From an uncultured Verrucomicrobiae bacterium (GTDB taxonomy: Bacteria > Verrucomicrobiota > Verrucomicrobiia > Limisphaerales > UBA11358): a stretch of 64,000 nt of DNA. The notes under the pieces were generated by a model, which worked only from the letters and a program-made list of their open reading frames with translations, had not been told where the DNA came from and searched no databases. The stretch spans positions 107,169 through 171,168 of the forward strand of contig CAWAYP010000001.1 of assembly GCA_963786375.1 (NCBI GenBank). The letters are read 5' to 3'. Shown one piece after another: positions 1 through 64,000 of the stretch. Position 1 is the first letter of the stretch. Each line of letters opens with the position of its first letter. The translations under genes and the position numbers were made by a program.

Positions 1-77
1 GAAAAATACAGAACAATTGCGAGAAACGAAGGCGTGATTGAGGAGATTGAGATTCAGACGGTCGAACACTCTGCTGT

Positions 78-500
78 TTAGGAACGGGCTAGTTTTTGTG
101 CCACTTCAAAAAAAATGAACTCGCACGTGTTTAGGAAAGAAACATCCTCACTGTCAGATTTCACTTTGAAAAAATATCCGGGCAAAATTAGTGTCGCCAA
201 CCACGGCACGGAACGCGGCATTTTTGGCAAACGCTTGGTCCATGACACTTTTGGGCAAACATCGGTCAAAGCATAATACTCCTTCTCAATTTGTTCCCAG
301 TATTCTTGAGCGCATTCGGCAGACCATGTGCCGGTGCAGGCGGAGATGCCAACATTCCCACTAAAAAAATAAAACGCGATTCCTGTTTCTGTTACATCCG
401 TTTCGATACGGTAGGCATTGTAGGGAAATGGGAATACTCCACCGCCTTTGTCCAGAAATGGACGAACCAGTTCCTCAAGTTGCGGCAGTGCATTGGGCAT
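78..500 (-). CDS. hypothetical protein in the low-GC flank of tRNA-Arg
   Basis: Frame of ORF-track 78..686. I trimmed the start to the ATG at 500 because it follows GAAGGAAA (SD-like) and the longer ORF would run into the tRNA at 672-748. No family recognised. Local GC is clearly below the window average. Confidence 0.4.
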   Translation of the reverse strand: MPNALPQLEELVRPFLDKGGGVFPFPYNAYRIETDVTETGIAFYFFSGNVGISACTGTWSAECAQEYWEQIEKEYYALTDVCPKVSWTKRLPKMPRSVPWLATLILPGYFFKVKSDSEDVSFLNTCEFIFFEVAQKLARS

Positions 501-671
501 TTTCCTTCGGTGGATTTTCCCTGAATTTAGCGTCAAATGAACCATGAACAAAAAATATACCCCGCGTCTGGATTCGTCTAGTGTTTGCAATCGCGCAACG
601 CGGCGTGAACCTATTTCGTCGTTAAACTTGTAACAACACTTGCAGGCAGCTATTTTACCACCGCAAATGTT

Positions 672-748
672 GCTCTCGTAGCTCAAATGGATCAGAGCGG
701 CCGTTTCCTAAATGGCAAATCCCGGTTCGATTCCGGGCGGGAGCACCA
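672..748 (+). tRNA. tRNA-Arg (anticodon CCT), CCA encoded
   Basis: Hand-folded cloverleaf. Acceptor GCTCTCG/CGGGAGC, D arm GCTC-AAATGGATCA-GAGC, anticodon arm GCCGT-TTCCTAA-ATGGC (CCT at positions 34-36), T arm CCCGG-TTCGATT-CCGGG, discriminator A plus CCA. Confidence 0.9.
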
Positions 749-956
749 CTTTTTCCAGCCAAATTTCCACCGAATTCCGAGTCTGAAATCTGATACCGCA
801 TCTGATACCATATTGAGTTTTTAGATCAAATTAGAACCAAAAACAACAAAAGGTCAGACCTTGAAAACTGCCGACGGAAGTAAAAATCAGTCAATAGAAT
901 CAATGAGAAAATACGAAAACCCATCAAATCAAAAATTCAAAAAAAGTGCTTGCACA

Positions 957-998
957 GATTTAGGAAACCGCTGCTCTATCCATTTGAGCTACGGGGAC
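957..998 (-). pseudogene. tRNA-Arg(CCT) 5'-half fragment, truncated just after the anticodon loop
   Basis: The reverse complement reads GTCCCCGTAGCTCAAATGGATAGAGCAGCGGTTTCCTAAAT. About 33 of 37 positions match positions 6-40 of the intact tRNA at 672-748. No T arm or 3' acceptor follows; the sequence continues into GCACTTTTTTTG. Confidence 0.6.
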
Positions 999-1193
999 GT
1001 TGTTGGTTATGAACGGCTTGTCAAAAAAAACGCGCCAGGCCGGCATCAATTTTGATCCGCCGCGTTTCCTGGGACATGTATTTCACATGAATGCGAGTTG
1101 CTGGCAAGCTCGTTTGCAAAAGCTCTCCACCAAAAGCGGTTTCCGGAGCCGGCCACGTCACGCGGCCCTCACAGAAAAATGTGGGAGGTCCGT

Positions 1194-4073
1194 TCAGCGC
1201 GACTGGGGTTTCCCGTGGGAAACTTCGCCAGGACTGCCGTTGAAGTTTTCAGCCTCCTGCAACCTCAACTGCAAAAGCTGGATGTTTTCGCGCAAGCCTT
1301 CGGCCAGTTTCTTTTGCTTGTCCCGCAATTCGGCCTCGTGCGCCGCCTGGCTCTCGCGCAAGTTGCGCAATTCCAGACCCAGCGCCTCCTTGGCTTCGGC
1401 CAGGGTTTTATGTTCCGATTCCAAACGCGCCCGTTCCACCGCCTGTTGTTTCAAGCCGGACTGGGAGCGTTCCAACTCTACGTTGACCTGATTTAACCGC
1501 TCCTGAAGTTCGTTGGCCGCCTGCTGCGACTTTGCCGCCGCCTGCTGCTCGGCCGCGAACTTGTGCTGAAGTTCCTCACGCACCTGGTGCAGCCCGGCCA
1601 TTTCCTTTTCCAACTGGCCGCACCGTGCCTCTTTTTCCTTGAGGACGGTTTCCGTCTGGCTGGCCGCCGCTTTTGCCGCGTTCAGTTGCTCACGCCATTC
1701 CGACTCCAAACGCGTTCGTTCCGCCGCCTGTTGTTTCACGCCGGCTTGGGAGCGCTCCAGTTCCACATTGACCTGATTCAGCCGCTCCTGAAGTTCGTTG
1801 GCCGCCTGCTGCGACTTCGCCGCCGCCTGTTGTTCGGCGGCAAACTTGTTTTGAAGTTCATCCCGCATTTGCCGCAGCCCGCCGAGTTCCTTTTCCAACT
1901 GGCCGCACTGTTTTTCCTTTTCCTTGAGGACGGTTTCCGCCTGACCGGCCGCCGCCTTTGCCGCGTTCAATTGTTCGCGCCATTCCGATTCCAAACGTGC
2001 CCGCTCCGCCAATTGTTTTTCGAGGTTGGCCTTGAGTTCCTGCTGCGCTTTCGCCGCCGCCTGCTGTTCCGCCACGAACTTGTTCTGAAGTTCATCGCGT
2101 GTCTGCTTTAATCCGGCCAATTCCTTGTCCAACTGGCTACAGCGCGCCTCTTTTTCCTTGAGGACGGTTTCCGTCTGGCCCGCCGCCGCTTTCGCCGCGT
2201 TCAGTTGCTCGCGCCATTCCGATTCCAAACGCGCCCGCTCCGCCAATTGTTTTTCGAGGTTGGCCTTGAGTTCCTGCTGCGCTTTCGCCGCCGCCTGCTG
2301 CTCCGCCGCGAACTTGTTCTGAAGTTCATCCCGTGTCTGCTTTGACCCGGCCAATTCCTTTTCCAACTGGCCGCACCGCGCTTCCTTTTCTTTAAGCACG
2401 CCTTCTGTCTGTCCAATCAGCGCCCTCGCCGCGTTCAGTTGTTCGCGCCATTGCGATTCGATGCGTGCTCGTTCCGCGGATTCCTGTTCCAAGCCGGCTT
2501 TGGCGCGTTCCAATGCCGCACTGCCTTGGCGCAGACGTTCGTGAATTTCCGCATTTTGCGTTTCACCACCGCTCCGCTGACCGGTGGGGGTGGATGGCTT
2601 GGACTGAAGTGTTTGGTCGGGAACACTGGCCGGGCGCGGTTCCGGTTCCGGGCGTGTTGTCTTCGGGGGAGAGCCGGCAGTCTTGGCATCTTTGGCGCCA
2701 AGCTCGAAAATCGGCGCCAACCGGTTGGGTGGTTCCGGCGGCTGTGTCCCGGACTTGGCCGGCTGATTCATTCGAGTGGCGGCTGCGGGTTGAAGCACGT
2801 TTGCCGAACCATTGTTTGCGGCGGAAGGGGCTTCGGGTTGGGGGCGAACGCCTGACACCCGCGCCTTGATTAAATTAACGGTCACTTTCAGCGCCAGTTC
2901 CAAGGGGGAAACCGGTTTGGAAACGAAGTCATTGCCACCGCTGAGCACGCTCTGCTTGCGATTGTCGAAATTGCTGAAAGCCGTGACAAAAATGACCGGA
3001 GTCTTCTTGCAGTGCGGCAGACGGCGCATCTTTTCACAGACATCGAAGCCGGTCATGCCGGGCATGTTGACGTCGAGCACGACGAGGTCGAATGAAGTGG
3101 TTTCCAACAGGCTCAGTGCCGCGGCGGGGTCCTTCACGCCCACGGCGTCGAAATTGACCCGCTTCAGGGAAGTCACGTTTACATGATTGCAAACGGTGTC
3201 ATCGTCCACGACCAACACTTTGGCTTGAAACGGCGGCCCGACGGAATAGCCGTCATTGTTTTTCAAAAGCCCATCCAGGCAATCCACTGCTTGGGCGATG
3301 GTTTGCAACACCGACGGCGTTACCGTTGAGGGCTTGTCCATGATCCCGGAGAGCAACGCGTCCAGCGTATTTGTCAGCATGGCGACGCGGGCACAGTCGG
3401 CCTGAGTGGCGCTGGTGTTCAGCAAATGCACGCGCTGATGAAGCCCGGACAGATGAGCCCGACTGGCTTCCGAATCGGGCGCTTTGATGTACCCCATGCT
3501 GTGCTCGCGAATTTTGGGGATCATTGCCGCAGCTTCTTTCAAAAATGCCGCGCGTTGTTTTGTGGCCGCGGTTTCAGATTCAGGCATCACGACCGTCTGC
3601 GCGCCATTGTGCTGGCTTGCCCCATTGCCAGCCACTGGCGGCGTTGAAGGCGTTTTACCCGCTTCCACCACCACAAACTCCGGCGCGTGAGCGAGCGTCT
3701 CTTGAATGCTTGCCAGCAGCATGGGAAAGGTGCAGTCGCTTTTAAGCAGACGCTTGGTGCCTTGGGCCAGTGGGCTGTCCGGCGGCACTTCTGTCAATGG
3801 AGCGTTGGAAAAAATAATGACGGGAACCGTGGTCAGACGTGGATCGGCTTGCATGAATTTGAGCACATCGGCACCGCTGACCTTGGGCAACATCAGGTCC
3901 AGCAGGACCAAGTCCGGAGTGCGTTCGGAAAGAATATCAAGGGCCACCCGCCCGTCTTGCGCGCATTCCAGATGAAACCCTTCGCGCTCCAGACGCTTTT
4001 GGTACATGGTCTGTGAAACCGGATCGTTCTCGACATAGAGGATTGTCTTAACGCTTATACTTGTGCTTGTCAT
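1194..4073 (-). CDS. response regulator with two receiver domains, an Hpt-like middle region, a Pro-rich linker and a long C-terminal coiled coil (FrzS-like architecture)
   Basis: REC1: ILYVENDP...DLVLLDLMLPKVSGADVLKF...PVIIFSN. REC2: VLVVDDD...DLVVLDVNMPGMTGFDVCEKMR...PVIFVTAF. Between them lies a helical segment with VHLLNTSA where Hpt domains have HxxKGSA (tentative). The C-terminal ~430 aa are heptad-like Q/E/A/K/L-rich tandem repeats. Confidence 0.85.
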   Translation of the reverse strand: MTSTSISVKTILYVENDPVSQTMYQKRLEREGFHLECAQDGRVALDILSERTPDLVLLDLMLPKVSGADVLKFMQADPRLTTVPVIIFSNAPLTEVPPDSPLAQGTKRLLKSDCTFPMLLASIQETLAHAPEFVVVEAGKTPSTPPVAGNGASQHNGAQTVVMPESETAATKQRAAFLKEAAAMIPKIREHSMGYIKAPDSEASRAHLSGLHQRVHLLNTSATQADCARVAMLTNTLDALLSGIMDKPSTVTPSVLQTIAQAVDCLDGLLKNNDGYSVGPPFQAKVLVVDDDTVCNHVNVTSLKRVNFDAVGVKDPAAALSLLETTSFDLVVLDVNMPGMTGFDVCEKMRRLPHCKKTPVIFVTAFSNFDNRKQSVLSGGNDFVSKPVSPLELALKVTVNLIKARVSGVRPQPEAPSAANNGSANVLQPAAATRMNQPAKSGTQPPEPPNRLAPIFELGAKDAKTAGSPPKTTRPEPEPRPASVPDQTLQSKPSTPTGQRSGGETQNAEIHERLRQGSAALERAKAGLEQESAERARIESQWREQLNAARALIGQTEGVLKEKEARCGQLEKELAGSKQTRDELQNKFAAEQQAAAKAQQELKANLEKQLAERARLESEWREQLNAAKAAAGQTETVLKEKEARCSQLDKELAGLKQTRDELQNKFVAEQQAAAKAQQELKANLEKQLAERARLESEWREQLNAAKAAAGQAETVLKEKEKQCGQLEKELGGLRQMRDELQNKFAAEQQAAAKSQQAANELQERLNQVNVELERSQAGVKQQAAERTRLESEWREQLNAAKAAASQTETVLKEKEARCGQLEKEMAGLHQVREELQHKFAAEQQAAAKSQQAANELQERLNQVNVELERSQSGLKQQAVERARLESEHKTLAEAKEALGLELRNLRESQAAHEAELRDKQKKLAEGLRENIQLLQLRLQEAENFNGSPGEVSHGKPQSR
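1437..2474 (-). repeat. in-frame tandem coding repeats (2 x 234 bp then 2 x 285 bp) that build the coiled coil
   Basis: Protein units begin ER(A/T)R(L/I)ES(E/Q)WREQLNAA... and are repeated four times plus a partial fifth. Unit boundaries were computed from the translation as 2241-2474, 2007-2240, 1722-2006 and 1437-1721. Confidence 0.9.
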
Positions 4074-4434
4074 GGTTCCAAATGTATTTCACCACACCGA
4101 CTCGGCGACGAGCGGCACATCCCGGCAATTTATTCACGAATACAACCCGGCGCAGACACACTTCTCATTTCTGCTTCTTCCGTACGCCATGGAAAAGCAC
4201 CACTCATGCCAAAAAACGCACGCTTCGCGCCGCACTCTGGGGACCGTTTGAAAATCGGTTGAACGAGTTTCCGGCCGCAAAAGGCCGTTGAACCGGCAGC
4301 CTTTGCATCCCTTCAAATTTTTGGCCGGTCACGGCATGGAAGGTGCTCCATCGCATCCGGCTGTGAATAAATTCGCGCAGCAGCACCCGGTCAAGAATAC
4401 CCAAACCGGAGAAAACAATAAAACGAGACAAACC

Positions 4435-4626
4435 ATGCAAACAACCAACAAGAAAAACGGGAAAAAATCACAGAATCGAACGGTGGACGGCATCTTGGGC
4501 GCGATTTCGCTCCACGAACAAATCGAGGCGCGGGCGCACGAAATTCATCTCACGCGGGGCGCCGAGTCGGGCCATGAACTGGACGACTGGTTGCAAGCCG
4601 AGCGTGAAATCATGGGATGGGTATAA
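4435..4626 (+). CDS. DUF2934 family small protein
   Basis: The C-terminal EARAHEIHLTRGAESGHELDDWLQAEREI matches the DUF2934 signature (RAYEIW..RG...G.dlddWl.AE.el). Start chosen at the internal ATG 4435 of ORF 4288..4626. Confidence 0.65.
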   Translation: MQTTNKKNGKKSQNRTVDGILGAISLHEQIEARAHEIHLTRGAESGHELDDWLQAEREIMGWV

Positions 4627-4833
4627 TTGTGCCTCCTGAACCGGCGTGACCGGCGGCACGGATGGCGGCGACTATGATCAGTCACTACCGCCAGCGTTTC
4701 AGGAATGAACTCACGGTGAAAGGGCGGTTAATAACCGCATGCAACACCACTATTGTTGCGGAAGCATCTGGTTGTCAACGTTTCAGCAAAAAGCCGTGGT
4801 TGAGCTGGCTCCAACGTCCACTTTCATTTTGGT

Positions 4834-5934
4834 TCAAACGACTTTTGTTTCGCCCCGGCCTTTGACGACTTCGCCAATCAGCCACGCCCGGTGTTTCTGC
4901 ACGCGGATGAAATTCAAAACCGCGTCCGCCTTGTCTGCCGATACGATGGAAACCATTCCGATGCCCATGTTGAAGACCTGGTAAAGCTCCGCGTCCAGCA
5001 CGCCGCCCTTGGCTTTGATGAGTTCGAAAATCGGTAGCATGTCCCATGACCCCTTGCGGATGACCACGTCGCAATTCTTTGGCAGCACGCGCGGAATGTT
5101 GTCCACAAACCCGCCGCCGGTGATGTGGGCGAAGGCTTTGACAACATTCTGGGAGGGTCGGCGTGTCGCCGACCGTGATTTTGGGGACGGCGGCACGCCG
5201 TCCCTCCCGTTGAATTGTTTCAACAGCTTCTGCACCAGCGGGCCGTAGCTGACGTGGGCTTTCAGCAATTCCGCGCCAATCGTGCCTTTCAATCCCGGCA
5301 CGCGGCTGGTTGGTTTCAATTTCAGTTGCTCGAAGAAAATTTTCCGGGCGAGCGAATAACCGTTCGTGTGCAGGCCGCTCGAGGCAATGCCGATGACCGC
5401 GTCGCCATGCTTCACGGTCTTCTGGCCGTTGAGCATTTTGGATTTTTCGACGACGCCGACAATCGTGCCGCTCACGTCGTATTCGCCCTTCTGGTAAAAG
5501 CCCGGCATCTGGGCCGTTTCACCGCCGATGAGCGCGCAATGATTTTCCGCGCACGCGCGGGCGAAACCCTTGATGATGTCGGTGAAAACATGCGGCTCCA
5601 GTTTGCCCGTGCCGAGGTAGTCGAGGAAGAACAGCGGCTCGGCCCCCAGCACGGCGATATCGTTGACGCAATGATTCACGAGGTCGGCGCCAATGGTATC
5701 GTGCCGGTCCATCGCGAAGGCGATTTTGAGCTTGGTGCCGACGCCGTCCACGGACGAGACGAGCACCGGCTCGCGATATTTTTTCAGATCGAGCGCGAAC
5801 AGGCCGCCGAAGCCACCGACCTTGCCGAGCACCTCGCGGCGATGCGTGGACGCAAGCAAATGCGGCAGCGTGGCCTTGACCTTGTTGCCCAAATCAATAT
5901 CCACACCCGCGCGGGCGTAAGCCTTCTGTTTCAT
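4834..5934 (-). CDS. purM: phosphoribosylformylglycinamidine cyclo-ligase (AIR synthetase)
   Basis: YARAGVDIDLGN..., GGFGGLF, DGVGTK, AHITGGGFVDNIPRVLP and FNMGIGM are PurM hallmarks. Carries a 20-aa in-frame insert (see repeat 5151-5208). Confidence 0.95.
   Translation of the reverse strand: MKQKAYARAGVDIDLGNKVKATLPHLLASTHRREVLGKVGGFGGLFALDLKKYREPVLVSSVDGVGTKLKIAFAMDRHDTIGADLVNHCVNDIAVLGAEPLFFLDYLGTGKLEPHVFTDIIKGFARACAENHCALIGGETAQMPGFYQKGEYDVSGTIVGVVEKSKMLNGQKTVKHGDAVIGIASSGLHTNGYSLARKIFFEQLKLKPTSRVPGLKGTIGAELLKAHVSYGPLVQKLLKQFNGRDGVPPSPKSRSATRRPSQNVVKAFAHITGGGFVDNIPRVLPKNCDVVIRKGSWDMLPIFELIKAKGGVLDAELYQVFNMGIGMVSIVSADKADAVLNFIRVQKHRAWLIGEVVKGRGETKVV
5151..5208. repeat. composite palindromic element, family A, lying inside purM
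   Basis: GGGAGGG-TCGGCGtgtCGCCGA-CCGTGATTTTGGG-GACGGCGgcaCGCCGTC-CCTCCC. The outer 7-bp inverted repeat encloses two short GC hairpins. purM reads it as GRDGVPPSPKSRSATRRPSQ. Confidence 0.85.
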
Positions 5935-5984
5935 CTGCGGACATTAAATCGGCAAAATGGTTTGCGGGCGAGAAAATTTAAGTT

Positions 5985-6044
5985 GGGAGGGACGGCGTGC
6001 CGCCGCCCCAATCAAATCAGGGTCGCCGACACGGCAACCCTCCC
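5985..6044. repeat. composite palindromic element, family A, at the 3' end of the ygfZ-like gene
   Basis: GGGAGGGACGGCGTGCCGCCGCCCCAATCAAATCAGGGTCGCCGACACGGCAACCCTCCC. The last residues of ORF 6017..7300 (GGLPCRRP-stop) are encoded by it. Confidence 0.85.
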
Positions 6045-7300
6045 ACAAATGGAATTTCCACAATTTTTGCAGAACCTTCGCCCACCGCCGTTTGCAGAAT
6101 CAGTTCGGTTCCGATTTGCTTGGCTTCGCGGCGGACATAACCCAGCGCAATAGTTGCGTTGAGCACCGGTGATTTTACGGCACTGGTGATGTAGCCCATT
6201 TCCTTGCCGTCGCGGAAGAGCTTGTCGCCACGGCGCGGCAAGGATTTCAAATCATCGGCCAGGCGCAGGCCGCGCAGTTCACGCGTGACGTGGCCGAAGC
6301 TGTGGATGCGGTTGATGACTTCCTGTCCGATGTAACAACCTTTGTTGTAAACCACCGCGCGGTTTTCAATGCCGCATTCGAGCGGCAGATTCGTTTCGTC
6401 CATGTCCACCCCGAAGCAGGGAATGCCCGCCTCGATGCGCGCGGTCTCGAACGCCCGCCAGCCACAAGCCCGCCCGCCTTCGCGCTGCTTCGGCGCGACA
6501 AGCCCGCCGGTTTGTTTTGCCGCGGCAATAAGCTTGTCCGCCACCGCGCCGAGTGAGGAATTGGGGACGAAAAGATCAAAGCCACTCAAAATATTTTCCC
6601 CCTCTCCTCCATGAAATGGAGGAGAGGGCCGGGGCGAGGAGGTGAAATGTTGCCCCTCGCCCTGACCCTCTCCCCGTTTGGCGGGGAGAGGAAATGGACT
6701 TAATCGCGGCTGGTTCATCAAATAAATTTCGCCAAGCGTGGCATCGGAAATTTTCACCGAATCGAGCGGTTTCGTTGGAATTTCAGGGAACAATCCAATC
6801 GCGCGCACAACCTCTTCCGCCTTCGGCCCCTGCACGCTCAACAAACCGTAATGCGGCGCGGCGTCCACGATTTGCACGTCGTCGGCAACAACGAACTTTT
6901 CCAGTCGCTGCCAGATCTTCTCCGTCAAACCGGGCTCAAAATCGAGAAGCAATTCATCCGGCAAATTAAAAATGTTCAGGTCGCTTTCCATTTTGCCCCT
7001 GGCGGTGACGAGCGCCGCATAGCAGCCTTCCCCGGCACGCAGTTTTTTTACATCATTCGTCACCTGGCCGTGCAGAAACCGGACGCGGTCGGTGCCGGTC
7101 AGGCAAATCCGGCTGCGAAAACTCAGGTCCAAGACGCCCGAGCTTTGGCACAGCGCGGCGTGTTCGGCCAGCCAATCGCCGTAATCATTCACGATTTCCG
7201 CGCCGTTCACTTCCACAAATCGCGCGCCCAGCCTTTGGTGAAATTCGTGCAGCATCATTGACATGATTCCATTGTAGCGGCGGTCTGCGACTGTCGCCAT
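6017..7300 (-). CDS. folate-binding YgfZ / aminomethyltransferase (GcvT)-like protein
   Basis: GcvT-fold motifs: LDLSFRSRICLTGTDRVRFLHGQVTND, GCYAALVTARGKM, and the YgfZ-type KGCYIGQE. The start could be an internal Met near 7264. Contains a ~37-aa in-frame repeat insert. Confidence 0.8.
   Translation of the reverse strand: MATVADRRYNGIMSMMLHEFHQRLGARFVEVNGAEIVNDYGDWLAEHAALCQSSGVLDLSFRSRICLTGTDRVRFLHGQVTNDVKKLRAGEGCYAALVTARGKMESDLNIFNLPDELLLDFEPGLTEKIWQRLEKFVVADDVQIVDAAPHYGLLSVQGPKAEEVVRAIGLFPEIPTKPLDSVKISDATLGEIYLMNQPRLSPFPLPAKRGEGQGEGQHFTSSPRPSPPFHGGEGENILSGFDLFVPNSSLGAVADKLIAAAKQTGGLVAPKQREGGRACGWRAFETARIEAGIPCFGVDMDETNLPLECGIENRAVVYNKGCYIGQEVINRIHSFGHVTRELRGLRLADDLKSLPRRGDKLFRDGKEMGYITSAVKSPVLNATIALGYVRREAKQIGTELILQTAVGEGSAKIVEIPFVGGLPCRRP
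6597..6692. repeat. multi-hairpin palindromic element, family B, inside the ygfZ-like gene
   Basis: CCCTCTCCTCCATgaaATGGAGGAGAGGG ... GGGGCGAGG...CCCCTCGCCC ... CCTCTCCCCGtttgGCGGGGAGAGG. Translated in-frame as LSPFPLPAKRGEGQGEGQHFTSSPRPSPPFHGGEGE. Confidence 0.8.
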
Positions 7301-7392
7301 TTAGATAATTCACAAAAATAGCGAGGCTCATAGAGCACCGCTCCCATTGGAATCGCATTGCGCTGGAGCGCGCTTGGCCGCAAATTAGGCAC

Positions 7393-8616
7393 ATGAATTT
7401 GGACGCGCTTTATTCCGAACTGACACTGAAAACCAAGGCCAAACTCGCGCTGGTCGTCCTTGACGGCCTCGGCGATATCGCCACGAAAGAACAAAATTAT
7501 CTGACGCCGCTGGAAGCCGCCGCCACGCCGAACCTCGACCGGCTGTGCAAGGATTCCGCGCAGGGCCGCATGATTCCCGCCGCGCCCGGCATCACACCCG
7601 GCAGCGGGCCGGGACACCTCGGCCTGTTCGGCTACGACCCGTTGGAATTTCAGGTGGGCCGCGGCGTGATTGAAGCGCTGGGGCTGGGAATGGAATTGAG
7701 GCACGGCGACGTGGCCGCGCGGGCAAATTTCTGTTCGCTCGACAAAAAGGGGATTGTCACCGACCGCCGCGCCGGTCGCATCCCGACGGAGACATGCGAG
7801 AAACTTTGCGCGCTGCTCGCCGCAAAAATCAAAAAAATCGGCGATACGGAGGTCATCATCAAGGCCGGCAAGGAACATCGTTTTGTCGTCGTCTTTCGCG
7901 GCAGCGGACTTGAAGGCCCGCTGACCGATGCCGATCCGAACCGCGAAGGTTTTGCCATTCCGACGGTACATCCGCGCGACGTGGACAACGCCGGCCAGAA
8001 GAAGATGGCCGCGCTCATTGCCGATTTTTACAAAGCCGCGCTGCCCCTCCTGGCCAACGAAAAACCGGCGAACGGCTTTCTTATGCGCGGCATCGCGCAC
8101 CAGCCGCATATCCCGCTGTTCGAGGAGCGTTACAAATTGAAGGCCGCCGCGCTGGCGGTTTACCCGATGTACAAGGGCCTGGCGCAACTCGTCGGCATGA
8201 AAAAGATCGAAGGCCCGGCGACCATCACCGAGCAGTTCGAGCGTTACCTCAACGAATACGCCAACTTTGACTTTTTCTTCATTCACTACAAATACACCGA
8301 CAAGGCGGGCGAGGACGGCAACTTTGCGGCGAAGAAAAAGGCGATTGAAGATTTCGACGCCGCGCTGCCAATTTTGCTCAGGAAAAAGCCGGACGTGCTC
8401 GCCATCACCGGCGATCATTCAACGCCCGTGGCCGTCAAGGGCCATTCATGGCATCCGCAGCCGGTGCTGCTGCATTCGGCGTTGAGCGGTTCGGACAAAC
8501 TCGACCGCTTTACCGAAACCGGCGCGAACCTTGGTTCGCTCAGCGTGTTTGAGGCGAAATTCCTGATCCGCCTCATGCAGGCCAACGCCAGGATGTTCGA
8601 CAAGTTTGGCGCATAA
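7393..8616 (+). CDS. apgM: cofactor-independent phosphoglycerate mutase, archaeal-type (ApgM family)
   Basis: LVVLDGLGD..., TPNLDRL, PGSGPGHLGLFGYDP, ITGDHSTP. Length and motifs are typical of the ApgM/metalloenzyme superfamily. Confidence 0.88.
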   Translation: MNLDALYSELTLKTKAKLALVVLDGLGDIATKEQNYLTPLEAAATPNLDRLCKDSAQGRMIPAAPGITPGSGPGHLGLFGYDPLEFQVGRGVIEALGLGMELRHGDVAARANFCSLDKKGIVTDRRAGRIPTETCEKLCALLAAKIKKIGDTEVIIKAGKEHRFVVVFRGSGLEGPLTDADPNREGFAIPTVHPRDVDNAGQKKMAALIADFYKAALPLLANEKPANGFLMRGIAHQPHIPLFEERYKLKAAALAVYPMYKGLAQLVGMKKIEGPATITEQFERYLNEYANFDFFFIHYKYTDKAGEDGNFAAKKKAIEDFDAALPILLRKKPDVLAITGDHSTPVAVKGHSWHPQPVLLHSALSGSDKLDRFTETGANLGSLSVFEAKFLIRLMQANARMFDKFGA

Positions 8617-8625
8617 GTTTTTCGC

Positions 8626-8688
8626 CCTCGTCGTCGTCCTCGCGCTCGTAATCGAATTTTCCGAGGACGAGCACGAGGACGAGGAGGA
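8626..8688 (+). repeat. CCTCGTC/GACGAGG hairpin element (family C) directly after the apgM stop; probable terminator
   Basis: CCTCGTCGTCGTCCTCGCGCTCG-TAATCGAATTTTC-CGAGGACGAGCACGAGGACGAGGAGG. A second copy lies at 55745-55820. Confidence 0.7.
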
Positions 8689-8698
8689 TTTAATATAA

Positions 8699-9295
8699 AT
8701 GAACCTGCCGAACAAGCTGACGATAGGACGATTCGTGCTGACGGCGCTTTTTATCTGGGTGCTGTTCACGCCGGTTCCGTTCCATCACACACTGGCGTTG
8801 TTTTTTTTCTGCCTGGCGGGGGTCTCGGATTTTCTTGACGGCCGCATTGCGCGCAGCCGCGGCCTCATCACTAACTTCGGCATTTTGATGGATCCGCTCG
8901 CGGACAAGATCATGACTTGCTCGGCGTTCATCGCCTTCGTGGAAAGCACGCATCAAAGTTCCAACCCGCCGGTGACTGTTGAAGCATGGATGGTCATCAT
9001 CATTGTCGCGCGCGAGCTGGCCATCACCGGATTGCGGCTGCTGGCGGCGTCGAAAAGCGTCGTGCTGGCGGCGGAACGTTACGGCAAGCACAAGACCGTT
9101 TCGCAAATCGCGGCCATCATTGCCTTGCTCGTCGTGGACGCCCGCAACGAATGGCCGTCATGGCTGCAACCCCTGCTCACCGGCTGGGTGCCGGTGTTTG
9201 CGGACATCGCATTGTGGCTGACGGTGGTGCTGACCGCGACTTCCGGCGTGCTCTACCTGTGGCGCAACCGGGCGCTTTATATGAACGACGTCTGA
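8699..9295 (+). CDS. pgsA: CDP-diacylglycerol--glycerol-3-phosphate 3-phosphatidyltransferase
   Basis: CDP-alcohol phosphatidyltransferase motif DFLDGRIARSRGLITNFGILMDPLADK, multiple TM segments, ~198 aa. Confidence 0.9.
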   Translation: MNLPNKLTIGRFVLTALFIWVLFTPVPFHHTLALFFFCLAGVSDFLDGRIARSRGLITNFGILMDPLADKIMTCSAFIAFVESTHQSSNPPVTVEAWMVIIIVARELAITGLRLLAASKSVVLAAERYGKHKTVSQIAAIIALLVVDARNEWPSWLQPLLTGWVPVFADIALWLTVVLTATSGVLYLWRNRALYMNDV

Positions 9296-9381
9296 GGGAA
9301 AATACGGAATGAGAAAGGAAGAACGCGGAAAGGGAATGTGAAATTGGACGGGGCGCACCATTTCAGCGCGCCTTCCGCATT

Positions 9382-9879
9382 TCAGCGTTGTGACGTCAGC
9401 GGCAGCGTTTCGCCGGCATCGGCCGATTGATACACCGCCGGCTTCAAACCCGCCAGCGGATTGCTGCGCGAATGATGCCGCCAGGCCGAACCGATCAGCA
9501 AAACCACCAGCAACAAAACCAACGCCCCGCCGCCAATCAACCCGCCCCGCCAGTTGAGTTTGGAAAGCCAGAACATCAGGTGGTCGAGCGGCGTGTTCGA
9601 TTCTTCCATCAGCGGCGGCGGTTCCTTGAATTTTTCCGACTGCCTCAGTTCGGCGTCGAGCGTGGACATGATTTGCGGCGTATTGAGTTTGAGTTGCGTG
9701 GCGTAGATGCGGACAAAACCGCGGATATAAATCGGCGCCGAAAACATCTCATAATGTCCCTCCTCCAGCGCGCGGATGTGGTCGGTGCGGATTTTGGTGG
9801 TATCCGCGACCTGCTGCACCGTGAGTTGCAGGGCGTTGCGCGCCGCCTGAAGTTGTTCACCGACTTGGGACATGGTCAT
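9382..9879 (-). CDS. RodZ-like helix-turn-helix (XRE-type) membrane protein
   Basis: N-terminal HTH (GEQLQAARNALQLTVQQVADTTKIRTDHIRALEEG), then IYIRGFVRIYA and a C-terminal TM segment. Start trimmed to ATG 9879 (MTMSQVGEQ). Confidence 0.7.
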   Translation of the reverse strand: MTMSQVGEQLQAARNALQLTVQQVADTTKIRTDHIRALEEGHYEMFSAPIYIRGFVRIYATQLKLNTPQIMSTLDAELRQSEKFKEPPPLMEESNTPLDHLMFWLSKLNWRGGLIGGGALVLLLVVLLIGSAWRHHSRSNPLAGLKPAVYQSADAGETLPLTSQR

Positions 9880-10054
9880 ATTTTCCAATATCTCTAAGCA
9901 ATTTTGCAACTTAAATAGCATGAAAAAGGCCAACTTTCGGCAATTTTGCATGAAAAATGACCCGGCCGGTTGTCGGCCGATACACAAGAACGGCGGAGTT
10001 GATTATGCGAAAAGCAATTGGGTCTGGATTAATTGAAGCTGCCGCTCTTATTTA

Positions 10055-10122
10055 CAAAAGAAACGAAGGTAACAAAGGTGGAAATTTACAGACCAGGATC
10101 CCTTGTTTCCTTCGTTACCTTC
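10055..10122. repeat. long hairpin (GAAGGTAACAAAGG ... CCTTCGTTACCTTC) spanning the PAP2 stop codon
   Basis: The arms at 10055-10068 and 10109-10122 are complementary at 13 of 14 positions. The right arm encodes the PAP2 C-terminal tail (..QKVTKETRDPGL). Confidence 0.6.
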
Positions 10123-10772
10123 TGTTGAATTTGCCTCTCTGAATCAAAACTTTTCCCGGCCACGGTTCCGATGACCGACCCAATAATGGCCCCGGCCACG
10201 AAATCCGAGAACCAATGAATGGTCATGGAGACCCCAATGCCGACGTAGAACGCATAAAGGATCGCCACCAAACCCAGCCAGCGCGGTTTCGGATGTAGGG
10301 TGAAGACCGTCACGGCCATGGCAAAAGCGATGGTGGTGTGCGACGACGGCCAGCCCCAGAAAACCCCGCCGCGCAGAAAGCCGAAGTGGAAAACACGGCT
10401 GATGTCCGCGCCGACATCGTGCGCCGGATGGGCGCGGCCGGTAAATGCTTTGTAGGCGACCACAACCAATGCCCCGAGAAGTTCAGCCTGACCGATGGCC
10501 CAGCCGGTCAGAATGACCTTCGCATTTCGAGCCACGATGCCGAAGGCAAAAAGGATCAGCGGCAAGGCGAGCGGCAGCAGCGCGCCAATTCCGACGGCGG
10601 GCCACATCCAGGAACGCAGCGCCGGATTGCGCGTGGCGAGGAACCAGCGCCAGTCGAAGCCGGACATGACCAGGATGAACGTGAGCAGGATGGCGATGAC
10701 ATGCCAGATGAGCCTCCGGCCCGTGAAGCAGCCGATGAGGTTGCGGGGCAGCGTCACCAGAAATTGTTTCAT
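10086..10772 (-). CDS. PAP2 family phosphatase (membrane)
   Basis: The three PAP2 motifs are present in order: KAFTGRAHP, WPSSHT and SMTIHWFSDFVAG. Polytopic membrane profile. Confidence 0.8.
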   Translation of the reverse strand: MKQFLVTLPRNLIGCFTGRRLIWHVIAILLTFILVMSGFDWRWFLATRNPALRSWMWPAVGIGALLPLALPLILFAFGIVARNAKVILTGWAIGQAELLGALVVVAYKAFTGRAHPAHDVGADISRVFHFGFLRGGVFWGWPSSHTTIAFAMAVTVFTLHPKPRWLGLVAILYAFYVGIGVSMTIHWFSDFVAGAIIGSVIGTVAGKSFDSERQIQQKVTKETRDPGL

Positions 10773-10780
10773 GCAGAACT

Positions 10781-10843
10781 GGGAGGGACGGCGTGTCGCC
10801 GTCCCAAATCAAAAATTGGGGCCGCCGACAGGGCAGCCCTCCC
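10781..10843. repeat. composite palindromic element, family A, intergenic between ftsK and the PAP2 gene
   Basis: GGGAGGGACGGCGTGTCGCCGTCCCAAATCAAAAATTGGGGCCGCCGACAGGGCAGCCCTCCC. Confidence 0.85.
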
Positions 10844-10849
10844 ATTCAA

Positions 10850-13624
10850 TTACACCGCTTCCTGCCCGCCGCCGTCCGCGCCCGTGCCGTCCAGATCAAT
10901 CAGGATGTCGCGCGGCTCGGCGCCTTTGCTGGGGCCGACGATGCCGCGGTTTTCCAGTTCGTCCATGATGCGCGCGGCGCGGGTGTAGCCGAGGCGCAAC
11001 CGGCGTTGCATCAACGACACGCTCGCCTTTTGTTCGCTGCGGATGACTTCGATGCACTGCTGGATGAGTTCCTCGTCCTCGTCAATGCCGGTTTCGTTTT
11101 CAAAATTGGCCGCGGGCTGGGAAAGTTGCCGGTGGATTTCCAGGTCGTAGTTCGGCTTGCCCTGCTTGGCGATGAACTCGACGATGCTGTTGATTTCCTG
11201 GTCGGTAATGAGCGCGCCCTGGGCGCGTATCAGTTTCGCCGAGCCGGGCGGCAGATACAGCATGTCGCCCTTGCCGAGCAATTTGTCCGCGCCCATCGCG
11301 TCGAGAATCGTGCGCGAATCCACGCGCGAGGCGCACTGGAACGCAATGCGCGCGGTGATGTTGGCCTTGATGACGCCGGTGATGACGTCCACGCTCGGCC
11401 GCTGCGTGGCGACGATGCAATGAATGCCCGCCGCGCGTGCCATCTGGGTGATGCGGGCGATGGCCATTTCCACGTCGGCGGGCGCCACGAGCATCAGGTC
11501 CGCCAGCTCGTCAATGATGACGACGATGTAGGTCAGTTTTTCGGGAATGACGATGTCGTCGTCGCGCGGCACGACGATTTCCTCGTCCACTTCCACCGCG
11601 AACCCTTCCGCGCCCGGTTCGACTTTTTCCTTTTTGGCCTTGAGCGGCAGTTCCAATTCCTGCTGCGGCAGCGGCTTGTTCTTCGGGCGCGAATTGAAGG
11701 AGCCGATGTTGCGGACGCCGACCCGCGCGAAAATCTGATAGCGCTTTTCCATCTCATTGACGACCCAGCGCAGCGCGAGGATGACCTTTTTGGGATCGGT
11801 CACCACCGGCACGACGAGGTGCGGCAGGGCGTTGTATTGCTGCAACTCGACGACCTTGGGATCAATCATCACAAACCGAAGCTGGTCGGGCGAAAACTTG
11901 TAGAGCAGCGACGTGATGATGGAATTGATGCAAACGGATTTGCCGGAGCCGGTGCTGCCGGCAATGAGGATGTGCGGCATTTCCGACAGATCAGCGACAA
12001 TCGGATGACCATAAACGTCCTTGCCCAGCGCGATGGGAATTTTTGCCTTGGAATTGCGCCATTCGTCCGATTCAAACAAATCGCGCACGATGACCTTGGT
12101 CTTGACCGGGTTGGGCACCTCGACGCCGACGGAGCTTTTGCCGGGCACGGGCGCGAGGATGTGGATGCGCTCGGCCTTGAGCGCGGCGGCGATGTTGTTG
12201 GACAGCGCGGTGATTTTTTCCAGCTTCACTCCGGGCGCCGGATGCAATTCGTAGCGCGTGATGGTCGGGCCTTTGGTGATGTCCCCCAGCGAAACCTCGA
12301 TGTCGAACTGCGCGAGCGTCTGCTGCATTAGCCGCGCGTTGGCCATCAATTCCTCCTTCGATTCGGTGGGCTTTACCGTCGTGTCGGGATGCTGGAGAAA
12401 ATCCAGCGGCGGCAACTGGTAATTGCCGATGATGGGCGTCGAAGCGACGGTGATGGGTTTGGGCCGCTTCGGTTTTGTCCTGGATTTCGCCGACACGGAA
12501 TTGTCCGCAATGTGAACCACCGGTTCGGCGGGCTTTTCCGGCTCAATTTTTTCCGGTTCCCCGATTTTGGTTTCCGCCGATTTTTCCGCGGCCGGTTCTT
12601 CCCCGAGAATGTCCCCGGTGGTCGCGGCGGGAACCTCACGCGGGAGAATGGCTTCCGCTTCACCGGCGGACGCGGGCTTGGGTCCCGGCCCCGGCGGCGG
12701 GGCTTCTTCGCCGCGGGCGGGTTCTCTGATCACGCCGCCGGGCAAGGTGGTTTTGCGGATGCGCGCGGACGTGGCAGGTGCGGGTTTGGCCTGCGGCACG
12801 CTCAAATCCCGGACGGTGGGTTCGGGAACGGGTTGCATATCCGCGCCCAGTCCGGTGCGCGCGACTTCTTCCTGCAACTTTTGGGCCTGCTTTTCCAATT
12901 CACGCGCCCGGCGCTCCAGCGCGCCGTCCCCGGCGGGTTCCGGTTCGGCGCCGTCTCCGGCGGGCACCTTCTCCACCAGACCGCGAATCCATTCGCCCAG
13001 CCGGAAATTGGTCAGGAACAGCAGGCTGATGAGGCAAAGCGCCGCGTAAACAATGATCGCCCCGGCCGTGCCGAGCAGGCAAAAACCATATTCATAGCGT
13101 GGCGTCTGGCCGAAGGTCAAAAACCCGAGCCAGCCGCCCGCGCTTAACGAACCGATGGTTTCATGGATTTTTCCAAGCCAGCCGGCGTTGTCCAGGATGT
13201 AGAGCAGGCCGGTAAGGGACAGCACCAGCGTGGCTGACCAGATCAACGACCATTGCAAACGCTCCCGCAAATGGCTGGGAAAGTTGAGCAGATAAGCCAG
13301 CCCAAAGACGGCGAGCAGCACGGGCAAAAGGTAGGCAACCAAACCAAACGGGATGAACGAGGCCCACGCCAGATAGGCGCCGAGCGGGCCAATCCAGTTG
13401 TGCGTGGGCTTGTTCAACTGCGTGGTCAGGAAGGAAATGTCATTGCGGTCAAACGACCATTGCGCCACCAGCAGCAACAGCGCCGCGGCGAGCAGCGCCA
13501 CGCCGATGATGTCGCCGAAACCGTGGGTGGAATTCGATGGCGTCTTGCGTGACATGGCCGCAGCGTAACAATTCAACGGGGCAACTTCAAAGTTGAAAAT
13601 ACCCGTCCGCTTCGCGGAACTCAT
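10850..13624 (-). CDS. ftsK: DNA translocase FtsK
   Basis: N-terminal TM block, Pro/Glu-rich linker, motor domain with Walker A (LIAGSTGSGKSVCIN) and Walker B (VVIIDELADL), and a C-terminal gamma/winged-helix domain (ASVSLMQRRLRLGYTRAARIMDELE). Alternative start at ATG 13555 (MSRKTPSN). Confidence 0.93.
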   Translation of the reverse strand: MSSAKRTGIFNFEVAPLNCYAAAMSRKTPSNSTHGFGDIIGVALLAAALLLLVAQWSFDRNDISFLTTQLNKPTHNWIGPLGAYLAWASFIPFGLVAYLLPVLLAVFGLAYLLNFPSHLRERLQWSLIWSATLVLSLTGLLYILDNAGWLGKIHETIGSLSAGGWLGFLTFGQTPRYEYGFCLLGTAGAIIVYAALCLISLLFLTNFRLGEWIRGLVEKVPAGDGAEPEPAGDGALERRARELEKQAQKLQEEVARTGLGADMQPVPEPTVRDLSVPQAKPAPATSARIRKTTLPGGVIREPARGEEAPPPGPGPKPASAGEAEAILPREVPAATTGDILGEEPAAEKSAETKIGEPEKIEPEKPAEPVVHIADNSVSAKSRTKPKRPKPITVASTPIIGNYQLPPLDFLQHPDTTVKPTESKEELMANARLMQQTLAQFDIEVSLGDITKGPTITRYELHPAPGVKLEKITALSNNIAAALKAERIHILAPVPGKSSVGVEVPNPVKTKVIVRDLFESDEWRNSKAKIPIALGKDVYGHPIVADLSEMPHILIAGSTGSGKSVCINSIITSLLYKFSPDQLRFVMIDPKVVELQQYNALPHLVVPVVTDPKKVILALRWVVNEMEKRYQIFARVGVRNIGSFNSRPKNKPLPQQELELPLKAKKEKVEPGAEGFAVEVDEEIVVPRDDDIVIPEKLTYIVVIIDELADLMLVAPADVEMAIARITQMARAAGIHCIVATQRPSVDVITGVIKANITARIAFQCASRVDSRTILDAMGADKLLGKGDMLYLPPGSAKLIRAQGALITDQEINSIVEFIAKQGKPNYDLEIHRQLSQPAANFENETGIDEDEELIQQCIEVIRSEQKASVSLMQRRLRLGYTRAARIMDELENRGIVGPSKGAEPRDILIDLDGTGADGGGQEAV

Positions 13625-13640
13625 GGCCCGGCCGCTCCGT

Positions 13641-14321
13641 TCACGGAGCGGAAGGTCTGGGCTTGATTTGCAAACGCAACCGTTTCGTCCGCTTTTGCAC
13701 GTCTGTGAATTGTTGAGGAGTCAGCCCTTTCCGCAAAAGATCGCGGCTCTCCGCAGCATCCGGGTCCGCCTTGGCCGCAATGCTGAACCACGCATACGCC
13801 TCCACGATGTCTTTCTCCACGCCCTGGCCATTGGCATAGCAGTAGCCCAGATTCAATTGTGCCTCCGGGTGGCCCTGTTCGGCGGCCTTGCGATACCATT
13901 TGGTCGCCTCCTCCGCATCCTTCTCCACGCCCCGGCCATTGTCGTAGCAATAGCCCAGATTGGATTGAGCGGGGGCGTAATTCTGTTCGGCGGCCAGGCG
14001 GAACCATTTCACCGCCTCCTCTTTGTCCTTCCTTATACCCTGGCCGTTGGCGTAGCAGTAACCCAGATTGAACTGAGCGGGGGCGTAATTCTGCTCGGCG
14101 GCCTTGCGATACCACTTGACGGCCTCCTTCGCATTCTTCGCCACCCCCCGGCCGTCATCGTAGCAGAAACCCAGATTGAATTGGGCCTCGGCATCTCCCT
14201 TTTCCGCCTTGGCTTTGTATTCCAGAAATTTGCCGGGAACGGCGGCGTTCTTCGGCGCGGCGGCGCGGGTTGAAAGCAGGCTGCTGATGTACTTGAAGAC
14301 GGCGCCGGGAAATCTTTTCAT
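13641..14321 (-). CDS. Sel1-like (SLR/TPR) repeat protein, probably secreted
   Basis: At least four 36-aa units of the form AQ.NLGYCY.NG.GV.KD..EA.KWYRKAAEQ. The DNA shows the matching ~108-bp periodicity across ~13760-14200. Start trimmed to ATG 14321 (MKRFPGAVF..., signal-like). Confidence 0.85.
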   Translation of the reverse strand: MKRFPGAVFKYISSLLSTRAAAPKNAAVPGKFLEYKAKAEKGDAEAQFNLGFCYDDGRGVAKNAKEAVKWYRKAAEQNYAPAQFNLGYCYANGQGIRKDKEEAVKWFRLAAEQNYAPAQSNLGYCYDNGRGVEKDAEEATKWYRKAAEQGHPEAQLNLGYCYANGQGVEKDIVEAYAWFSIAAKADPDAAESRDLLRKGLTPQQFTDVQKRTKRLRLQIKPRPSAP

Positions 14322-14432
14322 CGGGCTAGAACCTACGCCTTCACCATCAACAACCGCAAGCAAATCCTGTTGCGCTTTCAATTCGCGCTTGCCAACGCGC
14401 GGCGGGATTGTCACGCTTTTAATTCCGCAAGC

Positions 14433-14507
14433 GCGCGGTTAGCTCAGTGGTAGAGCACTTCCTTGACACGGAAGGGGTCAGAGGTTCAAACCCTCTATCG
14501 CGCACCA
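14433..14507 (+). tRNA. tRNA-Val (anticodon GAC), CCA encoded
   Basis: Hand-folded. Acceptor GCGCGGT/ATCGCGC, D arm GCTC-AGTGGTA-GAGC, anticodon arm CTTCC-TTGACAC-GGAAG, T arm AGAGG-TTCAAAC-CCTCT, then A plus CCA. Confidence 0.92.
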
Positions 14508-14592
14508 TTCCACCACTCAAGCTGCACGCAAGTCCTTCGTCATTTTTCCGGCTTTTTTGGCTCCCCAAACAAATGGAAGCTGGAACGACCGC

Positions 14593-15441
14593 TCATCGCC
14601 GCGGCTGCGGCACGGCGTACCGGTTCCAATAAAGGAGCCAGAGATTGTCCAGTCCGGTGTAGCTTGCATGGCCATCCACAAAGCTGACATTTATTCCGCC
14701 TGGAAGCGGATGCACCGTGTGTTTTATGGCCACGAAGCCTGTCAGGGGAGGCCTCTCGCCATGACGTTCAAGACAACAACGTCCCATGCCGTTGTAAGGA
14801 AATGTATTATTGCCCGCCATGTAGTTCTCATCGTATAGCCACCATGTGGGCAAAGTATCCGGACCTTGCGCATAAGGCCACATGTCCGGCCACAAAGCGT
14901 CCACAAACATCGGGGTGAAAGACGGGTGCGTAACCGCCGCAATTGAGCCAAAGAAGTTTGTACCGTAACCAGCTGGCAACCAAGCCGCAAGTTGCAAGGA
15001 TTGGTAAAGCCATCCGTTCAAGCCATAGCTGCCATTGGTAACAACAGTGGGGCTTGCCGGATTGTTCGGGTCTGAGAGAACATTCCAGGTCCACGCTTGA
15101 TTGGCCGTGCCTTGCCAATTCCAGGTGCCCCTGCCCGGCTCAGGATTCGGAGTCGAGGCCAGCGGGCACAACAATTTGGCTCCCGTATTTTGCGCTATGT
15201 TCAGCGACGCGGGCCAAAGCTGATTACCGCCGCCCCAAGGGATGCTTTTATTCTCGGTCTGATAAACGGTTGCCGCCATCGTAAGCTGCCGGAGATTGCC
15301 CAGGCATTGGGCGCTAAACTCCCTGAGTTTGGTGGCGGCCAGGGCGGGCAACAGCGTTGCCGCCAGCAGGGCGACGGTGGCAATCACCACCAGCAGTTCG
15401 GTCAGCGTGAACCCGTCACTTTTTCGGTTGGTGGCTTTCAT
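14593..15441 (-). CDS. prepilin-type N-terminal cleavage/methylation domain protein (pseudopilin-like), paralog 1
   Basis: GFTLTELLVVIATVALLAATLLPAL at the N-terminus and GGINVSFVDGHASY near the C-terminus. Start trimmed to ATG 15441 (MKATNRKSDGFTL). Confidence 0.85.
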   Translation of the reverse strand: MKATNRKSDGFTLTELLVVIATVALLAATLLPALAATKLREFSAQCLGNLRQLTMAATVYQTENKSIPWGGGNQLWPASLNIAQNTGAKLLCPLASTPNPEPGRGTWNWQGTANQAWTWNVLSDPNNPASPTVVTNGSYGLNGWLYQSLQLAAWLPAGYGTNFFGSIAAVTHPSFTPMFVDALWPDMWPYAQGPDTLPTWWLYDENYMAGNNTFPYNGMGRCCLERHGERPPLTGFVAIKHTVHPLPGGINVSFVDGHASYTGLDNLWLLYWNRYAVPQPRR

Positions 15442-15485
15442 AAATTCGAGGCGCGCTTGTGAATTTGTCCGGCGCGGATGCCGAT

Positions 15486-16352
15486 TCATTGCCGCGGCTG
15501 CGGCACGGCGTACCGGTTCCAATAAAGGAGCCAGAGATTGTCCAGTCCGGTGTAGCTTGCATGGCCATCCACAAAGCTGACATTCACTCCGCCCGGAAGT
15601 GGATGCACCGTGTGTTTTATGGCCACGAAGCCTGTCAAGGGAGGCCTCTCGCCATGACGTTCAAGACAACAACGCGCCATGCCCTTGTAAGAAAATGTAT
15701 TATTGCCCGCCTGGTAGTTCTCATCGTATAGCCACCATGTGGGCAAAGTATCCGGACCTTGCGCATAAGGCCACATGTCCGGCCACAAGGCGTCCACAAA
15801 CATCGGGGTGAAAGACGGGTGCGTAACCGCCGCAGTTGAGCCAAAGAAGTTTGTACCGCAACCAACTGGCAACCAGCTACCCGCCAAAGCCCATAGTTGC
15901 AAGGCTCCATCCCATTGGTAAAGCCATCCGTTCAAGCCATAACTGCCATTGGTAACAACAGTGGGGCTTGCCGGATTGTTCGGGTCTGAGAGAACATTCC
16001 AGGTCCACGCTTGATTGGCCGTGCCTTGGAAATTCCCGGTGCCCCTGCCCGGCTCAGGATTCGGAGTCGAGGCCAGCGGGCACAACAAATCGGCTCCCGT
16101 ATTTTGCGCTGTGTTCAGCGACGCGGGCCAAAGCTGATTACCGCCCCAAGGGATGCTTTTATTCTCGGTCTGATAAACGGTTGCCGCCATCGTAAGCTGC
16201 CGGAGATTGCCCAGGCATTGGGCGCTAAGCTCCCTGAGTTTGGTGGCGGCCAGGGCGGGCAGCAGCGTTGCCGCCAGGATGGCAACGGTGGCAATCACCA
16301 CCAGCAGTTCGGTCAGCGTAAAGCCGGAAGTTTTTGTCTCGGTTGCTTTCAT
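15486..16352 (-). CDS. prepilin-type N-terminal cleavage/methylation domain protein (pseudopilin-like), paralog 2
   Basis: Near-identical to paralog 1 along most of its length (GFTLTELLVVIATVAILAATLLPAL ... GGVNVSFVDGHASY). Start trimmed to ATG 16352 (MKATETKTSGFTL). Confidence 0.85.
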   Translation of the reverse strand: MKATETKTSGFTLTELLVVIATVAILAATLLPALAATKLRELSAQCLGNLRQLTMAATVYQTENKSIPWGGNQLWPASLNTAQNTGADLLCPLASTPNPEPGRGTGNFQGTANQAWTWNVLSDPNNPASPTVVTNGSYGLNGWLYQWDGALQLWALAGSWLPVGCGTNFFGSTAAVTHPSFTPMFVDALWPDMWPYAQGPDTLPTWWLYDENYQAGNNTFSYKGMARCCLERHGERPPLTGFVAIKHTVHPLPGGVNVSFVDGHASYTGLDNLWLLYWNRYAVPQPRQ

Positions 16353-16407
16353 AATTTCGAGGTGTTTGGATAATTTATTTGGCGCTGACTTCCGCATCCG
16401 GGTCAAA

Positions 16408-19400
16408 CTACGGTCCCAATCTGATCCGGTAGAAGCCCGATGACCGATTCGTGACCGGAGTCGGATAGTTGGTAAATACATCGCCGGAACCGGGAAGCGA
16501 GATGTCGGGACTGATGTCCGAGAAAGGGCCGTTGAGGGCGGCGGCGGCCTGGACAACATTGGTTCTCCCGCCCCCGGCCTGCCAACGGATCAGCATGTTG
16601 GTCCCTTGTGGACTGATGGAAGTGATGCGAAAGACCGAAGCCGGGTTGGTTGGATTCAGACCGGCGAGGAATTTGTCCAGATTCGATATCCCGGTGCCGT
16701 CGGCATCATCCTGCGCCAGCGACAAATCCCCCGCCTCGCCCGTCGGATGCCCGAAATACTGAATCATCCACCAGTCGGGTATGCCGTCGCCATCGCTGTC
16801 CAGCGGCATCCCGACATCCATCGCAAAGGCAAACGCATCCGGCACGCGGTTCAAATCCTCCGCCGCCAGTCCGGAACCCAGGCTCAAAAAGGCGACGGTC
16901 CCGCCATCCGCATTGACCGCCGGTTTTGAATCCCACAAAACCGGACTCGAACCTGCTTGTCCGGCGGTCAAGTTCTCGTTTGTGCCAAAAAAGCGGTCGT
17001 AACGGTAGATGTTGGGAACCGGGTTGATGTCCCCCGGCACGACGCCGGTCGCGTAACTGCGGTACACCACAAATCTTCCATCACTGCTGATGACAGGCAA
17101 ATCATAGTTTCCGCCACTACTGACGAGGATGGGGGTGTAATTGGAACTGACCAGCGTCAGGGCCTGTGTTTGCAGATCGCACAGGTAAATGTTCGTGCTC
17201 GAATTGGTGCTGGTCTGCGCCACCAAGGCGAGGTATTGCCCGTCCGCGCTCCAGCCGTCATGGCTCCACAGCATGACCGGGTAATTGAATGAGAAAATGT
17301 TGGTTCCCGTCATCACATCGTCCACGAGCGCAAGGTTGGTATAGCCAGACTCGGTGTACAGCACGCGCGTCCCGCTTGCGTTCAATACTGCATCGGTGAC
17401 GGAGCCCAGACCCGTATTCGTGTAAATGTCCGCGCCCAATTGGCTGTCCCAGACTCTCACCTGCGGCGACTGGGCACCTGAATCGCTGGAGTAGGCCACA
17501 TAACGGCCATCACCACTCAGCGAGGGCGGGAAGATGGAATAGCCGGGAGTCAAAACTGCATTTGTCAAAGCCACAGTAATTCCGGCAGTTATATCGCGCC
17601 AATACGTGTAGGAATTTGCTGTGTTCGCCAAACCGGGAGTCAGATTGTAGGCGAGGCTCCAAAAGGTCACATACCGTCCATCCTGGCTGACGACCGGATC
17701 GGCGCAATCGCCGTTGGCACCGTCAACGCCATTGGTGCTGACGCTGACCAGGACGGTGTTCCCGGTCTGCAGATCGCGACGAAACACGTTGACGGTGGTG
17801 GTAATGCCCTGGCTGGCGACGAGGTTGGTGGCCGTGCTGAGAAACACGACGTAACGTCCGTTTCCGCTGATCACCGGATTTACTGAGGAACCACCCCAGG
17901 CCGGACCGCCGTTGGCCCCCGCGCTGACCAGGGTGGTGGTATTCGCCAGCAAGTCCCGGACAAAGACATCCGGCAAATCATTCGTGTCGTTTGGCACCAA
18001 GTCGTCCGCCTCGCTGGCAAAAGCCACCCACTGCCCGTTCGTGCTGACGGAAACCTCCGACACACCGGAGTTATCGCCGGTCTGCGGGATGACGGTGGCG
18101 TCCTGCGTTGAAATCAACTCCGTCGTGTTCCCAACCAGGTCCCGCACGAAAACATCGCTGGCCTGGTTGTCGTCCCCGCCGACCAGGCTGCCGTCCGGGC
18201 TGTCGAAAGCGACGTATTGGCCATCAGAACTGACGCTGAATGAGGTTGTGGCGTCGTCACTCGAAGCGATGCCATTGGTGTCCACATCCACCAATTGCAG
18301 GTTGTTGTTCGTCAAATTGCGGAGGTAAATGTGAAATCCGCCGGCGACAACATTGCCGGGCAAATTGGTGGTGTTGCTGAGAAACACCACCGACGAGTCA
18401 TCCGCGCTGAACACCGGTTGCACGGAAGTCGAGGTGATGGCGCCATTGGTTCCGGGGTCGCTGATCAACGTGTCCGTTTTGGTCTGCGCGTTCCATACGT
18501 GGACGCTCGAATACCCCAAGGCGGAGCTGGCAGTGCCTTCCAGCTTGACATAAACCACATAATTGCCGTCAGGGGTCATTTCGGGTCCGAAGCCGTCATC
18601 CAGATTCAATGCCATGCCGATGCCGTTCGTATTGGAATTGATGACCGTGGTGGTGGCCGTTGCCAAATCATATCGCAGGATCATGTTGCCAGCGGACAAA
18701 CTGGTCTGGCCAATCTTGAAGACCACATGTTGCCCGTCAGCACTCAGCCGCGGATGGTAGGCCGGAACACCGTTTTGCGAATATAATTGAAAGAGAAAGT
18801 TTGTGTAGGCAATCGCGGCGGCATTGGTGCTGGCCCAGGTGGTGATGCCCGCCAGCCGGTCCCGCACATACACTTCGCCCAAGGTGGTGGCCGGGACCGC
18901 CGGCACCAGATTTGTCGCGGTGCTGAAAAACGCCACGTATCGGCCGTCCGGCGTGATGACCGGCGTGGCCGTGGTGACGTTCGTCCCGGTGGCGCCCACA
19001 CTGATCAGCCAAGTCGTTTGCGTGATCAGGTCCCGCACAAAGACATCCGGAATCCCGTTCGTGTCACCCGCCACCAGGTTGCTCGCCGCGCTAATGAAGG
19101 CCACACAGGTGCCATCCGGGGTCATGACCGGGTCGGTGGAAGCGCCATTGGCAAATCCCCCGTTCGCCGCCACGCTGATGAGCCGGGTGATGCCCGTGTA
19201 AGTGTCGCGCAGGAAAATATCGCTGACACCATTTGTGTCGCCGGGCACGAGGTCGCTGGCGTCGCTTTGGAACACCACATAACGGCCATTGGCGGAGACC
19301 TGGCCGAGCACGGAATTGCCGTTGCCACCGCCACCGCCGTTGCAACTGGAGCTGATGAGAATCGTCGTATTCGCCGTGCGATCGCGCAGATAGACGTTCA

Positions 19401-19716
19401 ACGCGGACTGGCTGTTGCCGCCCGGCACCAGGTCATTGGCCGCGCTGGAAAAAACCACATACCGTCCGTCGGGACTGATGACCGGAGCCACGGAATCGCC
19501 ATCGCCGCCCGCGGGCAGCGGCACCGACGGGTTTCGCGCCGAAAGCATCTGCACCGGCACCGCATTTGCCGGGACGACGAACGCGCCCAACGTCAACAAC
19601 CCGACAATTACCGTCAGCAACCGCAGCGGTCTGCGGAAAATTCCGGCTGGGAATTCAAGCTTCAACCGGATCGGAACAACTAAATATGCTTTTCGTCGAG
19701 CAAATGAATTTTTCAT
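16408..19716 (-). CDS. giant secreted protein with many TolB/PD40-like beta-propeller repeats and a C-terminal TSP3-like Asp-rich segment
   Basis: About 20 recurrences of DGR(Y/F)V(A/V)F.S.A.NLV.GDTNG..D(V/I)F(V/L)RD. Signal/TM segment LLTVIVGLLTLGAFVVPANA. C-terminal DSDGDGIPDWW...DDADGTGISN. The ORF track starts at 19761; ATG 19716 is an equally plausible start. Confidence 0.85.
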   Translation of the reverse strand: MKNSFARRKAYLVVPIRLKLEFPAGIFRRPLRLLTVIVGLLTLGAFVVPANAVPVQMLSARNPSVPLPAGGDGDSVAPVISPDGRYVVFSSAANDLVPGGNSQSALNVYLRDRTANTTILISSSCNGGGGGNGNSVLGQVSANGRYVVFQSDASDLVPGDTNGVSDIFLRDTYTGITRLISVAANGGFANGASTDPVMTPDGTCVAFISAASNLVAGDTNGIPDVFVRDLITQTTWLISVGATGTNVTTATPVITPDGRYVAFFSTATNLVPAVPATTLGEVYVRDRLAGITTWASTNAAAIAYTNFLFQLYSQNGVPAYHPRLSADGQHVVFKIGQTSLSAGNMILRYDLATATTTVINSNTNGIGMALNLDDGFGPEMTPDGNYVVYVKLEGTASSALGYSSVHVWNAQTKTDTLISDPGTNGAITSTSVQPVFSADDSSVVFLSNTTNLPGNVVAGGFHIYLRNLTNNNLQLVDVDTNGIASSDDATTSFSVSSDGQYVAFDSPDGSLVGGDDNQASDVFVRDLVGNTTELISTQDATVIPQTGDNSGVSEVSVSTNGQWVAFASEADDLVPNDTNDLPDVFVRDLLANTTTLVSAGANGGPAWGGSSVNPVISGNGRYVVFLSTATNLVASQGITTTVNVFRRDLQTGNTVLVSVSTNGVDGANGDCADPVVSQDGRYVTFWSLAYNLTPGLANTANSYTYWRDITAGITVALTNAVLTPGYSIFPPSLSGDGRYVAYSSDSGAQSPQVRVWDSQLGADIYTNTGLGSVTDAVLNASGTRVLYTESGYTNLALVDDVMTGTNIFSFNYPVMLWSHDGWSADGQYLALVAQTSTNSSTNIYLCDLQTQALTLVSSNYTPILVSSGGNYDLPVISSDGRFVVYRSYATGVVPGDINPVPNIYRYDRFFGTNENLTAGQAGSSPVLWDSKPAVNADGGTVAFLSLGSGLAAEDLNRVPDAFAFAMDVGMPLDSDGDGIPDWWMIQYFGHPTGEAGDLSLAQDDADGTGISNLDKFLAGLNPTNPASVFRITSISPQGTNMLIRWQAGGGRTNVVQAAAALNGPFSDISPDISLPGSGDVFTNYPTPVTNRSSGFYRIRLGP

Positions 19717-20109
19717 GGTCGTGGAGGGTTCCTTTTGATGGTCTCTCTTGCTCATGGCCATAACGTCAATCTCTCCCCGCCTCGCAGTTCCCTGTCGCAG
19801 GGCCTGGCCGTCGTTGCCGAACTGGTACCACTAAGGCGCACATAAAGCAAAGCGCAAAGCTTCCTGGGTGAAGCGGGCTGATTATATGGTTTATTCATAA
19901 AAAGTCGAGATAATTTTTCAAAGCGCCGCCACGCAACAGCAACTGGTTCTTATAAATATTCACGGTCAGCCGATTGTTTTGCCCAATGTGACTGTTGGCC
20001 GGGACAATTCCTTTGAATTTTTTGAAAGCCACCTGAATTTTGTCACCGCCAAAATGCGAGCATTGCCCCGATCAGTCGCACCGCCCGGCCAAAGGCGTTC
20101 CGGGGGAAT

Positions 20110-21051
20110 TTACTTTTTTTCCGCGCCGGCCAGGATGGTTTGGAAATGCGGCGGCTGTTCCTCGCGGGCCACCACGCTGATTTCAATCTTTTTGAAGCCG
20201 GCCTCTTCCAGCCAGCGGTGCAAATCGCTTTCGGCGAAACCCGGCCAGCGGTCGCCGTAAAGTTCGTGCGCCTTCTCGAAGTTGTGCTTGAGCAAATCCA
20301 GAATCATGATCTGCCCGCGCGGCCGGAGAATTTTGTACGCAGCGGCAATTGCCTCGGCCGGCACCTCGGCGTGATGCAACGCCTGGCTCAAAATCACGAG
20401 GTCAGCGCTGTTTGACTCGATGGGCGGGTTCTGCAAATCGCCCAGCCGGAATTCCAGGTTCTTCAGCCCGTTCTTTTTCGCCTTGGCCGCGCCGAACGCC
20501 ACCATCTTCTCCGAATTGTCCACGGCGATGACCTTCTTGCAGCGGCGCGCCAGCAGTTCGCTCAACAGGCCTTCACCCGCGCCCAAATCAGCGACCACCA
20601 GCGGCGGCAGAATCCGCAGCAGCAGATGTCCGAACGCCTGCCACGAACGGCCCGGGCCATAGACCCGGTCGAAGCGGCCGGCAATCTGGTTGAAATAAAC
20701 CTGCGCCTGTTCGCGGCGGCGGGCGAGGATGCGCTTGAGATTGATCTGGTCGCCTTCGTATTCGGGCAGTTCCTTCGCGCCGCGAATGGCCAGTTGGATC
20801 AGCTCCCGCGCCGCGCCGTCGGCCGGCTGGTTTGCTTTGTAAAACGTCCGCTTGCCCTCGCGCCGCGATTGCAGCAGCCCGGCGTCCTGCAAGAGGCCCA
20901 GATGCGTCGAGATGCGCGACTGGCCCAGCCGCGTGACTTCCTGCAACTCGTTGACCGACAATTCCTCCCGCTCCAGCAGCGCCACCATGCGCAGGCGCGT
21001 TGGATCGGACAAAGCTCGAAGCGATTTCAGGGCCGAGGGCATCATTTTCAA
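20110..21051 (-). CDS. ArsR-type HTH fused to a SAM-dependent methyltransferase-like domain (SahR-like regulator)
   Basis: LSDPTRLRMVALLEREELSVNELQEVTRLGQSRISTHLGLLQDAGLL (ArsR HTH) followed by VADLGAGEGLLSELLARRCKKVIAVDNS (class I MTase motif I). Divergent from metK. Confidence 0.8.
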   Translation of the reverse strand: MKMMPSALKSLRALSDPTRLRMVALLEREELSVNELQEVTRLGQSRISTHLGLLQDAGLLQSRREGKRTFYKANQPADGAARELIQLAIRGAKELPEYEGDQINLKRILARRREQAQVYFNQIAGRFDRVYGPGRSWQAFGHLLLRILPPLVVADLGAGEGLLSELLARRCKKVIAVDNSEKMVAFGAAKAKKNGLKNLEFRLGDLQNPPIESNSADLVILSQALHHAEVPAEAIAAAYKILRPRGQIMILDLLKHNFEKAHELYGDRWPGFAESDLHRWLEEAGFKKIEISVVAREEQPPHFQTILAGAEKK

Positions 21052-21079
21052 TACGCGCCGTGATTTTTCAAGAAACCAG

Positions 21080-21119
21080 TTGACGCGCTGTCCAAATGAT
21101 ATATCATCTTATCCTGATA
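21080..21119 (+). promoter_or_regulatory. candidate metK promoter overlapped by palindromic operator candidates
   Basis: TTGACG (21080-21085), 16-nt spacer, TATCAT (21102-21107). Perfect 12-bp palindrome ATGATATATCAT (21096-21107), and TATCA-N8-TGATA (21102-21119). Read by eye only. Confidence 0.4.
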
Positions 21120-21149
21120 CGTCAATATGACATTTAAACAAATTTAGCC

Positions 21150-22325
21150 ATGAGCAAAAACTTCATATTTTCCTCGGAGTCCGTCGGCGAAGGCCATCCG
21201 GACAAGGTTTGCGACACCATTTCCGATTACGTGCTGGACGCCTGTCTGGCGCAGGACCGGCACAGCCGCGTGGCCTGCGAAACCTACGCCAAGAGCAACC
21301 TCGTGGTGGTCGGCGGCGAAATCACGACCAAGGCCAAGCTCGATTTCAGCGCCATTGCCCGCCAGGCCATTCGCGACATCGGCTACACGCACGACGACGA
21401 CGTGTTTCACGCGGACAAGGTGCTCATCATGAACGCCATCACGTCGCAATCGCCGGACATCGCCCAGGGCGTGGACGCGCGCAAGGCGGTCGGCAAGAAG
21501 AAGGCCGAGCAGGGCGCCGGCGACCAGGGATTGATGTTTGGCTACGCGACGACGGAAACGCCCGAACTGATGCCCGCGCCCATCATGTACGCCCACAAGC
21601 TGGGCCGAGCGCTGACCCAAATCCGCAAGAGCGGCAGGGTCGCGTGGCTGCGGCCCGACGCCAAGAGCCAGGTATCCGTCCGCTATGTGAACGATCAGCC
21701 GGTGGCCATCACCAATGTCGTCATCTCCACGCAACACGCGCACGATGTGAAGCACAAGACCATCGAGGAATTTTGCATCGAAGAAGTCATCAAAAAAGTT
21801 TTGCCGAAGCGTTTGCTCACCAAAAAGACGCTGTTCCTCATCAATCCGACCGGCCGGTTCGTCGTCGGCGGACCGCAGGGCGACACCGGCCTGACCGGGC
21901 GGAAAATCATCGTGGACAGCTACGGCGGAATGGGCCGTCACGGCGGCGGCGCCTTCAGCGGCAAGGACCCGTCGAAGGTGGATCGCAGCGCGGCCTACAT
22001 GGGCCGTTATGTCGCCAAGAACATCGTGGCGGCGGGCCTGGCGACGAGCGCGGAAATCCAGTTTGCCTACGCCATCGGCTATCCCGATCCGGTCTCGGTT
22101 TGCGTGAACACCTTCGGTACCGGTATGGTGAGCGATGAGGCCATTGAAAAGGCGGTGGCCGAGGTGTTCAGCTTCAAGCCCGCCGATATCATCAAACAAC
22201 TCAACCTGCTCCGGCCGATTTACGCCCGGACCACCAACTACGGTCACTTCGGCAAGAGCGATCCCGCGATCACCTGGGAAAAAACGGACAAGGTCAAAGA
22301 ACTCAGGCGTGCTTTAAAAATATGA
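21150..22325 (+). CDS. metK: S-adenosylmethionine synthase
   Basis: [53 protein letters not shown]: canonical MetK. Confidence 0.97.
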
Positions 22326-22799
22326 GTTTCAAGTTTGAAGATTCAAGTTTCAAGAAAAGCGGATTTCGTCAGCTTGAAACTTCCAACTTGATCGCTTGAA
22401 ATTTTAGTATGGCTTATCACTCGTTTGAAGATTTGGAGGTGTGGAAGCGCGGCTGTCGTTTGGCGGTTGAAGTCAGCCGGACGCTTGCCAAAACCCGCGA
22501 GTATTTTGTTCGCGACCAGATGCAGCGCGCGGCACTTTCCATTCCTTCCAACATTGCGGAAGGCTCGGAACGCGACAGCAAACTTGATTACATTCGCTTT
22601 CTTCGCATTGCCAAGGGTTCGGCGGCAGAGCTTCGAACACAGTGCTACATTGCGGCCAAACTCGAAATCTTAAAGAAGACTGACGCGGATCGTGTTGTCA
22701 CCGAGTGCAAGGAAATCGCCCCTATGTTGCAAGGATTGATTCGCGCCATTGGATGGGTGACAGCTCTCACTTGAAGCTTGAATCTTGAAACTGAAAACT
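22326..22799 (+). mobile_element. four-helix-bundle gene cassette bounded by imperfect inverted TTCAAG/CTTGAA-rich flanks
   Basis: The left flank 22326-22354 is GTTTCAAGTTTGAAGATTCAAGTTTCAAG. The reverse complement of the right flank (22775-22799) reads ...GATTCAAGCTTCAAG, matching the left GATTCAAGTTTCAAG at 14 of 15 positions. It fills the whole metK-ahcY spacer. Mobility is an inference. Confidence 0.45.
22409..22774 (+). CDS. four helix bundle protein (23S rRNA intervening-sequence protein family)
   Basis: FEDLEVWKRGCRLAVEV ... IPSNIAEGSERDSKLDYIRFLRIAKGSAAELRTQCYIA is the family signature; ~120 aa. Confidence 0.85.
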   Translation: MAYHSFEDLEVWKRGCRLAVEVSRTLAKTREYFVRDQMQRAALSIPSNIAEGSERDSKLDYIRFLRIAKGSAAELRTQCYIAAKLEILKKTDADRVVTECKEIAPMLQGLIRAIGWVTALT

Positions 22800-24272
22800 A
22801 TGCAAAAATTAAAATTGTCTCCCTCTCGTCGAAAAGTCGCCAGTGCCGCGAACGGCAACGGCGCGGCCAAACACGATTACGCCATCAAGGACCTTTCCCT
22901 CGCCGAATGGGGGCGCAAAACCATCGAGGTTTGTGAACACGAAATGCCGGGTCTCATGGCCATCCGCAAAAAATACGGCCCGACCAAGCCGCTCAAGGGT
23001 GTGCGCATCACCGGTTCGCTGCACATGACCATCGAGACGGCGATCCTCATCGAAACGCTCGTGGCCATCGGGGCGTCCGTGCGCTGGGCCAGTTGCAACA
23101 TCTTCTCCACCCAGGACCAGGCCGCCGCCGCGATCGCGAAGGCGGGCATTCCCGTGTTCGCGCACAAGGGCGAAACCCTCGAGGAATACTGGCAGTTCAC
23201 GCTCAACGCGCTCACGCACCCGGGCAATTTGGGACCGCAACTCATCGTGGACGATGGCGGCGACGCCACGCTCCTCATCCATAAAGGCTATGAACTCGAA
23301 AACGGCAGCGACTGGGTCAACACGCCCAGCGACAACCATGAAGTGGCCGTCATCAAGGCGCTGTTAAAAAAGGTGGCCAAGGAACGTCCCGGTTTCTGGC
23401 ACACGGTCGTGAAGAATTGGAAGGGCGTTTCCGAGGAAACCACCACCGGCGTGCATCGGCTTTATCAAATGCTCGAGCAGGGCAAATTGCTCGTGCCCGC
23501 CATCAACGTCAATGACTCCGTCACCAAGTCCAAGTTCGACAACCTCTACGGCTGCCGCGAATCGCTCGCGGACGGCATCAAGCGGGCCACGGACGTGATG
23601 ATCGCCGGCAAGGTCGCGGTCGTGTGCGGCTATGGCGACGTCGGCAAAGGCTGCGCGCATTCGCTCCGCGGCTTCGGCGCGCGCGTCATTGTGACCGAGA
23701 TTGACCCCATCAACGCGCTGCAGGCCTCCATGGAAGGATTCGAGGTGACGACCCTCGAGGACACCCTCGGCGAAGGCGATCTGTATGTGACGACCACCGG
23801 CAATTGCGACGTCATCACGCTGGAGCACATCCTCAAGATGAAGGACCAGGCCATCGTGTGTAACATCGGCCACTTCGACAACGAGATTCAGGTGGACCGG
23901 TTGAACGCGCTCAAGGGCGTGAAGCGAATCAACGTGAAGCCGCAGTATGACAAGTACGTGCTGCCCAACGGCCGCACGATTTATCTGCTCGCCGAAGGCC
24001 GGCTCGTAAACCTCGGTTGCGCCACCGGCCATCCGAGTTTCGTGATGAGCAACAGCTTCACCAATCAATGCCTCGCGCAACTGGATCTGTGGGCCAAACG
24101 CGACACCAACCAGGTCGGCGTTTATCGTCTGCCCAAGAAGCTGGACGAGGAAGTCGCCCGGCTGCACCTCGACCGCATCGGCGTGAAGCTGACCAGGCTC
24201 ACCAAGAAGCAGGCCGACTACCTTGGCGTGCCATTGGAAGGTCCTTACAAGCCCGAGCATTATCGGTATTAA
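22800..24272 (+). CDS. ahcY: adenosylhomocysteinase
   Basis: [40 protein letters not shown] (NAD-binding), [10 protein letters not shown]-terminal [10 protein letters not shown]. The ORF track offers TTG 22785; ATG 22800 is preferred. Confidence 0.95.
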
Positions 24273-24475
24273 AATTTGGAGGGCACTTCTTCGTCAGTGC
24301 CCTGAAGTTTGGGCAGCGATGAAACTGCCCTCCAATCATACAAGCTGCCGTTTAGCAGACCGCTCACTTGGCCGGTGGCCGTCTCGCCTTGCGCCAAGGC
24401 GGCGGTCGCCGTTCCCAGCGTGACCAGGAGACTCAAAAACAGTTTTGTGGGAATCACTTTCAACGTTATTTTCAT
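24269..24475 (-). CDS. small hypothetical secreted protein
   Basis: [29 protein letters not shown] looks like a signal peptide, but the C-terminal third is encoded by the palindromic repeat. Weak call. Confidence 0.3.
24276..24335. repeat. composite palindromic element (family A-like variant) directly after the ahcY stop
   Basis: TTGGAGGGCAC-ttcttcgtca-GTGCCC-tgaagttt-GGGCAGcgatgaaaCTGCCCTCCAA. Same plan as family A: an outer GGAGGG/CCCTCC repeat enclosing two inner hairpins. Confidence 0.7.
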
Positions 24476-24776
24476 CGGATTTTTCCTCAACTTGGTAGTG
24501 TGTTCTAATTCAAAAAATACCCCGCGTTCCGTTGTAAGAGGGAGAAACTGCAAAAAGGTTCCAAATTATTCCCAGCAACCCCGTTGGTTTTCTTTTCCTG
24601 CAATCACGGCACGTTACGAGATCAACCTATTGGCAATCGCATGTTGTCGCACGAACCTGCCACGATGAGACTTCCCGCGGTAAAAATAATTTGATTTCGA
24701 GAAATCTGTGATAAGGTACACTGCACATTAATATTGTTTGACTTATGACGCGACGCGACCGGAAAGGCATTAAAAC

Positions 24777-25505
24777 ATGAAAGCCACGCTGCCAAGCAAT
24801 GAAATTGAACGGCTTGCGGCCTTGAAGGAGTATCACATTCTCGATACCGGGACCGAGCAGTCCTACGACGATATCACCGCCCTGGCGGCGCATATTTGCA
24901 AGGTTCCCGTTGCCATGATTTCCCTGGTGGACGAAGTCCGGCAGTGGTTCAAATCGAGATTGGGAGTGGAGCAGCAGCAAACGCCCCGCGAGGTCGCGTT
25001 TTGTGCGCACGCGATTCTCCAGAGTGGGCCCTTCATCGTGCGGGACGCAACGAAGGACCGGCGGTTTGCCGGCAGCAGGCTGGTCACGGGCAAACCCCGT
25101 ATCCGGTTTTACGCGGGCATCCCGCTGATCAACCCGGAAGGACTGGCCTTGGGAACACTCTGTGTTGTGGACCATCAACCGCGCCGGCTTTCGGGCACAC
25201 AACAGAAGGCGCTGCAGGCCCTGTCGCGGCAGGTCATGGCGCTGCTGGAGTTAAGGCGGGTTTCAACCCATCTGGCGGATGCGCTCGATCACGTCAAAAC
25301 GTTGCAGGGGTTGCTGCCCATCTGCGCCTGGTGCAAGCGCATCCGCGATGACGAAGGATACTGGAGTCAGGTTGAAGCTTACTTCCATAAAGCCACGGGC
25401 GCTGATTTTACCCACGGCATTTGTCCGGAATGCCTGCGGAAGGCGCTTCCCCCGAAGTCGCACCAAGGATCAACGGCTGAGGCTGTGGTGCGTCCAGGGA
25501 CCTGA
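24777..25505 (+). CDS. GAF domain signalling protein with a C-terminal four-Cys module
   Basis: ERLAALKEYHILDTGTEQSYDDITALAAHICKVPVAMISLVD...FCAHAI...RFYAGIPL is GAF-like. The C-terminus is LPICAWCKRIRDDEGYWSQVEAYFHKATGADFTHGICPEC. Confidence 0.8.
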   Translation: MKATLPSNEIERLAALKEYHILDTGTEQSYDDITALAAHICKVPVAMISLVDEVRQWFKSRLGVEQQQTPREVAFCAHAILQSGPFIVRDATKDRRFAGSRLVTGKPRIRFYAGIPLINPEGLALGTLCVVDHQPRRLSGTQQKALQALSRQVMALLELRRVSTHLADALDHVKTLQGLLPICAWCKRIRDDEGYWSQVEAYFHKATGADFTHGICPECLRKALPPKSHQGSTAEAVVRPGT

Positions 25506-25727
25506 TGTTCGCCGTGCTTGCCGGGGCGTCAGGAAAATTTGAGTCACCGGGGGCTGCCTCCGGTTCAAAAAGGCTGATTGCGAAAGAGCAAATCACAGTT
25601 GCAATTTTCTGCACCGGTGTTATTTGTAACCCATGCGCAAGGCCGCCCTTCTGTCAGGCAGCCGCATTTCATCGCGGCTCGCGTTGAGCCGTCCCCAACA
25701 AGGTCGCAAGCTGGAAAGGAAATTTTT

Positions 25728-26660
25728 ATGAAACACCCGCGTCAGAACCGCAACCGATTAAATCGCCGTGATTTTCTCAAAACCTCCACCGCGCTGGCGG
25801 GCACCGTGTTGCTCTCGCCGTGGGCCTGGGGCGAAACCGGCACCGCCGCCGGCCCAACCGTCACGCGCACCGCGACGGACCAGGTGACGCTCGGCAAGAC
25901 CGGCATCAAACTGAGCCGGCTGGGGATTGGCACCGGCAGCGACAACGGGCACATCCAAACCGCGGAGGGCAAGGACGCGTTCATCAAACTCGTTCACTAC
26001 GCCTATGACCACGGCATTACCTACATTGACACCGCCGAGTCTTACCGGACCTTTGGTTTGATCGCCGATGCCATCAAAGGATTGCCTCGGGAAAAACTTT
26101 TCATCCAGTCCAAGGTGGACGGACGGCCGCAGGACGTGCTGGCCGTCATTGATCATCATCGCAAAACATTCGACACCGATTACATTGACAGCCTTCTGGT
26201 CCATTGCATGACGCGCGGCCAGTGGACTGACGAATGGAAACGGGTCATGGACGCCTTCAACGAGGCCCAGCAACGGAAATGGATCCGGGCCAAGGGCGTT
26301 TCCTGTCACAGCCTGCCCGCGTTGCGCGCGGCGGTCGCCTCGGACTGGGCCGAGGTGCATCTGGTCCGGGTGAACCCGCAGGGCAGTTACACCGACGGTG
26401 ATGATGGTTACTGGGGCGGCCGCCGCCATGACATCGCTCCGGTGATGAAACAAATCAAAACCATGCATGAGAAGGGGCGCGGCGTGATTGGCATGAAAAT
26501 CTACGGCAACGGCACGTTCACCGACCCGGCCGACCGCGAGAAATCCATCCGCTATGCCATGGCGTGCCGCGACATTGATGCCGTGGTCATTGGTTTCAAG
26601 AACCCCGCGGAGATTGACGAGGCTATTGAACGGATCAACCGCGCGTTGAAGGAAGTTTGA
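25728..26660 (+). CDS. aldo/keto reductase with a twin-arginine signal peptide
   Basis: NRRDFLKTSTALAGTVLLSPWAWG (Tat-like), then AKR motifs (GITYIDTAESY, DSLLVHC). Start trimmed to ATG 25728, which follows GGAAAGGAAA. Confidence 0.85.
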   Translation: MKHPRQNRNRLNRRDFLKTSTALAGTVLLSPWAWGETGTAAGPTVTRTATDQVTLGKTGIKLSRLGIGTGSDNGHIQTAEGKDAFIKLVHYAYDHGITYIDTAESYRTFGLIADAIKGLPREKLFIQSKVDGRPQDVLAVIDHHRKTFDTDYIDSLLVHCMTRGQWTDEWKRVMDAFNEAQQRKWIRAKGVSCHSLPALRAAVASDWAEVHLVRVNPQGSYTDGDDGYWGGRRHDIAPVMKQIKTMHEKGRGVIGMKIYGNGTFTDPADREKSIRYAMACRDIDAVVIGFKNPAEIDEAIERINRALKEV

Positions 26661-26680
26661 CCGCGCTGGACGGAGAAACT

Positions 26681-26739
26681 TGGGGGGTGCGGCTTCGTCA
26701 GTACCCTGAAATTGAGCGGCGGCGCAGCATTGCCCTCCC
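26681..26739. repeat. composite palindromic element (family A-like variant) after the aldo/keto reductase stop
   Basis: TGGGGGGTGCggcttcgtcaGTACCC...GCAGCATTGCCCTCCC shares the cttcgtcagt core with the copy at 24276-24335. Confidence 0.65.
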
Positions 26740-26774
26740 GTAATAAGAATCAAAATCCCGCCGGCCTTTTCATT

Positions 26775-27974
26775 TCACAACTCCCTTAATGCCGCCGCGA
26801 TGGGCAGGCGCGCGGCGCGAATGGCCGGGAACAAGCCGCCAATCAAACCAATGACCGCCGACCAGATGATGCCGCGCACCAGCAATTCCGGCGTGACTCT
26901 GAACGCAAAGGTGACCTCGCTGAAGCTCTGCCAGTTCATCGTGGAGGTGTGAAAATTGTTGAAGCCAAAATAGGCCAGCGCGCCGCCCAGCGCGCCGCCC
27001 ACCAGCGCCAGCAGCAGTGATTCCAGCATCAAAGAAACCACCACCGCGCTGCCGCCAAAACCGAGCGCGCGCAGCGTGGCGATTTCCCGCGTCCGCGTCG
27101 CCACGGCGCTGTACATCGTGTTCAGCGCGCCGAACACCGCGCCGATGGCCATCAAAAATGCGACGATAAAACCGAGCGTGGTAATCAGCCGCGTGATGGT
27201 TTCGGATTGTTCGGCGTAATAATCGGACTGCCGGGCAACCTTCACACTGAGTTGCGGGTTCGAGGTGAGTGAATCCTTGAATTTCTGGAAGGATCCCGGC
27301 GAATCCAGTTTGACCGAGACGGATTGGAACGAGTCGCCGCGATTGTAGGCGGCCTGCAGCACTTTGGCATCGGTCCAGATTTCGGATTCGGCCACGCCGC
27401 CGTTCGCCGAGAACATTCCCACCACCGGCCACTGGTAACGGCCCACCTGGAGGTTCGAGCCGACGTCCAGACCGGCAAATTCCCGGGCCGCGCCACGCCC
27501 GACGATCACTTCATCCTTGCCCCAGTCGAACCTCCGGCCTTCGACGATTTTGACGCGGTTATGCACCTGGAACGCGGCGGGTTCCACGCCGCGCAAGGGC
27601 ACGTTCGCGTCCGTGCCGGTTGAGCGTTTGGGCAGGTTAATGATGACGAACAATTCGGCAGAGGCGAGCGGGCCCTGGTCGTTGCGCGCCACACCCGGCG
27701 CGTCGCCGATGACGCGGGTTTCGTCCCGGCCCAGGCCGCTGACCATTTCGCTGTCCGCGCCGCTGCGGAGAACGATGGCCGTGTCGGGCGAGGCGGAAAC
27801 GGTCATCGCCTGCTTGAATCCCGCCGCGATGGACAACACGCCCACCAGCACCGCCACCACGCCGGCAATGCCGAAAATGGTGGCCGCCACCGCGCCGCGC
27901 CGCTGCGGAACACTCATCAATCCAAATTTGGTGATGGAGGCGATTTGCGAAAACCAGTTGATGGGCCCGGCCAT
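26775..27974 (-). CDS. ABC transporter permease (FtsX/MacB-type), second permease
   Basis: N-terminal TM, large periplasmic domain, and a C-terminal FtsX 3-TM block (REIATLRALGF). Start set at ATG 27974 (MAGPINWF). The longer ORF-track version overlaps the upstream permease in another frame. Confidence 0.85.
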   Translation of the reverse strand: MAGPINWFSQIASITKFGLMSVPQRRGAVAATIFGIAGVVAVLVGVLSIAAGFKQAMTVSASPDTAIVLRSGADSEMVSGLGRDETRVIGDAPGVARNDQGPLASAELFVIINLPKRSTGTDANVPLRGVEPAAFQVHNRVKIVEGRRFDWGKDEVIVGRGAAREFAGLDVGSNLQVGRYQWPVVGMFSANGGVAESEIWTDAKVLQAAYNRGDSFQSVSVKLDSPGSFQKFKDSLTSNPQLSVKVARQSDYYAEQSETITRLITTLGFIVAFLMAIGAVFGALNTMYSAVATRTREIATLRALGFGGSAVVVSLMLESLLLALVGGALGGALAYFGFNNFHTSTMNWQSFSEVTFAFRVTPELLVRGIIWSAVIGLIGGLFPAIRAARLPIAAALREL

Positions 27975-28000
27975 GAGTCGGTTGGGGGTTGAGTTAAAAT

Positions 28001-29155
28001 TTACATTCGTCTTAATGCGTCCGCCACGCGCAGGCGCATGGCCTGGAGCGCGGGAAAAATTCCGGTGACCAAACCCAGTGCGACGCTGATGCCGAGTCCG
28101 AGCAGCACATCGCGCGTGGGAAAAAAGAACAACGGCAACAGGCCGCCCGTCGGATCGCCGCGCGCGATGAACGTCCAGGCCAGGCCGAGGCCGATGACAC
28201 CGCCGAGCAGGGTGAGCAGGCAGGATTCGGCCAGCACGAGCGAGACGATTTGCGCATTGGTGAAGCCGATGGCCTTGAGCACGCCCAATTCGCCCGTCCG
28301 CTCGCGCACCGCCTGGGCCATGGTGTTGCCGGTCACCAGCAGGATGGTGAAAAACACCGCGCCCAGAATGGCGGCGACAATCAGCGCAATGTTGCCGATC
28401 TGGTTGGCCCACGCCTGGATGAATGCGCCTTCCGGTTCCGTTTTGGTTTCCGCCGACGAGTTTCCAAATTCCGCATCCACGCGTTTGGCCACTTCCGCCG
28501 CCTGCGCCGGGTCCTTTACGCGGATGGAATACCAGCCCACCTGGCCTTTATCATAACGCCTCGCTTCATCAAAATAATCGTAGCGGAAAAACAACGGCGT
28601 CGTGTCGGTGTTTTTGTTTTTCCCGTCAAAGATGCCCACAATGTCAAACGTCCAGATCCGGCTCCCGTCTTCCTTGGCCCAAATGGTTGACTGGATCGGC
28701 ACCTGGTCCCCGATTTTCCAGTGGAACCGCTCCGCCGTTTTGCGGCCGACAATGGCACCGGTCCGCGTGTCCAGCCACGCCTGCCTTTCCGCCGGCGGCA
28801 GGATGATTTCGGGAAACATCTTCAAAAATTCCTCCGGCACCACGGGATTTTGCATGAAGAAATTTTTAGGGTCCTGGTAAATCCCGCCAAACCAGGTTTG
28901 ATGCGTGGCAAAATCCACGCCGGGGATGCGGTCCATGCGCGCCTGGTAGCTCTCCGGCAGCAACTGGATGATGGACACCTTGTTGCGCACAACCAAACGG
29001 TCCGCCCCGGCCATCTGGACACCGCCGACCAGCGCCTGTTTGATGGCCGATAGAAAACCAAACAGCACAAACGCGACGATGATGGAAAGCAGCGTCAGCG
29101 ACGTGCGGAGTTTCTTCCGCCGCAAATTGCTCCAGATGAGATGAAGGAATTTCAT
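28001..29155 (-). CDS. ABC transporter permease (FtsX/MacB-type), first permease
   Basis: MKFLHLIWSNLRRKKLRTSLTLLSIIVAF..., C-terminal RTGELGVLKAIGF FtsX block. The start overlaps the ATPase stop (ATGA, 29152-29155). Confidence 0.88.
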   Translation of the reverse strand: MKFLHLIWSNLRRKKLRTSLTLLSIIVAFVLFGFLSAIKQALVGGVQMAGADRLVVRNKVSIIQLLPESYQARMDRIPGVDFATHQTWFGGIYQDPKNFFMQNPVVPEEFLKMFPEIILPPAERQAWLDTRTGAIVGRKTAERFHWKIGDQVPIQSTIWAKEDGSRIWTFDIVGIFDGKNKNTDTTPLFFRYDYFDEARRYDKGQVGWYSIRVKDPAQAAEVAKRVDAEFGNSSAETKTEPEGAFIQAWANQIGNIALIVAAILGAVFFTILLVTGNTMAQAVRERTGELGVLKAIGFTNAQIVSLVLAESCLLTLLGGVIGLGLAWTFIARGDPTGGLLPLFFFPTRDVLLGLGISVALGLVTGIFPALQAMRLRVADALRRM

Positions 29156-29859
29156 TTCACCGGTTCGTTGGTCAGTTGGCCCTTGTTGAGATAAACCGTC
29201 CGCGACGCGCGGGCGGAGGCGTGCGGGTCGTGCGTGACCATGATGATGGTCTTGCCGTGCCCGCGGTTCAGCGCCTGGAGCAAATCCAGAATTTCGTCGC
29301 CGGCCTTGCGATCCAGATCACCCGTCGGCTCGTCGCAAAGCAGCAGGGTTGGGTCGGTGACAATGCCGCGGGCGATGCCGACCCGTTGTTGTTCGCCACC
29401 CGAAAGGGTGCGCGGAAAATGCTTGGCGCGGTGCGACAGCCCGACGACCGCCAGCGCCGCCTCGACGTGCTTCTTCCGTTCCGCCTTGGACAGATGCGTC
29501 AGCAGCAACGGCAGTTCCACGTTCCGTTCCGCCGTCAGCACCGGCATTAAATTGTAAAGCTGGAAGACAAACCCGACGTGCCGCGCGCGCCACGCGGCGA
29601 GGGCGCGGTCGGACAATTGATCCACCCGCTCGCCGCCGACCGTCACCGTGCCCCGGGTCGGGTGGTCGAGGCCGCCGATCAAATTCAGCAACGTGCTCTT
29701 GCCGGAACCGGACGGCCCCATCAGCCCGAGAAATTCGCCGGTCGGCACCTGCAAATTCAAGCCCGCCAAAACGTGAATGTCCTCCGAGCCGCGATGGAAA
29801 ACCTTTTCCACGGACTCGACACGCACCAGGGCGCCATGGTTCGTTTGGTTTTCGTTCAT
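29152..29859 (-). CDS. ABC transporter ATP-binding protein (MacB/LolD-like)
   Basis: Walker A GPSGSGKST, signature LSGGEQQRVGIARG, Walker B LLLCDEPTGDLD. Confidence 0.93.
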   Translation of the reverse strand: MNENQTNHGALVRVESVEKVFHRGSEDIHVLAGLNLQVPTGEFLGLMGPSGSGKSTLLNLIGGLDHPTRGTVTVGGERVDQLSDRALAAWRARHVGFVFQLYNLMPVLTAERNVELPLLLTHLSKAERKKHVEAALAVVGLSHRAKHFPRTLSGGEQQRVGIARGIVTDPTLLLCDEPTGDLDRKAGDEILDLLQALNRGHGKTIIMVTHDPHASARASRTVYLNKGQLTNEPVK

Positions 29860-31070
29860 GGTTTTTCCTCTTTGACGGCCATGCCGTCCTTCAAATCAGC
29901 CGGCGCGTTCACAATGACTTTTTCACCGGCGGCAACGCCCGCGCTCAACACTGAATCGTCGTTTTGCGTGTCACTGACCGTGACCGCGCGGCGCTCGGCA
30001 TGGCCATCCTGAGCCACGAACACCACGTCGCGTCCGTCCCGATCCTGGACGGCGCTTTTCGGAACGAGCACGCCATGGCTGGCCGGTGCGTTGCCGGCTT
30101 CCTGAAACGCCACCTTCACCGACATGTCCGGCAGAATGCGCGGGTCGAGCTTATCAAAAGCGACGCGCACCTTGACCGTGGATTTGTCGCGGTCGGCCGT
30201 CGGAATGATGGCGATGACTTTGCAGGGGATTTTCCAATCCGGATACGCGTCCAGCGTGGCCACGACCGGCTGGCCCGGCTCGACCCGGTTGATGTAGCTT
30301 TCGTTCACGTCAATTTCAATTTCCAGCGAGCTCATGTCCACGATCGTCCCGATGCCGGTGCGCGTGAAGCCGCCGCCGGCCGAGACCGGCGAAATCATCT
30401 CGCCCGGCTGGGCGTCCTTGGTGGTGATCACGCCGTCGAAGGGCGCGCGGATGATCATGTCATCCATCTGCTGCTGCCACTCCGCCACCTGGCGGTCCGC
30501 GACGACGACGTCGAGTTTCTGCTGCGCCAGATGCGCCTGCAACGCCTTGGCGTTCGACTCGGCCAGGTCCAGGTCGGATTGCGACGCGATGTGGTGTTTG
30601 GCCAGTTCGGTCGTGCGTTGAAATTCCAGGTTCGCGTCCTTGAGTTGCGCCTCGGTCTCCGCCAGCGCCGCCTGGGCCGACGCCAACTGGGCCAGGGCCG
30701 TGTCCAAACTGGCCTTGACGTTTGAGTCGTCCAGCCGCGCCAGAACCTGGCCTTCCTTCACTTTCATGCCCTCTTCAATGAGCACTTCCGTGACCTTGCC
30801 GGTGACCTTGGAGGAAACGGTGGCCTCCCGCCGGGCGGTGACGTAACCCGAGGCGTTCAACACCGTGCGGTCTCCGCCGCCGCCCAAGGCATCCCGCGCG
30901 ACCGCTGTATGCACTTCGAGGGCATCGGCCCGCGAATGCCACCAGACCGCACCGCCCAACGCCAGCAAGACCACAACCGCGCCGGCCACCAGCCACGGGT
31001 TGAATCGGGATGGCCGTTCGGGTCGGCGCTCGATGCGCAACTCATCAAGCGGAGATTTGGGTGAACTCAT
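29856..31070 (-). CDS. efflux transporter periplasmic adaptor (HlyD/MacA-type membrane fusion protein)
   Basis: N-terminal TM, coiled-coil hairpin, barrel-sandwich and beta-barrel segments (ASGYVTARREATVSSKVTGKV, IIRAPFDGVI). 4-nt overlap with the ATPase gene. Confidence 0.9.
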   Translation of the reverse strand: MSSPKSPLDELRIERRPERPSRFNPWLVAGAVVVLLALGGAVWWHSRADALEVHTAVARDALGGGGDRTVLNASGYVTARREATVSSKVTGKVTEVLIEEGMKVKEGQVLARLDDSNVKASLDTALAQLASAQAALAETEAQLKDANLEFQRTTELAKHHIASQSDLDLAESNAKALQAHLAQQKLDVVVADRQVAEWQQQMDDMIIRAPFDGVITTKDAQPGEMISPVSAGGGFTRTGIGTIVDMSSLEIEIDVNESYINRVEPGQPVVATLDAYPDWKIPCKVIAIIPTADRDKSTVKVRVAFDKLDPRILPDMSVKVAFQEAGNAPASHGVLVPKSAVQDRDGRDVVFVAQDGHAERRAVTVSDTQNDDSVLSAGVAAGEKVIVNAPADLKDGMAVKEEKP

Positions 31071-31208
31071 AAAAATGTCCTCCTAAATCAAACCGATTTT
31101 TGCCTTAAGGGCAAGCCGGGGAATGTAACAAACGGCGCGGATTGGAAAAAAGCACGGGTCCCGCCTGTAATAATTCAGCGGTCAGCCAGGCAGCGGCCGG
31201 CGTTCCTT

Positions 31209-32750
31209 TCACTTCGCCGCCGTGAATTTGTAGAGTTCGACGCTTTGAGCGGCAATGTTCACTTTGAACAGCTCCTTGCCGGTGTCGGCGATGTCGGGCA
31301 CGTCCTGTTGCCGCCACAAATCGCGCACGTGCTGATGGCCGTTGATGCCAATGTAATCAAGTTTGTTGAATTCAATGCTCACCGGGACCGAGCTGCGGTT
31401 GAAAAACGCGACGGCTTTGCCGCCATCCGCCAAATCCTTCAAGTAAACGTCCACGGCCCCGACCGTCGCCACGCGCGTGGCTTGTTTGCCGAGCGCGTCC
31501 TGGTCAATCGCGAGCACCTCGTCGTTGTCCAGGAGATTGAGGGTGAAGGGGTCAAGCCGGTCGAGATCACAGCCGATGAGCAGCGGCGCGGACAACATGC
31601 ACCACATGGTGATGTGCGTGTATTGCTCATCCGGCGTGAGCCGCGACGGATGGGGATTTCCCCAGCCGACGTCGCCGACGACCAGCATGTCGGGATCGTT
31701 CCAATGTCCCGGCCCGGCGAACGGCGCCCAGCGGTCCTGCGAAAAGGCGATTTCCGAGACGGTAAATTGATAGAATTGGCCGGGCATGTTCCAACTGTCA
31801 AAAATGTCGCCGGTGGTGCGCCAGCAATTCGCCCATTGCGCCCAGTCGGCGGCGTGATCAAACGGCGCGTTGTTCGAGAGGCTGAAAACGATGTCGCGTC
31901 CGGATTTTCGCAGGGCCTGGCTCATGGCCTTGGTGTGCGCCACGTCAATGGGGTTCCAGTCATATTTCAGATAATCAAACCCCCAGGCAGCCCATTGAAG
32001 AGCGTCGGCTTGGATGAAGGAATATTTGCCGAAACGCTTTTCATTCTGCATCGCCTTGGTCCAGACGCCGGCGGCATTGTCGCCCGACTCGCCGGCATCG
32101 CCGCCATAGGAGGTAATCCACGGCGTGGAATAAATGCCCGCTTTCAAACCCAGCGCGTGGACCTCGTCGCATAATCCTTTCATGTCGGGAAAACGTTTGT
32201 TGCCCTGGAGCGCGTGATCCTGGCCGGTGCGCTGGCCCTGCCACGTGTCGTCAATGTTGATGTAAGTCCAGCCGTGATTGATGAGGCCCGAGGAAACCAT
32301 CGCCCGCGCCGAGCGCAACACTTTGTCGGCGCTGACCGTCCAGGCCCAGCAGTTCCAACTGTTCCAGCCCATCGGCGGCGTGAGCGCGATTTTGCCGCCG
32401 ACCACAATGCGGAATTTCTTCTCCACCTCGCCCTTCGCATTTTTGGCGTGGAACATAACGTCATATTCACCCTTCTTTTTGAGCGAGCCGGTGATCTGGC
32501 CGTTGGCGGCATTCACGCTCAAACCGGCGGGCAGGTTTTCGACGCTGAACGTCATGGGCCGGTCGCCGGTGGCCGGAATGGTGTACAGCAACGGCGAGCC
32601 GGGCCGGACGCCGAAAATGTCCGGGCCGTTGATGCGCGGCGTATCCGGCGCGGGCGGCGTGCGGATGAACGGGGAATAATCCGGCGCGTCGGCGGCGCGG
32701 AGATGGAGACAGGTCAGCAACAGGCAGAGGGAAAGGAATCGTGAAGTCAT
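31209..32750 (-). CDS. secreted GH27 alpha-galactosidase-like glycosidase with an N-terminal Ig-like domain
   Basis: Signal peptide, then PPMGWNSWNCW and YINIDDTWQG (GH27 catalytic-domain motifs). Confidence 0.82.
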   Translation of the reverse strand: MTSRFLSLCLLLTCLHLRAADAPDYSPFIRTPPAPDTPRINGPDIFGVRPGSPLLYTIPATGDRPMTFSVENLPAGLSVNAANGQITGSLKKKGEYDVMFHAKNAKGEVEKKFRIVVGGKIALTPPMGWNSWNCWAWTVSADKVLRSARAMVSSGLINHGWTYINIDDTWQGQRTGQDHALQGNKRFPDMKGLCDEVHALGLKAGIYSTPWITSYGGDAGESGDNAAGVWTKAMQNEKRFGKYSFIQADALQWAAWGFDYLKYDWNPIDVAHTKAMSQALRKSGRDIVFSLSNNAPFDHAADWAQWANCWRTTGDIFDSWNMPGQFYQFTVSEIAFSQDRWAPFAGPGHWNDPDMLVVGDVGWGNPHPSRLTPDEQYTHITMWCMLSAPLLIGCDLDRLDPFTLNLLDNDEVLAIDQDALGKQATRVATVGAVDVYLKDLADGGKAVAFFNRSSVPVSIEFNKLDYIGINGHQHVRDLWRQQDVPDIADTGKELFKVNIAAQSVELYKFTAAK

Positions 32751-32811
32751 GCGGGGAGGATAACACTTGAGAACTCGGCCATGTCAAGCGCCGCCCCAAA
32801 ACGGGAGTGTC

Positions 32812-33150
32812 CTAATTTGGATTTTTGTATCGGAAAAATAGTACTTCCCCTGTGCTGTCTTCTTCTAATCTCGCTAAAAGTTCCAACTGTTTACTGCTTT
32901 GATAGGCTTCCCAAATTTGGTTCTCACTTAGACCCGTATATCTTGAAATCGCCGTAACACTGCAAGCTCCCTGATAGCCTGTTTGCATATCCTCGTACCT
33001 CACCCCTCTTAAGTAATTCTCCAGCCTTTTCTTTCTGATTCTTAGGCCGCATTTGAATCCAATCCAAAACCAGACAGCCACTATTGCTGTCGCAATTGCT
33101 GCGAAGTTGGCTCCGATTTCTAGCCAATCCTTAAACGTTCCACTGGTCAT
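32812..33150 (-). CDS. hypothetical membrane-anchored protein (cargo of the TIR-bounded module)
   Basis: SD-like AAGGGTGA lies 7 nt upstream of the ATG. One N-terminal TM (IGANFAAIATAIVAVWFWIGF) precedes a soluble ~70-aa tail. The stop codon lies inside IR-L. No family recognised. Confidence 0.55.
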   Translation of the reverse strand: MTSGTFKDWLEIGANFAAIATAIVAVWFWIGFKCGLRIRKKRLENYLRGVRYEDMQTGYQGACSVTAISRYTGLSENQIWEAYQSSKQLELLARLEEDSTGEVLFFRYKNPN

Positions 33151-33369
33151 TTAATATCACCCTTCACATCTTTCACGGTTTGAATTCGCGGCTGGATTTT
33201 TATTTTTTTAACTTAAATTTTCGGGTGGGAGAGGTAGCTTTGGCAGCAGCCAGTAATTTTCTCATCACGCTTTGATCTGGCACTGGCTTTATCACAGGGG
33301 CTTTTGTTGGTAATTTGCCGTTCAGCTTTGACACCATTCGATTCCGAAGCGGAAAATGTAGGAGCTTTT

Positions 33370-33465
33370 TTGGGAATAGTTTTCAGTCTAGCAATTTTGT
33401 TCGGAGTTTGGATGATAGGCGCAATTCCATCTTTCCTGATTTGGTTTATTTTCAAGAAAAGATAA
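33370..33465 (+). CDS. candidate 31-aa hydrophobic peptide (cargo of the TIR-bounded module)
   Basis: AGGAG (33360-33364), 5 nt, then a TTG start. Reads (M)GIVFSLAILFGVWMIGAIPSFLIWFIFKKR-stop. Below the ORF-track size cutoff and found by hand translation. Competes with the 80-aa minus-strand ORF 33213..33455. Confidence 0.25.
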   Translation: MGIVFSLAILFGVWMIGAIPSFLIWFIFKKR

Positions 33466-33543
33466 TTTCAAATTAGGACACTACCCCCAAAACCAATCCC
33501 GTACGCGGCTTGACGGCACCGCGGATTCGTCCTAGCTTTCAAC

Positions 33544-35782
<2,239 letters not shown>

Positions 35783-35790
35783 TTTCAGAC

Positions 35791-36204
35791 ATGAATTCCG
35801 CTTCGCAAGATTTCCCCCACCATCTTGCCGTGCTGCGTGAGCGGATGCTGCACCCGACGGATTATGAACTGGCGGTGAATTATTTTTTGGAGGAGTTTGC
35901 GGGTGACGCGGCGTTTGTCCGCGCATCGGACCGGGAGCCAATGCCACATCTCGTCGCCGTGCTGGGCAATGTGGTTTCAAAGGCGCTGGGCCGGACTGTT
36001 GAATTGGAAGGCGCGCTGGTGTCGTATCTGCGCGAACACCGGTTTGTCCACGGAAACGCCCAGGCGGACGGGCGCGTTGTATTGTTCTTCTATTTTCAGG
36101 ACGCTGACACGGGCATGGTGATGATCATTCCCGGTATCCGTGGGCAAGGAGATATGGCACGCTTTCATCTCACCGGCGGATTGCCTGATCCGCAACAGAA
36201 TTGA
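35791..36204 (+). CDS. hypothetical protein (cassette 1 downstream of thiC)
   Basis: The ATG lies 8 nt after the thiC stop. 137 aa, in-frame part of ORF-track 35233..36204. No family recognised. Confidence 0.5.
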   Translation: MNSASQDFPHHLAVLRERMLHPTDYELAVNYFLEEFAGDAAFVRASDREPMPHLVAVLGNVVSKALGRTVELEGALVSYLREHRFVHGNAQADGRVVLFFYFQDADTGMVMIIPGIRGQGDMARFHLTGGLPDPQQN

Positions 36205-36212
36205 ATTCAACC

Positions 36213-36234
36213 GGAAGTTTACGCGAAGGCGTAA
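36213..36234 (+). repeat. copy of the last 22 nt of thiC (codes EVYAKA-stop)
   Basis: GGAAGTTTACGCGAAGGCGTAA versus native GGAGGTTTACGCGAAGGCGTAG (35761-35782): 20 of 22 identical. It can fold as TTACGC-gaag-GCGTAA. Confidence 0.8.
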
Positions 36235-36252
36235 ATCTGTTAAACCCCTGTC

Positions 36253-36765
36253 ATGGCAATCAACCCGCCATCCGACAATCTGCCGCTGGCCGACGTGCTG
36301 CGCGCGGCGAACGACTTGGTCGCTGCGAAATTGATTGAAGACTGGGCGCTCGGCGGCGCGTTGGCGGCGATTTATTACGTCGAGCCGTTCACTACTTACG
36401 ACGCGGACATTTTTTTTATTCCCGCTGACAAGGGCTTGACCGCTGGCATCCCGGCTATCTACGCGCATTTGCAAGCGCAAGGCTGGCAGGTCGAGCGCGA
36501 ACATCTTTTGGTGAGTGGATTCCCTGTTCAATTTCTCCCCGCCCACGGATTGACCGAGGAAGCCGTGCGTGAAGCGGAGCGGATTGATTATGAAGGCGTG
36601 CCGGCGAAAGTTTTCCGCGCCGAACATATCGTCGCCATTGCCGCCAGCGTGGGCCGGGCCAAGGACAAGGCGCGCATCGAACTACTCCTCCAGCAGGCCG
36701 ACCTGGACAAAACAAAGTTGGAAAACATCCTACAACGGCATAAATTGAAACTGCCAATGATATGA
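36253..36765 (+). CDS. nucleotidyltransferase-fold protein (cassette 2)
   Basis: [25 protein letters not shown] resembles the G[GS]x9-13[DE]x[DE] minimal NTase motif. 170 aa. The family assignment is tentative. Confidence 0.55.
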
Positions 36766-36893
36766 AACCGGAAATGCGGCAAAAACTCGCGCGCGAACCG
36801 TTTGCGGAAAAAATCCGGAAAGTTGGACAGCTCATTCGTCTGGCAAAAACCTTTCCCCGCCGCGCGGCCAAACCACAGCCCGCCGCCAAATGA
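36762..36893 (+). CDS. small basic hypothetical protein (43 aa)
   Basis: ATGA overlap with the upstream ORF's stop, and its own stop overlaps the ATG of the thiC-tail copy. Hand-translated: [43 protein letters not shown]. Confidence 0.3.
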
Positions 36894-37024
36894 AAATCAC
36901 CGAAGACGTCCGCAAATACGCCGCGGAGCAGGGTTTGGCTGAGGAACAGGCATTGAAAGCCGGGATGGGACAAAAAGCTCGCGAATTTGTGAAAAATGGA
37001 GCAGAAATCTACGCGAAAGCGTGA
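36890..37024 (+). pseudogene. displaced or duplicated thiC 3' end (last 44 codons)
   Basis: [44 protein letters not shown]-stop versus native [44 protein letters not shown]-stop (35648-35782). The first 35 nt are 34/35 identical. Confidence 0.8.
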
Positions 37025-37082
37025 TGAGTCTCTCAACTCTCAACCAACCACACTCAACCAGCGCACAGCGCTTTAAGGCCGC

Positions 37083-37104
37083 AGGGGTTTACGCGCAGGG
37101 GTGA
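37083..37104 (+). repeat. degenerate fourth copy of the thiC tail 22-mer
   Basis: AGGGGTTTACGCGCAGGGGTGA matches the native thiC end at 16 of 22 positions and retains the GTTTACGCG core. Confidence 0.55.
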
Positions 37105-37189
37105 CTCATGGAGTGGGAAAATCGTTCCGCTGTCCACTTACATCGCCCTGCTTCGCGGCATCAACGTTGGTGGCCAGAAGCCCATCAAG

Positions 37190-37675
37190 ATGGCCGATTT
37201 GCAGTCGCATTTTGCCTCCGGTGGCGCGGTCAATGTGCGCACCTACATTCAAAGTCGCAACGTGGTCTTCGAGCATCGGGAAAAATCAGCGGCGACGTTG
37301 CGGAAAATCCTGGAACAACATCTGGCCGCGAAACTCGGTTATGCCGTTCCTACACTTGTCAGAACAGCAGAGGATTTCGCCGCCATTGCCGGGGCAAATC
37401 CATATGACACGCATCTGCCCGGATTCGGCCGGCGGATGTATGTCTGTTTTTTTGAAAAGGCGCCGGCAGCTTCGGCCATCGCGGAGATACAGTCACTGGT
37501 TACCGATGCGGAACGGCTGGTGGTGAAAGGTGTTGCCGGTTACGCTTACTACACCACCGGCCTTGGTCGTGCAAAGCTGACCAGCAACGTTATTGAGCGA
37601 AAACTCGGGCTGGCGACACTGCGAAATTGGAACACCGTCACGGCGCTGCTCAAAATGTCGCAGACTCGGTCCTAA
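37190..37675 (+). CDS. DUF1697 family protein (5' end anomalous)
   Basis: NVRTYIQSRNVVF and the overall profile fit DUF1697. The family's N-terminal YIALLRGINVGG motif is encoded in the same frame upstream (37139-37174) but with no in-frame ATG. The ATG at 37108 is out of frame. Confidence 0.7.
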   Translation: MADLQSHFASGGAVNVRTYIQSRNVVFEHREKSAATLRKILEQHLAAKLGYAVPTLVRTAEDFAAIAGANPYDTHLPGFGRRMYVCFFEKAPAASAIAEIQSLVTDAERLVVKGVAGYAYYTTGLGRAKLTSNVIERKLGLATLRNWNTVTALLKMSQTRS

Positions 37676-37876
37676 TCCGAAGTCTTGCTATAGCGGCCGG
37701 GGATTGCGTGGCTCGCTCAGGGCCTGAAGACACGGATTGCACGAATTGGCACGGATTCAATTAGTGAAAATTCGTGAAATTCGTGTCCACCGCTTCGTTG
37801 TGTGAAACCGATGGCGGCCGTTAAAAAATAATATTTCTTAAAATTATGCTTGCACAATTCCCGTCCTGCGTTAATA

Positions 37877-37894
37877 TTTAACCATATGGTTAAA
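37877..37894 (+). promoter_or_regulatory. perfect 18-bp palindrome overlapping the ArsR start codon (candidate autoregulatory operator)
   Basis: TTTAACCATATGGTTAAA; the central ATG is the start at 37886. Confidence 0.5.
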
Positions 37895-38230
37895 TGTTCG
37901 ACCCGATTGTTGGACCGCACGTTCGGCGCGCTGGCCGACCCGACGCGCCGGCGCATCCTCGAACACCTCGCGGGCGGCGACCGTTGCGTGACGGATCTGG
38001 CGCGGCCTTATCGGATGTCGCTGCCGGCGGTTTCCAAGCATTTGCGCGTCCTGGAGAACGCCGGACTGGTCCGCCGCAAACGCGACGGGCGCGTGCATCG
38101 TTTGAAATTGGAAGCGAAGCCGATGCAGCAGGCGCAGGCGTGGATCGAGGAATACCGGAAGTTCTGGGAAGCGAGCTTTGACCGTTTGGACGAATACTTG
38201 AAACAACTACAAACCAAGGAGAAAAAATGA
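37886..38230 (+). CDS. ArsR/SmtB family transcriptional regulator
   Basis: FGALADPTRRRILEHLAGGDRCVTDLARPYRMSLPAVSKHLRVLENAGLV. Confidence 0.85.
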   Translation: MVKCSTRLLDRTFGALADPTRRRILEHLAGGDRCVTDLARPYRMSLPAVSKHLRVLENAGLVRRKRDGRVHRLKLEAKPMQQAQAWIEEYRKFWEASFDRLDEYLKQLQTKEKK

Positions 38231-38715
38231 GCACCACAGCAACCATCAAAGAAAACAACATCAAACTACAACTCACCCGCGTTTTCGACGCGCCGCGCGA
38301 ACTGGTTTTCAAGGCGTGGACGGACGCGAACCAATTCCAGCAGTGGTTCGGTGCGGCGGCCTGCGAAGGAGCGTCGTTGCAATCCGTGAAGGCGGACGCG
38401 CGCGCCGGCGGCAAATATCGCATCCAGGTGCGGCGCGCCGACGGCGAATTTTTCACGACCGTCGGGGTTTATCGTGAAGTGAAACCGCCGGAGCGTCTGG
38501 TCTTTACCTGGGCGCTTGAGAAAGACGGCAGCGGCGATGAATTCGGCGAAGTCGAGCCGCCCGAAATGCTCGTAACGATCGAATTCAAAGCGCGCGGCAG
38601 GCAGACGGAATTGATTTTGACGCACGAGAAATTTGCGTCCGTCGAAAGCCGCAACCGGCACGAAGAGGGCTGGGGCCGGTGTCTGGCTGAACTCGGAAAA
38701 TTTGTCGGCAAATAA
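38227..38715 (+). CDS. SRPBCC (AHSA1/START-like) domain protein
   Basis: LTRVFDAPRELVFKAWTDANQFQQWFG is typical of Aha1-like SRPBCC proteins. 4-nt overlap with the ArsR gene, a common pairing. Confidence 0.85.
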   Translation: MSTTATIKENNIKLQLTRVFDAPRELVFKAWTDANQFQQWFGAAACEGASLQSVKADARAGGKYRIQVRRADGEFFTTVGVYREVKPPERLVFTWALEKDGSGDEFGEVEPPEMLVTIEFKARGRQTELILTHEKFASVESRNRHEEGWGRCLAELGKFVGK

Positions 38716-38895
38716 ATATTACGACCAACATTTCCGAGCCGCTCATCGTCGAGCCGGGTGAAAACACCTGCGGAGATGAATAAACTCGGCGGCGCGCTTG
38801 TTGGTGATCGCCGCCACCGCGCGTCTTGTTTTATCACAACGGTGCGCAGTCTTGCCATGGTGCCCGGGCGTTCCGTGGCTCGTTGAGGGTTTAGA

Positions 38896-38958
38896 TTGGG
38901 GTGCCGCAGCGGCGCTGCCCTACCGCAATTTTGGTAGGGCAGAGTTGCCGCTCCGCCC
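38896..38958. repeat. GC-rich palindromic element (variant)
   Basis: GGGGTGCCGCAGCGGCGCTGCCCTACCgcaattttGGTAGGGCAGAGTTGCCGCTCCGCCC, with a central CTGCCCTACC/GGTAGGGCAG hairpin. Confidence 0.6.
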
Positions 38959-38996
38959 ATTCTAAAAAAATCTTTGTCGCCATTGAACGATGCGTT

Positions 38997-39470
38997 ATGA
39001 GTGATTCCATGAAAGGCGTTCAAGGTTATCATCTCATCAAGCCGGAAGACCTCCATTGGCGGCCCTCGAACCTTATGAAAATCCCGAACGCGGATTATCT
39101 GGAGCGCACCGGGAGCGAAAACATCGGCGCACGGCTCTGGCGCCTGCCGCCCAAAAGCGCGAACACGCTGCACAAGCATATCCGTGCGGAGGAGTTTTAT
39201 TTTGTGCTGGAAGGCACGGGCCGGATGCGCGTGGGCGATGAGACGTTGACCGTGCCGCGCCACGGCGGCGTGCTGGTCGGCCCGGACCAGTTGCGCCAGG
39301 TGTTCAATGACACGGACGCCGAGGTGCTCTGGCTCATCATCGGCGCACCGGAGGAACTGGAACTCCTGCCCGGTGTAAAAAACAAGCCCGACCTTTCGCT
39401 TATTTACCCGGTTGACCCGAAGCAATTGCCCAAGGAACTCGCCGGTGTGGAGTGGCCGCCGAAGATGTAA
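38997..39470 (+). CDS. cupin domain protein
   Basis: HKHIRAEEFYFVLEGTGRMRVGDETLTVPRHGGVLV has the two-motif cupin pattern. Start trimmed to ATG 38997. Confidence 0.8.
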   Translation: MSDSMKGVQGYHLIKPEDLHWRPSNLMKIPNADYLERTGSENIGARLWRLPPKSANTLHKHIRAEEFYFVLEGTGRMRVGDETLTVPRHGGVLVGPDQLRQVFNDTDAEVLWLIIGAPEELELLPGVKNKPDLSLIYPVDPKQLPKELAGVEWPPKM

Positions 39471-39554
39471 GTTACGGCTTCAACAGTCCTGCAAAATTTG
39501 TCCGGCGTGCCAGGGCAGGAACAACGCGCGGGCCGGGCGGTTCCAGTTCCGGGA

Positions 39555-39764
39555 TTACTCCGTCTTCGGAGATTTTTTGCGGGCTGACAATAAATGCGCG
39601 CCTTTGAGCAGGCGGCAAAAATCTTTTTTGCTGGTGATGGTTTTTGTGCCAGCCTGGCGGTCGAGCCTGTCCAACGATTTGTATTCCACTTCAAGCCGTT
39701 CAAGCCGGACGACACGGACATATTGTCCGTCCTTTTTCCATACCTGACCCTGGCAGAGTTTCAC
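39555..39764 (-). CDS. small hypothetical protein
   Basis: 69-aa ORF with a GTG start and no clear SD. The sequence has a protein-like character (GQVWKKDGQYVRVVRLERLEVEYK). Weak call. Confidence 0.3.
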   Translation of the reverse strand: MKLCQGQVWKKDGQYVRVVRLERLEVEYKSLDRLDRQAGTKTITSKKDFCRLLKGAHLLSARKKSPKTE

Positions 39765-40078
39765 GGCGATGTCGTGTAGGGGAGTAATCCGTCTCTCCTG
39801 ATGTTTGTGTCAGGAGAGACAACGGGAGCGGGTTACTTCTTTTTCTTTTTGGCAACCGTTCTCTTTTTTGTTGCGCGTTTGACCTTGGATTTTTTAGCCA
39901 TAACTTTTCTTTCTACGGGTTGATTTGCCCGCGGCATGTCAATTTCTCCGAAGGCAGAAGCATCATGCGCGCCGGAGTTGCCATTGTAAATAGCTTACTC
40001 CAGATCAAAATAAAAGTTTGTCCGGGCAAAATCCAAAACTTGTTCCGGTGAGGTTCCCTGTTATGATTCACGACCTTT

Positions 40079-41682
40079 GTGAGCATCACGGAAGAAATCC
40101 AGAAGCGGCGCACGTTCGCCATCATCTCGCATCCGGACGCGGGCAAGACCACGCTCACGGAAAAGCTGCTGCTTTACGGCGGCGCGGTGCAGCTCGCCGG
40201 CTCGGTCACCGCCCGCAAGAACCAGCGCGCCACCACGTCCGACTGGATGGAACTGGAAAAGAAGCGCGGCATTTCCATCAGCTCCACGGTGCTGCAATTC
40301 GATTACAACGGCTACCGCCTCAACCTGCTCGACACGCCGGGCCACAAGGATTTTTCCGAGGACACCTACCGCGTGCTGACCGCCGTGGATTCGGTGGTGA
40401 TGGTGATTGATTCGGCCAAGGGCATCGAGCCGCAGACGCGCAAGCTGTTTGAGGTCTGCCGCCAGCGCGGCGTGCCGATTTTCACGTTCATGAACAAATG
40501 CGACCGGCCGATGAAGGACCCGCTGGCGCTGCTCGACGAACTGGAACGCGTGCTCGGCATCGGCGCGTTTCCGGTGAACTGGCCGATCGGCAACGGCTTC
40601 GAGTTTCAAGGCGTCTATGACCGGCAGACGAAGCTGATGCATCTGTTCGAGCGCACGGTCGGCGGCCAATATCGCGCGCCGGTCGCAGGTCGGCGGACTG
40701 CGATGACCCGGCGGTCCGCGGCCGGCTCGATGACGAGACGTTCCAGCGAACCGTGGAAGAACTCGAAATGCTCGAACACGCCGGTCATGACTGGGACGAC
40801 GCCGCCGTGCTCGCGGAAAAAACCACGCCGGTTTTTTTCGGCAGCGCCATCAACAATTTCGGCGTGCAGCTGTTGCTCGACGGTTTTCTGAAACATTCGC
40901 CGGCGCCGACGCCGCCGCGTGATGGGCGGCATCGAAATTTCGCCGGAACATCCGCATTTTCCGGTTTCATCTTCAAAATCCAGGCGAACATGGACCCGAA
41001 ACATCGCGACCGCATCGCGTTCGTCCGGGTTTGCTCCGGCAAATTCGAGCGCGACATGACGGTGCATCACTCGCGCTCCGAGAAAAAGGTGCGCCTGTCC
41101 AGTTCGCACAAACTGTTCGGCAACGAACGCGAGACGGTGGACGAGGCGTGTCCCGGCGACGTCATCGGCCTGGTCGGCCACGACAGTTTCGGCATCGGCG
41201 ACACGCTCACGACCGATCCCAAAATCGTTTACAAGGAAATCCCGCGTTTCACGCCGGAAGCCTTCAGCTATCTGCACAATCCGAACACGGCCAAATTCAA
41301 ACAATTTCGCCAGGGCCTCGAACAGTTGATGCAGGAAGGCGTCATCCAGGCGCTTTACCTGCGCAACTCGTCCATTAAAACGCCGCTGCTCGCCGCGGTC
41401 GGGCCGCTGCAATTCGAAGTCGTGCAATTCCGGCTCGAAAGCGAATACGGCGCGGTGTCGCGCCTTGAAGCCGCGCCGTGGACGGTCGTCCGCTGGCTGC
41501 CGGTGGACATGAAAGAGGACGACCTCGACGCCCTGTCGCTGCCGACCGGCTCACGGGTCGCCTATGACGTGGGCAAAAATCCCGTGGTGCTGTTCCCCAA
41601 CGAATGGTCGGCCGAATATTTCACCAAAACCAACAAGCGCGTGCCGCTGTCCGCTTTGCCCGTGCAGACGGCGAGGGAGTAA
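40079..41682 (+). pseudogene. prfC: peptide chain release factor 3, reading frame disrupted near 40680-40705
   Basis: The N-terminal GTPase ([31 protein letters not shown]) is in frame A (40079..). The rest of RF3 (EELEML...[13 protein letters not shown]...FKIQANMDPKHRDRIAFVRV...) is in another frame (open from at least 40660 to 41682). Confidence 0.85.
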
Positions 41683-41926
41683 ACCACGGCAATTTTTAAA
41701 GGCCACAACCAAAGGAAACAACGGAAAACCGTTCGATAGAGAGGAAGTCGTTTGGTTTAACGCAATTTACCAAAAGGCAGTTGCCTCTGGCCATGTTCCT
41801 CTACACCTCTCTGCAAAGGAGAGGCGTAACAACAAGGTCAATCCGGAGCGGTAAGATTTTTCTGGCTAAAGCCAGCCTCCGCTGGGTTTGTAAAAACATT
41901 TCGCGTGTATTCGTAGTTGAACCAAA

Positions 41927-43840
41927 ATGTCCACCATCCTCACCGCCACTGAAATCACCGTAAGCTACGGCGACCGCAAGGTGCTCGATGCCGCGACGCT
42001 CGCGATTGAGGAGGGCGACCGCATCGGACTGGTCGGACGCAACGGCTGCGGCAAGACGACGTTCCTCCGCATCCTCGCCGGGCTGCAATCGCCGGATAGC
42101 GGCGACGTTACCCGGCGGCGCGAACTGGTGGTCAGTTACCTGCCGCAGGATTTCATGCTCGATGCGGCGAAGAACGTGCTCGAAAACATCCGCGACGGGG
42201 CGAAGCCGGTGCTGGATTTGATCGCGGAGTTTGAATCGCTGCCGCACGACTCGAAGCGCCACGGGGAACTGGAACATCGCATCGCCGCACTGGAAGGCTG
42301 GACGCTGGACCGGCGCATCGAGACCGCGATGTCGCACCTGAATTGTCCCGCCGGCGACCGGCGCATGGAGACGCTTTCCGGCGGTGAGAAGCGGCGCGTG
42401 GCGATGTGCCGCGCCCTGGTCTCGGACCCCGACCTGCTGATTCTCGACGAACCGACGAACCATCTGGACCCGGAATCCATCGAGTGGGTGGCGGAATTTC
42501 TCGACGGGTTTCATGGTTCGTTCCTGGTCGTCACGCACGACCGCTATTTCCTCGACCGCGTGGCCAAGCGCATGGTGGAGTTGTCCGACGGCCGGTTTTT
42601 TTCGCACGCCGGCAATTACACCGATTACCTGCTGGACAAGGCCGAGCGCCAGGCGGCGGACGCCACCATCGAGCACAAACGCCAGATGTTCCTGAAAAAG
42701 GAACTGGCCTGGGTGCGGCAGGGGCCGCGCGCGCAACGCAGCAAACAGAAGGACCGGTTCGAGCGTTACTACGAAACCGCGGCGCAGGACGGGCCGGTGA
42801 TCGAGGAGGACGTGGAGCTGTGCATCCCGCCGCCGCCGCAACTGGGCAATCGCGTCGTTGAGTTGAGCAATCTCGGCATGGACCTGGGCGGGCGCACGCT
42901 GTTTCGCGGGTTCAATTTCACGTTCGAGAACGGCCAGCGCATCGGCGTTGCCGGGCGAAACGGCCTCGGCAAAACCACGTTGCTCAAAATCATCATCGGC
43001 CAGGTCGCGCCCACGGAGGGCACCGTGAAGACCGGCCAGCTCACCAGGTTTAATTACGTGGACCAGGGCCGGATTCAATTGCGCGAGGAACGCACCGCGC
43101 TGGAGGAGGTCAGCGACGGCACGGAATTTGTCATCTTCGGCGACAGCAAGATTTCGCTGCGCGCCTATCTCAAGCGGTTTCTGTTCGCCGACGACCGCAT
43201 CACGACCCAGGTGAAATACCTGAGCGGCGGCGAGCGCAGCCGGCTGTTGCTGGCGCGCATCCTGAAAAACGGCGGCAACTTCCTCATCCTCGACGAACCG
43301 ACGAATGATCTGGATCTGCCAACCTTGCGGGTGCTGGAGGAGGCGTTGATCGCGTTTCCGGGCACCGTGCTGGTGGTGAGCCACGACCGTTATTTCCTGA
43401 ACCGCGTCTGCACCGACATGCTGGCGTTCGAGGGGGACGGCAAAATCCATCACAGCGTCGGCGATTACGATTATTACCTGGAGAAAAAACAGCGTGCGAC
43501 CGTAGCGGCGACCCGGCAGAGCGCCGCCATCATTTCCACCAACAAGTCAGCGGCGCTCCGCCGAGTCGCCGCTACGCCAATATCCACGAAGCCCCGCAAA
43601 CTGTCATTCAAGGAAGCGCGCGAGCTGGAAGGCATGGAGGCGCAAATCCACGCCGTGGACGCGGAAATCGCGCGCATCGAGGGCCTGTTCGTGCTGCCGG
43701 ATTTTCACCGCACCCACGCGACCCAAACCAGCCAGCTTACCGCGACGCTCGCCGCCGCGAAGGAAAACCTCTCACGGCTTTACGCCCGATGGGAGGAGCT
43801 GGAGGCAATTCGCGTGGCTTCGGCGGTCCAGTCGAGTTGA
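41927..43840 (+). CDS. ABC-F family ATPase (Uup-like)
   Basis: Two ABC cassettes (GRNGCGKTT / LSGGEKRR and GRNGLGKTT / LSGGERSR), no TM domain, and a C-terminal coiled-coil tail. Confidence 0.92.
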   Translation: MSTILTATEITVSYGDRKVLDAATLAIEEGDRIGLVGRNGCGKTTFLRILAGLQSPDSGDVTRRRELVVSYLPQDFMLDAAKNVLENIRDGAKPVLDLIAEFESLPHDSKRHGELEHRIAALEGWTLDRRIETAMSHLNCPAGDRRMETLSGGEKRRVAMCRALVSDPDLLILDEPTNHLDPESIEWVAEFLDGFHGSFLVVTHDRYFLDRVAKRMVELSDGRFFSHAGNYTDYLLDKAERQAADATIEHKRQMFLKKELAWVRQGPRAQRSKQKDRFERYYETAAQDGPVIEEDVELCIPPPPQLGNRVVELSNLGMDLGGRTLFRGFNFTFENGQRIGVAGRNGLGKTTLLKIIIGQVAPTEGTVKTGQLTRFNYVDQGRIQLREERTALEEVSDGTEFVIFGDSKISLRAYLKRFLFADDRITTQVKYLSGGERSRLLLARILKNGGNFLILDEPTNDLDLPTLRVLEEALIAFPGTVLVVSHDRYFLNRVCTDMLAFEGDGKIHHSVGDYDYYLEKKQRATVAATRQSAAIISTNKSAALRRVAATPISTKPRKLSFKEARELEGMEAQIHAVDAEIARIEGLFVLPDFHRTHATQTSQLTATLAAAKENLSRLYARWEELEAIRVASAVQSS

Positions 43841-44002
43841 CCTCGTTCACCCGTTGCAAGTTGTCATCGACAAAGCATCGTTGTACGTCAAAACTCTGTG
43901 AGCCGGAAACATCATGAGAACGGGACAAGCATTGCTGGCTGCTGTTAAACAATACGCCGATGATTGTGCCGCCAACGGTTGGCGGCACAAAATCAACTTC
44001 AC

Positions 44003-45043
44003 ATGAACTCCTTCACGGTATCCCAGATTGCCGAGCGCGTCCGGGGCGAAGTGCTCGGCGACGGAGCAACGCGCCTGACCGGGTTTGCCCCGGCTGAAAC
44101 CGCCCGGGCCGGCGACCTCACCTTCGCCGACAATCAGGAACATTTCGCGGCGGCGGAACAAAGCACGGCGGCGGCGATTTTGGTGTCGGGCGGTTTCAGT
44201 TCAACGAAAAAGGTCGTGATCCGTGTGCCCAACGCACGGGTCGCGATGGCCAGATTGTTGCCCGTTTTTTTCCCGCCGGACTCGCATGCGCAAGGCATTC
44301 ATTCCAGCGCGACCATTGATCCGTCGGCCCAGGTTGACGCGACGGCGCACATCGGGCCTAACTGCGTGATAGGCGCCCGCGTGCAGATTGGCCCGCGTTC
44401 CGTATTGCTGGGCGGAAATCATGTCGGGCGCGATTCACGCCTGGGCGAAGACGTCTGCCTGTTTCCCAACGTGGTGCTTTACGCCCGGACGGTCATCGGT
44501 CATCGCGTGGTGATTCACGCCGGGACGGTGATCGGCTCCGACGGCTACGGTTATGTGTTCGACGAGGGCCGGCATCGCAAGGTGCTGCAGGTCGGCCACG
44601 TCATCATTCACGACGATGTCGAGATTGGCGCCAACGCGGCGATTGATCGCGGCGCGCTGGGCACCACCGTGATCGGCGCGGGAACGAAAATTGACAATCT
44701 CGTGCACGTGGCGCACAACGTGGTCATGGGCCGTCATTGCCTGGTCATGGGCCAGGTCGGGTTCGCCGGCAGCACACACCTCGGAGATTACGTCATCATT
44801 GCGTCGCAGTCCGGCATCGCGGGGCATTTGAAACTCGGCCAGCAAGCCATCGTCGGCGCGAAATCGGGGGTCATGCGCGACATTCCGGACGGCGGCAAAG
44901 TCCTGGGCATTCCGGCGATGCCCGACAAACAGGCAAAGCGGCAAATGATTGCGGTACAACAATTGCCGGAGATGATTCACCGCCTGCGCGAACTGGAAAA
45001 GCGGGTCGGCGAGCTGGTTGCAAAACTGGGCGCCCAGCCGTGA
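44003..45043 (+). CDS. lpxD: UDP-3-O-acylglucosamine N-acyltransferase
   Basis: N-terminal LpxD domain followed by left-handed beta-helix hexapeptide repeats ([13 protein letters not shown]..., [20 protein letters not shown]). Start trimmed to ATG 44003. Confidence 0.92.
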
Positions 45044-45289
45044 GCGGCGCAAGCAGACGGAGGGTAAATGGCCCAGCTGCGGCGGCGCGATTTTTGGCCA
45101 AAAAGATATTCGTGAATAACCCTTGCTATTACCCGGAAAGGTGCGACACTTTGCCTGTCTGTTAGATAGCACAGAGCTTCCACGGCATGGTGAATCCTCA
45201 AGTGAACTTGGTTCAGTGATGATTTGAAATCCGATTAACGGGAACAGTCTGGTCAAAGCAAAGTTCAGTCTAGGACAGGAAAACATCAC

Positions 45290-45637
45290 ATGAGCAATAA
45301 ATTGTTTGTCGGAAATCTATCCTTCGACATCACAGAAAACGACCTGCAGGACGCCTTCGCGGCGCACGGCACGGTCACGGAAACGAACCTGATGATGGAC
45401 CGGGCAACCGGCCGTCCGCGCGGCTTCGGTTTCGTTACCATGAGCTCGCCCGAAGAGGCGCAGAAGGCCATCGAGGCCCTGAACGGTTCGCAATTGGGCG
45501 GTCGCGCCCTCACGGTCAATGTGGCGAAACCGCGTGAAGAACGCGCGCCCGGTGGCGGTGGTCGCCGTGAATACGGCGGCGGCGGCGGTGGTCGCGGTTA
45601 TGGCGGCGGCGGCGGCGGTGGTCGCAGCCGTTACTAA
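45290..45637 (+). CDS. RRM-type RNA-binding protein with a Gly/Arg-rich tail
   Basis: RNP2 LFVGNL, RNP1 RGFGFVTM, C-terminal [28 protein letters not shown]. Confidence 0.9.
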
Positions 45638-45654
45638 GCCGTTGGCATTTTCAC

Positions 45655-45692
45655 GCGGGGTTCGGGTGAACCGGACCCCGCTTTTTAATTTT
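45655..45692 (+). terminator. rho-independent terminator after the RRM gene
   Basis: GCGGGGTTCGG-gtgaa-CCGGACCCCGC followed by TTTTTAATTTTT. Confidence 0.8.
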
Positions 45693-45763
45693 TCGCTGCG
45701 TCCTGACCGCTGGTCTGCGGGATGTCGCTGTCTGTTACAGACCCGGTCGTTTCCAAGCAGCTT

Positions 45764-45979
45764 ATGAAAGAAGAACACATTGAAGTGGAAGGTCGCGTCA
45801 CCACCGTGCTCCCCGGCACGATGTTCCGGGTCGAACTCGACAACAAACATCTGGTGCTGGCGACGATCTGCGGAAAAATGCGGAAACGCTGGGTGCGCTT
45901 GACCGTCGGCGACCGCGTGAAAATGGACATGTCGCCGTACGACCTGAACAAGGCCCGCATCACCTGGCGGTTGCGATAA
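45764..45979 (+). CDS. infA: translation initiation factor IF-1
   Basis: EVEGRVTTVLPGTMFRVELDNKHLVLATICGKMRKRWVRLTVGDRVKMDMSPYDLNKARITWR. Start trimmed to ATG 45764. Confidence 0.93.
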   Translation: MKEEHIEVEGRVTTVLPGTMFRVELDNKHLVLATICGKMRKRWVRLTVGDRVKMDMSPYDLNKARITWRLR

Positions 45980-46053
45980 AAATTTCCCCGGCGGCAGCTT
46001 CTTTCAAGCCGCAAACCCGTTTTTCCCCTGCAGAATGAATCCGCTGGCCGGAT

Positions 46054-46647
46054 TCAATGCGGCGCCGGCCCGGATTCATCCACCACCCGTTCGATGCGCC
46101 GGTCGGGCACGAGCCACATCAAGGCCACCAACCCGTAAATACAGCAGGAAATCCATGGACGAACAAATGCCGTGGCAATGGCGATGATATAGAAGACGGG
46201 CGATACCTTGCCTTTGAAATCCCGGCCGATGGATTTTGCCAGCCTGGAGTCGGGGCCTTGTTGGACCACAATCACGCTCTGCAAAATGTAATAGGCGATG
46301 GCGGCGAACAACATCACCGCGCCATAAAGCGCGGTCGGTGCGGTGGTGAAATGATTTTCGCCCATCCAACCCGTGACGAATGGAAAGAGCGACAGCCAGA
46401 ACAGCAGGTGCAAATTTGCCCACATCATCGCCGCGTTCACCTTGCGCGCGGCCTTGAGCAGGTGGTGATGGTTGTTCCAGTAAATGCCGAGGTAAATAAA
46501 GCTCAGCACGTACGTCAGAAACACCGGCAACAGGGGTTTCAACACGGTGATGTCCGAGCCGGCCGGCACCCTCAATTCCAGCACCATGATGGTGATGATG
46601 ATCGCCAACACGCCGTCGCTGAAGGCTTCCAGCCGGTTCCTGTCCAT
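46054..46647 (-). CDS. TMEM175/DUF1211 family membrane protein (putative K+ channel)
   Basis: RLEAFSDGVLAIIITIMVLEL signature at the N-terminus; six-TM profile. Confidence 0.85.
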   Translation of the reverse strand: MDRNRLEAFSDGVLAIIITIMVLELRVPAGSDITVLKPLLPVFLTYVLSFIYLGIYWNNHHHLLKAARKVNAAMMWANLHLLFWLSLFPFVTGWMGENHFTTAPTALYGAVMLFAAIAYYILQSVIVVQQGPDSRLAKSIGRDFKGKVSPVFYIIAIATAFVRPWISCCIYGLVALMWLVPDRRIERVVDESGPAPH

Positions 46648-46777
46648 GTGGCAATGTTAGCCGGGAAACCGGCTGCGGCGCAATGCTGGTGGGGCGAGCG
46701 TCCTCGCAAGCCGGACTCGGCATGCCAAAGCGAAGCGACGGCGGCTCGTCAGCCGCCTCGCCCCACCTGACCCCACC

Positions 46778-47473
46778 TCAGTTCAGATCAAACAACAGCA
46801 CCTGGGCCTTGCCTTTGCCGGCCAGTTCCAGCTTCGATTCAGCCTTCAACGCCGCGGCGTCACCGCCGGCGAGCGCCTTTCCATTTAATGTCACCTCGCC
46901 TTCGGCCACGTGTACCCAGGCGTTCCGACCGGACGCGAGTTTGTGTACAACGTTCTGGCCTGCCTCAAGCCTGGCAAGCCAGAGGTCGGCGTCCTGATGG
47001 ATGGCAATGGAACCGTCACGGCCGGTTTTGCTCGTGACCAGATGCAGCTTTCCCGGTGAAGCATTGGCCAGCGACTTCTCCGCGTAACGCGGCTTTACGC
47101 CTGTTTCATCCGGCTGGATCCAGATTTGCAACAAATGCACCGGTTCAGCCCGGGACGGATTGAATTCGCTGTGTTGCACGCCCCTGCCCGCGGCCATGTA
47201 TTGCACCTCGCCCGCGCGAATCACGCGTCCGTTGCCCATCGAATCCTTGTGCGCCAGCGCGCCGCTGAGGACGTAGGTGATGATTTCCATGTCGCGATGC
47301 GGATGGGTTCCGAAGCCCATGCCCGGCGTCACCAGGTCGTCGTTGATCACGCGCAGATCACGGAAGCCCATCCATCGGGGATCATGGTAATCGGCGAAGG
47401 AAAATGTGTGATAGGTGTTCAGCCAGCCGTGGTTGGCGTGGCCCCGTTCGTTGGCTTTTCGAATCGTCATCAT
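46778..47473 (-). CDS. pirin family protein
   Basis: GFGTHPHRDMEIITYVLSGALAHKDSMGNG and the bicupin layout. Confidence 0.9.
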   Translation of the reverse strand: MMTIRKANERGHANHGWLNTYHTFSFADYHDPRWMGFRDLRVINDDLVTPGMGFGTHPHRDMEIITYVLSGALAHKDSMGNGRVIRAGEVQYMAAGRGVQHSEFNPSRAEPVHLLQIWIQPDETGVKPRYAEKSLANASPGKLHLVTSKTGRDGSIAIHQDADLWLARLEAGQNVVHKLASGRNAWVHVAEGEVTLNGKALAGGDAAALKAESKLELAGKGKAQVLLFDLN

Positions 47474-47530
47474 ATTGCCCTAAGATGCTCTTGTTTGTAA
47501 TCTTCGCAATCAGGCACCTTTGAGTGCCCA

Positions 47531-47893
47531 ATGCGCATGAATCTCAAGACTGTGGAATGCGAGGTCGAACGCCTGCTGGCCGTGATTGGCGGGAAATGGA
47601 AGGTCCTAATTTTGCGGGAGCTGTTTGGCGGCGCGCGGCGGCACGCCCAACTGTGCAAGGCGCTGCCCGGTATCAGCCAGAAGGTGCTCACCGCCCAGCT
47701 TCGCGAACTGGAACTGGACGGCGCGGTGCGGCGCAAGGACTTTGCCGCGAAACGGCCGCACGTCGAGTATTCGCTCACCCCCTTCGGCGAACGGCTGCGC
47801 GGGCTGATTCGACAAATGCACGACCTTGCCCGGCAAAATTGCGAGGTGCTCAAGCGGCGGCCGCCGGCGGGACGCTTTGAGCGGACGAACTGA
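47531..47893 (+). CDS. HxlR family transcriptional regulator
   Basis: CEVERLLAVIGGKWKVLILREL..GARRHAQLCKALPGISQKVLTAQLRELELDGAV.R......PHVEYSLTPFG. Divergent from the pirin gene. Confidence 0.85.
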   Translation: MRMNLKTVECEVERLLAVIGGKWKVLILRELFGGARRHAQLCKALPGISQKVLTAQLRELELDGAVRRKDFAAKRPHVEYSLTPFGERLRGLIRQMHDLARQNCEVLKRRPPAGRFERTN

Positions 47894-48158
47894 ATCAAAC
47901 ACGCGGCGTCCGTCATTTCATTTTAGTTTGCCCAATTTAAGGCTTGCATTTTATGCCGTGAAGGCACATAATCTTTCTGTATTTCAGAGCAAAGCATGAG
48001 GGATTTGCTCTAATCATTCTGGGAACGGAGAGTGCAGGTTTAAGCGTGAGGCAGTTTGTCAGCTGAACCCATGTAATAAGCGCCAAATCACAAAAACAAT
48101 CTCCTGGCCGGCGGGAGACCGGATGCAACCGGCCTCGGGGTTTCAAATCTCGAAACCT

Positions 48159-50261
48159 ATGAAACCAACCAAGTTCATCCTCTCATCAACCTGCCTGGCA
48201 TTGGCTGTCCTCTGCGGAATCGCCCGGGCACAAACGTCCAACCTTGTTTATCAGGAAACCTTCTATGTACCGAAGGATATCAATCAGTCGGTAACCAATG
48301 TCGGTTGGATTAATGAACTCTGCGGCGCTTTCGGACACGACTCGCGTATTTTCTCGGGTTCCATGAACGGTGCCCCGATAAACGGTGTGTCTTGGCCTGC
48401 AAGCGCCGTTTATACTTACAATGAGAATCAAACCAATGGCAACGAGGCCTTTTACTTTACCGTCGCAACCGCGAACGGAGGGCCATACGACGTGAGCGAT
48501 GGAGATGGCGCCGGGCCGGTCACCAATAAAATGGCTTTTCCAGGAATTAATTTGTCAACCGTGGCAAACTTGTCTTTCGCAGTAGCTTGCAATAATGGCC
48601 CCGGAGCCACGGAACAAGCGCACTGGGCCGTTCAAATCAACAACGGTCAGTGGTATGTTTCAACGAACTATTTCACACAAACAGGTTCGGCCTTCCAGAA
48701 TTTTTCGTTTATTTTTACCAACACGGCCGGCGCATGGAATCAGTTAACAGTCAGTGGCAATAATGTTATTTTAAATGGGACCAATGTAGTGGTTGGTCCA
48801 CCGGCTGGCGCTGATTTGAGCGGCTATATAACGGGTGCCGGTTTGGTATTTGAATACACGACGCCGGGAGGAAGCCTTCAGTTCAACAATTATGCCATCT
48901 ATGCCACCACCTCCTCCAACTCCTGCCTGCCCGTATTCTGGGTTGAGCCGTTGAACACAACGAACTTCCCTGGAACAACCGCGACATTTAGCGAGGAAGA
49001 TTCGTTGCTATACCCCGCTCCCACTTCCTTCCAGTGGATGGCCGGTGCCATCGGCAGCGGGGTTTACTCCAATCTGACCGACGGCGGGCAAATCTCCGGT
49101 TCGACGTCGAACGTCCTTCAAATTTCCAACCTGACGAGCGCCAACCAACTGGATTATGTCCTGGTCGGCTCGAATGAATGTGGTTCCGTCACCAGCTCGC
49201 CGCCGGCCACGTTGTGGGTCGTTGGTTCGCCGCCAACCCCGCTGTCTGATACCTTTATCTATCCCGACGACGCCCCTAATCTTGCCAGCAGCAGCGTCAC
49301 CCTCCACGCCGGCAACCACAACGTCATGAATTTCGCCGCGATATTTATTGGCAGCGAGCCAATCAGCTTTCAGTGGCAGTTCAGCCCCACCAACGACGGC
49401 ACCGGCGCGGTGCCGGTTTCCGGTGCGACCAACAGCAGCCTGACGTTGTCCGATCCTCCTACCAGCGCCAGCGGCTATTACCGATTGAGTGCCACCAACA
49501 GCCAGGGTGGCCCCGCCTACAGCGATTGGGGTGACTTGACCGTGCTGCCAGCCGCCACCGCCCAAATCCAATGGTCGGCCAAGGTGCCTTTCACTGGTAT
49601 GACCGCGGCCCAAATTCTGAATGGCACCCCCGGCGCTTTCTTCGAGGCTGAATCGTTCAACAACTATGGCACCGTCTTGTCGGTGACGAATGGCACGACT
49701 GTATTCGTCTTCGACACCACAGGCGTTTCAGCCAGCGAAACGGGTGGTTATACTACTTGGCCCAATCAATACAACGGGACCACGGGCGACACCAACTTGG
49801 ACAGCGTTCTTGGTACTGTTGAGGAAGGTGTCGAAACTATCACCCTGAACAACCTGACGGCGGGCCGGAGATATTCAGCGCAGTTATTCGCCTTTGATGA
49901 TAACGAAGGGCCGGCTCTCGAGGCAAACTTTTCGGATCCGAATGATTTGGCTGATGTTTCTCAGTCATTCGCCATGGGCGACAATGTTTATGTGGTGGGG
50001 ACTTTCATGGCCACCAACGCGACGGAAGCCATTACTCTGAATGGAGACTCCGGTCTATATGGGTGCTGCGTGATCGTTCGCGCCCTGGCGGCAACGCCTG
50101 CCATCCAATGGTCCGGCTCGAATTTACAAGTGAACTGGGACTATGGAACCCTCCTGGAAGCGACCAACCTTACCGGCCCGTGGACGACGAATGCCGCCAC
50201 GCCACCCTATGTGTTCAGCCCCACGAATCCGGCGCTGTTTTTCCGCACACAATTTCCGTGA
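48159..50261 (+). CDS. large secreted hypothetical protein with Ig-like repeats
   Basis: Signal peptide MKPTKFILSSTCLALAVLCGIARAQ. Two Ig-like segments contain FQWM... and FQWQF... Ser/Thr/Asn-rich; GC is visibly lower than in its neighbours. Confidence 0.7.
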   Translation: MKPTKFILSSTCLALAVLCGIARAQTSNLVYQETFYVPKDINQSVTNVGWINELCGAFGHDSRIFSGSMNGAPINGVSWPASAVYTYNENQTNGNEAFYFTVATANGGPYDVSDGDGAGPVTNKMAFPGINLSTVANLSFAVACNNGPGATEQAHWAVQINNGQWYVSTNYFTQTGSAFQNFSFIFTNTAGAWNQLTVSGNNVILNGTNVVVGPPAGADLSGYITGAGLVFEYTTPGGSLQFNNYAIYATTSSNSCLPVFWVEPLNTTNFPGTTATFSEEDSLLYPAPTSFQWMAGAIGSGVYSNLTDGGQISGSTSNVLQISNLTSANQLDYVLVGSNECGSVTSSPPATLWVVGSPPTPLSDTFIYPDDAPNLASSSVTLHAGNHNVMNFAAIFIGSEPISFQWQFSPTNDGTGAVPVSGATNSSLTLSDPPTSASGYYRLSATNSQGGPAYSDWGDLTVLPAATAQIQWSAKVPFTGMTAAQILNGTPGAFFEAESFNNYGTVLSVTNGTTVFVFDTTGVSASETGGYTTWPNQYNGTTGDTNLDSVLGTVEEGVETITLNNLTAGRRYSAQLFAFDDNEGPALEANFSDPNDLADVSQSFAMGDNVYVVGTFMATNATEAITLNGDSGLYGCCVIVRALAATPAIQWSGSNLQVNWDYGTLLEATNLTGPWTTNAATPPYVFSPTNPALFFRTQFP

Positions 50262-50350
50262 TCACGCCGGTTGGGTTTCGAGAATCCCCGAAAACTGCCG
50301 CACTGCCAAAAAATGGATTTCCGGCCCCAAGCAACAGGGTCGGATAATAT

Positions 50351-51841
50351 TCACGCGGGCACCGGATCCGGCTGCTTTATTGAAACCCTGGCTCCGTTGA
50401 CGGGAACCGCCGTGTCCAGCAAACGTTCCATAACGTCCGCCGCCGTGTAGGAATCGCAACCGGGTTTGAGAAATTGCGCGACATTGGCGACGTCGTCGCC
50501 GGCAGTCATTAACGCCAGTTCCTGATCGAGTTCGGGACGCATCTGGGCAAGGCCGACGTTGGCAACCAGTCCATTGCAGAGGCATTTGCGGCCTTGGGCA
50601 TCGGCCACCGTTCCGCCTTTTTTCACAAAATCATCCACCGGCTCGGCGGGACAGCGGTAGCCCGGCGTGCCATCCGGTTTGCGGTAGAGATGCCGGAGAT
50701 AACCCAGGTCGCAGATGCGCGTCCGGGCCGCGTATTGGTCGGCATGCGAAAGCGTTCCTTCCATCTGGACCACCTTGAACGGGAAACCGGTGGGCGAGGC
50801 GACCGGGTCGGTGAACACACGGGCAGTGCCGGCGCGGCTCATTTGCAAGGCGCGTTGTTTAAGTTCGGGGCGCAGACCAGATTCATTGCAAAACGCAAAT
50901 GCCGTTCCCACCTGGACGCCGGTGGCGCCAAGACGCAGGGCATCCGCCAGCCGGCCCGGCCGGCCATACGAACCGGCCAGCCAGAAGGGCAGACCGAGCG
51001 CGCGGATTTTTTCGAGGTCCACCACATCGCGCTCGCCGTACACGGGTTCGCCGATGGCGTTGAGTTGCAGCGGACCGCGGGGCGGGGCGTTGTGTCCGCC
51101 CGCGGTGTCACCCTCGACCACGAAGCCGTCCACGCGGCCGTTGGCTTTTTTGGCCAGGGTCATGGCAAGCGTGGCCGAGGCGACGATGCCAAGGAATTGC
51201 GGGCGTCGGGAAACCGGGGGCTGGCCGTTGCAGAAGGCGCGCGGGTCGAATGTGGAAAGGAACTCCTCGCCAGGCAGCGCGCCGATGACATCAATTTTCA
51301 ACTGGGCCGGTTCGCCTTGCGCCAGCCGGTTCAGCGCGCCGGGAATGGCGCGCGGGATGCCGGCGCCCATGAGCACGTAATCCACGTTGGCCAGCATCGC
51401 GCCGTAAAGCGAGGGCAGGGTCGGCAGCTGGATTTTTTCGAGAAAATTGATTCCGACCAGTCCGCCGTGGCCTTCCTTGGCCAGAAACACTTCCACAAAG
51501 TTGGCGACCACGGTCAATTCCACCAGGGGCGGACCGGGGCGGAGCGTCGGCATGGGGGCGGCTTTGAACGGTGCGGTCGGCAGTTTTCCGCCGGGAACAA
51601 AGTATTGGGCCAGCACCCGCTCGGCGATGGCAGGAATGGGAAACTCGCGCAGAGCGCGGCGCAAGTGGCCATCGAGATCACCCAGTTGCAGGTTGCGGGC
51701 CAGAATGATGGCGAGGCCCGTTCCGGAAACAACGCCGAGCTGGCCCAACCGCGAAATCGTGCCCGCCAGTTTCCACCCGGACACGGCCACTCCCATCCCA
51801 CCCTGAATGATTTTCGGTTGTGACATAATAAGTTGAACCAC
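50351..51841 (-). CDS. nitronate monooxygenase / 2-nitropropane dioxygenase family flavoprotein (long form)
   Basis: IIQGGMGVAVSGWKLAGTISRLGQLGVVSG and GFVVEGDTAGGH are NMO-family motifs. Confidence 0.82.
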   Translation of the reverse strand: MVQLIMSQPKIIQGGMGVAVSGWKLAGTISRLGQLGVVSGTGLAIILARNLQLGDLDGHLRRALREFPIPAIAERVLAQYFVPGGKLPTAPFKAAPMPTLRPGPPLVELTVVANFVEVFLAKEGHGGLVGINFLEKIQLPTLPSLYGAMLANVDYVLMGAGIPRAIPGALNRLAQGEPAQLKIDVIGALPGEEFLSTFDPRAFCNGQPPVSRRPQFLGIVASATLAMTLAKKANGRVDGFVVEGDTAGGHNAPPRGPLQLNAIGEPVYGERDVVDLEKIRALGLPFWLAGSYGRPGRLADALRLGATGVQVGTAFAFCNESGLRPELKQRALQMSRAGTARVFTDPVASPTGFPFKVVQMEGTLSHADQYAARTRICDLGYLRHLYRKPDGTPGYRCPAEPVDDFVKKGGTVADAQGRKCLCNGLVANVGLAQMRPELDQELALMTAGDDVANVAQFLKPGCDSYTAADVMERLLDTAVPVNGARVSIKQPDPVPA

Positions 51842-52039
51842 TTTTCCAGCAAGTTTCGCTCCACAAGGAGTGAAACCGACGACAGAAAGTCAGGAATCGC
51901 CAAAAAAGTGTCACTTGGAACACATTGGGCGCCCGTCGGAAACCGACGCTGTTGCATTTTAAGCGAATGGCCGGTGGAGGGGAAGCACTGTTTTAAGAAA
52001 TAAATACCTTCCAATTTGAGCGCCGCCCAGGCGCAGTTT

Positions 52040-52771
52040 CTACGAAACCGTTTTCCGGCCGGCCAGAACTTCCTGTTCAGCCGCGATGAGGAAGTCGCGC
52101 ATGGTCTGGGCGTCGGGCGCGTCGCGAAGCTGGTCGAGTAATTTCGTTTTCTGCGCGATGAGGCACAGGCGGGCCAGGGTGTGCAAATGCAGCCGGTCGT
52201 CCTGGCAGCAAAGCAGGAAGAACAGATGGGTCGGCTGGCCGTCGGGCGCGCCGAAATGGATTTCCTGGACCGGCCGCCCCACCACGATGAACGAGGTTTC
52301 GAACAGGTAAGGTTCATGGGACCGCGGGTGCGGGAGCGCCAATCCGCCCGGCAACGCCGTGGAACACAATTCCTCGCGCGCCTCCAGGCTGGCCAGCAGG
52401 ATCTTGGGATCGGAGAGGTTCCCGGTTTTTTCCGCGAGCGCCACCAGATCACGCAGGACGGACGCCTTGGTCTTGGACGTCATGGCCGAGGCAACGGCTC
52501 CTGACTGGAGCATTGCCGGCAGCATGGCCGCTTCCGGCAGGATTTTCCGCGTAAACCGCGTCGTTTCCTGGTGATAATCGGCCAACTGCTGGCCGGTGGA
52601 ACCGAGGATGCGTTGCGAGGCCCACGCGTCAATTTCGGCCTTGCGAAAAACAATCCGGTCGCCGCGTTTTTCGAAAGGAATTTCGCGGTCCTTCACCCGC
52701 TGTTCAATGTCTGCGGGCGTGAGGTGCAAATAATCAGCCACCCCTTCAAGGTCGAGTAATCGGTACGGCAT
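52040..52771 (-). CDS. excisionase-type HTH fused to a PTS EIIA(Ntr/Fru)-like domain
   Basis: LLDLEGVADYLHLTPADIEQRVKDREIPFEKRGDRIVFRKAEIDAW (HTH_17-like) followed by ALPHPR...GQPTHLFFLLC (EIIA-2 pattern). Start trimmed to ATG 52771. Confidence 0.78.
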   Translation of the reverse strand: MPYRLLDLEGVADYLHLTPADIEQRVKDREIPFEKRGDRIVFRKAEIDAWASQRILGSTGQQLADYHQETTRFTRKILPEAAMLPAMLQSGAVASAMTSKTKASVLRDLVALAEKTGNLSDPKILLASLEAREELCSTALPGGLALPHPRSHEPYLFETSFIVVGRPVQEIHFGAPDGQPTHLFFLLCCQDDRLHLHTLARLCLIAQKTKLLDQLRDAPDAQTMRDFLIAAEQEVLAGRKTVS

Positions 52772-52862
52772 AAAAGCGCGCGTCGTGATGCGCCTTAACT
52801 TAACGCCAGACCGGCTTGACGACAATCCTTGTTGCTCCAGCTGAAAATGCTTAAAAGAAGTC

Positions 52863-53354
52863 ATGGCTCAGAACTATCCGCCAGTTGACCCCCGGGTCCG
52901 CATCGGCCACGTGCACCTCAAGGTGGCTGACTTGGAACGCGCATTGAAATTTTACCGCGACGTGCTCGGATTCGAGCTGACGCAGCATTTTGGCCGGCAG
53001 GCGGCGTTTCTTTCCGCCGGCGGTTATCATCATCACATCGGATTGAACATCTGGGAAAGCGCGGGCGGCCCGCCGCCACCGCCCGGCACGACCGGTCTGT
53101 ATCATCTGGCCATTGTGTATCCGACCCGCGCATCGCTGGCCGATGCGCTGCGCCGCGTGCGGGCCGCGGGCATTGAACTCGACGGCGCCTCGGATCACGG
53201 CGTGAGTGAGGCGTTGTATTTGCGCGACCCGGACGGCAACGGCGTCGAACTTTACTGGGACCGGCCGAAGGAACAATGGCCCCGCTCGCCCGACGGCGGC
53301 GTGGCGATGTTCACTCACCCGCTGGATTTGGACGCGCTGCTGAAAGAAAGATAG
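52863..53354 (+). CDS. VOC (glyoxalase/dioxygenase) family protein
   Basis: IGHVHLKVADLERALKFYRDVLGFEL ... HHHIGLN ... DHGVSEALYLRDPDGNGVELY. Confidence 0.85.
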   Translation: MAQNYPPVDPRVRIGHVHLKVADLERALKFYRDVLGFELTQHFGRQAAFLSAGGYHHHIGLNIWESAGGPPPPPGTTGLYHLAIVYPTRASLADALRRVRAAGIELDGASDHGVSEALYLRDPDGNGVELYWDRPKEQWPRSPDGGVAMFTHPLDLDALLKER

Positions 53355-53553
53355 CGATCAACCACCAGCTTGCTTGTCCCAAACGCCACTTTCACGTTGG
53401 ACCGTATTTGTCCAATCCGCTGCGGTATGATTTCGCGCTGAACCGTTGTGCACAAAAGAAGTTTTGAACTTTAATTTGAGTGTAGGCGGAAAATTGATTA
53501 TCCAAAGCACTGGAGAAAATGATGAGGCTCGCCCATTTTAAAAGAAAGTGAAG

Positions 53554-53697
53554 ATGAAAGCTACGGTTCAGAAAACTCAATGCCAAAACCAATTGGTATG
53601 TCCTCATTGTCACAACACAAACCGTTTCATTGAAGTGATGGCTGAAGAAGCTCATGTGGTAAACGGCCGGCGAGATTATATCCGGTGTCGTTGCTAG
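53554..53697 (+). CDS. candidate small zinc-ribbon protein (47 aa) ending at an amber codon
   Basis: Hand-translated: MKATVQKTQCQNQLVCPHCHNTNRFIEVMAEEAHVVNGRRDYIRCRC-TAG. The upstream stretch is purine-rich. The frame stays open for 51 more codons after the TAG. Confidence 0.3.
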   Translation: MKATVQKTQCQNQLVCPHCHNTNRFIEVMAEEAHVVNGRRDYIRCRC

Positions 53698-53849
53698 GAA
53701 GAAGCCGGACTGGCTTGTCCGTTTGCGAGAATTGGTCGTCAGCTGACGAATCAAAGGACGGATGCCGTAGCCATGAACGTGCTCGACCCTTTTGAGGTCG
53801 CAGAAACACGAGGTTTGACTCATAGTCGCAAGGGGTGTAAAAAGGCAGT

Positions 53850-54086
53850 ATGACGATTGAACTGCCAGATGTGCCTGACGCCGGTCAGTTGACGCCAGAT
53901 GAGATTCGGCTGGAATTGGCCTGCGCGTTGTATGCGCGCGGGCGCATTGGCAAGGTCGCAGCGACGCAGATGGCGGGTGTGGATATCTTCACCTTCCAGC
54001 GCGCCTTGAGTGAGCGCCGGGTCCCGCTTTACACGGAGCAGATGCTGGCGTCGGACATCCAGTCTTTCAACGAAACATTCTCCTAG
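53850..54086 (+). CDS. UPF0175 family antitoxin
   Basis: LACALYARGRIGKVAATQMAGVDIFTFQRALSERRVP is the UPF0175 pattern. Abuts the DUF3368 gene with a 1-nt overlap. Confidence 0.8.
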   Translation: MTIELPDVPDAGQLTPDEIRLELACALYARGRIGKVAATQMAGVDIFTFQRALSERRVPLYTEQMLASDIQSFNETFS

Positions 54087-54577
54087 TGATTGTCGTGGCC
54101 GACACGTCGGTGCTCATCAATCTTTGCCGCGTCGGTCAGGGCGGCCTGTTCAAAAAATTGTTCCACGAGGTGGTCATCCCGCCGGAAGTCGCGGCGGAAT
54201 TTATCCGTTTGGCGGGCTGCACTTCGCGTTTTGCCGGCCTGAAGGTTCCAGCTGGCATCAAGCAACAATCGCCCACTAATTTGCTGGCCGCAGTGATTGA
54301 CGCGCCGGGTCTGGATTCGGGGGAGGCGGCGGCTTTGTCGCTGGCGGTGGAAATCCACGCCGATGCGGTTTTGATTGATGAACGCCGCGGCTACGAAGTT
54401 GCTGTTCAGCTTGGTTTGCGCACGCTGGGAATTCTCGGCATCCTGCTTCGCGCAAAGTCCGCTGGTTGTATTCCTGCAGTCAAACCCGTTCTCGACGCTT
54501 TGCGGCAAGATGCAGGTTTCTGGCTTTCCGAAGCGTTGCGAAAACAGGTTCTGACGGCGGCTGGCGAAAATTCCTGA
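54086..54577 (+). CDS. DUF3368 (PIN-like) toxin
   Basis: IVVADTSVLINLCRVG...VVIPPEVAAE...LDSGEAAALSLAVE...VLIDERRG shows PIN-like acidic residues in order. Confidence 0.8.
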   Translation: MIVVADTSVLINLCRVGQGGLFKKLFHEVVIPPEVAAEFIRLAGCTSRFAGLKVPAGIKQQSPTNLLAAVIDAPGLDSGEAAALSLAVEIHADAVLIDERRGYEVAVQLGLRTLGILGILLRAKSAGCIPAVKPVLDALRQDAGFWLSEALRKQVLTAAGENS

Positions 54578-54678
54578 CGCAATTCCCACCGCCCAAAATT
54601 CCGGTGCGTCCTCCGTCCCGCCTGTTTGACAGATTCGATTTCTGGTTTACTCATGTTCCAGACTCGCAATGCGGGAGC

Positions 54679-55740
54679 ATGATTATGAAAATTGCAGAAC
54701 AAAATTTTGGCGTGTTGCCGGTAACAAATCAGTCGGCAACGTTGGATGCTGAGTCCACAGTCCACAGTGAGCCAGTGTCGGACGGGCCGTTGCTCGACGC
54801 GTATTCCAACGCCGTCGTCAATGCGGCGGAGACGGTCAGCCCGTCGGTGGTGAAGATTGATGTGCGTAAAGGGGGGGCACGAGGCACGAGGCCCGAGGCT
54901 GGTGGCAGCGGGTCGGGTTTCATCATCACACCGGACGGTTTCGCCCTCACCAACAGCCACGTTGTCCACGGCGCGGACCGGATTGAAGTCACGCTGGCCG
55001 ATGGCCGGCATCCCGACGCGCAGGTCATCGGGTCGGACCCGGACACGGACCTGGCGGTCATCCGCATTTACGCGCCGGACCTCAAGCCGGTGCGCCTCGG
55101 CGATTCGAACCGGTTGCGCGTGGGCCAGCTCGCCGTCGCCATCGGCAATCCATACGGGTTTCAATACACCGTGACGGCGGGCGTGGTGAGCGCGCTGGGC
55201 CGTTCGTTCCGGTCCAGTTCGGGCCGGCTCATGGACAATATCATTCAGACCGACGCCGCGTTAAATCCGGGCAATTCCGGCGGGCCGCTGGTCAATTCGC
55301 GCGGCGAAGTCATCGGCGTCAACACGGCGGTGATTCTGCCGGCGCAGGGGCTTTGCTTTGCCATCGCCATCAACACGGCCAAATACATCGCCGGCTGGTT
55401 GATCAAGGACGGCGTCATCCGGCGCAGTTATATCGGCGTGGGCGGGCAGACGGCGAAAATCCATCGGCGGCTGGTGCGGTATCACAATCTGCCGTCGGAA
55501 ACCGGCATGCTGGTGATCAGCGTCGAGCCGGGCAGCCCGGCGAGCCAGGCCAGCCTGCGCGAGGGTGATATGATTGTGGAATACGGCGGACAAGCCGTCA
55601 CCGGCATTGACGAACTGCACAAATTGCTGACCGGAGAACAGGTCGGGGTGCGTTCGCCGATTGTGGTGTTGCGGGGCACGGAGAAGTTGCGCCTGGAAAT
55701 CGTGCCGCAGGAATCCGGCGCGCGGTTGATGCTGAATTAA
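54679..55740 (+). CDS. HtrA/DegP-like S1C serine protease with a PDZ domain
   Basis: GSGFIITPDGFALTNSHVV (His), DTDLAVI (Asp), NPGNSGGPLV (Ser), and a C-terminal PDZ (GDMIVEYGGQAV). Start at ATG 54679 following GGGAG. Confidence 0.88.
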   Translation: MIMKIAEQNFGVLPVTNQSATLDAESTVHSEPVSDGPLLDAYSNAVVNAAETVSPSVVKIDVRKGGARGTRPEAGGSGSGFIITPDGFALTNSHVVHGADRIEVTLADGRHPDAQVIGSDPDTDLAVIRIYAPDLKPVRLGDSNRLRVGQLAVAIGNPYGFQYTVTAGVVSALGRSFRSSSGRLMDNIIQTDAALNPGNSGGPLVNSRGEVIGVNTAVILPAQGLCFAIAINTAKYIAGWLIKDGVIRRSYIGVGGQTAKIHRRLVRYHNLPSETGMLVISVEPGSPASQASLREGDMIVEYGGQAVTGIDELHKLLTGEQVGVRSPIVVLRGTEKLRLEIVPQESGARLMLN

Positions 55741-55744
55741 CGAA

Positions 55745-55820
55745 TCGTCCTCCTCGTCGTCCTCGTTCTCGTAATCGAAAGTGGGAAAAGTCGAGGACGA
55801 GGAGGAGGACGAGAACGAAA
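55745..55820 (+). repeat. CCTCGTC/GACGAGG hairpin element (family C) directly after the htrA-like stop
   Basis: TCGTCCTCCTCGTCGTCCTCGTTCTCGTAATCGAAagtgggaaaagTCGAGGACGAGGAGGAGGACGAGAACGA shares the CTCGTAATCGAA core with 8626-8688. Confidence 0.7.
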
Positions 55821-55827
55821 GAATTTG

Positions 55828-56358
55828 TCAGCCTTTCCGGTCGAAGAACGGATTTTTGCCGGTGACGCTCAACGGAATGCCCAGCGCCTGTTTGACCTGT
55901 GGCCCAAACAGGCCCAGGTCCAGGCACGCGCGGCCGATGGAAAACATGACACGGTTGTCCACGTGAAACCGGCCGGCCACTTCCGCCGCCGAAGCCGTGG
56001 CGATGCCGAGGTCAATCGAGTTGAACGCGCAGACGCCGCCGGCTTCCTCCAGCGCTTCGCAGGACGGCTTGCCGCAGAAGCCACAGTTCAATCCGGCGGT
56101 GTTCGATTCCACGCCGATGACGACTACGGCCGGCAAGTTCGCAATGTTGCCGGCGTCACGCGCGGCACTGGGCCGGTCTTCCTTCGCGGCGATTTCCCGC
56201 ATCTTGGCGATGAGCTTTTGCTTCGTCGGTTCGTCGTCAATCGCGAGGGTTTTGATATTGTCAATGCCGCGCGTTTTTGGGGCTGTCCGCGCCGCCGCCG
56301 CCATCAGCGCCGCAACTTGCAGCGCCGCTGATTTTTCCAGTTCAACGGAAGTTTTCAT
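55828..56358 (-). CDS. DUF2148 ferredoxin-like domain protein
   Basis: AARTAPKTRGID..., NCGFCGKPSCEA, IDLGIA: DUF2148 pattern, ~176 aa. Confidence 0.78.
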   Translation of the reverse strand: MKTSVELEKSAALQVAALMAAAARTAPKTRGIDNIKTLAIDDEPTKQKLIAKMREIAAKEDRPSAARDAGNIANLPAVVVIGVESNTAGLNCGFCGKPSCEALEEAGGVCAFNSIDLGIATASAAEVAGRFHVDNRVMFSIGRACLDLGLFGPQVKQALGIPLSVTGKNPFFDRKG

Positions 56359-56489
56359 TGCAGTGATGAAAGCATACGCTCACCACTATTGGAAACAAAT
56401 CAAAAGCATGACGTTCGGGCGCGAACCACTGGGATGGGATTTTAAATTGTGCGCCAGCGTCCCGTGGATTTTCTGCTATATTTCCAGCC

Positions 56490-56882
56490 ATGAAAACGAA
56501 GGTTTTGGGAAATTCTGATCCGGCCATTGCCCCCATCGGCTTCGGCGCATGGGCGATTGGCGGCGATGGGAAATTCGGCTGGGGCGCGCAGGACGACACG
56601 CAGTCCATCGCGGCGATTCACCGCGCGCTCGAACTGGGCGTGAACGGGATTAACGCTGCCGATGTTTTTAGACTGGGACATTCCGAGGAAGTCGTCGCGC
56701 GCGCAACGCGAAGCAGGTGGACGGCATCGTTGGCGCAGTGGATTTCCGGCTTGCACCGCGGGAAGTTGCGGCAGTGGAGCGCAAATAAAAGCTCGCCGGC
56801 AAATTTTAAAAAGGGCAGATGTAACCTGAAACCACCCGGCACGGAAATCGCCGGCAACCCCAATGTTGGCAGCCCGTGTTGA
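56490..56882 (+). pseudogene. aldo/keto reductase N-terminal remnant
   Basis: The first ~65 aa (LGNSDPAIAPIGFGAWAIGG...WGAQDDTQSIAAIHRALELGVN.I..A.V..LGHSEEVVARA) are AKR-like. The rest of the ORF has no AKR similarity and the ORF is far too short. Confidence 0.6.
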
Positions 56883-56910
56883 ACGCAGTCCTTTGCATCA
56901 CTGAAAGTTT

Positions 56911-58302
56911 ATGAACGCCGCCGACCGCGCCAAACTCATCCGCGATTCACTCCCGCCGGGTGGTTTGTTTGCCAATCAAGACTGGCATACTTCGCCGGCG
57001 CCATTTCCGCTCGGTGAAAATCTGGCGAAGGAAATCGAATCACTGGGCCGCGTGTTGCTGCAATTCTATCGCGCGGTCAATCTGCTTTACCGGCGCAGCG
57101 TGGAAGGAAAACAGCCGGCGTGGATTGCGGATTTGCTGGACCACGGCAAGCCCGCGGAATTGATTGAGTTTCAGCGTTCGCCCGCGTTCAAGAATGACGT
57201 GCCGCGCGTCATCCGGCCCGACATTTTACTGACGGAAAACGGACTTGGCATCACCGAACTCGACTCCGTGCCCGGCGGCATCGGCTTGACGGCGTGGCTT
57301 GGGCGGACGTATTCCAACCTTGGGAGGGACGGCAGGTTACCGTCCCAAACTTTGGAAACGTCAACGGATAAATCAGGGACGGCGACACGCCGTCCCTCCC
57401 AGGAGATCATCGGCGGCGCGGATGGAATGATTCATGGTTTTGAAAGCATCTTTGGTGACGCGAAACAAATCCACATCGTCGTTTCCGAGGAAGCCGCGAC
57501 TTACCGGCCGGAAATGGAATGGCTGGCCGGACAATTTGAAGATTCAAGATTCAAGATTCAAGATTCAAAATTTGAAAGCTTCGCCGATGGTGATGCGGTT
57601 TACCGGTTCTTTGAACTGTTTGATCTGGCGAACGTCCCGAATGCAAAAAAAATCTTTGAACTGGCCGCTGGAAAAAAAATCCGGCTGACACCGCCGCCCA
57701 AGCCGGTTTTTGAGGAGAAGCTGTTGTTCGCGCTTTTGTGGAACCGGAATTTGCGCGAGTTCTGGCGGCAGGAACTGGGTGAGGGATTTTTATCGCGTCT
57801 GCAAAAATTGATTCCCTACACGTGGGCGGTGGATCCGGCGCCGCTGCCGCCGCACGCGGCGATTCCCGGACTGAATCTTACCGACTGGCGGCAACTTAAG
57901 GGCTTGTCCCAAAAGGAGCGCGAACTGATTTTGAAGGTGTCCGGTTTTTCCGAGCACGCGTGGGGCGCGCGCGGCGTCCATCTCGGCAGCGATTTGGCGC
58001 AGGCGGACTGGAGCGCGGCAGTGGACCGGGCCATTGCAGGCTTTTCGACTTCGCCGTTTGTGTTGCAACGTTACGAAAAACCGAAACTGGCCGAGGCGCA
58101 GTGGTTTGATTTTGACAAGAACGTCCTCGTGCCGATGAAAGGCCGGGTTCGGTTGTGCCCGTACTATTTTGTGGCCGGCGAAGGCGACGCGGCGCGTCCG
58201 CAACTGGGCGGTGTGCTGGCAACCATTGTTCCCGCCGATAAAAAAATTGTTCACGGCATGAGTGACGCAATTCTCGCGCCGTGCGCCATTGAGCCGGGGT
58301 GA
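56911..58302 (+). CDS. ATP-grasp-like amidoligase (circularly permuted ATP-grasp / glutathionylspermidine-synthase-like)
   Basis: Overall layout and segments such as RPDILLTENGLGITELDSVPGG, ILKVSGFSEHAWGARGVHLG and VLQRY suggest this superfamily. Not verified. Carries two in-frame repeat inserts. Confidence 0.6.
   Translation: MNAADRAKLIRDSLPPGGLFANQDWHTSPAPFPLGENLAKEIESLGRVLLQFYRAVNLLYRRSVEGKQPAWIADLLDHGKPAELIEFQRSPAFKNDVPRVIRPDILLTENGLGITELDSVPGGIGLTAWLGRTYSNLGRDGRLPSQTLETSTDKSGTATRRPSQEIIGGADGMIHGFESIFGDAKQIHIVVSEEAATYRPEMEWLAGQFEDSRFKIQDSKFESFADGDAVYRFFELFDLANVPNAKKIFELAAGKKIRLTPPPKPVFEEKLLFALLWNRNLREFWRQELGEGFLSRLQKLIPYTWAVDPAPLPPHAAIPGLNLTDWRQLKGLSQKERELILKVSGFSEHAWGARGVHLGSDLAQADWSAAVDRAIAGFSTSPFVLQRYEKPKLAEAQWFDFDKNVLVPMKGRVRLCPYYFVAGEGDAARPQLGGVLATIVPADKKIVHGMSDAILAPCAIEPG
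57322..57400. repeat. composite palindromic element, family A, inside the ATP-grasp gene
   Basis: GGGAGGGACGGCAGGTTACCGTCCC...CAGGGACGGCGACACGCCGTCCCTCCC. Read in-frame as GRDGRLPSQTLETSTDKSGTATRRPSQ. Confidence 0.85.
57541..57568 (+). repeat. (GATTCAA)x4 microsatellite inside the ATP-grasp gene
   Basis: gattcaa x4 within TTTGAAGATTCAAGATTCAAGATTCAAGATTCAAAATTTGAAAGCTTC. Translated as FEDSRFKIQDSKFESF. Confidence 0.85.
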
Positions 58303-58351
58303 ATAGTATTGACCCGCGCGTGGTGTTTTGTTAGACTGCCAGTCAAGCCAC

Positions 58352-59227
58352 ATGCCTCCCAAAATTCAAAGTGGTGATTCGAAAGCGGCGTCGCCCGAAC
58401 GCCGTCACGCCGCGTTGTTGAATCTGCTGGGCGATGAAAACGCGGAGGTTTATCAAGCCGTGCGCGGGCAAATCATGGCCGAAGGCGGCGGCGCGTGCGA
58501 ATGGCTGCGGCCCCATGTCTTGAGCGACGACCCGTTGTTGCGCCGGCGCGTCCAGGAAATCCTCCGGCACATGGACAGGCAGACGGGCGACAACCGCTTC
58601 CTCACTTTCTGCCTGAATCACGGCGAGGAATTTGATCTGGAATCCGCCTCGTGGCTGCTGGCGCAGACGCAATTTCCCGAAATCAACGTGGAGGCGTATC
58701 AGGCGCTGCTCGACGGGTATGCAAACGCGCTGCGCGAGCGCACCGACCGCCACGGACGCGCGGGCGCGGTGTTGGGAAAAATCAACGACTATATTTTTGA
58801 CGAACTTGGTTTCAAGGGGAACGAGCAACATTACTACGAACCGGACAACAGTTATCTGAACCGCGTGCTTGACCGGCGGACGGGCAATCCCATCACGCTT
58901 TGTTTGTTTTACATGCTGCTGGCGCGGCGGCTGCGGCTGCCGATCACGGGTATTGGCCTGCCGGGACATTTCATCTGCCGCCACCAATCCGCCTCCGGCG
59001 AAATCTACGTGGACGTCTTCAACCGCGGACGCCTGCTGACCAAGGCCGATTGCGTGCATTACCTCGTGCGGGGCAATTACGATTTGCGCGAGGAATACCT
59101 CGCGCCGGTCAGCCCGCGCCGGATTCTGCTGCGGATCTGCAGCAATCTGCACCAGATTTATCTCGAACTGGGCTTGCAGGACGACGCCACGCGCGTGCAA
59201 CGTTACCTCGTGGCGCTCGCGCGCTGA
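58352..59227 (+). CDS. transglutaminase-like / SirB1 (UPF0162) family protein
   Basis: NSYLNRVLDRRTGNPITLCLFYMLLARRLRLPITGIGLPGHFIC is typical of the SirB1-type transglutaminase-like fold, followed by TPR-like helices. The ORF track starts at 58328. Confidence 0.72.
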   Translation: MPPKIQSGDSKAASPERRHAALLNLLGDENAEVYQAVRGQIMAEGGGACEWLRPHVLSDDPLLRRRVQEILRHMDRQTGDNRFLTFCLNHGEEFDLESASWLLAQTQFPEINVEAYQALLDGYANALRERTDRHGRAGAVLGKINDYIFDELGFKGNEQHYYEPDNSYLNRVLDRRTGNPITLCLFYMLLARRLRLPITGIGLPGHFICRHQSASGEIYVDVFNRGRLLTKADCVHYLVRGNYDLREEYLAPVSPRRILLRICSNLHQIYLELGLQDDATRVQRYLVALAR

Positions 59228-59357
59228 CTTGCCAAACCGCCGCTCGTCGCGTTGAAAGGGAATGAAGAAAAAATCGCCGGAGAAACCAGCGGCCGGAGAT
59301 TCACCGAATTCGGGGCTTTGGCTTGCGTCCCGTTTCCGTTGCGCGCAAGAAAAGGGC

Positions 59358-59774
59358 ATGGTTTACCAAAAACAAATCCTGCTGGAAACCCGTGGCCACC
59401 GGCAGATGCACGATCTGACGGCGGACGTGGCCCAGATCATCCATGACTCCGGCGTGCGCACGGGCACGGCGCACGTGTTCAACGTCGGCAGCACCGGCGC
59501 GCTGGGCGCGATCGAATTTGAGCCGGGCCTGATGGAAGACCTGCCCGACACGTTGGACAAGCTCATCCCGCCCAGCCGCAACTACGGACACGAACGCGCC
59601 TGGCACGATGGCAACGGCCATTCGCATTTGCAGGCCTCGTTGCTGGGACCGTCATTGACCGTGCCGGTGGCCGGCGGGAAACCGGTGTTGGGCACCTGGC
59701 AACAGATTTTCCATCTGGAATGTGACATCAAACCCCGCCGCCGCACCATCGTGGTAACTGTGTCTGGTGAATGA
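59358..59774 (+). CDS. YjbQ/UPF0047 family protein (secondary thiamine-phosphate synthase-like)
   Basis: TGTAHVFNVGSTGALGAIEFEPGL.EDL ... GHSHLQASLLGPSLTVPV..GK..LGTWQQIF..ECD. Start trimmed to ATG 59358. Confidence 0.88.
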   Translation: MVYQKQILLETRGHRQMHDLTADVAQIIHDSGVRTGTAHVFNVGSTGALGAIEFEPGLMEDLPDTLDKLIPPSRNYGHERAWHDGNGHSHLQASLLGPSLTVPVAGGKPVLGTWQQIFHLECDIKPRRRTIVVTVSGE

Positions 59775-60132
59775 ATGTGAATTTTCAACGCAGAGACGCA
59801 GAGACGCGAAGGTTTTAACCACGGATGAACACGGATGGACACAGATTCTTTAGCCATAAAAAGGCACAGAAAGCGCAAAGGTTTTGACACGAATTCCACA
59901 AATTTACACCAATTCAAATGCGCTGAAGGCGCAACGGAAATCAGCCCGGTGTTGGCGCGCAGCGACTACGCCGGGTCAGCGCCCACAAAAGAATTCCTTC
60001 TCCCATCGGATGAGGGCGCGTGAAAATAGTTGCAATCCGGCGACATTGAATGGAAATTATTCACGGTTGACCGGACTTGCCGCGCGAAACAGGTTTGATT
60101 CTTCCGGTTTGATTCTGCATTCTTTCCGGGTC

Positions 60133-61245
60133 GTGAACATTCCCAAACATCGCCGGGCGATTGACAAGCTGGACGCGCAGATTGTCCGGCTGCTCAACGA
60201 GCGCACGAAACACGTGCTCGCCATCGGCACCATGAAGCTCAAGGCGGGCGAGGAGATTTACGCGCCGCACCGTGAACGGGCCGTGCTCGAACGCATCTGC
60301 CAGCTCAATCAGGGGCCGATGACCGACGAGCAGTTGCGCGCGGTTTACCGCGAGGTCATGTCCAGCGCGCTGGCGCTCGAAAAGACCATGACCATCGCGT
60401 ATCTCGGCCCGGAGGCGACGTTCACGCATCAGGCGGCCATCCGCCGGTTCGGCGCCAGCCTGCGTTACGCGCCGCAGAAAACCATCGCGGACGTTTTCAC
60501 CGAGGTCAGCAAAAAGAGCGCGGATTACGGCGTGGTGCCGGTGGAAAATTCCACCGAAGGTGTCGTCACGCACACGCTCGACATGTTCGTGGACAGCGAT
60601 TTGAAGATTGTTTCCCAAATCGTTTTGCCGGTTTCGCACTGTTTTGTCAGCCACTATGCGAGGGAAAAGATAAGGCGGATTTACGTTCATCCCCAAACGC
60701 TTGGACAGTGCCGGAATTGGTTGCAGAAGAATTTCCCCAACGCGGAAGTGGTGGAGACTTCTTCCAATGCCAAATCCGCGCAATTGGCGGCTGAAGCCCT
60801 GTCTTTGGAAAAGAGCAGGAAGGCGGGTGACAGCAAGCAATGGCATACGGTTCATACCGCTGCGATTACGTCCGAACTGGCTGCCGAGAAATACAAGCTG
60901 CCAATTCTGGAGCAGGACATTCAGGACAACGCCGCCAACGCCACCCGCTTTCTCGTGCTGGGCCGCCAATGCAGTCCGCCCACGGGCGACGATCGCACGA
61001 GCTTGATGATCAGCGTGGCCGACAAGTCCGGCGCGCTGCATGAGGCGATTGCCGCGTTCCGCCGTTACAAAATCAACATGACCAAGATTGAATCGCGCCC
61101 CAGCAAGCGGAAGGCGTGGGAATACTTTTTCTTCATTGATTGCGACGGGCACGCGCAGGACCGCAAGGTGGCCAATGCCATCCGCCTGCTCGGCGAGCAC
61201 TGCAATTTTGTCAAAATCCTTGGCTCTTATCCGAACATGGAATAA
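60133..61245 (+). CDS. pheA: bifunctional chorismate mutase / prephenate dehydratase (P-protein)
   Basis: CM domain (IDKLDAQIVRLLNERTKHVLAIG), PDT domain (IAYLGPEATFTHQAA, GVVPVENSTEG), ACT domain (TSLMISVADKSGALHEA..., ESRPS). In-frame GTG 60133 is the proposed start; the ORF-track start at 59884 lies in repeat-rich spacer. Confidence 0.88.
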   Translation: MNIPKHRRAIDKLDAQIVRLLNERTKHVLAIGTMKLKAGEEIYAPHRERAVLERICQLNQGPMTDEQLRAVYREVMSSALALEKTMTIAYLGPEATFTHQAAIRRFGASLRYAPQKTIADVFTEVSKKSADYGVVPVENSTEGVVTHTLDMFVDSDLKIVSQIVLPVSHCFVSHYAREKIRRIYVHPQTLGQCRNWLQKNFPNAEVVETSSNAKSAQLAAEALSLEKSRKAGDSKQWHTVHTAAITSELAAEKYKLPILEQDIQDNAANATRFLVLGRQCSPPTGDDRTSLMISVADKSGALHEAIAAFRRYKINMTKIESRPSKRKAWEYFFFIDCDGHAQDRKVANAIRLLGEHCNFVKILGSYPNME

Positions 61246-61371
61246 TCCCAGTCACCAAAATGCGGCCGATTGCGGGAAGTCATCTGCTTCATTCCGAGGT
61301 GGTTGGAGAGGTAAGCTGCCGTAATCATATTTTGCTTTCCAAACAATTACAAAATGTGATAGTATGGCATC

Positions 61372-62073
61372 GTGGAAGGGAAAGAAAATCCCGATGGTTT
61401 CTTCATTTGGGGAATTGACGATGCCCCTTATGGTCCAGTGGAGCTGGCGGTTCTGACGGACTGGATCAAGGACGCGCGCGTTCTGCCCGACACGTGGGTT
61501 TTCGCGCGGCGCACCGGCGCCTGGCAGCAGGCCACGGACATTCCCGAACTCAAACAGTTTTTTGACCAGCCGACCGGGGTGGTTTCGGGCGCTGCCTCCC
61601 GCGCCGGGGTGACCCCCGGTTCATTGCGGCGGATTAAAATTCTGGTCGACCTGAACGACGCGCAGCTCGAGCATTTGCTGGACTTCATGGAGTTGCAGCG
61701 TGTGCCGCAATGGTCGGTGGTGGTCCGGCAGGGGGATCCGGGCGATGCCATGTTCCTGGTTCTGGCTGGCGAGTTGCGCGCTCGAATCCTGCTGGGCGAC
61801 CGGGAGACAATTCTGGCCACATTTGGCGCGGGAGATTTTTTCGGGGACATGTCGTTGTTTGACCAGGGGCCGCGTTCGGCGGACGTCATCGCCAATGCGG
61901 ACAGCACCGTGCTGAGAATTTCGGTGGCGGCCTGCGACCGGCTTACGCGGGAAGCTCCCGCACTGGCCACGCCGTTTCTGCGGGCGACCGCCAGAACCCT
62001 CGCGGCCAGAATCCGCGCCGACAACAAACGGTTCAATCAATTGACCCAACAGTTCCATGTCAGCCGCGGGTAA
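61372..62073 (+). CDS. GYF_2 (DUF4339)-like N-terminal domain fused to a cyclic-nucleotide-binding domain
   Basis: PYGPVELAVLTDWIKDARVLPDTWVF.RRTGAWQQATDIPEL is GYF_2-like. GDPGDAMFLVLAGEL...FGAGDFFGDMSLFD..PRSADV is cNMP-binding. GTG start. Confidence 0.78.
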   Translation: MEGKENPDGFFIWGIDDAPYGPVELAVLTDWIKDARVLPDTWVFARRTGAWQQATDIPELKQFFDQPTGVVSGAASRAGVTPGSLRRIKILVDLNDAQLEHLLDFMELQRVPQWSVVVRQGDPGDAMFLVLAGELRARILLGDRETILATFGAGDFFGDMSLFDQGPRSADVIANADSTVLRISVAACDRLTREAPALATPFLRATARTLAARIRADNKRFNQLTQQFHVSRG

Positions 62074-62110
62074 TGCCCGCCGTCCCCGCAGCCTGCCAGT
62101 GAGGTCGGAG

Positions 62111-62782
62111 TTATTTTTCGGAACAGGTTTTGATTTCTTTGGCCAATGCCGCCGCGCTTTCCGTCCGTTCCACTTTGCCGTCGAACAGAATGTCACTCAT
62201 GGATTCATACTGGCCGTAATACACCTTGTTGGCGTTGTCGTCGGGTGAAAGGGCGCTGCCTTTTATGGCCGCGCCGGCGTAGAAACCATTGTGGTCGTCG
62301 TAAACCCTCACGGAGGGGAAGGCTGGAACGATTTTGCTTTCCGTCCGGGAGGAGTTATTGCCGGCGGTGCCCTGGGCTTCCGCGCCAAAATCCATGGCCG
62401 GTTCCAGCAGCGCATGGGTTGTGTTGGTGGTCATCAGCAGGATCGCGTAAAAATTTTGCTCGCCGCCGGCTTGAAAGCCCAAACTGCCCTCGTCGGCGGT
62501 CAGAAACGCCGCCGGACTCCAATGTCCCCACTTGTTCTTGACCAGGGCCACGCCATGGCCGCCCTGAAAGGCGAACATGAAACCTGCCTTGGTGGTGTCC
62601 AGCAAAATAATGCCCTGCGCTTTGCGCAAGACTTCCGCCGGCACGCGCTTGTCTGGTTCCGCCTGCAGCGCCTCAAATTTGGCGGTCAACGCGCGGATGC
62701 GGTCGTCCAACTGCGCCCGGTCCGCGCCGAACGCCGCACTGATGAAACCCAATAAAGCCAGACTTAGTATCATCGTTTTCAT
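62111..62782 (-). CDS. SYLF (Ysc84/DUF500) lipid-binding domain protein, secreted
   Basis: Signal peptide, then KAQGIILLDTTKAGFMFAFQGGHGVALVK and GSLGFQAGGE, typical of SYLF domains. Confidence 0.8.
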   Translation of the reverse strand: MKTMILSLALLGFISAAFGADRAQLDDRIRALTAKFEALQAEPDKRVPAEVLRKAQGIILLDTTKAGFMFAFQGGHGVALVKNKWGHWSPAAFLTADEGSLGFQAGGEQNFYAILLMTTNTTHALLEPAMDFGAEAQGTAGNNSSRTESKIVPAFPSVRVYDDHNGFYAGAAIKGSALSPDDNANKVYYGQYESMSDILFDGKVERTESAAALAKEIKTCSEK

Positions 62783-62999
62783 GGTTCAAATTTCAATTCA
62801 GCCCTTTTCTTCTCTTAACTCGGGAGTTTGACAACAGATTGCGGGACCTGTTTGAAAAATAAAAAAATTGCCGGCTTTCCGGCGGATGAACCATTTGGCC
62901 CGGCTGGACAAGTCTCCCGCTTTGGATCCGCCGCCAATTTCGACTTCGTTTGTCCAAAATTGCGCTTTGCACGCCGTAGGCCAAGCTTAGAATGTTCTT

Positions 63000-64000
63000 A
63001 TGAGCTTGAATTTCACCGGACAATTCCCGGCGTATCGCCCGCGCCGGTTGCGGCAATCACCGGCGCTGCGGCGGCTCGTTGCCGAAACGCGTTTGAGCGT
63101 TGAGCAACTCGTCCTGCCGTTGTTCGCGCGCGCCGGCAAAAAACTGCGCCGCCCCATCGAGGCAATGCCCGGCGTGTTTCAGTTTTCACCCGACGAACTG
63201 GTCCGCGAAGCGGCGCGTGCCCATGCGCTGGGTGTGCCGGCGGTTTTGCTCTTCGGCATCCCCGGCCAAAAGGACGCCAAGGCTTCGGGCGCTTACGCAA
63301 AGACCGGCATTGTGCAGCAAACCATCCGGCGGTTGAAAAAGGAGCTGCCGTCGCTGCTCGTCATCACGGACGTTTGCCTGTGCGAATACATGGAGCACGG
63401 GCATTGCGGCATCGTGAAGCGCGGGAAAATTTTGAACGACCCGACGTTGGAATTGCTCGCACGCACCGCCGCCAGCCATGCCGAGGCCGGCGCGGACATG
63501 GTGGCGCCGAGCGATATGATGGACGGCCGCGTGCGCGCCATCCGCGCGGAGCTGGACCAAAACGGTTTTGTTGACACGCCCATCATGTCCTACGCGGCCA
63601 AATTTGCGTCGGCATTTTACGGGCCATTCCGCGAGGCCGCCGAGTCCGCGCCGAAATTCGGTGACCGGCGGAGTTACCAGATGGACGCGGCGAATGCAGG
63701 CGAGGCGTTGCGCGAAGTGGCGTTGGACATTCAGGAGGGCGCGGACATCGTGATGGTCAAACCGGCGCTGGCGTATCTCGACTTGATTCATCGCGTCAAA
63801 ACCGGGTTTGGTTATCCGACCGCCGCGTATTCCGTGAGCGCCGAGCACGCGATGATCCGGGCGGCGGCGGCCAAAGGCTGGATTGATGAACGCGCCGTGA
63901 CCCTGGAAAGCCTGCTGGCCATGCGGCGGGCGGGCGCGGACATTCTCATCACTTACGCCGCGGCGGATGTGGCAAAGTGGCTGAAATCGGGGATGGCATC
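63000..64000 (+). CDS. hemB: porphobilinogen synthase (partial; runs off the window end)
   Basis: Hand-translated from ATG 63000: RPRRLRQSPALRRLVAETRLSVEQLVLPLF, DVCLCEYMEHGHCG (Zn-type Cys motif), MVAPSDMMDGRV, SYAAKFASAFYGPFR, MVKPA. Absent from the ORF track because no stop falls within the window. Confidence 0.93.
   Translation, partial: MSLNFTGQFPAYRPRRLRQSPALRRLVAETRLSVEQLVLPLFARAGKKLRRPIEAMPGVFQFSPDELVREAARAHALGVPAVLLFGIPGQKDAKASGAYAKTGIVQQTIRRLKKELPSLLVITDVCLCEYMEHGHCGIVKRGKILNDPTLELLARTAASHAEAGADMVAPSDMMDGRVRAIRAELDQNGFVDTPIMSYAAKFASAFYGPFREAAESAPKFGDRRSYQMDAANAGEALREVALDIQEGADIVMVKPALAYLDLIHRVKTGFGYPTAAYSVSAEHAMIRAAAAKGWIDERAVTLESLLAMRRAGADILITYAAADVAKWLKSGMA

Follow-up and report, generated by a model that had tools for sequence, protein, structure and literature searches.

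A 58-bp palindromic element written in frame into purM, in the 64-kb stretch of DNA analyzed here (the window), is best read as a REP doublet that was probably moved by a REP-associated tyrosine transposase (RAYT) and is tolerated by the enzyme as a disordered loop, a reading to which we assign a probability of roughly 0.85. The unexpected part of the finding is the turnover of occupants at this loop in relatives. The features of the window on which the argument draws are listed below; the element family is called A.

4834..5934, minus strand: purM (phosphoribosylformylglycinamidine cyclo-ligase), 366 aa, from TIGR00878, Pfam, alignment with PDB 2Z01, and a structural model
5151..5208: family-A REP doublet ("GGGAGGG" head) in purM, 58 bp, from the sequence, a pattern scan, and folding
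5985..6044: second family-A doublet, upstream of purM at 50 nt from its start codon
10781..10843: third family-A doublet, between two minus-strand ORFs, with a degenerate right unit
57322..57400: fourth family-A doublet, 79 bp with a long spacer, in frame in ORF 56911..58302 (plus strand)

The purM ORF matches TIGR00878 in two stretches, interrupted at residue 239, with a score of 367 bits, and Pfam recognizes AIRS and AIRS_C in it. When the protein was aligned with PurM of Geobacillus kaustophilus (PDB 2Z01), query residues 4 to 241 corresponded to residues 5 to 241 of the chain and query residues 264 to 362 to residues 242 to 340; because the two stretches abut at 2Z01 residues 241/242, PurM residues 242 to 263 have no counterpart there. 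The element, whose sequence is GGGAGGG TCGGCG tgt CGCCGA CCGTGATTTTGGG GACGGCG gca CGCCGTC CCTCCC, consists of unit 1 (5151 to 5175), an AT-rich spacer (5176 to 5183), and an inverted unit 2 (5184 to 5208). Read on the minus strand, it encodes GRDGVPPSPKSRSATRRPSQ, in the ORF context ...LLKQFN GRDGVPPSPKSRSATRRPSQ NVVKAFAHITGGG, and supplies in frame 20 of the 22 extra residues, with the AHITGGG-bearing strand coming next. The first-pass annotation had described a GGGAGGG...CCCTCCC double hairpin at this position, in frame and stop-free just before AHITGGG, and had held it responsible for the excess length of PurM; the sequence, the translation of the 366-aa ORF, and the gap in the 2Z01 alignment agree with it on each of these points. 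Nearly all of 60 PurM cluster representatives (40 to 55% identity, 335 to 366 aa) also have no residues at the insert position, so that PurM outside the clade, judged by these representatives and 2Z01, is without the 20-aa segment. Two of the more distant relatives, P0124 and P0147, have ~10 extra residues at the same position.

An AlphaFold model of PurM built on a diverse alignment (A2) had a mean pLDDT of 94.4 and a pTM of 0.92, and its pLDDT fell only at residues 241 to 260 (63 to 68), a coil preceded by helix 231-242 and followed by strand 265-270; a shallow alignment of 45 close homologues, which are invariant over much of the protein outside the insert, gave a pLDDT of 39. As modeled, the insert would thus lie in a low-confidence coil, in keeping with the surface loop that had been expected, and it is probably a disordered surface loop of ~22 residues, rich in Gly, Arg, Pro, and Ser, that leaves the fold intact. 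As single-stranded DNA, the purM copy is predicted to fold with −25.7 kcal/mol (z = −5.9) on one strand and −28.6 kcal/mol (z = −6.6) on the other. A search of the window with Rfam at the gathering threshold returned only two tRNAs and a TPP riboswitch, with no match at the element.

The pattern GGGAGGG-N35-60-CCCTCCC has three matches in the window and none in 100 shuffles, and a scan with the 25-nt unit found four doublets (8 units), at 5151, 5985, 10781, and 57322, against zero to one single unit in base-shuffled windows; all three positions previously listed as clear relatives of the purM copy were recovered in this way. The right half of the doublet at 5985..6044 encodes the last codons (…GGLPCRRP) and the stop of a GcvT/YgfZ-family ORF at 6017..7300 on the minus strand. 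The doublet at 57322..57400 reads as GRDGRLPSQTLETSTDKSGTATRRPSQ, in the same element reading frame as the purM copy. Its host, ORF 56911..58302, is a conserved hypothetical gene that matched no family model and has thousands of homologues at 76 to 85% identity, and among the 120 matches listed, most carry a family-A doublet at the equivalent place. Three further elements, at 24276-24335, 26681-26739, and 38896-38958, had been proposed as looser variants, but judged by stems, loops, and heads as read from the sequence they are REP-like doublets of other families: the first two are related to each other and have GGAGGG heads, other stems, and 8-nt loops, and the third is a head-to-head doublet of the GTAG type. 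Altogether, the window holds at least nine in-frame repeat-derived inserts.

The family extends well beyond the window, as had been anticipated. Scanning one genome per species (GTDB) with the query GGGAGGGACGGCGNNNCGCCGTCCC gave at least 118 matching stretches, many of them in frame in other housekeeping genes. Nearly all lie in metagenome-assembled genomes (MAGs) of Verrucomicrobiota recovered from peat, palsa, and Danish soils, and a genome often contributes several contigs. From the scanned loci and the window, we assembled a set of 82 doublets of 56 to 128 bp. Each doublet comprises two 25-nt units in inverted orientation with an AT-rich spacer between them, and each unit has a 9-bp GC-rich hairpin, a 3-nt loop, and a GGGAGGG head that, written G-GGAG-GG, is one base from the canonical REP head GTAG. 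Thirty-three of the 82 doublets are heterodimers. In 58 distinct units whose sequence the search pattern had not fixed, 94.1% of stem cells are paired, and 61 cells are changed on both sides, compared with 22.4 ± 2.9 in shuffles (0 of 500 reach 61); the structure score was 0.362 but did not exceed 0.13 in controls in which the 3′ partners were slid by 1 to 3 columns. Local hairpins are kept in 95% of cases, compared with 74% for pairing of one unit with the other. In twelve units, pair 9-21 is a T·G wobble, a combination that can pair on just one of the two strands.

Stems that covary while the encoded residues change, together with wobbles paired on a single strand and reports of REPs as RNA elements in other bacteria (PMC3733652), would also fit the idea that the purM hairpins are kept for a role in nucleic acid, such as mRNA stability, inter-domain translational pausing, or a gyrase/IHF site, with the peptide as a by-product. 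However, the covariation is family-wide and includes intergenic copies, as is expected from recognition by a transposase, and many relatives carry nonpalindromic heptamer arrays or 5- to 8-aa loops at the purM site (see below), so that a hairpin is not required there; we regard such a role as unlikely.

The ends and flanks of the copies point to the mode of movement. A direct repeat of at least 3 nt at the ends was present in 1 of 80 copies, compared with 1.7 expected, so target-site duplication is absent. The A+T content is 65% in the flanks and 79% in the spacers, compared with 43% in the background, and the flanks of the 80 copies contain no target motif beyond this AT-richness (AAATT-like words). 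The 25-nt terminal inverted repeats and small size of the element would suit a classical MITE derived from a DDE-type insertion sequence, but such an element should be bounded by a target-site duplication, each arm of the element is itself a conserved hairpin, and the gene found bracketed by the repeats encodes a Y1/HUH RAYT and not a DDE transposase; a DDE-type origin is accordingly very improbable. That gene, which encodes an orthologous ~160-aa protein in three of the sampled loci (L013, L094, and L115), has family-A units on both sides within tens of nucleotides. For NF047646 (REP-associated tyrosine transposase), whose NCBIfam cutoff is 80 bits, the protein scores 86 bits (E = 2e-24) and the L115 copy 75 bits, slightly below the cutoff. 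Among PDB structures, the protein matches E. coli TnpA-REP best (4ER8; E = 1.4e-6), in an alignment that brings the HUH and Tyr motifs into register. In the 64-kb window itself, tblastn found no RAYT gene.

Taken together, the stem covariation, the lack of target-site duplication, the AT-rich flanks, and the bracketed RAYT indicate a REP/REPIN-type element and not a Rickettsia palindromic element (RPE). The analogy with RPEs drawn in the first-pass annotation therefore stands for behavior, in that copies lie in frame in housekeeping genes, but not for family membership. Judging from gene adjacency in other genomes, the most likely agent of family-A movement is a REP-associated tyrosine (HUH/Y1) transposase acting in trans. 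We propose that the RAYT would mobilize family-A units in trans as single-stranded hairpin DNA, and that one doublet copy would have settled at the junction of the helix and the AHITGGG strand in the C-terminal domain of PurM, where it would add ~22 residues as a disordered surface loop with the fold unharmed. The copy would owe its persistence to an intact frame, the lack of a stop codon, and a permissive, locally AT-rich location; on this proposal, it would be a tolerated passenger and not an adaptation, and in relatives the loop would have been refilled many times by other REP families or heptamer arrays.

The purM copy is one of many that lie within genes. Of the 82 doublets, 33 are in stop-free frames of at least 60 codons on both sides, compared with 65% of random intervals, and family A is thus not confined to the extragenic positions typical of REPs. 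Nineteen doublets, at 14 distinct sites, fall in recognizable genes, and about one-quarter of the sampled copies are in frame in housekeeping genes. A Pfam scan of one representative locus per host (a second aconitase locus and two more FolC loci being left out) confirmed aconitase, UvrA, a chorismate-binding enzyme, FolC, a HemN-like radical-SAM protein, CstA, UvrC, and EPSP synthase (aroA) as hosts; in three of them, aconitase, UvrC, and EPSP synthase, the domain match runs through the insert. Hosts recognized solely by reading translations were a DNA methyltransferase, an ABC-F ATPase, a thioredoxin-like protein, and an aminotransferase, and the two hosts in the window, purM and ORF 56911-58302, were established by homology searches. 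All three reading frames of the element are in use, with the hydrophilic GRDG... frame at 10 of the 14 sites, an excess for which our own binomial estimate, dependent on our classification of sites, is p ~0.004.

Comparison of PurM among close relatives showed that the insert position itself is highly variable. In the best 120 matches, which are 84 to 93% identical outside the loop and come from MAGs labeled Verrucomicrobiae, Verrucomicrobiota, or Limisphaerales, unrelated peptides occupy this position. At the DNA level, eight purM loci obtained by exact protein look-up comprised seven palindromic doublets (six further families and a second family-A copy) and one heptamer array, and after 80 metagenome loci had been added, 86 loci could be classified as follows.

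REP doublet, at least 8 families: 27 of 86 loci
Heptanucleotide tandem array, with at least 12 different units: 27 of 86 loci
Other 10- to 13-aa loops, many resembling decayed arrays: 21 of 86 loci
Short loop of 5 to 8 aa: 11 of 86 loci

The same survey bears on a protein-level explanation, according to which the 20-aa segment is a functional PurM loop specific to the lineage, under selection as protein, with its palindromy incidental. Loop length is conserved within classes, and the extra residues of P0124 and P0147 sit at the same position; but relatives 85 to 93% identical in the rest of PurM carry unrelated peptides, the model gives the segment low confidence and no secondary structure, and the element DNA recurs in unrelated genes and between genes. 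The dispersed copies already contradict this explanation, which we consider highly improbable. Orthologues that encode the same peptide in nonpalindromic DNA, which would have spoken for it, were not seen; the close relatives have other palindromes, heptamer arrays, or short loops instead.

The heptamer arrays at the purM site are 36 nt long, or 15 nt in two of the short forms, that is, they differ by frame-keeping steps of three units; in the tandem-repeat list of the window, 7 is also the most frequent period. One purM allele (L154) is a single-unit remnant of family A. Among the REP families at the site, C, D, E, and G carry the GTAG head, and families B, C, D, and H and the right unit of E were also found elsewhere in the sampled genomes, with ~0 matches in shuffled controls. 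Family F and the left unit of E had no match elsewhere, at up to three mismatches, in the 1.1 Mb sampled, and hence they count as candidate dispersed repeats. Both boundaries of the variable segment are fixed: the left one reads TT[CT]AA[CT], the right one [GA]T[CT]A[AG][AG]GC.

Alleles that are otherwise close can differ in occupant. L128, with family A, and L169, with heptamers, are 95.3% identical over the 763 nt upstream of the site, and L146, with family G, and L171, with heptamers, are 94.7% identical upstream. Across the site, identity falls from 95% on the upstream side to 88% on the downstream side. The sampled allele nearest to that of the window (L130, 9.8% apart) holds family D. 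Conversely, alleles with the same family are on average 13 to 18% apart and, whichever distance bin around the site is taken, scarcely less distant from one another than pairs drawn at random (ratio, 0.87 to 1.0), a range that is not decisive as to recombination tracts common to same-family alleles in these bins. A neighbor-joining (NJ) tree of the 120 PurM proteins was star-like, with the occupant classes clustered only in part, and Fitch parsimony on a DNA NJ tree gave 36 occupant changes, compared with 35.6 when the labels were shuffled; such a mapping has no resolving power, so that occupant-change events at the site are not countable. Their number must nevertheless be large. They may reflect repeated insertion into a loop that is permissive and AT-rich, exchange by targeting, recombination limited to the cassette, or assemblies that are chimeric for strains.

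The view of the element as a passive passenger does not, by itself, account for the different occupants of purM alleles that are ~95% identical upstream. One alternative is that the purM loop is a site of targeted integration or exchange, filled by a site-directed, frame-preserving process and not by random insertion followed by selection, either through RAYT cleavage at the resident hairpin or an AT-rich target with precise excision and reinsertion or through recombination confined to the cassette. What suggests this is the range of contents just described (27 doublets of at least eight families, 27 heptamer arrays, and 11 short forms among the 86 loci) within fixed boundaries, the differing occupants of the nearest neighbors L128/L169 and L146/L171, the distances between same-family alleles, the drop in identity from 95% to 88%, and the presence of varying occupants at common sites in the gcvT-like gene, thiC, and ORF 56911 as well. 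Against this, the flanks of the 80 family-A copies offer no motif beyond AT-richness, repeated insertions could arise without targeting where a loop is permissive and the REP load very high, the parsimony mapping (36 compared with 35.6 changes) is without resolving power, and contigs from metagenomes could be chimeric, with different strains joined at the repeat. We therefore put targeting forward only tentatively. In the same spirit, it is conceivable, though we would not favor it at present, that the PurM loop and comparable loops of other conserved proteins in these bacteria are dedicated hypervariable cassette sites at which many-family REP doublets and heptanucleotide arrays are swapped precisely and in frame, by the RAYT/REP machinery or by cassette-confined recombination, fast enough for ~95%-identical alleles to differ. 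Our preferred reading of the purM element remains that of a tolerated REP doublet.

These observations describe a REP family with a recognizable RAYT written into the reading frames of core enzymes in abundant free-living soil and peat Verrucomicrobiota, where the hosts of in-frame repeats include PurM, aconitase, UvrA, UvrC, FolC, AroA, and ThiC. Inserts of this kind make proteins longer and can throw off alignments, trees, and structure prediction; they are also a natural experiment that shows in which loops conserved enzymes can accommodate ~20 disordered residues. The purM loop, with at least eight REP families, a dozen heptamer units, and near-identical alleles, is a tractable locus for studying how REPs choose, leave, and reenter sites. 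If the possibility of hypervariable cassettes proved true, REP systems would act as a general source of diversity in the protein loops of free-living bacteria. The phenomenon as such has been described before; what merits follow-up is how extensive it is in free-living bacteria, together with the hypervariable purM site.

REPs are textbook extragenic elements that by definition lie mostly outside genes. REP/REPIN-RAYT systems have reportedly been described in E. coli, Pseudomonas, and Stenotrophomonas, in work attributed to Nunvar 2010, Bertels & Rainey 2011, Ton-Hoang 2012, and Messing 2012. REPs, REPINs, and RAYTs as such are well described (PMC3116915, PMC3337134, and PMC3479197). Family A resembles them in its short GC-rich hairpin units, what is probably a high copy number, the arrangement of most units as inverted doublets around a spacer, the existence of subfamilies with alternative complementary stems and of heterodimers, the lack of target-site duplication, and the single repeat-bracketed gene for a Y1/HUH transposase. 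It differs from the known systems in its head, which is GGAG(GG) and not GTAG, and in its host phylum, Verrucomicrobiota, and whereas REPs are mostly extragenic, about one-quarter of the sampled family-A copies are intragenic and in frame.

In-frame palindromes are usually seen as a curiosity of Rickettsia, and the Rickettsia palindromic elements were reportedly described by Ogata et al. in 2000 and 2002. RPEs are palindromic repeats that lie in frame in unrelated housekeeping genes, at positions regarded as fold-compatible (PMC10969869), and the purM element is like them in being in frame and stop-free, in belonging to a family found in unrelated housekeeping genes, and in being inserted at a fold-compatible position, a putative surface coil in the model. 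Unlike the purM element, which measures 58 bp and occurs in Verrucomicrobiota, RPE-1 is ~150 bp long and confined to Rickettsia, and family A is set apart from RPE-1 to RPE-10 (~100 to 150 bp) by length, host, and the absence of an Rfam match. RPE-1 also has no known transposase and no known sequence relation to the purM element, and Rickettsia is obligately intracellular with a reduced genome, whereas the hosts of family A are free-living soil bacteria.

The heptamer arrays recall the STRR heptanucleotide repeats of cyanobacteria, reportedly described by Mazel et al. in 1990, in that short tandem 7-nt arrays are common in the genome. Unlike those repeats, the arrays here lie in frame in conserved genes, change in three-unit steps, and alternate with REP doublets at one site. 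In the literature searched, we found no description of turnover among many families at a single codon position, nor of families that alternate with in-frame heptamer arrays, which is not proof of novelty.

The closest precedent comes from the survey of GTAG- and CGTC-tagged REPs by Di Nocera, De Gregorio & Rocco (2013), which classed RPE-4 and RPE-6 as CGTC-type REPs, noted one case, in Xanthomonas recB, of different REPs at about one site, and reported intragenic GTAG REPs in the verrucomicrobium Opitutus terrae (PMC3733652). Although the first-pass annotation knew of no description of such elements for the lineage, in-frame REPs had already been described in the phylum. O. terrae shares with the present case the phylum, intragenic REP singles or dimers that encode 20 to 30 aa, DNA repair hosts such as uvrA, and several REP families per genome (PMC3733652). 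The differences are the order (the relatives here are labeled Limisphaerales or Verrucomicrobiia), the REP family, the absence of purM from the ~70 table rows for O. terrae, an in-frame density that looks higher here (at least nine repeat-derived inserts in 64 kb), and many-family turnover at one codon position, which is not described in that study (PMC3733652). Because intragenic REPs are known from O. terrae, the purM case is a further instance of the phenomenon, provided by a GGAG-headed REP family in another verrucomicrobial order.

The family-A repeat (the GGGAGGG-headed REP doublet of two inverted 25-nt hairpin units found in purM) occurs a second time in frame in the window, in a gene whose product is a conserved hypothetical protein that matched no Pfam or NCBIfam model.

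57322-57400, inside ORF 56911-58302(+): family-A doublet

This doublet is retained at the identical site in most of the 120 closest homologues of the ORF (76-85% identity), and others carry there a family C repeat (VGQASRLS...RRDACPT), two more repeat-like inserts, or one single unit. Repeats of other families are likewise read in frame in three further genes.

33744-33788, 34257-34301 and 34369-34413, in thiC (33710-35782): three GTAG-type REP units
43501-43576, in the ABC-F ORF 41927-43840: GTAG-type doublet (CGTAGCGGCGACCCGGCAGAGCGCCGC ... inverted), read as ATVAATRQSAAIISTNKSAALRRVAATP
6581-6700, in the GcvT/YgfZ-family ORF 6017-7300(-): palindromic insert of a family other than A, read as SPFPLPAKRGEGQGEGQ...SPRPSPPFHGGEGE

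The thiC gene follows a TPP riboswitch (33537-33661), and its units are translated as peptides of 30 letters and 15 letters; ThiC is 690 aa long in the window versus 640 aa in L005 (one of the loci from related genomes and metagenomes, numbered L), which either lacks the GTAG-type units or has substitutes for them. The ABC-F insert belongs to family G, the same family that L146, L147, and L153 carry in their purM loop. In the GcvT/YgfZ-family ORF, the insert is shared with L009, an unrelated palindromic peptide occupies the same site in L007, and at a different site L007 has a further insert of 17 aa and the window protein one of 10 aa. The end of this ORF, both its final codons (GGLPCRRP) and its stop codon, comes from a family-A doublet at 5985-6044; in L007 and L009 the related proteins terminate 7 residues sooner.

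The window holds three more REP-like doublets, all of families other than A.

24276-24335 and 26681-26739: mutually related doublets, each beginning no more than ~20 nt past a stop codon
38896-38958: GTAG-type doublet, head-to-head

Heptanucleotide arrays are the most frequent class of tandem repeat in the window (10 of 39 TRF rows). Some of them lie in frame, such as the first two listed here.

57539-57572: in frame (DSRFKIQDSKF)
34120-34140: in frame, in thiC
22325-22354, 22770-22789, 33675-33696, 54752-54768 and 54876-54899: further arrays

Arrays of many differing heptanucleotide units are found in relatives at the purM loop (L008 and L133-L204) and at a second site of ORF 56911. Long tandem repeats (285/234 nt, 1413-2477) encode a coiled-coil-like segment of a response-regulator protein (ORF 1194-4073, 959 aa).

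On the upstream side of the purM loop, L128 and L169 share ~95% of their nucleotides, as do L146 and L171, but on the downstream side the identity in these pairs is 88-91%. The drop suggests that either recombination breakpoints or chimeric joins in the assemblies lie at the repeat. Exact family-A units also occur on seven contigs (L016, L020, L031, L032, L070, L073, and L078) binned outside Verrucomicrobiota, in Methylomirabilota, Sulfotelmatobacter, Deltaproteobacteria, Rokuibacteriota, Limnocylindrales, and Sulfopaludibacter; these are more likely to be mis-binned verrucomicrobial contigs than products of horizontal spread.

Genes resembling REP-associated tyrosine transposases (RAYTs) are present in five related loci.

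L006, 11235-11948: Y1-like ORF of weak similarity, ~130 nt downstream of purM
L008, 15408-15764: RAYT-like gene (118 aa), 4.3 kb from purM
L013, 4577-5131; L094, 5427-5939; L115, 2652-3128: RAYT-like genes, each with family-A units on both sides

Follow-up and report, generated by a model that had tools for sequence, protein, structure and literature searches.

The Coxiella burnetii intervening sequence (IVS) has a 28-bp stem, carries tandem heptamers before an open reading frame (ORF) of the PF05635 (S23p) family, and is cut by RNase III within the stem (Warrier et al. 2016, PMC4990558). [quoted passage not shown] Genes of the 23S_rRNA_IVP type have been described within cas operons, in the order cmr3-IVP-cmr2, and RxxxSxxxNxxE is the motif described for the family (Zhang and Ye 2013, PMC3936711). 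An excess of heptameric tandem repeats is on record for Xanthomonas (GGGAATC) and for Nostoc (Rehm et al. 2015, PMC4692102), and elements made of four heptanucleotides are known from Geobacter metallireducens (PMC2700814). In the reports on these three genera, the arrays are not linked to four-helix-bundle genes or to gene cassettes.

The cyanobacterial STRR are further over-represented heptameric tandem repeats. Avd, the DGR accessory protein, is a relative of PF05635 that forms a pentameric four-helix bundle and has a nucleic-acid-associated role. In integron attC cassettes and REP/RAYT elements, the imperfect inverted repeats retain their structure more than their sequence, and such elements are present in some genomes and absent from others.

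Here we describe a PF05635 gene that lies, with its flanking repeats, between metK and ahcY. The cassette resembles the 23S IVS in its PF05635 protein, in its size (about 430 to 470 nt), and in an inverted-repeat stem of about 28 to 30 bp that encloses the ORF, and it resembles the Coxiella IVS in having tandem heptamers in the arm ahead of the ORF. Unlike the 23S IVS, which sit at helix 25 or 45 of 23S rRNA, it occupies an intercistronic operon gap, and unlike the Coxiella ORF, its ORF is under strong purifying selection. As with the cas-operon genes, a member of the family is wedged between two operon genes and has the same RxxxSxxxNxxE motif; however, the operon here is metabolic, and flanking repeats are undescribed in PMC3936711. 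A full-text literature search found no description of an operon-borne, heptamer-armed form.

Results

A PF05635 gene in the metK-ahcY gap

The window, by which we mean the whole 64,000-nt stretch of DNA analyzed (G000:C1:107169-171168), comes from a genome of 3.04 Mb in 17 contigs with a G+C content of 57.6%. In it, metK (21150 to 22325, plus strand) encodes a 391-aa S-adenosylmethionine synthetase (PF00438, PF02772, and PF02773, with E values of 5e-39 to 3e-64) and ends in a TGA stop codon at 22323 to 22325. The gene for S-adenosylhomocysteine hydrolase, ahcY (22800 to 24272, plus strand; 490 aa; PF05221, E = 1e-145), begins at an ATG at 22800 that was picked via alignment with relatives. The two genes are spaced 474 nt apart, and the sole ORF in the gap runs from 22409 to 22774 on the same strand. 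An earlier note on this DNA had placed a 121-aa four-helix-bundle protein gene in the spacer, and profile matches to this ORF bore that out. The protein matched PF05635 ("23S rRNA-intervening sequence protein") over the full profile, positions 1 to 106, with an E value of 2.9e-32 and 111.5 bits against a cut-off of 33.8. It also matched TIGR02436 (109 bits against a cut-off of 24) and NF008912 ("four helix bundle protein"; 145 bits against 124).

The protein matched XCC0516 (PDB 2GSC), a solved homopentameric four-helix-bundle protein, with an E value of 1.8e-15, and also matched 2RLD; by sequence match, it resembles pentameric homologues and may itself assemble in this way. The family motif RxxxSxxxNxxE is intact (RAALSIPSNIAE), and its R, S, N, and E positions (RAALSIPSNIAEG, residues 40 to 52) are kept in all 12 orthologues. 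In the longer motif GxxRxxxSxxxNxxE, a Q stands instead of the G three residues ahead of the R (DQMQR). Across the orthologues, dN/dS was 0.03 to 0.12, indicating that the protein is functional and under strong purifying selection.

On the plus strand of positions 20900 to 24500, the single promoter-like site lies upstream of metK, a sigma-70-like consensus match at 21080 to 21107 (TTGACG-16-TATCAT, 10 of 12 positions), and a promoter and terminator scan of the plus strand of the gap gave no match exceeding chance. An Rfam scan of 20000 to 25000, at E values up to 1, matched no family, which indicates that the metK-ahcY gap holds no riboswitch or known RNA motif. Neither a reverse transcriptase nor template/variable repeats were found near the cassette (20110 to 24272). 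Unlike Avd, the cassette gene has metK and ahcY as its neighbors, and the lack of a nearby reverse transcriptase or template/variable repeat beside it rules out a DGR accessory gene. No transposase or recombinase, either its own or linked, was found: the cassette encodes the 121-aa protein only, between metK and ahcY. The 23S rRNA gene of this genome (C3:220859-223749) is 2,891 nt long against a 2,925-position model and is without an insert, and the genome encodes RNase III (rnc).

Heptamer arms frame the gene

Searches for inverted and direct repeats defined the arms of the cassette, all given here on the plus strand. The left arm (A, 22325 to 22354) consists of four heptamers (GTTTCAA, GTTTGAA, GATTCAA, and again GTTTCAA) and a final G, and the right arm (A'', 22770 to 22799) reads CTTGAAG, CTTGAAT, CTTGAAA, and CTGAAAA, ending in CT. 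Over these 30 nt the two outer arms are 87% complementary, in agreement with the earlier report of inverted flanks of the TTCAAG/CTTGAA type, and both strings then quoted are present: GATTCAAGTTTCAAG at 22340 to 22354 and CTTGAAGCTTGAATC at 22770 to 22784, the reverse complement of which is GATTCAAGCTTCAAG. Arm A starts on the final base of the metK stop codon, while arm A'' shares 5 nt with the 3' end of the ORF and terminates one base before the ahcY ATG. A loop of 16 nt (22355 to 22370), delimited from the sequence and the local fold, separates arm A from an inner arm (A', about 22371 to 22404) that reads AGCTTGAAAC, then TTCCAAC, TTGATCG, CTTGAAA, and TTT. Over 19 nt, this inner arm shows 89% complementarity to A, and it repeats A'' in direct orientation; the ORF starts 4 nt after it. 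Both cassette arms match themselves at 17 of 21 positions when shifted by 7, slightly below our strict rule for arrays. The four-heptamer build of the arms, the third arm A', and the position of the stem, flush with the metK stop and the ahcY start, go beyond what had been noted before.

When the RNA from 22311 to 22815 was folded in silico, a long-range A:A'' stem closed both the minimum free energy and the centroid structures (-162 kcal/mol, z = -2.5). The arms folded alone gave -33.3 kcal/mol (z = -8.7), and the local A:A' hairpin gave -25.6 kcal/mol (z = -3.7).

We compared the inverted repeat with the surroundings of other small genes by scoring ungapped Watson-Crick stems between the 170 nt that precede a gene start and a region around the stop of that gene (60 nt on the 5' side to 120 nt on the 3' side). 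The metK-ahcY cassette scored 40, and 753 other small genes had a mean of 16.4 and a 99th percentile of 24.5, indicating that the inverted repeat of the cassette is more than chance. Two of the 753 controls scored 40 or more, and both are repeat-framed genes. The top eight of a wider run covering genes of 60 to 400 aa comprised six repeat-framed genes, namely two for PF13366 GxxExxY nucleases, two RAYT-like, one MazG, and one Fic, together with two others. A Pfam profile search of the RAYT-like genes gave no hit.

Each paralogue has its own heptamer

The earlier remark that the family is scattered in many copies in some genomes held for this one, which has nine PF05635 genes, and inspection of their flanks found inverted flanks of its own at every copy (9/9), with a heptamer array upstream and its reverse complement downstream. 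The nine heptamers all differ (GTTTCAA, GGTCGAG, CAGAAGT, GATTTAC, GATTGAT, GTGACCA, GGAGCAA, GAGGCGY, and CACAGTC), no arms are common to copies, and the proteins share 30 to 46% amino acid identity. Predicted duplexes between the two arms of the same paralogue had a mean of -41.8 kcal/mol, compared with -11.1 kcal/mol for arms of different paralogues, and the best partner of an arm was its own counterpart in 9 of 9 cases. A transposon with common terminal repeats is ruled out by the different heptamer in each of the nine copies. Nor does the cassette behave as a MITE-like element, since near-identical copies at multiple sites were not found and the orthologue lineage sat at one and the same site in all 12 genomes.

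We then assembled a set of 38 cassettes, consisting of the nine paralogues, 11 orthologues of the metK-ahcY cassette, and 18 cassettes from other genomes of the genus. In this set, the left arm began at a median of -1 nt relative to the upstream stop codon, and a median of +2 nt lay between the right arm and the start codon downstream. Considering that arms pair with their own partners and keep this flush geometry despite differing heptamers, the arms are conserved as structure and position and not as sequence. The inner arm A' was present in 12 of 12 orthologous cassettes and in 16 of the 38 in the wider set.

Heptamer arrays are not confined to the cassettes. The genome contains 118 strict period-7 arrays, whereas the same rule applied to periods 8 to 11 returned 0 to 2; a typical array has about 4 units, and the heptamer vocabulary is limited. 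A strict Watson-Crick partner search had suggested that almost no array is paired, but this was overturned by a tolerant search that showed three classes: about 70 lone arrays (those with no inverted partner within 1.3 kb above the real-array control score), about 30 short-loop hairpins, and long-range pairs 350 to 470 nt apart, which are the four-helix-bundle cassettes. Some arrays are read through inside long ORFs, as at 57533 to 57577 (a 463-aa protein) and 34113 to 34140 (a thiC-like ORF) of the window. Arrays of the GTTTCAA/CTTGAAA family occur outside the cassette at C10:73797, C12:180433, C13:87288, C15:66051, and window position 57533, and at least 7 of the 9 heptamers used by cassettes have family members elsewhere in the genome, as lone arrays or short hairpins. 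Other families (CTCAAAA, GTCCAAA, and TCCGAAA) are abundant and have no cassette in the genome. G-poor arrays ahead of start codons offered a weak test, as the random control already reached 30%. Like the repeats of Xanthomonas, Nostoc, and Geobacter, these arrays mostly comprise four 7-nt units and occur in many copies, both inter- and intragenic, with some inverted pairs; unlike them, the genome uses many heptamers instead of one, and most are not G-quadruplex-prone.

A different heptamer at each of the nine paralogues is what one might expect if the four-helix-bundle protein binds tandem heptamers sequence-specifically, as RNA or single-stranded DNA, and each paralogue reads its own. The arms would then be cognate sites serving autoregulation or retention, with the lone arrays as further targets, an arrangement that would be compatible with an RNA stem. 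The limited vocabulary of the arrays, with lone arrays and hairpins matching at least 7 of 9 cassette heptamers, fits this idea, as do arrays of about four units alongside a solved homologue that is homopentameric and the strong purifying selection on the protein. We nevertheless consider it fairly unlikely: several heptamer families are abundant without a cassette, the tracking of protein type by heptamer type is no greater than shared descent explains, and MazG and Fic genes also lie between heptamer arms.

The cassette is dispensable and horizontally exchanged

We next compared the metK-ahcY spacers of relatives. The two genes were adjacent in all 28 loci inspected across the order, and in 24 of these the gap was empty (5 to 124 nt), so the gene is not syntenic in all relatives. 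Among the empty gaps, those of L011, L027, and L039 have a lone G-poor heptamer array directly before the ahcY ATG, and those of L028, L036, and L037 contain a short hairpin. The filled state required 4 changes on the metK tree and 4 on the ahcY tree, and every filled genome has an empty near neighbor. Within the genus, the orthologue group (at least 66% protein identity, with the next-best match at 46%) is present in 12 of 121 genomes. All 12 orthologues occupy the metK-ahcY gap, and all 12 cassettes have the layout A, A', ORF, A''. The heptamer differs between types of orthologous cassette (GTTTCAAG, GTGTTCAG, GTTTTCAG, and GGTTTCAGG) and has switched jointly in all three arms.

In two genomes, G021 and G006, the empty site holds a short gene-less hairpin that looks like the arms of one cassette type joined together. 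When these hairpins were compared with joined arms, the score was reached by 0, 1, and 5 of 500 shuffles in three comparisons and by 87 of 500 in the fourth; that the hairpins could be arms without cargo is suggestive only.

The divergence of the cassette did not follow that of its flanks (Spearman rho of 0.05 for cassette versus flank identity, compared with 0.42 for metK versus ahcY). G000 and G138 have flanks that are 96% identical (ahcY dS of 0.16) and cassettes that are 69% identical (dS of 1.94); similarly, G051 and G017 have flanks at 92% and cassettes at 66%. The opposite pattern was seen for G051 and G071, with flanks at 82% (dS of about 0.7) and cassettes at 93% identity (dS of 0.32). 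As divergence is uncoupled in both directions, simple vertical inheritance of the cassette is ruled out. Hypermutation of the cassette is also ruled out as an explanation of the discordance, because each cassette type is also found in distant hosts: the G138 cassette is 83 to 84% identical in nucleotide sequence to those of G051, G142, and G071, the flanks of which are only 78 to 80% identical. The divergent tract begins about 40 nt within the metK end and stops 45 to 100 nt into ahcY. Comparison of five pairs, four filled versus empty and one swapped, showed no target duplication or sharp junction in gaps that are highly diverged and have blurred boundaries. Exchange is most simply read as homologous (allelic) recombination within the conserved flanks that metK and ahcY supply.

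Taken together, the empty gaps, the scattered filled state, and a genealogy uncoupled from that of the flanks show that the cassette is dispensable and horizontally exchanged, yet tied to the metK-ahcY site within the genus. The earlier description of it as a mobile or selfish mini-cassette can therefore be kept in part. Horizontal movement and dispensability stand, whereas transposition or self-mobility left no sign and 12 of 12 orthologues are at one site; the cassette may or may not be selfish, as its protein is under strong purifying selection (dN/dS of 0.03 to 0.12).

Arms stay complementary through compensatory changes

In an alignment of the outer arms of the 12 orthologues, 91% of cells were paired, and 8 of 21 pairs had changed on both sides. 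The covariation score was 0.26 compared with 0.116 in shuffles (0 of 500 reached 0.26) and far lower values in slid controls, for a set of orthologues that are related and a structure derived from the same sequences. These data show that the arms stay complementary via compensatory changes.

We also asked which kinds of mismatch are present in the arms of the 38 cassettes. Among transition-type mismatches on the sense strand, those of the A.C type numbered 83 and those of the G.U type 43 (19 versus 10 when counted by cassette). This wobble test thus found no G.U excess and gave no support for selection at the RNA level. The arms could just as well owe their complementarity to maintenance as DNA or to concerted evolution of the arrays.

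In turn, pairing that took place on the opposite DNA strand and tolerated G.T would be expected to leave an excess of A.C over G.U on the sense strand, and this bears on whether the cassette is an element that acts as DNA. In such an element, hairpins or a cruciform formed by the arms would be substrates for recombination, like integron attC sites, the ends of IS200/IS605 elements, or REP sequences, with insertion and excision carried out either by an enzyme from another locus or by the four-helix-bundle protein. The filled/empty polymorphism and the uncoupled genealogy are in keeping with such an element, as are arms conserved as structure over sequence in the manner of attC sites, the direct repeats A' and A'' that flank the ORF, the resemblance of the G021 and G006 hairpins to joined arms (0 to 5 of 500 shuffles in three of four comparisons), and the presence in the genome of RAYT-like genes, themselves without a Pfam hit. 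Like an integron cassette, the locus has a small promoterless gene framed by imperfect inverted repeats. Unlike integron and REP/RAYT systems, it has no integrase, attI, or cassette array, its arms lie on both sides of one gene, each lineage uses one site, and no RAYT is linked to it. Furthermore, the lineage occupies one site in all 12 of its members, the paralogues are old (30 to 46% identity) and so record no recent spread, target duplications and sharp junctions were not seen while the divergent tract reaches into metK and ahcY, and no gene linked to the cassette is a candidate recombinase. On this balance we regard a DNA-level element as distinctly improbable.

The arms might also be just local spacer material, given how common cassette-free arrays are. 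In that case the cassette would be an ordinary accessory gene, its arrays made by slippage, their inverted arrangement without a role, and its patchiness the result of gene loss and recombination. The 118 arrays genome-wide, some of them within coding regions, and the lone arrays in some empty metK-ahcY gaps (L011, L027, and L039) are compatible with this. It is, however, hard to reconcile with inverted arms matching their own partner at 9 of 9 paralogues when only 2 of 753 controls reach the score of the cassette, with compensatory changes that keep the arms paired, with the flush geometry over 38 cassettes, or with the same layout being known around the PF05635 family in 23S rRNA, and we judge it very unlikely.

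Discussion

Our preferred reading is that of an IVS-like cassette in an operon, the arms of which would form an RNA stem that loops the insert out of the transcript, and we give it about an even chance of being right. In this model, the cassette would be transcribed within the metK-ahcY mRNA, and pairing of the outer arms would produce a stem of about 30 bp that loops out the 474-nt insert and, at its base, brings the metK stop and the ahcY start together. A stem of this kind would be a candidate target of RNase III, which has been shown to excise the rRNA IVS. Ribosomes completing metK would melt arm A and so free the ahcY start region from A''. With the alternative A:A' hairpin, melting may also free the start region of the cassette's own gene, an idea that cannot be general because A' is present in only 16 of 38 cassettes. 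If the model is correct, inserts would be tolerated between coupled genes because the host operon keeps working. The cassette may thus function as the 23S IVS do, but its location in an operon gap means that it is not itself an IVS.

A broader proposal, which we hold to be decidedly speculative and improbable as it stands, is that PF05635 proteins are sequence-specific readers of heptamers. Cassettes, hairpins, and lone arrays would then belong to one protein-repeat system that settles at cistron boundaries, and the 23S IVS would be a special case of that system in rRNA.

The nature and origin of ORF-bearing 23S IVS have been open since the early 1990s, and the same package is found here between two housekeeping genes. 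In addition, a specific gene family is now linked to the excess of heptameric repeats that has long been noted, without explanation, in some bacterial genomes. Among close relatives, the site is empty in some, holds no more than a short hairpin in others, and in others again is occupied by a cassette, of which there are at least four diverged types. These three natural states provide a tractable comparative system for asking at which level the arms work: RNA (RNase III processing and translational coupling across a looped-out insert), DNA recombination, or protein binding.

Other repeat-framed genes and heptamer arrays in the genome

Two further genes in the genome that carries the window lie between inverted heptamer arrays: a MazG pyrophosphohydrolase gene (PF03819; contig C12, 220258-220905), which is framed by arrays of the GCAGAGA type, and a Fic gene (PF02661; contig C15, 878-1921), which is framed by arrays of the CCTTCAG type. 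Heptamer arms thus also enclose genes other than those for four-helix-bundle proteins. Two PF13366 (GxxExxY, PD-(D/E)XK) genes make up a second class of small genes framed by repeats in this genome, one on contig C16 (28801-29223; protein assigned by Pfam) and one on contig C3 (8867-9241; protein assigned by eye from the sequence); both are flanked by inverted repeats of 28 to 32 nt with a period of about 9 to 10 nt. Palindromic repeats also lie on either side of two genes whose products, each roughly 200 aa, look like REP-associated tyrosine transposases (contig C12, 210089-210697, and contig C8, 59184-59855). A Pfam scan of the C12 protein gave no match.

The gene for RNase III (rnc; contig C10, 130481-130864) is closely preceded by a short-loop heptamer hairpin. 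The hairpin (C10, 130976-131013) consists of four copies of TCGAACA with the complement 19 nt away.

Within the window, heptamer arrays were also observed inside coding regions. An array of four GATTCAA units (57533-57577), of the same heptamer family as the left arm of the cassette between metK and ahcY, is contained in a 463-aa open reading frame (ORF; 56911-58302) and is read through without a break in frame (...GQFEDSRFKIQDSKFES...). GTCCACA repeats (34113-34140 and about 34073-34088) lie in the N-terminal part of a thiC-like ORF of 690 aa (33710-35782) and are likewise read through (...KVHSPQSTI...).

Three inspected loci from further members of the genus (L063, L064, and L069) hold four-helix-bundle cassettes whose arms are of the GGTTGAG type. 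Each cassette lies directly 3′ of a sequence (...GGTTCGATTCCCGTACGCGCTACCA) that resembles the 3′ terminus of a tRNA gene.

The metK-ahcY region and its relatives

Divergent from metK, on the minus strand of the window (20110-21051), is a gene for a fusion protein that combines an ArsR-type helix-turn-helix (HTH) with a SAM-dependent methyltransferase domain, a plausible candidate for a local regulator of the methionine-cycle operon. In the closest relative, G138, metK (locus L049) matches as two overlapping pieces (residues 1 to 241 and 233 to 391), suggesting a frameshift or an assembly error. The genealogies of metK and ahcY are discordant for several genomes of the genus; for example, G020 is placed with G024 on the metK tree but with G003, G010, and G021 on the ahcY tree. 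This discordance raises the possibility that recombination breakpoints are concentrated within or close to the metK-ahcY gap.

Follow-up and report, generated by a model that had tools for sequence, protein, structure and literature searches.

An AT-rich block between an alpha-galactosidase gene and thiC in an uncultured Verrucomicrobiae bacterium is very probably a non-autonomous, gene-carrying derivative of an IS1-like element

The divergent alpha-galactosidase and thiC genes of an uncultured Verrucomicrobiae bacterium (assembly GCA_963786375.1, contig CAWAYP010000001.1) are separated by a short AT-rich block, which raises the question of what this DNA is, how it came to lie there and what it encodes. 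In the window analysed here, the whole 64,000-nucleotide stretch of that contig, the alpha-galactosidase gene lies at 31209-32750 (-) and the TPP riboswitch that precedes thiC at 33537-33661, and these coordinates agree with the original prediction, which had placed the block between the two. That prediction had described a cargo-carrying, non-autonomous element of no known family, bounded by perfect 14-bp terminal inverted repeats and a 9-bp flanking direct repeat and holding a two-gene module of possibly toxin/immunity-like character. The evidence presented below points strongly to a non-autonomous element of 683 bp, derived from an insertion sequence of the IS1 family or at least one resembling it, which still carries a gene, has no transposase and is hence a mobile insertion cassette in the terms of ISfinder.

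The composition of the block sets it apart from its neighbours, as had been remarked. Sliding along the window, the GC content is 0.39-0.45 inside and 0.58-0.65 in the flanks, and for the whole element it amounts to 0.42 versus 0.60 and 0.58 in the two flanks. Read directly from the window, AGTGTCCTAATTTG occupies positions 32806-32819 and its exact reverse complement positions 33469-33482, and no further match to it is present in the 64 kb when two mismatches are allowed. The motif CCCCAAAAC is likewise found only at 32794-32802 and 33485-33493. Both the 14-bp inverted repeats and the 9-bp direct repeat are thus present as described, but comparison with the family of related ends places the boundaries somewhat differently. 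The inverted repeats are 17 bp long; the left one, GGGAGTGTCCTAATTTG at 32803-32819 (+), departs from the family consensus GGTAGTGTCCTAATTTG in having a G rather than a T at base 3, and the right one, CAAATTAGGACACTACC at 33469-33485 (+), is an exact copy of the consensus. The ninth base of CCCCAAAAC consists of the terminal C of the right repeat and a coincidental C in the flank, so the target-site duplication, although real, is the 8-bp CCCAAAAC, with identical copies at 32795-32802 and 33486-33493, and the element spans 683 bp from 32803 to 33485. As a separate observation, the mismatch at base 3 might disable the left repeat.

Within these boundaries, a gene for a 112-aa protein is located at 32812-33150 (-), with its TAG stop codon inside the left repeat, as predicted. 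The remaining interior, 318 bp at 33151-33468, is AT-rich. The 112-aa gene presumably has its promoter here, and each strand shows short ORFs, several in all, for which there is no support. The interior holds a single consensus promoter-like site (33328-33357, +), a count no higher than expected by chance. No transposase is encoded in the element or anywhere else in the 64-kb window, and a search of the element against Rfam gave no match. The repeat and duplication structure is far beyond chance, and the same repeat occurs with other 8-bp duplications in dozens of unrelated contigs.

A related genome preserves the site in its uninterrupted form. The best relatives of the alpha-galactosidase, 85% and 79% identical at the amino acid level, are found in Verrucomicrobiae and Verrucomicrobiota MAGs, and one Verrucomicrobiota MAG (L071), which represents a related species with 79% amino acid identity in this neighbouring gene and not the window's own species, has the same divergent layout of thiC riboswitch and alpha-galactosidase gene. 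In L071, the -35-like boxes of thiC (GTCAAG, in the alpha-galactosidase orientation) and of the alpha-galactosidase gene (TTGACATGG) are 30 nt apart. The same two boxes are separated by 721 nt in the window, which equals 30 + 683 + 8. When the element and one copy of the duplication are taken out of the window allele, 30 nt remain between the boxes and the alignment with L071 runs free of gaps across the site, and L071 has a single, unduplicated 8-mer at the insertion position. The empty site that the original prediction had proposed to look for in relatives therefore exists. The repeat is carried by none of 80 related loci. Within the window's own species, the element is present at this same locus in all six other independent assemblies, so it appears to be fixed there, with nothing to suggest that it moved recently; when the exact alpha-galactosidase protein was looked up, no same-species empty-site allele was on record.

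Relative to the -35 boxes, the insertion is 7 nt upstream of the alpha-galactosidase one (32782-32787, -) and 16 nt upstream of its thiC counterpart (33510-33515), and judging from these positions, both divergent promoters and the TPP riboswitch appear to have been left intact by the insertion. The 112-aa gene is oriented in the direction of the alpha-galactosidase gene, no terminator-like site intervenes, and transcriptional read-through from the former into the latter is possible.

The ends of the element are by no means peculiar to this locus. In public collections, the exact 16/17-mer was recovered at 60 viral-contig loci and in at least 120 metagenome stretches, which supplies the further copies of the inverted repeat that the original prediction had suggested searching for. 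Across the aligned occurrences, only 17 nt, (Y)CAAATTAGGACACTACC, are conserved while the interior and the flanks vary, and wherever copies occur in facing pairs, the immediately adjoining outer bases form direct repeats. A census of public viral and metagenome contigs yielded at least 45 distinct repeat pairs, 0.2-5.2 kb apart, with both ends exact in 24 of the 45. Exact duplications flank 29 of the 45 pairs (26 of 8 bp and three of 9 bp), and their sequences are all different. The ends themselves remain identical over contigs ranging from 36% to 69% GC, and the element family is common in soil and peat metagenomes. The original prediction had also named two observations that would count against it: an inverted repeat without any other copy, combined with relatives in which the same AT-rich block has no repeats or duplication, and a 9-bp repeat that belongs to a longer pre-existing one. 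Neither was made.

The contents of the repeat pairs divide the family into autonomous elements and their derivatives. At least 80% of a transposase of about 275 aa is enclosed by 14 of the 45 pairs (2.5-5.2 kb), four contain only transposase relics or fragments, and 27 are without a transposase (204-2766 bp), which makes transposase-less derivatives about twice as numerous as autonomous copies in this sample. Several of the transposase-less pairs (L161, L172, L056 and L202) have kept p95, a conserved protein, about 95 aa long, that matches no known family, or relics of it; a fragment of the transposase N-terminus was seen by eye in L022, and three members of 204-233 bp (L232, L028 and L183) are of MITE size. 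The canonical full-length element measures about 2.6-3.0 kb, or up to 5.2 kb with passengers, and encodes an IS1-like DDE transposase, p95 and a small ribbon-helix-helix (RHH) protein. The passengers include a DNA methyltransferase (L010), a type II-like methyltransferase (L049), a toxin-antitoxin-like combination of a PIN-like protein with an HTH/M78 partner (L152) and, elsewhere in the family, TnpB and many single-pass membrane proteins. Compared with the ends of the 14 transposase-bearing elements, those of the window element agree at 17 of 17 positions on the right and 16 of 17 on the left, and an autonomous partner with the same ends, another subject of the proposed searches, is thereby identified.

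The affinities of this family can be judged from the transposase. Among the NCBIfam models, IS1 (NF033558) is the best-scoring family, with an E-value of 3e-15 and 56 bits against a curated cut-off of 100, and the Pfam model DDE_Tnp_IS1, with a cut-off of 24.1, gives 33.2 bits for the L049 protein and 22 bits for that of L025. As the scores fall below the NCBIfam cut-off, and one of the two below that of Pfam, the family would be a divergent IS1 branch or a sister group that resembles IS1. Relatives of the transposase, 46% identical and annotated as 'IS1 family transposase', are encoded on plasmids of cultured bacteria, namely Mesorhizobium loti p_1 (CP050295) and Acidiphilium multivorum (NZ_CP041717), in elements that have related 17-bp ends, GGTAGTGGGTCAGTTTG and GGTAGTGTCTCAGTTTG, and exact 8-bp duplications. 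With the ends shared down to the GGT terminus, a duplication in the 8-9 bp range and an empty site all observed, the element is assigned to the IS1 family or a close sister group of it, in place of the earlier statement that it belonged to no known one. A literature search with the repeat sequence returned unrelated primer matches only, and we could not find this IS1-like family described in the searchable literature, a search that ISfinder lies outside.

The first hint from outside the window had pointed elsewhere. The unrelated AT-rich contig L007, which carries a close homologue of the 112-aa gene, has a similar motif, CAGATTAGGACGCTATG, in direct orientation after the next gene, reminiscent of a cassette junction, and on this basis the block could be taken for something other than a transposon, either an integron-like site-specific cassette or a horizontally acquired gene that happens to be surrounded by a chance inverted repeat. 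The cassette-junction motif was rejected once the duplications and transposases were seen. Such a reading is contradicted by 29 independent insertions whose exact duplications, 8 or 9 bp long, are unrelated in sequence, by the DDE transposases encoded by the full-length copies and by an empty site that differs by exactly the element plus 8 bp. No integrase or attC-like structure is present, and we consider this reading extremely improbable.

The block is thus best regarded as a transposable element, and the earlier view of it as non-autonomous and cargo-carrying is borne out by the other copies of the repeat, the autonomous partners with the same ends and the empty site. Its IS ends surround a passenger gene and no transposase, which is the arrangement of a mobile insertion cassette. 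It would have originated by internal deletion from a sub-lineage in which a transmembrane winged-helix gene stands last, beside the right-hand repeat. Neither tblastn nor a p95 HMM detected relics of the transposase, p95 or RHH protein in the 318-bp interior, and the deletion origin is consequently proposed by analogy with the relic-bearing elements L015, L022, L161 and L202. The cassette, presumably from a donor of lower GC, would then have been moved by a cognate transposase acting in trans, which would bind the 17-bp ends and join them to a target cut with an 8-bp stagger. Its landing point would have been the gap between the two divergent -35 boxes, so that the promoters of the alpha-galactosidase gene and of thiC both stayed whole. 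The 64-kb window itself contains no autonomous copy, and neither p95 nor a second repeat pair.

The gene that the cassette carries is evidently real. The only close homologue of the 112-aa protein that a word-indexed protein search recovered, P0002 on contig L007, is 71% identical; pN between the two genes is 0.17 versus a pS of 0.83, which indicates purifying selection on the protein. Although synonymous sites are saturated between the genes, the end of the L007 gene, ...TCAAATTAGGACACTACC, is identical to the right end of the window element. No left repeat is found within 1.7 kb in L007, so this contig does not span its element. On the basis of the word-indexed search, with only two clusters, the protein had seemed to be an orphan, a status corrected by an exhaustive profile search that brought together full-length relatives (about 100-125 aa) in 90 clusters of an unnamed family. 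Its aligned members have in common an N-terminal hydrophobic segment (ANxAAIxTAxVAV), a stretch of basic residues (KRxxLExYLK) and a domain at the C-terminus.

An AlphaFold2 model calculated with the family alignment has a pLDDT of 92.7 and consists of a long helix formed by residues 4-57, followed by two helices and a beta-hairpin. The hydrophobic core of the long helix, approximately residues 12-32, corresponds to the single N-terminal transmembrane helix that had been predicted for this ORF. Foldseek searches of the PDB and BFVD with the model retrieved exclusively winged-helix proteins, all as weak matches (E ≥ 5e-3), among them ArsR, MarR, PadR, TFE, Z-alpha and uncharacterised phage proteins, and singled out no specific functional relative. 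The cluster of lysines and arginines that follows the hydrophobic segment would place the winged helix in the cytoplasm, and on this prediction the product would be anchored in the inner membrane and expose its winged-helix domain to the cytoplasm. The structure prediction and remote homology search that had been proposed for this protein have thus given it both a fold and a family. The other resources consulted are less informative. PADLOC gave no match for the 112-aa protein and the short ORFs, NCBIfam none and PHROGs marginal ones only, the single Pfam hit is a weak one to HTH_Tnp_ISL3 (E 0.004) that reflects a generic helix-turn-helix, and a tblastn search of PLSDB with the 112-aa protein found no match. 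Taken together with the model, the 112-aa protein is most likely a DNA-binding passenger or accessory of the element.

How closely the protein is connected with the element can be judged from its genomic surroundings. Among ten contexts of the family that were examined, the gene stops inside this repeat in six (the window, L007, L151, L152, L153 and L277), a degenerate copy of the repeat is found at the gene end in a seventh (L150), and L154, L278 and L279 have no repeat. In L151-L153, the gene comes directly after p95 or what is left of it; L152 has, in this order, the transposase, p95, the transmembrane winged-helix gene and the right repeat, while L277 is a second transposase-less cassette, of 1257 bp, with the same gene. 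Looked at from the other side, 140 loci were recovered by the repeat alone, 13 transposase-bearing pairs among them, and a member of the 112-aa family is encoded in none. The gene is therefore dispensable for the element family as a whole; it recurs as a passenger or accessory within a single sub-lineage and does not form part of the core.

The position of the gene, directly following p95 and, in L152, an operon of transposase and p95, together with the predicted DNA-binding fold, leads to the idea that the membrane-anchored winged-helix protein regulates transposition. The IS1 element of E. coli provides a precedent in InsA, a small helix-turn-helix regulator with a zinc finger that binds the IS1 inverted repeats. 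The 112-aa protein could be its analogue, binding the ends or the transposase promoter, and the cassette would then be a repressor-only derivative. The likeness to InsA extends to the small size of the product, its DNA-binding fold and its being encoded at one end of an IS1-type element, and the seven contexts where the gene ends in the repeat or a degenerate copy of it speak for a role as regulator. However, three family members lie outside any recognisable repeat and most elements manage without the gene. The family alignment contains no Cys/His zinc motif and the protein resembles neither InsA nor the transposase in sequence; in place of a zinc finger and helix-turn-helix, a transmembrane helix and a winged helix are predicted, and a membrane anchor is, to our knowledge, unprecedented in a regulator of the InsA type. 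We consequently hold such a repressor-only derivative to be rather unlikely. The broader proposal that the protein family is a dedicated accessory of the IS1-like lineage, either a membrane-tethered transposition regulator or an immunity factor that would bind the ends of the element or its DNA at the inner membrane, seems to us similarly doubtful. If true, the window element would modulate autonomous copies in trans as a repressor-only derivative, and the protein would be a new kind of IS-encoded regulator, which could explain the stop codon inside the repeat.

The second gene of the originally proposed module, in contrast, is probably not a gene. The candidate is a 31-codon ORF at 33370-33465 (+), preceded by AGGAG at 33360-33364 and 5 nt of spacing, which starts with TTG and ends in KKR and a TAA stop codon at 33465. 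Its strong hydrophobicity, the KKR end and the well-placed AGGAG, along with the promoter-like site just 5′ of it, would fit a cargo in the form of a toxin/immunity or type I toxin-antitoxin pair made up of a toxic peptide and the 112-aa protein as its membrane partner, and passengers such as those of L152 demonstrate that toxin-antitoxin-like genes do travel in this family. The promoter-like site, however, would begin transcription inside the AGGAG. The strand of the ORF is T-rich, with an AT skew of -0.14 to -0.27, and because codons with a central T abound on such a strand, hydrophobic ORFs arise on it by chance. A homologue of the enclosing 53-aa ORF is not present among 5.8 billion proteins, the only match being a weak PHROG (E 0.0055), and gene callers have left the 31-aa ORF uncalled on six independent assemblies of the locus (L001-L006). 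No such neighbour accompanies the homologous gene in L007, L151-L153 or L277. Such pairs are characterised by a small, hydrophobic toxin ORF that is conserved along with its partner or an antisense RNA, and nothing of the kind was found; PADLOC and Rfam are both empty here, and the supposed partner is a membrane-anchored protein with a predicted winged-helix fold that does not resemble any recognisable toxin or immunity protein. A toxin pair of this sort is accordingly very improbable, and the two-gene module reduces to the 112-aa gene.

The AT-rich island between the alpha-galactosidase gene and thiC is thereby explained as a simple insertion of foreign DNA. The element is a real but ordinary transposable element that changes no concept, and the IS1-like family outlined around it should be of use for the annotation of environmental genomes and to specialists in mobile DNA.

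Among the known systems, the closest relation is with the IS1 family. IS1 of E. coli has the ends GGTAATG and GGTGATG and generates duplications of 8-9 bp, and its last ORF, insB, stops inside the right repeat. The termini of the family described here begin with GGTAGTG, the target duplications are of the same 8-9 bp, the last ORF likewise has its stop in the right-hand repeat, the DDE transposase of the relatives has its best match among the IS1 models, and annotated plasmid elements with related 17-bp ends and exact 8-bp duplications complete the resemblance. In contrast to IS1, the window element lacks a transposase, and its autonomous relatives are 2.6-5 kb long versus 0.77 kb, encode a transposase that is a single ORF without an obvious InsA/frameshift arrangement and scores under the curated IS1 cut-off of NCBIfam, and add p95, the RHH protein and often passengers. 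The 112-aa protein differs from InsA in its N-terminal transmembrane helix, besides the missing zinc finger and sequence similarity, and in being absent from most elements.

With MITEs, the window element has in common that it is non-autonomous, intergenic and equipped with terminal inverted repeats and a target-site duplication, and the family does possess members of 204-233 bp. A MITE in the strict sense is small and non-coding, whereas the present element measures 683 bp, half of which is an intact gene under purifying selection. A better match is offered by the mobile insertion cassettes (MICs), such as MIC231 derived from IS231 in Bacillus cereus, in which IS ends surround one or more genes unrelated to a transposase, no transposase is encoded and mobilisation is presumed to occur in trans (PMC3129680). 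The source of the ends distinguishes the two, as it is IS1-like here and IS231, of the IS4 family, in MIC231, and for the present element mobilisation in trans is presumed. The passenger-carrying full-length relatives, for their part, fit the definition of transporter ISs (tIS), which are known among IS1595 and IS1 relatives (PMC9330008).

The inner part of the terminal inverted repeat encodes an in-frame Asn-stop at all element ends, read as AAT TAG here and as AAC TGA in the alphaproteobacterial repeat variant CAAACTGA (cited ends are L155 4152-4168 and L156 3881-3897), and outward-reading open reading frames therefore terminate with ...N* within the repeat. Such ends are found in the 112-aa membrane protein of the window element, in the accessory protein p95 of the L025 locus, in the TnpB of L047 and in many passengers, and a second open reading frame in the window (33315-33476, plus strand) likewise ends with ...ISN* in the right repeat.

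The p95 protein is conserved, measures about 95-100 aa and carries the motif FxGxxVWxGxVEVF...AWS...PP..SP..AV; it is encoded at L025 3530-3832, L152 7707-7994, L151 1-309 and about 30 other loci. In most autonomous copies its gene lies downstream of the gene for the IS1-like transposase. The protein, an uncharacterised accessory of an insertion sequence, has no match in Pfam or NCBIfam and persists alone in some small derivatives (L172 and L056). Among the passengers carried by the small derivatives, many are membrane proteins of the single-pass or multi-pass type without a family match, and in style they resemble the 112-aa protein of the window, as seen in the element interiors of the viral contigs L015, L022, L041, L043, L064 and L065.

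The element family seems to favour particular target sites. The base composition of the target duplications is uneven, with C or G at positions 1 and 8 of the 8-bp duplication in approximately 75% of the ends and a higher A/T content at positions 2-7. A -35-like TTGAC box that points away from the element and starts 14-25 nt beyond its end is present at 8 of the 78 unique ends, compared to 1.7 ± 1.4 at random positions in the same loci, and in seven of the eight cases the box is located at +14 or +16. The window element is itself flanked by -35-like boxes at 32782-32787 (minus strand) and 33510-33515 (plus strand), and the flanks of L015, L017, L024, L045, L048 and L056 are the other loci concerned. 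Sites immediately upstream of promoters may be the preferred targets of the element.

Exact or degenerate repeat ends that share one orientation occur repeatedly at spacings of 200-300 bp (L007 1965-1981, L041 at 2104 and 2398, L063 at 2929 and 3131, and L164 at 515 and 711), a pattern suggestive of tandem or nested insertions, or else of one-ended derivatives. On contig L007, which encodes a homologue of the 112-aa protein, the second motif CAGATTAGGACGCTATG lies between a preceding 87-aa gene and a following J-domain gene.

At the corresponding locus of the related Verrucomicrobiae MAG L072 (1282-3699), about 2.4 kb separate the TPP riboswitch match from the start of thiC downstream of it. 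Something is located between the riboswitch and thiC there, and the intergenic spacer toward the alpha-galactosidase gene is longer by 143 nt. In L006, a Logan contig of the window locus, the last 20 nt (891-910) diverge from the window beyond 32758, a difference that probably stems from an assembly artefact or from strain variation.

The repeat is present on 60 contigs classed as viral in IMG/VR (L010-L069), where the GC content of its flanks ranges from 0.36 to 0.69, and phages or prophage regions may often serve the element family as hosts or vectors. One of these contigs, L047, carries a 1236-bp element (7367-8602) with the IS1-like repeats and the exact duplication AAAGAAAG, the sole cargo of which is a TnpB gene whose stop codon lies inside the repeat. 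A search of this element for known omega-RNA families detected none. The 390-aa protein matches OrfB_IS605 and the Cas12f-like TNB domain, and is a TnpB outside the usual IS200/IS605 or IS607 setting.

Follow-up and report, generated by a model that had tools for sequence, protein, structure and literature searches.

In-frame copies of a palindromic repeat in the window

The window is a stretch of 64,000 nucleotides (contig C1:107169-171168, CAWAYP010000001.1) from a genome of 3.04 Mb in 17 contigs. On its forward strand, positions 56911–58302 encode a conserved protein of 463 amino acids (463-aa), in which residues 138–164 derive from a repeat copy of 79 nt (57322–57400). This copy consists of a 5' arm (GGGAGGGACGGCAGGTTACCGTCCC, 57322–57346), an A-rich spacer of 29 nt (57347–57375) and a 3' arm (GGGACGGCGACACGCCGTCCCTCCC, 57376–57400), all on the forward strand. 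The 5' arm is a GGGA tag followed by the hairpin GGGACGGCAGGTTACCGTCCC, whose stem is partly decayed, and is read G R D G R L P S. The 3' arm combines the consensus hairpin GGGACGGCG-ACA-CGCCGTCCC with a TCCC tag and is read G T A T R R P S (Q). Translated in frame, the whole copy gives GRDGRLPSQTLETSTDKSGTATRRPSQ, which stands in the protein as ...SNL-GRDGRLPSQTLETSTDKSGTATRRPSQ-EIIGG...; the translated ORF around it contains ...SNLGRDGRLPSQTLETSTDKSGTATRRPSQEIIGG.... The linker that holds the element is flanked by ...GLTAWL.TYS.. and IIGGADGM.

Another in-frame copy, 58 nt long and an X-Y heterodimer of the stem variants described below, lies on the reverse strand at 5151–5208. Its host is purM, which encodes phosphoribosylformylglycinamidine cyclo-ligase (4834–5934, reverse strand). 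The copy is translated as GRDGVPPSPKSRSATRRPSQ and occurs in the context ...FNGRDGVPPSPKSRSATRRPSQNVVKAF.... The sequence and the translation of the two ORFs thus bear out the original prediction that 57322–57400 is a second in-frame copy of the element, and that the purM copy, on the opposite strand, is read in the same element frame. FNGRDGVPPSPK and SGTATRRPSQEIIGG are the peptide stretches that would be expected if the in-frame copies are translated.

The gene of the 463-aa protein had been described as ATP-grasp-like, a label that found no support: searches of Pfam, NCBIfam and PDB sequences with this protein returned no significant match. An AlphaFold2 model built from an alignment of 42 sequences had a mean pLDDT of 48.6, too poor for a fold search. 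The insert region had the lowest confidence and no secondary structure in that model, an observation that carries little weight given the poor quality of the model.

A scan of the window located two further copies. The one at 5985–6044 lies between purM and a ygfZ/gcvT-like gene, to which it gives the last eight residues and a TGA stop (...VGGLPCRRP*, frame 3), the stop coming from the spacer of the copy. The other (10781–10843) is intergenic, between the minus-strand ORFs 10086–10772 and 10850–13624. The 12-nt core of the arm occurs six times in the window against 0.6 expected, a count that none of 100 shuffles reached. Long ORFs that span copies, such as 5215–6153 on the forward strand, were rejected as antisense shadows on the basis of codon scores and neighbouring genes.

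Structure and distribution of the repeat family

A search profile trained on 15 strict copies located about 36 loci in the 3.04-Mb genome, about 25 of which have both arms. Every locus scored alike on both strands, the element being a near-perfect palindrome. The orientation shared by the two in-gene copies, to which the original prediction had given weight, is uninformative for such a palindrome. To describe the family we assembled a set of 144 distinct two-arm copies, drawn from this genome, 98 loci in eight relatives and 80 loci in public MAGs. In the consensus of these copies, the arm unit has a GGGA tag followed by the hairpin GGGACGGCG-TGY-CGCCGTCCC. The hairpin has a stem of 9 bp and a loop of 3 nt, and its 21 nt form an arm of 25 nt together with the tag, which is present in at least 140 of the 144 copies. 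Two units are inverted around an A/T-rich spacer of 6–35 nt to form a doublet of 50–112 nt (mode 57–63 nt), so that the loops are inverted between the two arms (GTGY/RCAC).

Base pairing in the 144 copies was analysed within and between the arms. Of the local stem cells, 93.7% were paired, with compensatory changes: positions 8–22 form A-T in 104 cases versus T-A in 24, and positions 11–19 form G-C in 98 versus C-G in 39. Pairs from arm to arm showed no covariation, and position 11-15' was paired in just 44 of the 144 copies. The stem occurs in two variants, X (ACGGCG) and Y (WCGCCG), which combine into 42 X-X, 56 X-Y, 42 Y-X and no Y-Y dimers. This supports a structure in which the arms would be two independent local hairpins, rather than one long hairpin. 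A single long hairpin is the minimum-energy fold of both in-gene copies (−51.3 and −43.7 kcal/mol as RNA, z about −8), and was set aside on the basis of the covariation across the 144 copies. Since the in-gene copies fold most stably in this way, X-X copies can adopt both structures. No family in Rfam 15 matched the element at its gathering score, the best hits being miRNA-precursor-like hairpins with 17–24 bits against cut-offs of 63–197, and an Rfam scan of the whole window returned nothing at the element.

The flanks of the copies are A/T-rich and prolong the palindrome (TYY/GGGAGGG...CCCTCCC/RRA). Together with the terminal inverted repeats, the small size and the many interspersed copies, such flanks would fit a classical MITE, i.e., a deletion derivative of an insertion sequence (IS) that is moved in trans by a DDE transposase binding the 25-nt terminal inverted repeats. 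We consider this origin very unlikely. A target-site duplication of 2–9 nt at offsets of 0–5 was not found in 143 copies, in which direct repeats did not exceed those in shuffled controls. Moreover, the arm is itself a self-complementary hairpin, with covariation within the arms and none between them. In this genome, arm pairs 0.3–1.3 kb apart hold purA or nothing coding; no pair surrounds a transposase, and the sole pair at 1.3 kb flanks purA. A parent IS was rejected on these grounds, and of the MITE hallmarks only the inverted ends are seen among the arm pairs of this genome.

Of 25 genomes of the Limisphaerales genus to which the window belongs, 13 carry the arm pattern, which was absent from 16 further genera in the order; the reversed pattern, used as a control, gave no matches. 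There are 34 arms of 25 nt in this genome and 69 in the related genome G009. In a scan of public genomes, arms were present in many MAGs (more than 100 in all) assigned to Verrucomicrobiota, Verrucomicrobiae or Limisphaerales from peat and soil. A few matches came from MAGs labelled as other phyla, which we take to be binning errors. Most copies are intergenic.

Repeat copies within genes

Gene calls relied on ORFs and Pfam, together with a score of codon usage that had been trained on this genome. In the relatives, only the surroundings of arm matches were sampled, and intragenic shares outside this genome are therefore lower bounds. Of the 36 copies in this genome, 11 lie in frame inside genes, and the hosts were confirmed with Pfam, apart from the 463-aa gene, which has no Pfam hit. 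Two-arm copies are found in eight of them, namely purM, the 463-aa gene, a DUF255 thioredoxin-domain protein, DUF2851, the C-terminal region of an ABC-F protein, PrmC, RsmB and the activation domain of MetH, whereas HisS, Mfd and CobA-HemD carry single-arm or collapsed copies. Hosts confirmed with Pfam in the relatives were a DEAD/DEAH-box helicase, class III and class I/II aminotransferases, PyrD, aconitase, a DNA methylase, Mur ligase, LigA and a HemN-like radical SAM protein. The sites in ABC-F, DUF255, DUF2851, MetH, Mfd, CobA-HemD and purM are orthologous between genomes, and merging such sites leaves 20 distinct gene sites across the genus. The two copies from which the original prediction started are thus far from being the only ones in frame, with 11 in this genome and 20 sites in the genus.

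Several host proteins show where the copies lie. In an alignment of PurM with PDB entry 2Z01, query residues 4–241 and 264–362 correspond to chain residues 5–241 and 242–340. The purM copy and its flanking residues form an insertion of 22 residues between the adjacent 2Z01 residues 241 and 242, immediately before the AHITGGG strand. In PrmC, Mfd and CobA-HemD, the copies fall between domains, as judged from the Pfam domain limits. Orthologues without the element, carrying another sequence or a short linker, exist for both the purM and the 463-aa gene sites. The shortest linker allele of the 463-aa gene measures 30 nt, compared to 111 nt here, a difference of 81 nt that equals the 79-nt element plus 2. 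These comparisons identify the in-gene copies as insertions in protein linkers. An in-gene repeat would then be read as an extra loop of 20–27 residues, rich in Gly, Arg, Pro and Ser. Its translation seems probable because the frames are intact and indels occur in multiples of three.

Reading frames of the in-gene copies

The frame of the 5' arm was readable at 20 gene sites and that of the 3' arm at 17. The 5' arm was read in frame 1 (GRDG..) at 10 sites, in frame 2 ((W/R)EGRR..) at eight and in frame 3 (GGT(A/P)C..) at two. For the 3' arm, frame 1 (..RRPS) was used at nine sites, frame 2 (..TPSLP) at six and frame 3 (..RRHAVPP) at two. Both arm frames could be read at 16 sites, five of which had frame 1 at both ends; this is the commonest class, but not the rule.

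The original prediction offered two alternatives for the shared frame of the two copies, and neither holds. The first was that only one frame and orientation is free of stops. Over both orientations of the 144 copies, stops are absent from frame 1 in 80%, from frame 2 in 75% and from frame 3 in 61%. Separated by frame and orientation, each of the six frames is open in 51–81% of the copies. The worst (51%) is frame 3 in the orientation with the T-rich spacer, because CCC-TGA arises there. The second alternative, frame-biased insertion, finds no support, all three frames being used: the 10:8:2 distribution at 20 sites does not differ significantly from the stop-free expectation (p about 0.18, recalculated by hand), and p was 0.098 for a provisional count of 12:8:2 at 22 sites. 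Element length modulo 3 is distributed 56:48:40 among the 144 copies. What stands of the prediction is the broader idea of a stop filter, in which only stop-free, frame-keeping copies persist in genes.

Because the element is palindromic, with GGGAGGG... at the 5' end of either strand, a phase-1 copy reads GRDG...TRRPSQ on either gene strand. The frame shared by the purM and 463-aa gene copies follows from this symmetry of the repeat and from selection against stop codons, and gives no sign of frame-directed insertion. There is no privileged frame, but a stop-codon filter and a multiple-of-three filter that act on a symmetric element.

The same data bear on the possibility that the peptide itself is the selected unit, i.e., that GRDG...TRRPSQ is a functional module recruited into several enzymes. 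The peptide shared by purM and the 463-aa gene would agree with this, as would the maintenance of the in-frame state across species. However, one DNA sequence read in three frames yields unrelated peptides at different sites, the majority of copies lie outside genes altogether, and orthologues function with other inserts or none at the same site. We therefore regard selection for the peptide as extremely improbable.

Conservation of the arms at the 463-aa gene site

The same element, with the same 29-nt spacer, is present at the same codon of the 463-aa gene in nine further records. One record comes from genome G013 of the genus (locus L026); the other eight are contigs from metagenomes, among them an identical pair. 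The genome studied here is a noisy long-read MAG with frameshifted genes (purA, ABC-F), and the element could in principle be an artefact of assembly or binning. We give this virtually no credence, as independent assemblies already refute it: the element and its spacer recur at one codon in nine further independent records, and 13 genomes of the genus contain the family. Within the 144 pooled copies, the spacer sequence is confined to the 463-aa gene site, where it is common to nine orthologous copies. As an otherwise unique spacer is common to the orthologous copies, the element in the 463-aa gene can be argued to stem from one insertion, and the sequences point to a single ancestral event.

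The ten orthologous copies differ little in their arms, all 50 nt of which show a mean identity of 92.9%. Identity is nearly the same at codon position 3 of the arms (92.0%) and at positions 1 and 2 (93.3%), an equality that further argues against a selected peptide. It is still 90.4% at the 24 arm positions that our search pattern left free. The spacer is 78.5% identical, and in the flanks third codon positions are 57–65% identical and first and second positions 82–92%. The sole length difference among the ten copies is 3 nt. Six orthologous copies share a site-specific double change of A-T for G-C that preserves the stem. These patterns suggest that the arms are constrained as nucleic acid and not as protein. 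The alternative, recent spread of an allele by recombination, could partly account for them.

Occupants of the linkers and recombination

In other species, the purM site is occupied by the element family described here or by a sister family (GGGAGGGACGAG...CTCGTCCCTCC). The site can also hold one of at least three further hairpin families, one of them GTAG-tagged, an array of four heptamers whose sequence repeats that of the local flank, or a short LVGKPDQ linker. The linker of the 463-aa gene has the same range of occupants among 96 orthologues. In a tree of these 96 orthologues, made with the linker removed, the linker classes are scattered and require 48 changes compared to a minimum of seven. 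Taken at face value, the tree would indicate repeated insertion, with 10 changes for the element allele, at least eight of which are forced by well-supported branches.

Sliding-window identity showed, however, that the 463-aa gene is a mosaic with a breakpoint at the linker. This is exemplified by two loci from one metagenome, L305 with the element family and L353 with the sister family, which are 100% identical over 480 nt downstream of the linker and 78–90% identical upstream. The mosaic structure undercuts the reading of repeated insertion, since with a breakpoint at the linker the tree cannot count insertions. The scatter of linker classes reflects recombination at least in part.

These results are relevant to whether a function as nucleic acid maintains the in-gene copies. 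The repeat might act in mRNA as a hairpin for decay, processing or ribosome pausing, or in DNA as a site at which a host protein binds or recombination takes place. The roughly 90–93% identity of the arms, set against that of flanking synonymous sites and of the spacer, speaks for such a function, as do the stem-keeping double change across six orthologues, the highly stable RNA hairpins that the in-gene copies can form and the position of the recombination breakpoint at the linker. On the other hand, an allele recently spread by recombination would also show reduced divergence in this block, no Rfam family matches the element, and orthologues cope with unrelated inserts or none. On balance, we think it unlikely that such a function is what keeps the copies in genes.

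A related reading concerns the linkers themselves. Those in purM (after KKFN) and in the 463-aa gene (after TYS..) may serve as landing pads, which an active hairpin family enters, replacing the previous occupant where there is one; the arms would be selected as DNA or RNA, and lineages would exchange linker alleles through recombination with breaks at the hairpins. We put this forward tentatively, as it seems rather doubtful at present. If true, the in-gene repeats would not be passengers in passive decay; they would form a nucleic-acid polymorphism that is maintained and recombines.

Origin of the repeat and comparison with known systems

Taken together, the 79-nt block probably belongs to a non-autonomous family of REP/REPIN-type palindromic repeats, whose copies in linkers are tolerated and translated, with GRDG...TRRPSQ as the commonest frame combination. 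Such a repeat would spread by a hairpin-recognising, single-strand route with a preference for A/T-rich DNA and without duplication of the target. A copy would be tolerated if it entered a surface or inter-domain linker, kept the frame and contained no stop. Such copies would now be translated as loops of 20–27 residues rich in Gly, Arg, Pro and Ser, their arms presumably still being held constant at the nucleotide level within the gene. No pair of near-identical genomes that differ in the presence of a copy was found for this family. None of the 22 Y1/RAYT-like (PF01797) loci in this genome and its eight relatives has a copy within 1.5 kb, and the RAYT of this genome (C1:222316-222800) is flanked by another REP family, which is GTAG-tagged.

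Two observations extend beyond this family. The arms are constant inside coding sequence, well above the synonymous-site identity of the host gene, and across species the same few codons of the linkers are occupied by unrelated repeat families and heptamer arrays, with a recombination breakpoint at the linker. If arm constancy and linker reuse reflect targeting or function, they bear on the site choice of REP-type elements and on the origin of protein loops. For annotation, such blocks should be treated as repeat-derived inserts and not as lineage-specific protein motifs.

The closest parallels are the GTAG- and CGTC-tagged REP dimers. Di Nocera, De Gregorio and Rocco (2013) described intragenic dimers that code for 20–30 residues and reach their highest numbers in Rickettsia conorii and the verrucomicrobium Opitutus terrae (PMC3733652). 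The same study reports REP homo- and heterodimers, stops donated to neighbouring ORFs, REP families without a dedicated transposase, and different REPs at about the same recB site in two Xanthomonas species (PMC3733652). The element found here resembles these dimers in its tag and hairpin (8–9 bp in those REPs), in its inverted dimers, and in homo- and heterodimers with alternative complementary stem residues. Like them, it is mostly extragenic, with some copies in known genes (20–30 residues in the published cases) and some that donate a stop; as with the CGTC REPs, no dedicated transposase accompanies it at the 22 Y1/RAYT-like loci. It differs in its GGGA tag, its 3-nt loop, its occurrence in an uncultured Limisphaerales genus and the high share of copies in genes of this genome (11 of 36). 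CGTC-tagged REPs are defined by the CGTC tag, a stem of 8–9 bp opening with A/T pairs, a loop of 4–5 nt and a CCA-like tail (PMC3733652), whereas the element here has a stem opening with GGG, a 3-nt loop and a GGGA/TCCC tail.

The family is also comparable to REPIN-RAYT systems (Bertels and Rainey 2011, PMC3116915; Nunvar 2010). As in these systems, the repeat is a short interspersed hairpin palindrome, its replicating unit would be an inverted doublet of REP hairpins around a spacer, target-site duplications are absent, inheritance is vertical and families are conserved within lineages. Unlike these systems, in which REPINs are described as extragenic, none of the 22 RAYT loci here is flanked by its units as a cognate RAYT would be, and the canonical GTAG tag (GT[AG]G in the definition of PMC3733652) is lacking.

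Other small repeats show the same filter for stops. Those with open frames occur in genes, while relatives that carry stops in every frame stay out (Delihas 2008, PMC2229807). Correia/NEMIS elements of 107 bp and ERIC/RU elements follow this rule, with open-frame repeats fused in genes and stop-bearing ones intergenic, as does the element described here. However, their insertion duplicates a TA target, with DDE transposases as the presumed enzymes, whereas no duplication is seen here.

Rickettsia palindromic elements (RPE) are found in frame in conserved housekeeping genes (Ogata et al. 2000, Claverie and Ogata 2003, summarised in PMC2229807), and for gmk with an RPE, the protein is made and active (PMC2229807). 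The likeness is in behaviour only: a palindromic repeat lies in frame in housekeeping genes and is tolerated as an extra surface segment. RPEs are 105–146 bp long and specific to Rickettsia, whereas the copies here measure 57–80 nt and consist of two discrete hairpins, so that size and host phylum set the two apart. From beyond Rickettsia and Proteobacteria, the family described here would add a well-documented example of selfish palindromic DNA that is apparently translated in core enzymes. As in-frame, translated palindromes are already known, we file the element as a new family that works like a REPIN or an RPE.

Repeat families at the purM and 463-aa gene linkers

We compared which repeat families occupy the linker codons of purM and of the 463-aa gene. 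In the window's genome, both linkers carry the GGGAGGG-ACGGCG family, and at both of these positions another genome, G014, carries a sister family (GGGAGGGACGAG...CTCGTCCCTCC; purM, L057; 463-aa gene, L034). This hints that the linker sites are occupied by whichever family is active in a genome, an anecdotal pattern drawn from one concordant genome pair. Two alleles of the 463-aa gene, L305 and L353 (contigs OBLU010031494.1 and OBLU010086242.1), are taken to be from one metagenome because they have a common accession prefix (OBLU01). Downstream of the hairpin linker, these alleles show 100% identity over 480 nt, whereas upstream of it their identity is only 78–90%, and their linker repeat families differ. 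Either recombination broke the gene at the repeat, or the pattern is an assembly bubble at the strain level.

Heptamer arrays

Other species contain four-unit heptamer arrays at the exact linker codons that the GGGAGGG element occupies in the window's genome. These were found in purM at loci L060–L064, L068, L073 and L074, and in the 463-aa gene at L036, L037, L316, L342, L360 and L321 (the last as compared with L310), with just one unit in the linker of the L342 orthologue. The heptamer unit is a copy of the adjoining host sequence; in one such array, aaATTCAAC precedes ATTCAAC x3. The 463-aa genes of L321 and L310/L025 are near-identical, and the difference between them is exactly three heptamer units (21 nt). 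The arrays could have originated by slippage or as repeated 7-bp footprints.

Tandem arrays with 7-nt units are also frequent in the window (22325–22354, 22770–22789, 33675–33696, 34120–34140, 54752–54768, 54876–54899 and 57539–57572). The last of these, (AAGATTC) x4.9 within the 463-aa gene, is translated as DSRFKIQDSKF. When the orthologues were compared as protein, all of them showed a 7-residue periodicity at this site, each with a differing repeat (KFKIQNSKF, RFTVHDSRF, TFNLQPSTF and others), which suggests that it may be the DNA repeat, rather than the peptide, that is kept.

Element copies at a gene end and in CobA-HemD, and genes split over two frames

The GGGAGGG element copy at 5985–6044 supplies the final eight residues and the TGA stop (ending ..VGGLPCRRP) of the ygfZ/gcvT-like gene at 6017–7300 on the minus strand. 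Another copy lies in CobA-HemD of the window's genome (contig C10:354505–354541). The CobA-HemD genes of two relatives, L100 (G004) and L154 (G011), contain a full doublet (GRDVVSASQNFGDGGTPCFP), and the matching site in the window's genome holds just one composite hairpin (GRDGGTPSLP), as though an in-frame deletion between the two arms had reduced a doublet there. In the same assembly, purA (contig C4:1400–2800) and an ABC-F gene (contig C3:~102000–103500) are each split across two frames, as a result of either long-read homopolymer errors or real pseudogenization, and any single frameshift in this genome calls for caution.

A RAYT gene with its own REPs

The window's genome encodes a RAYT-type Y1 transposase (contig C1:222279–222801, locus L001), which has inverted GTAG REPs on both sides (TGTAGCGGCGGTCTGTGACCGCCGC and its complement). 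These GTAG REPs belong to a family distinct from the GGGAGGG element studied here.
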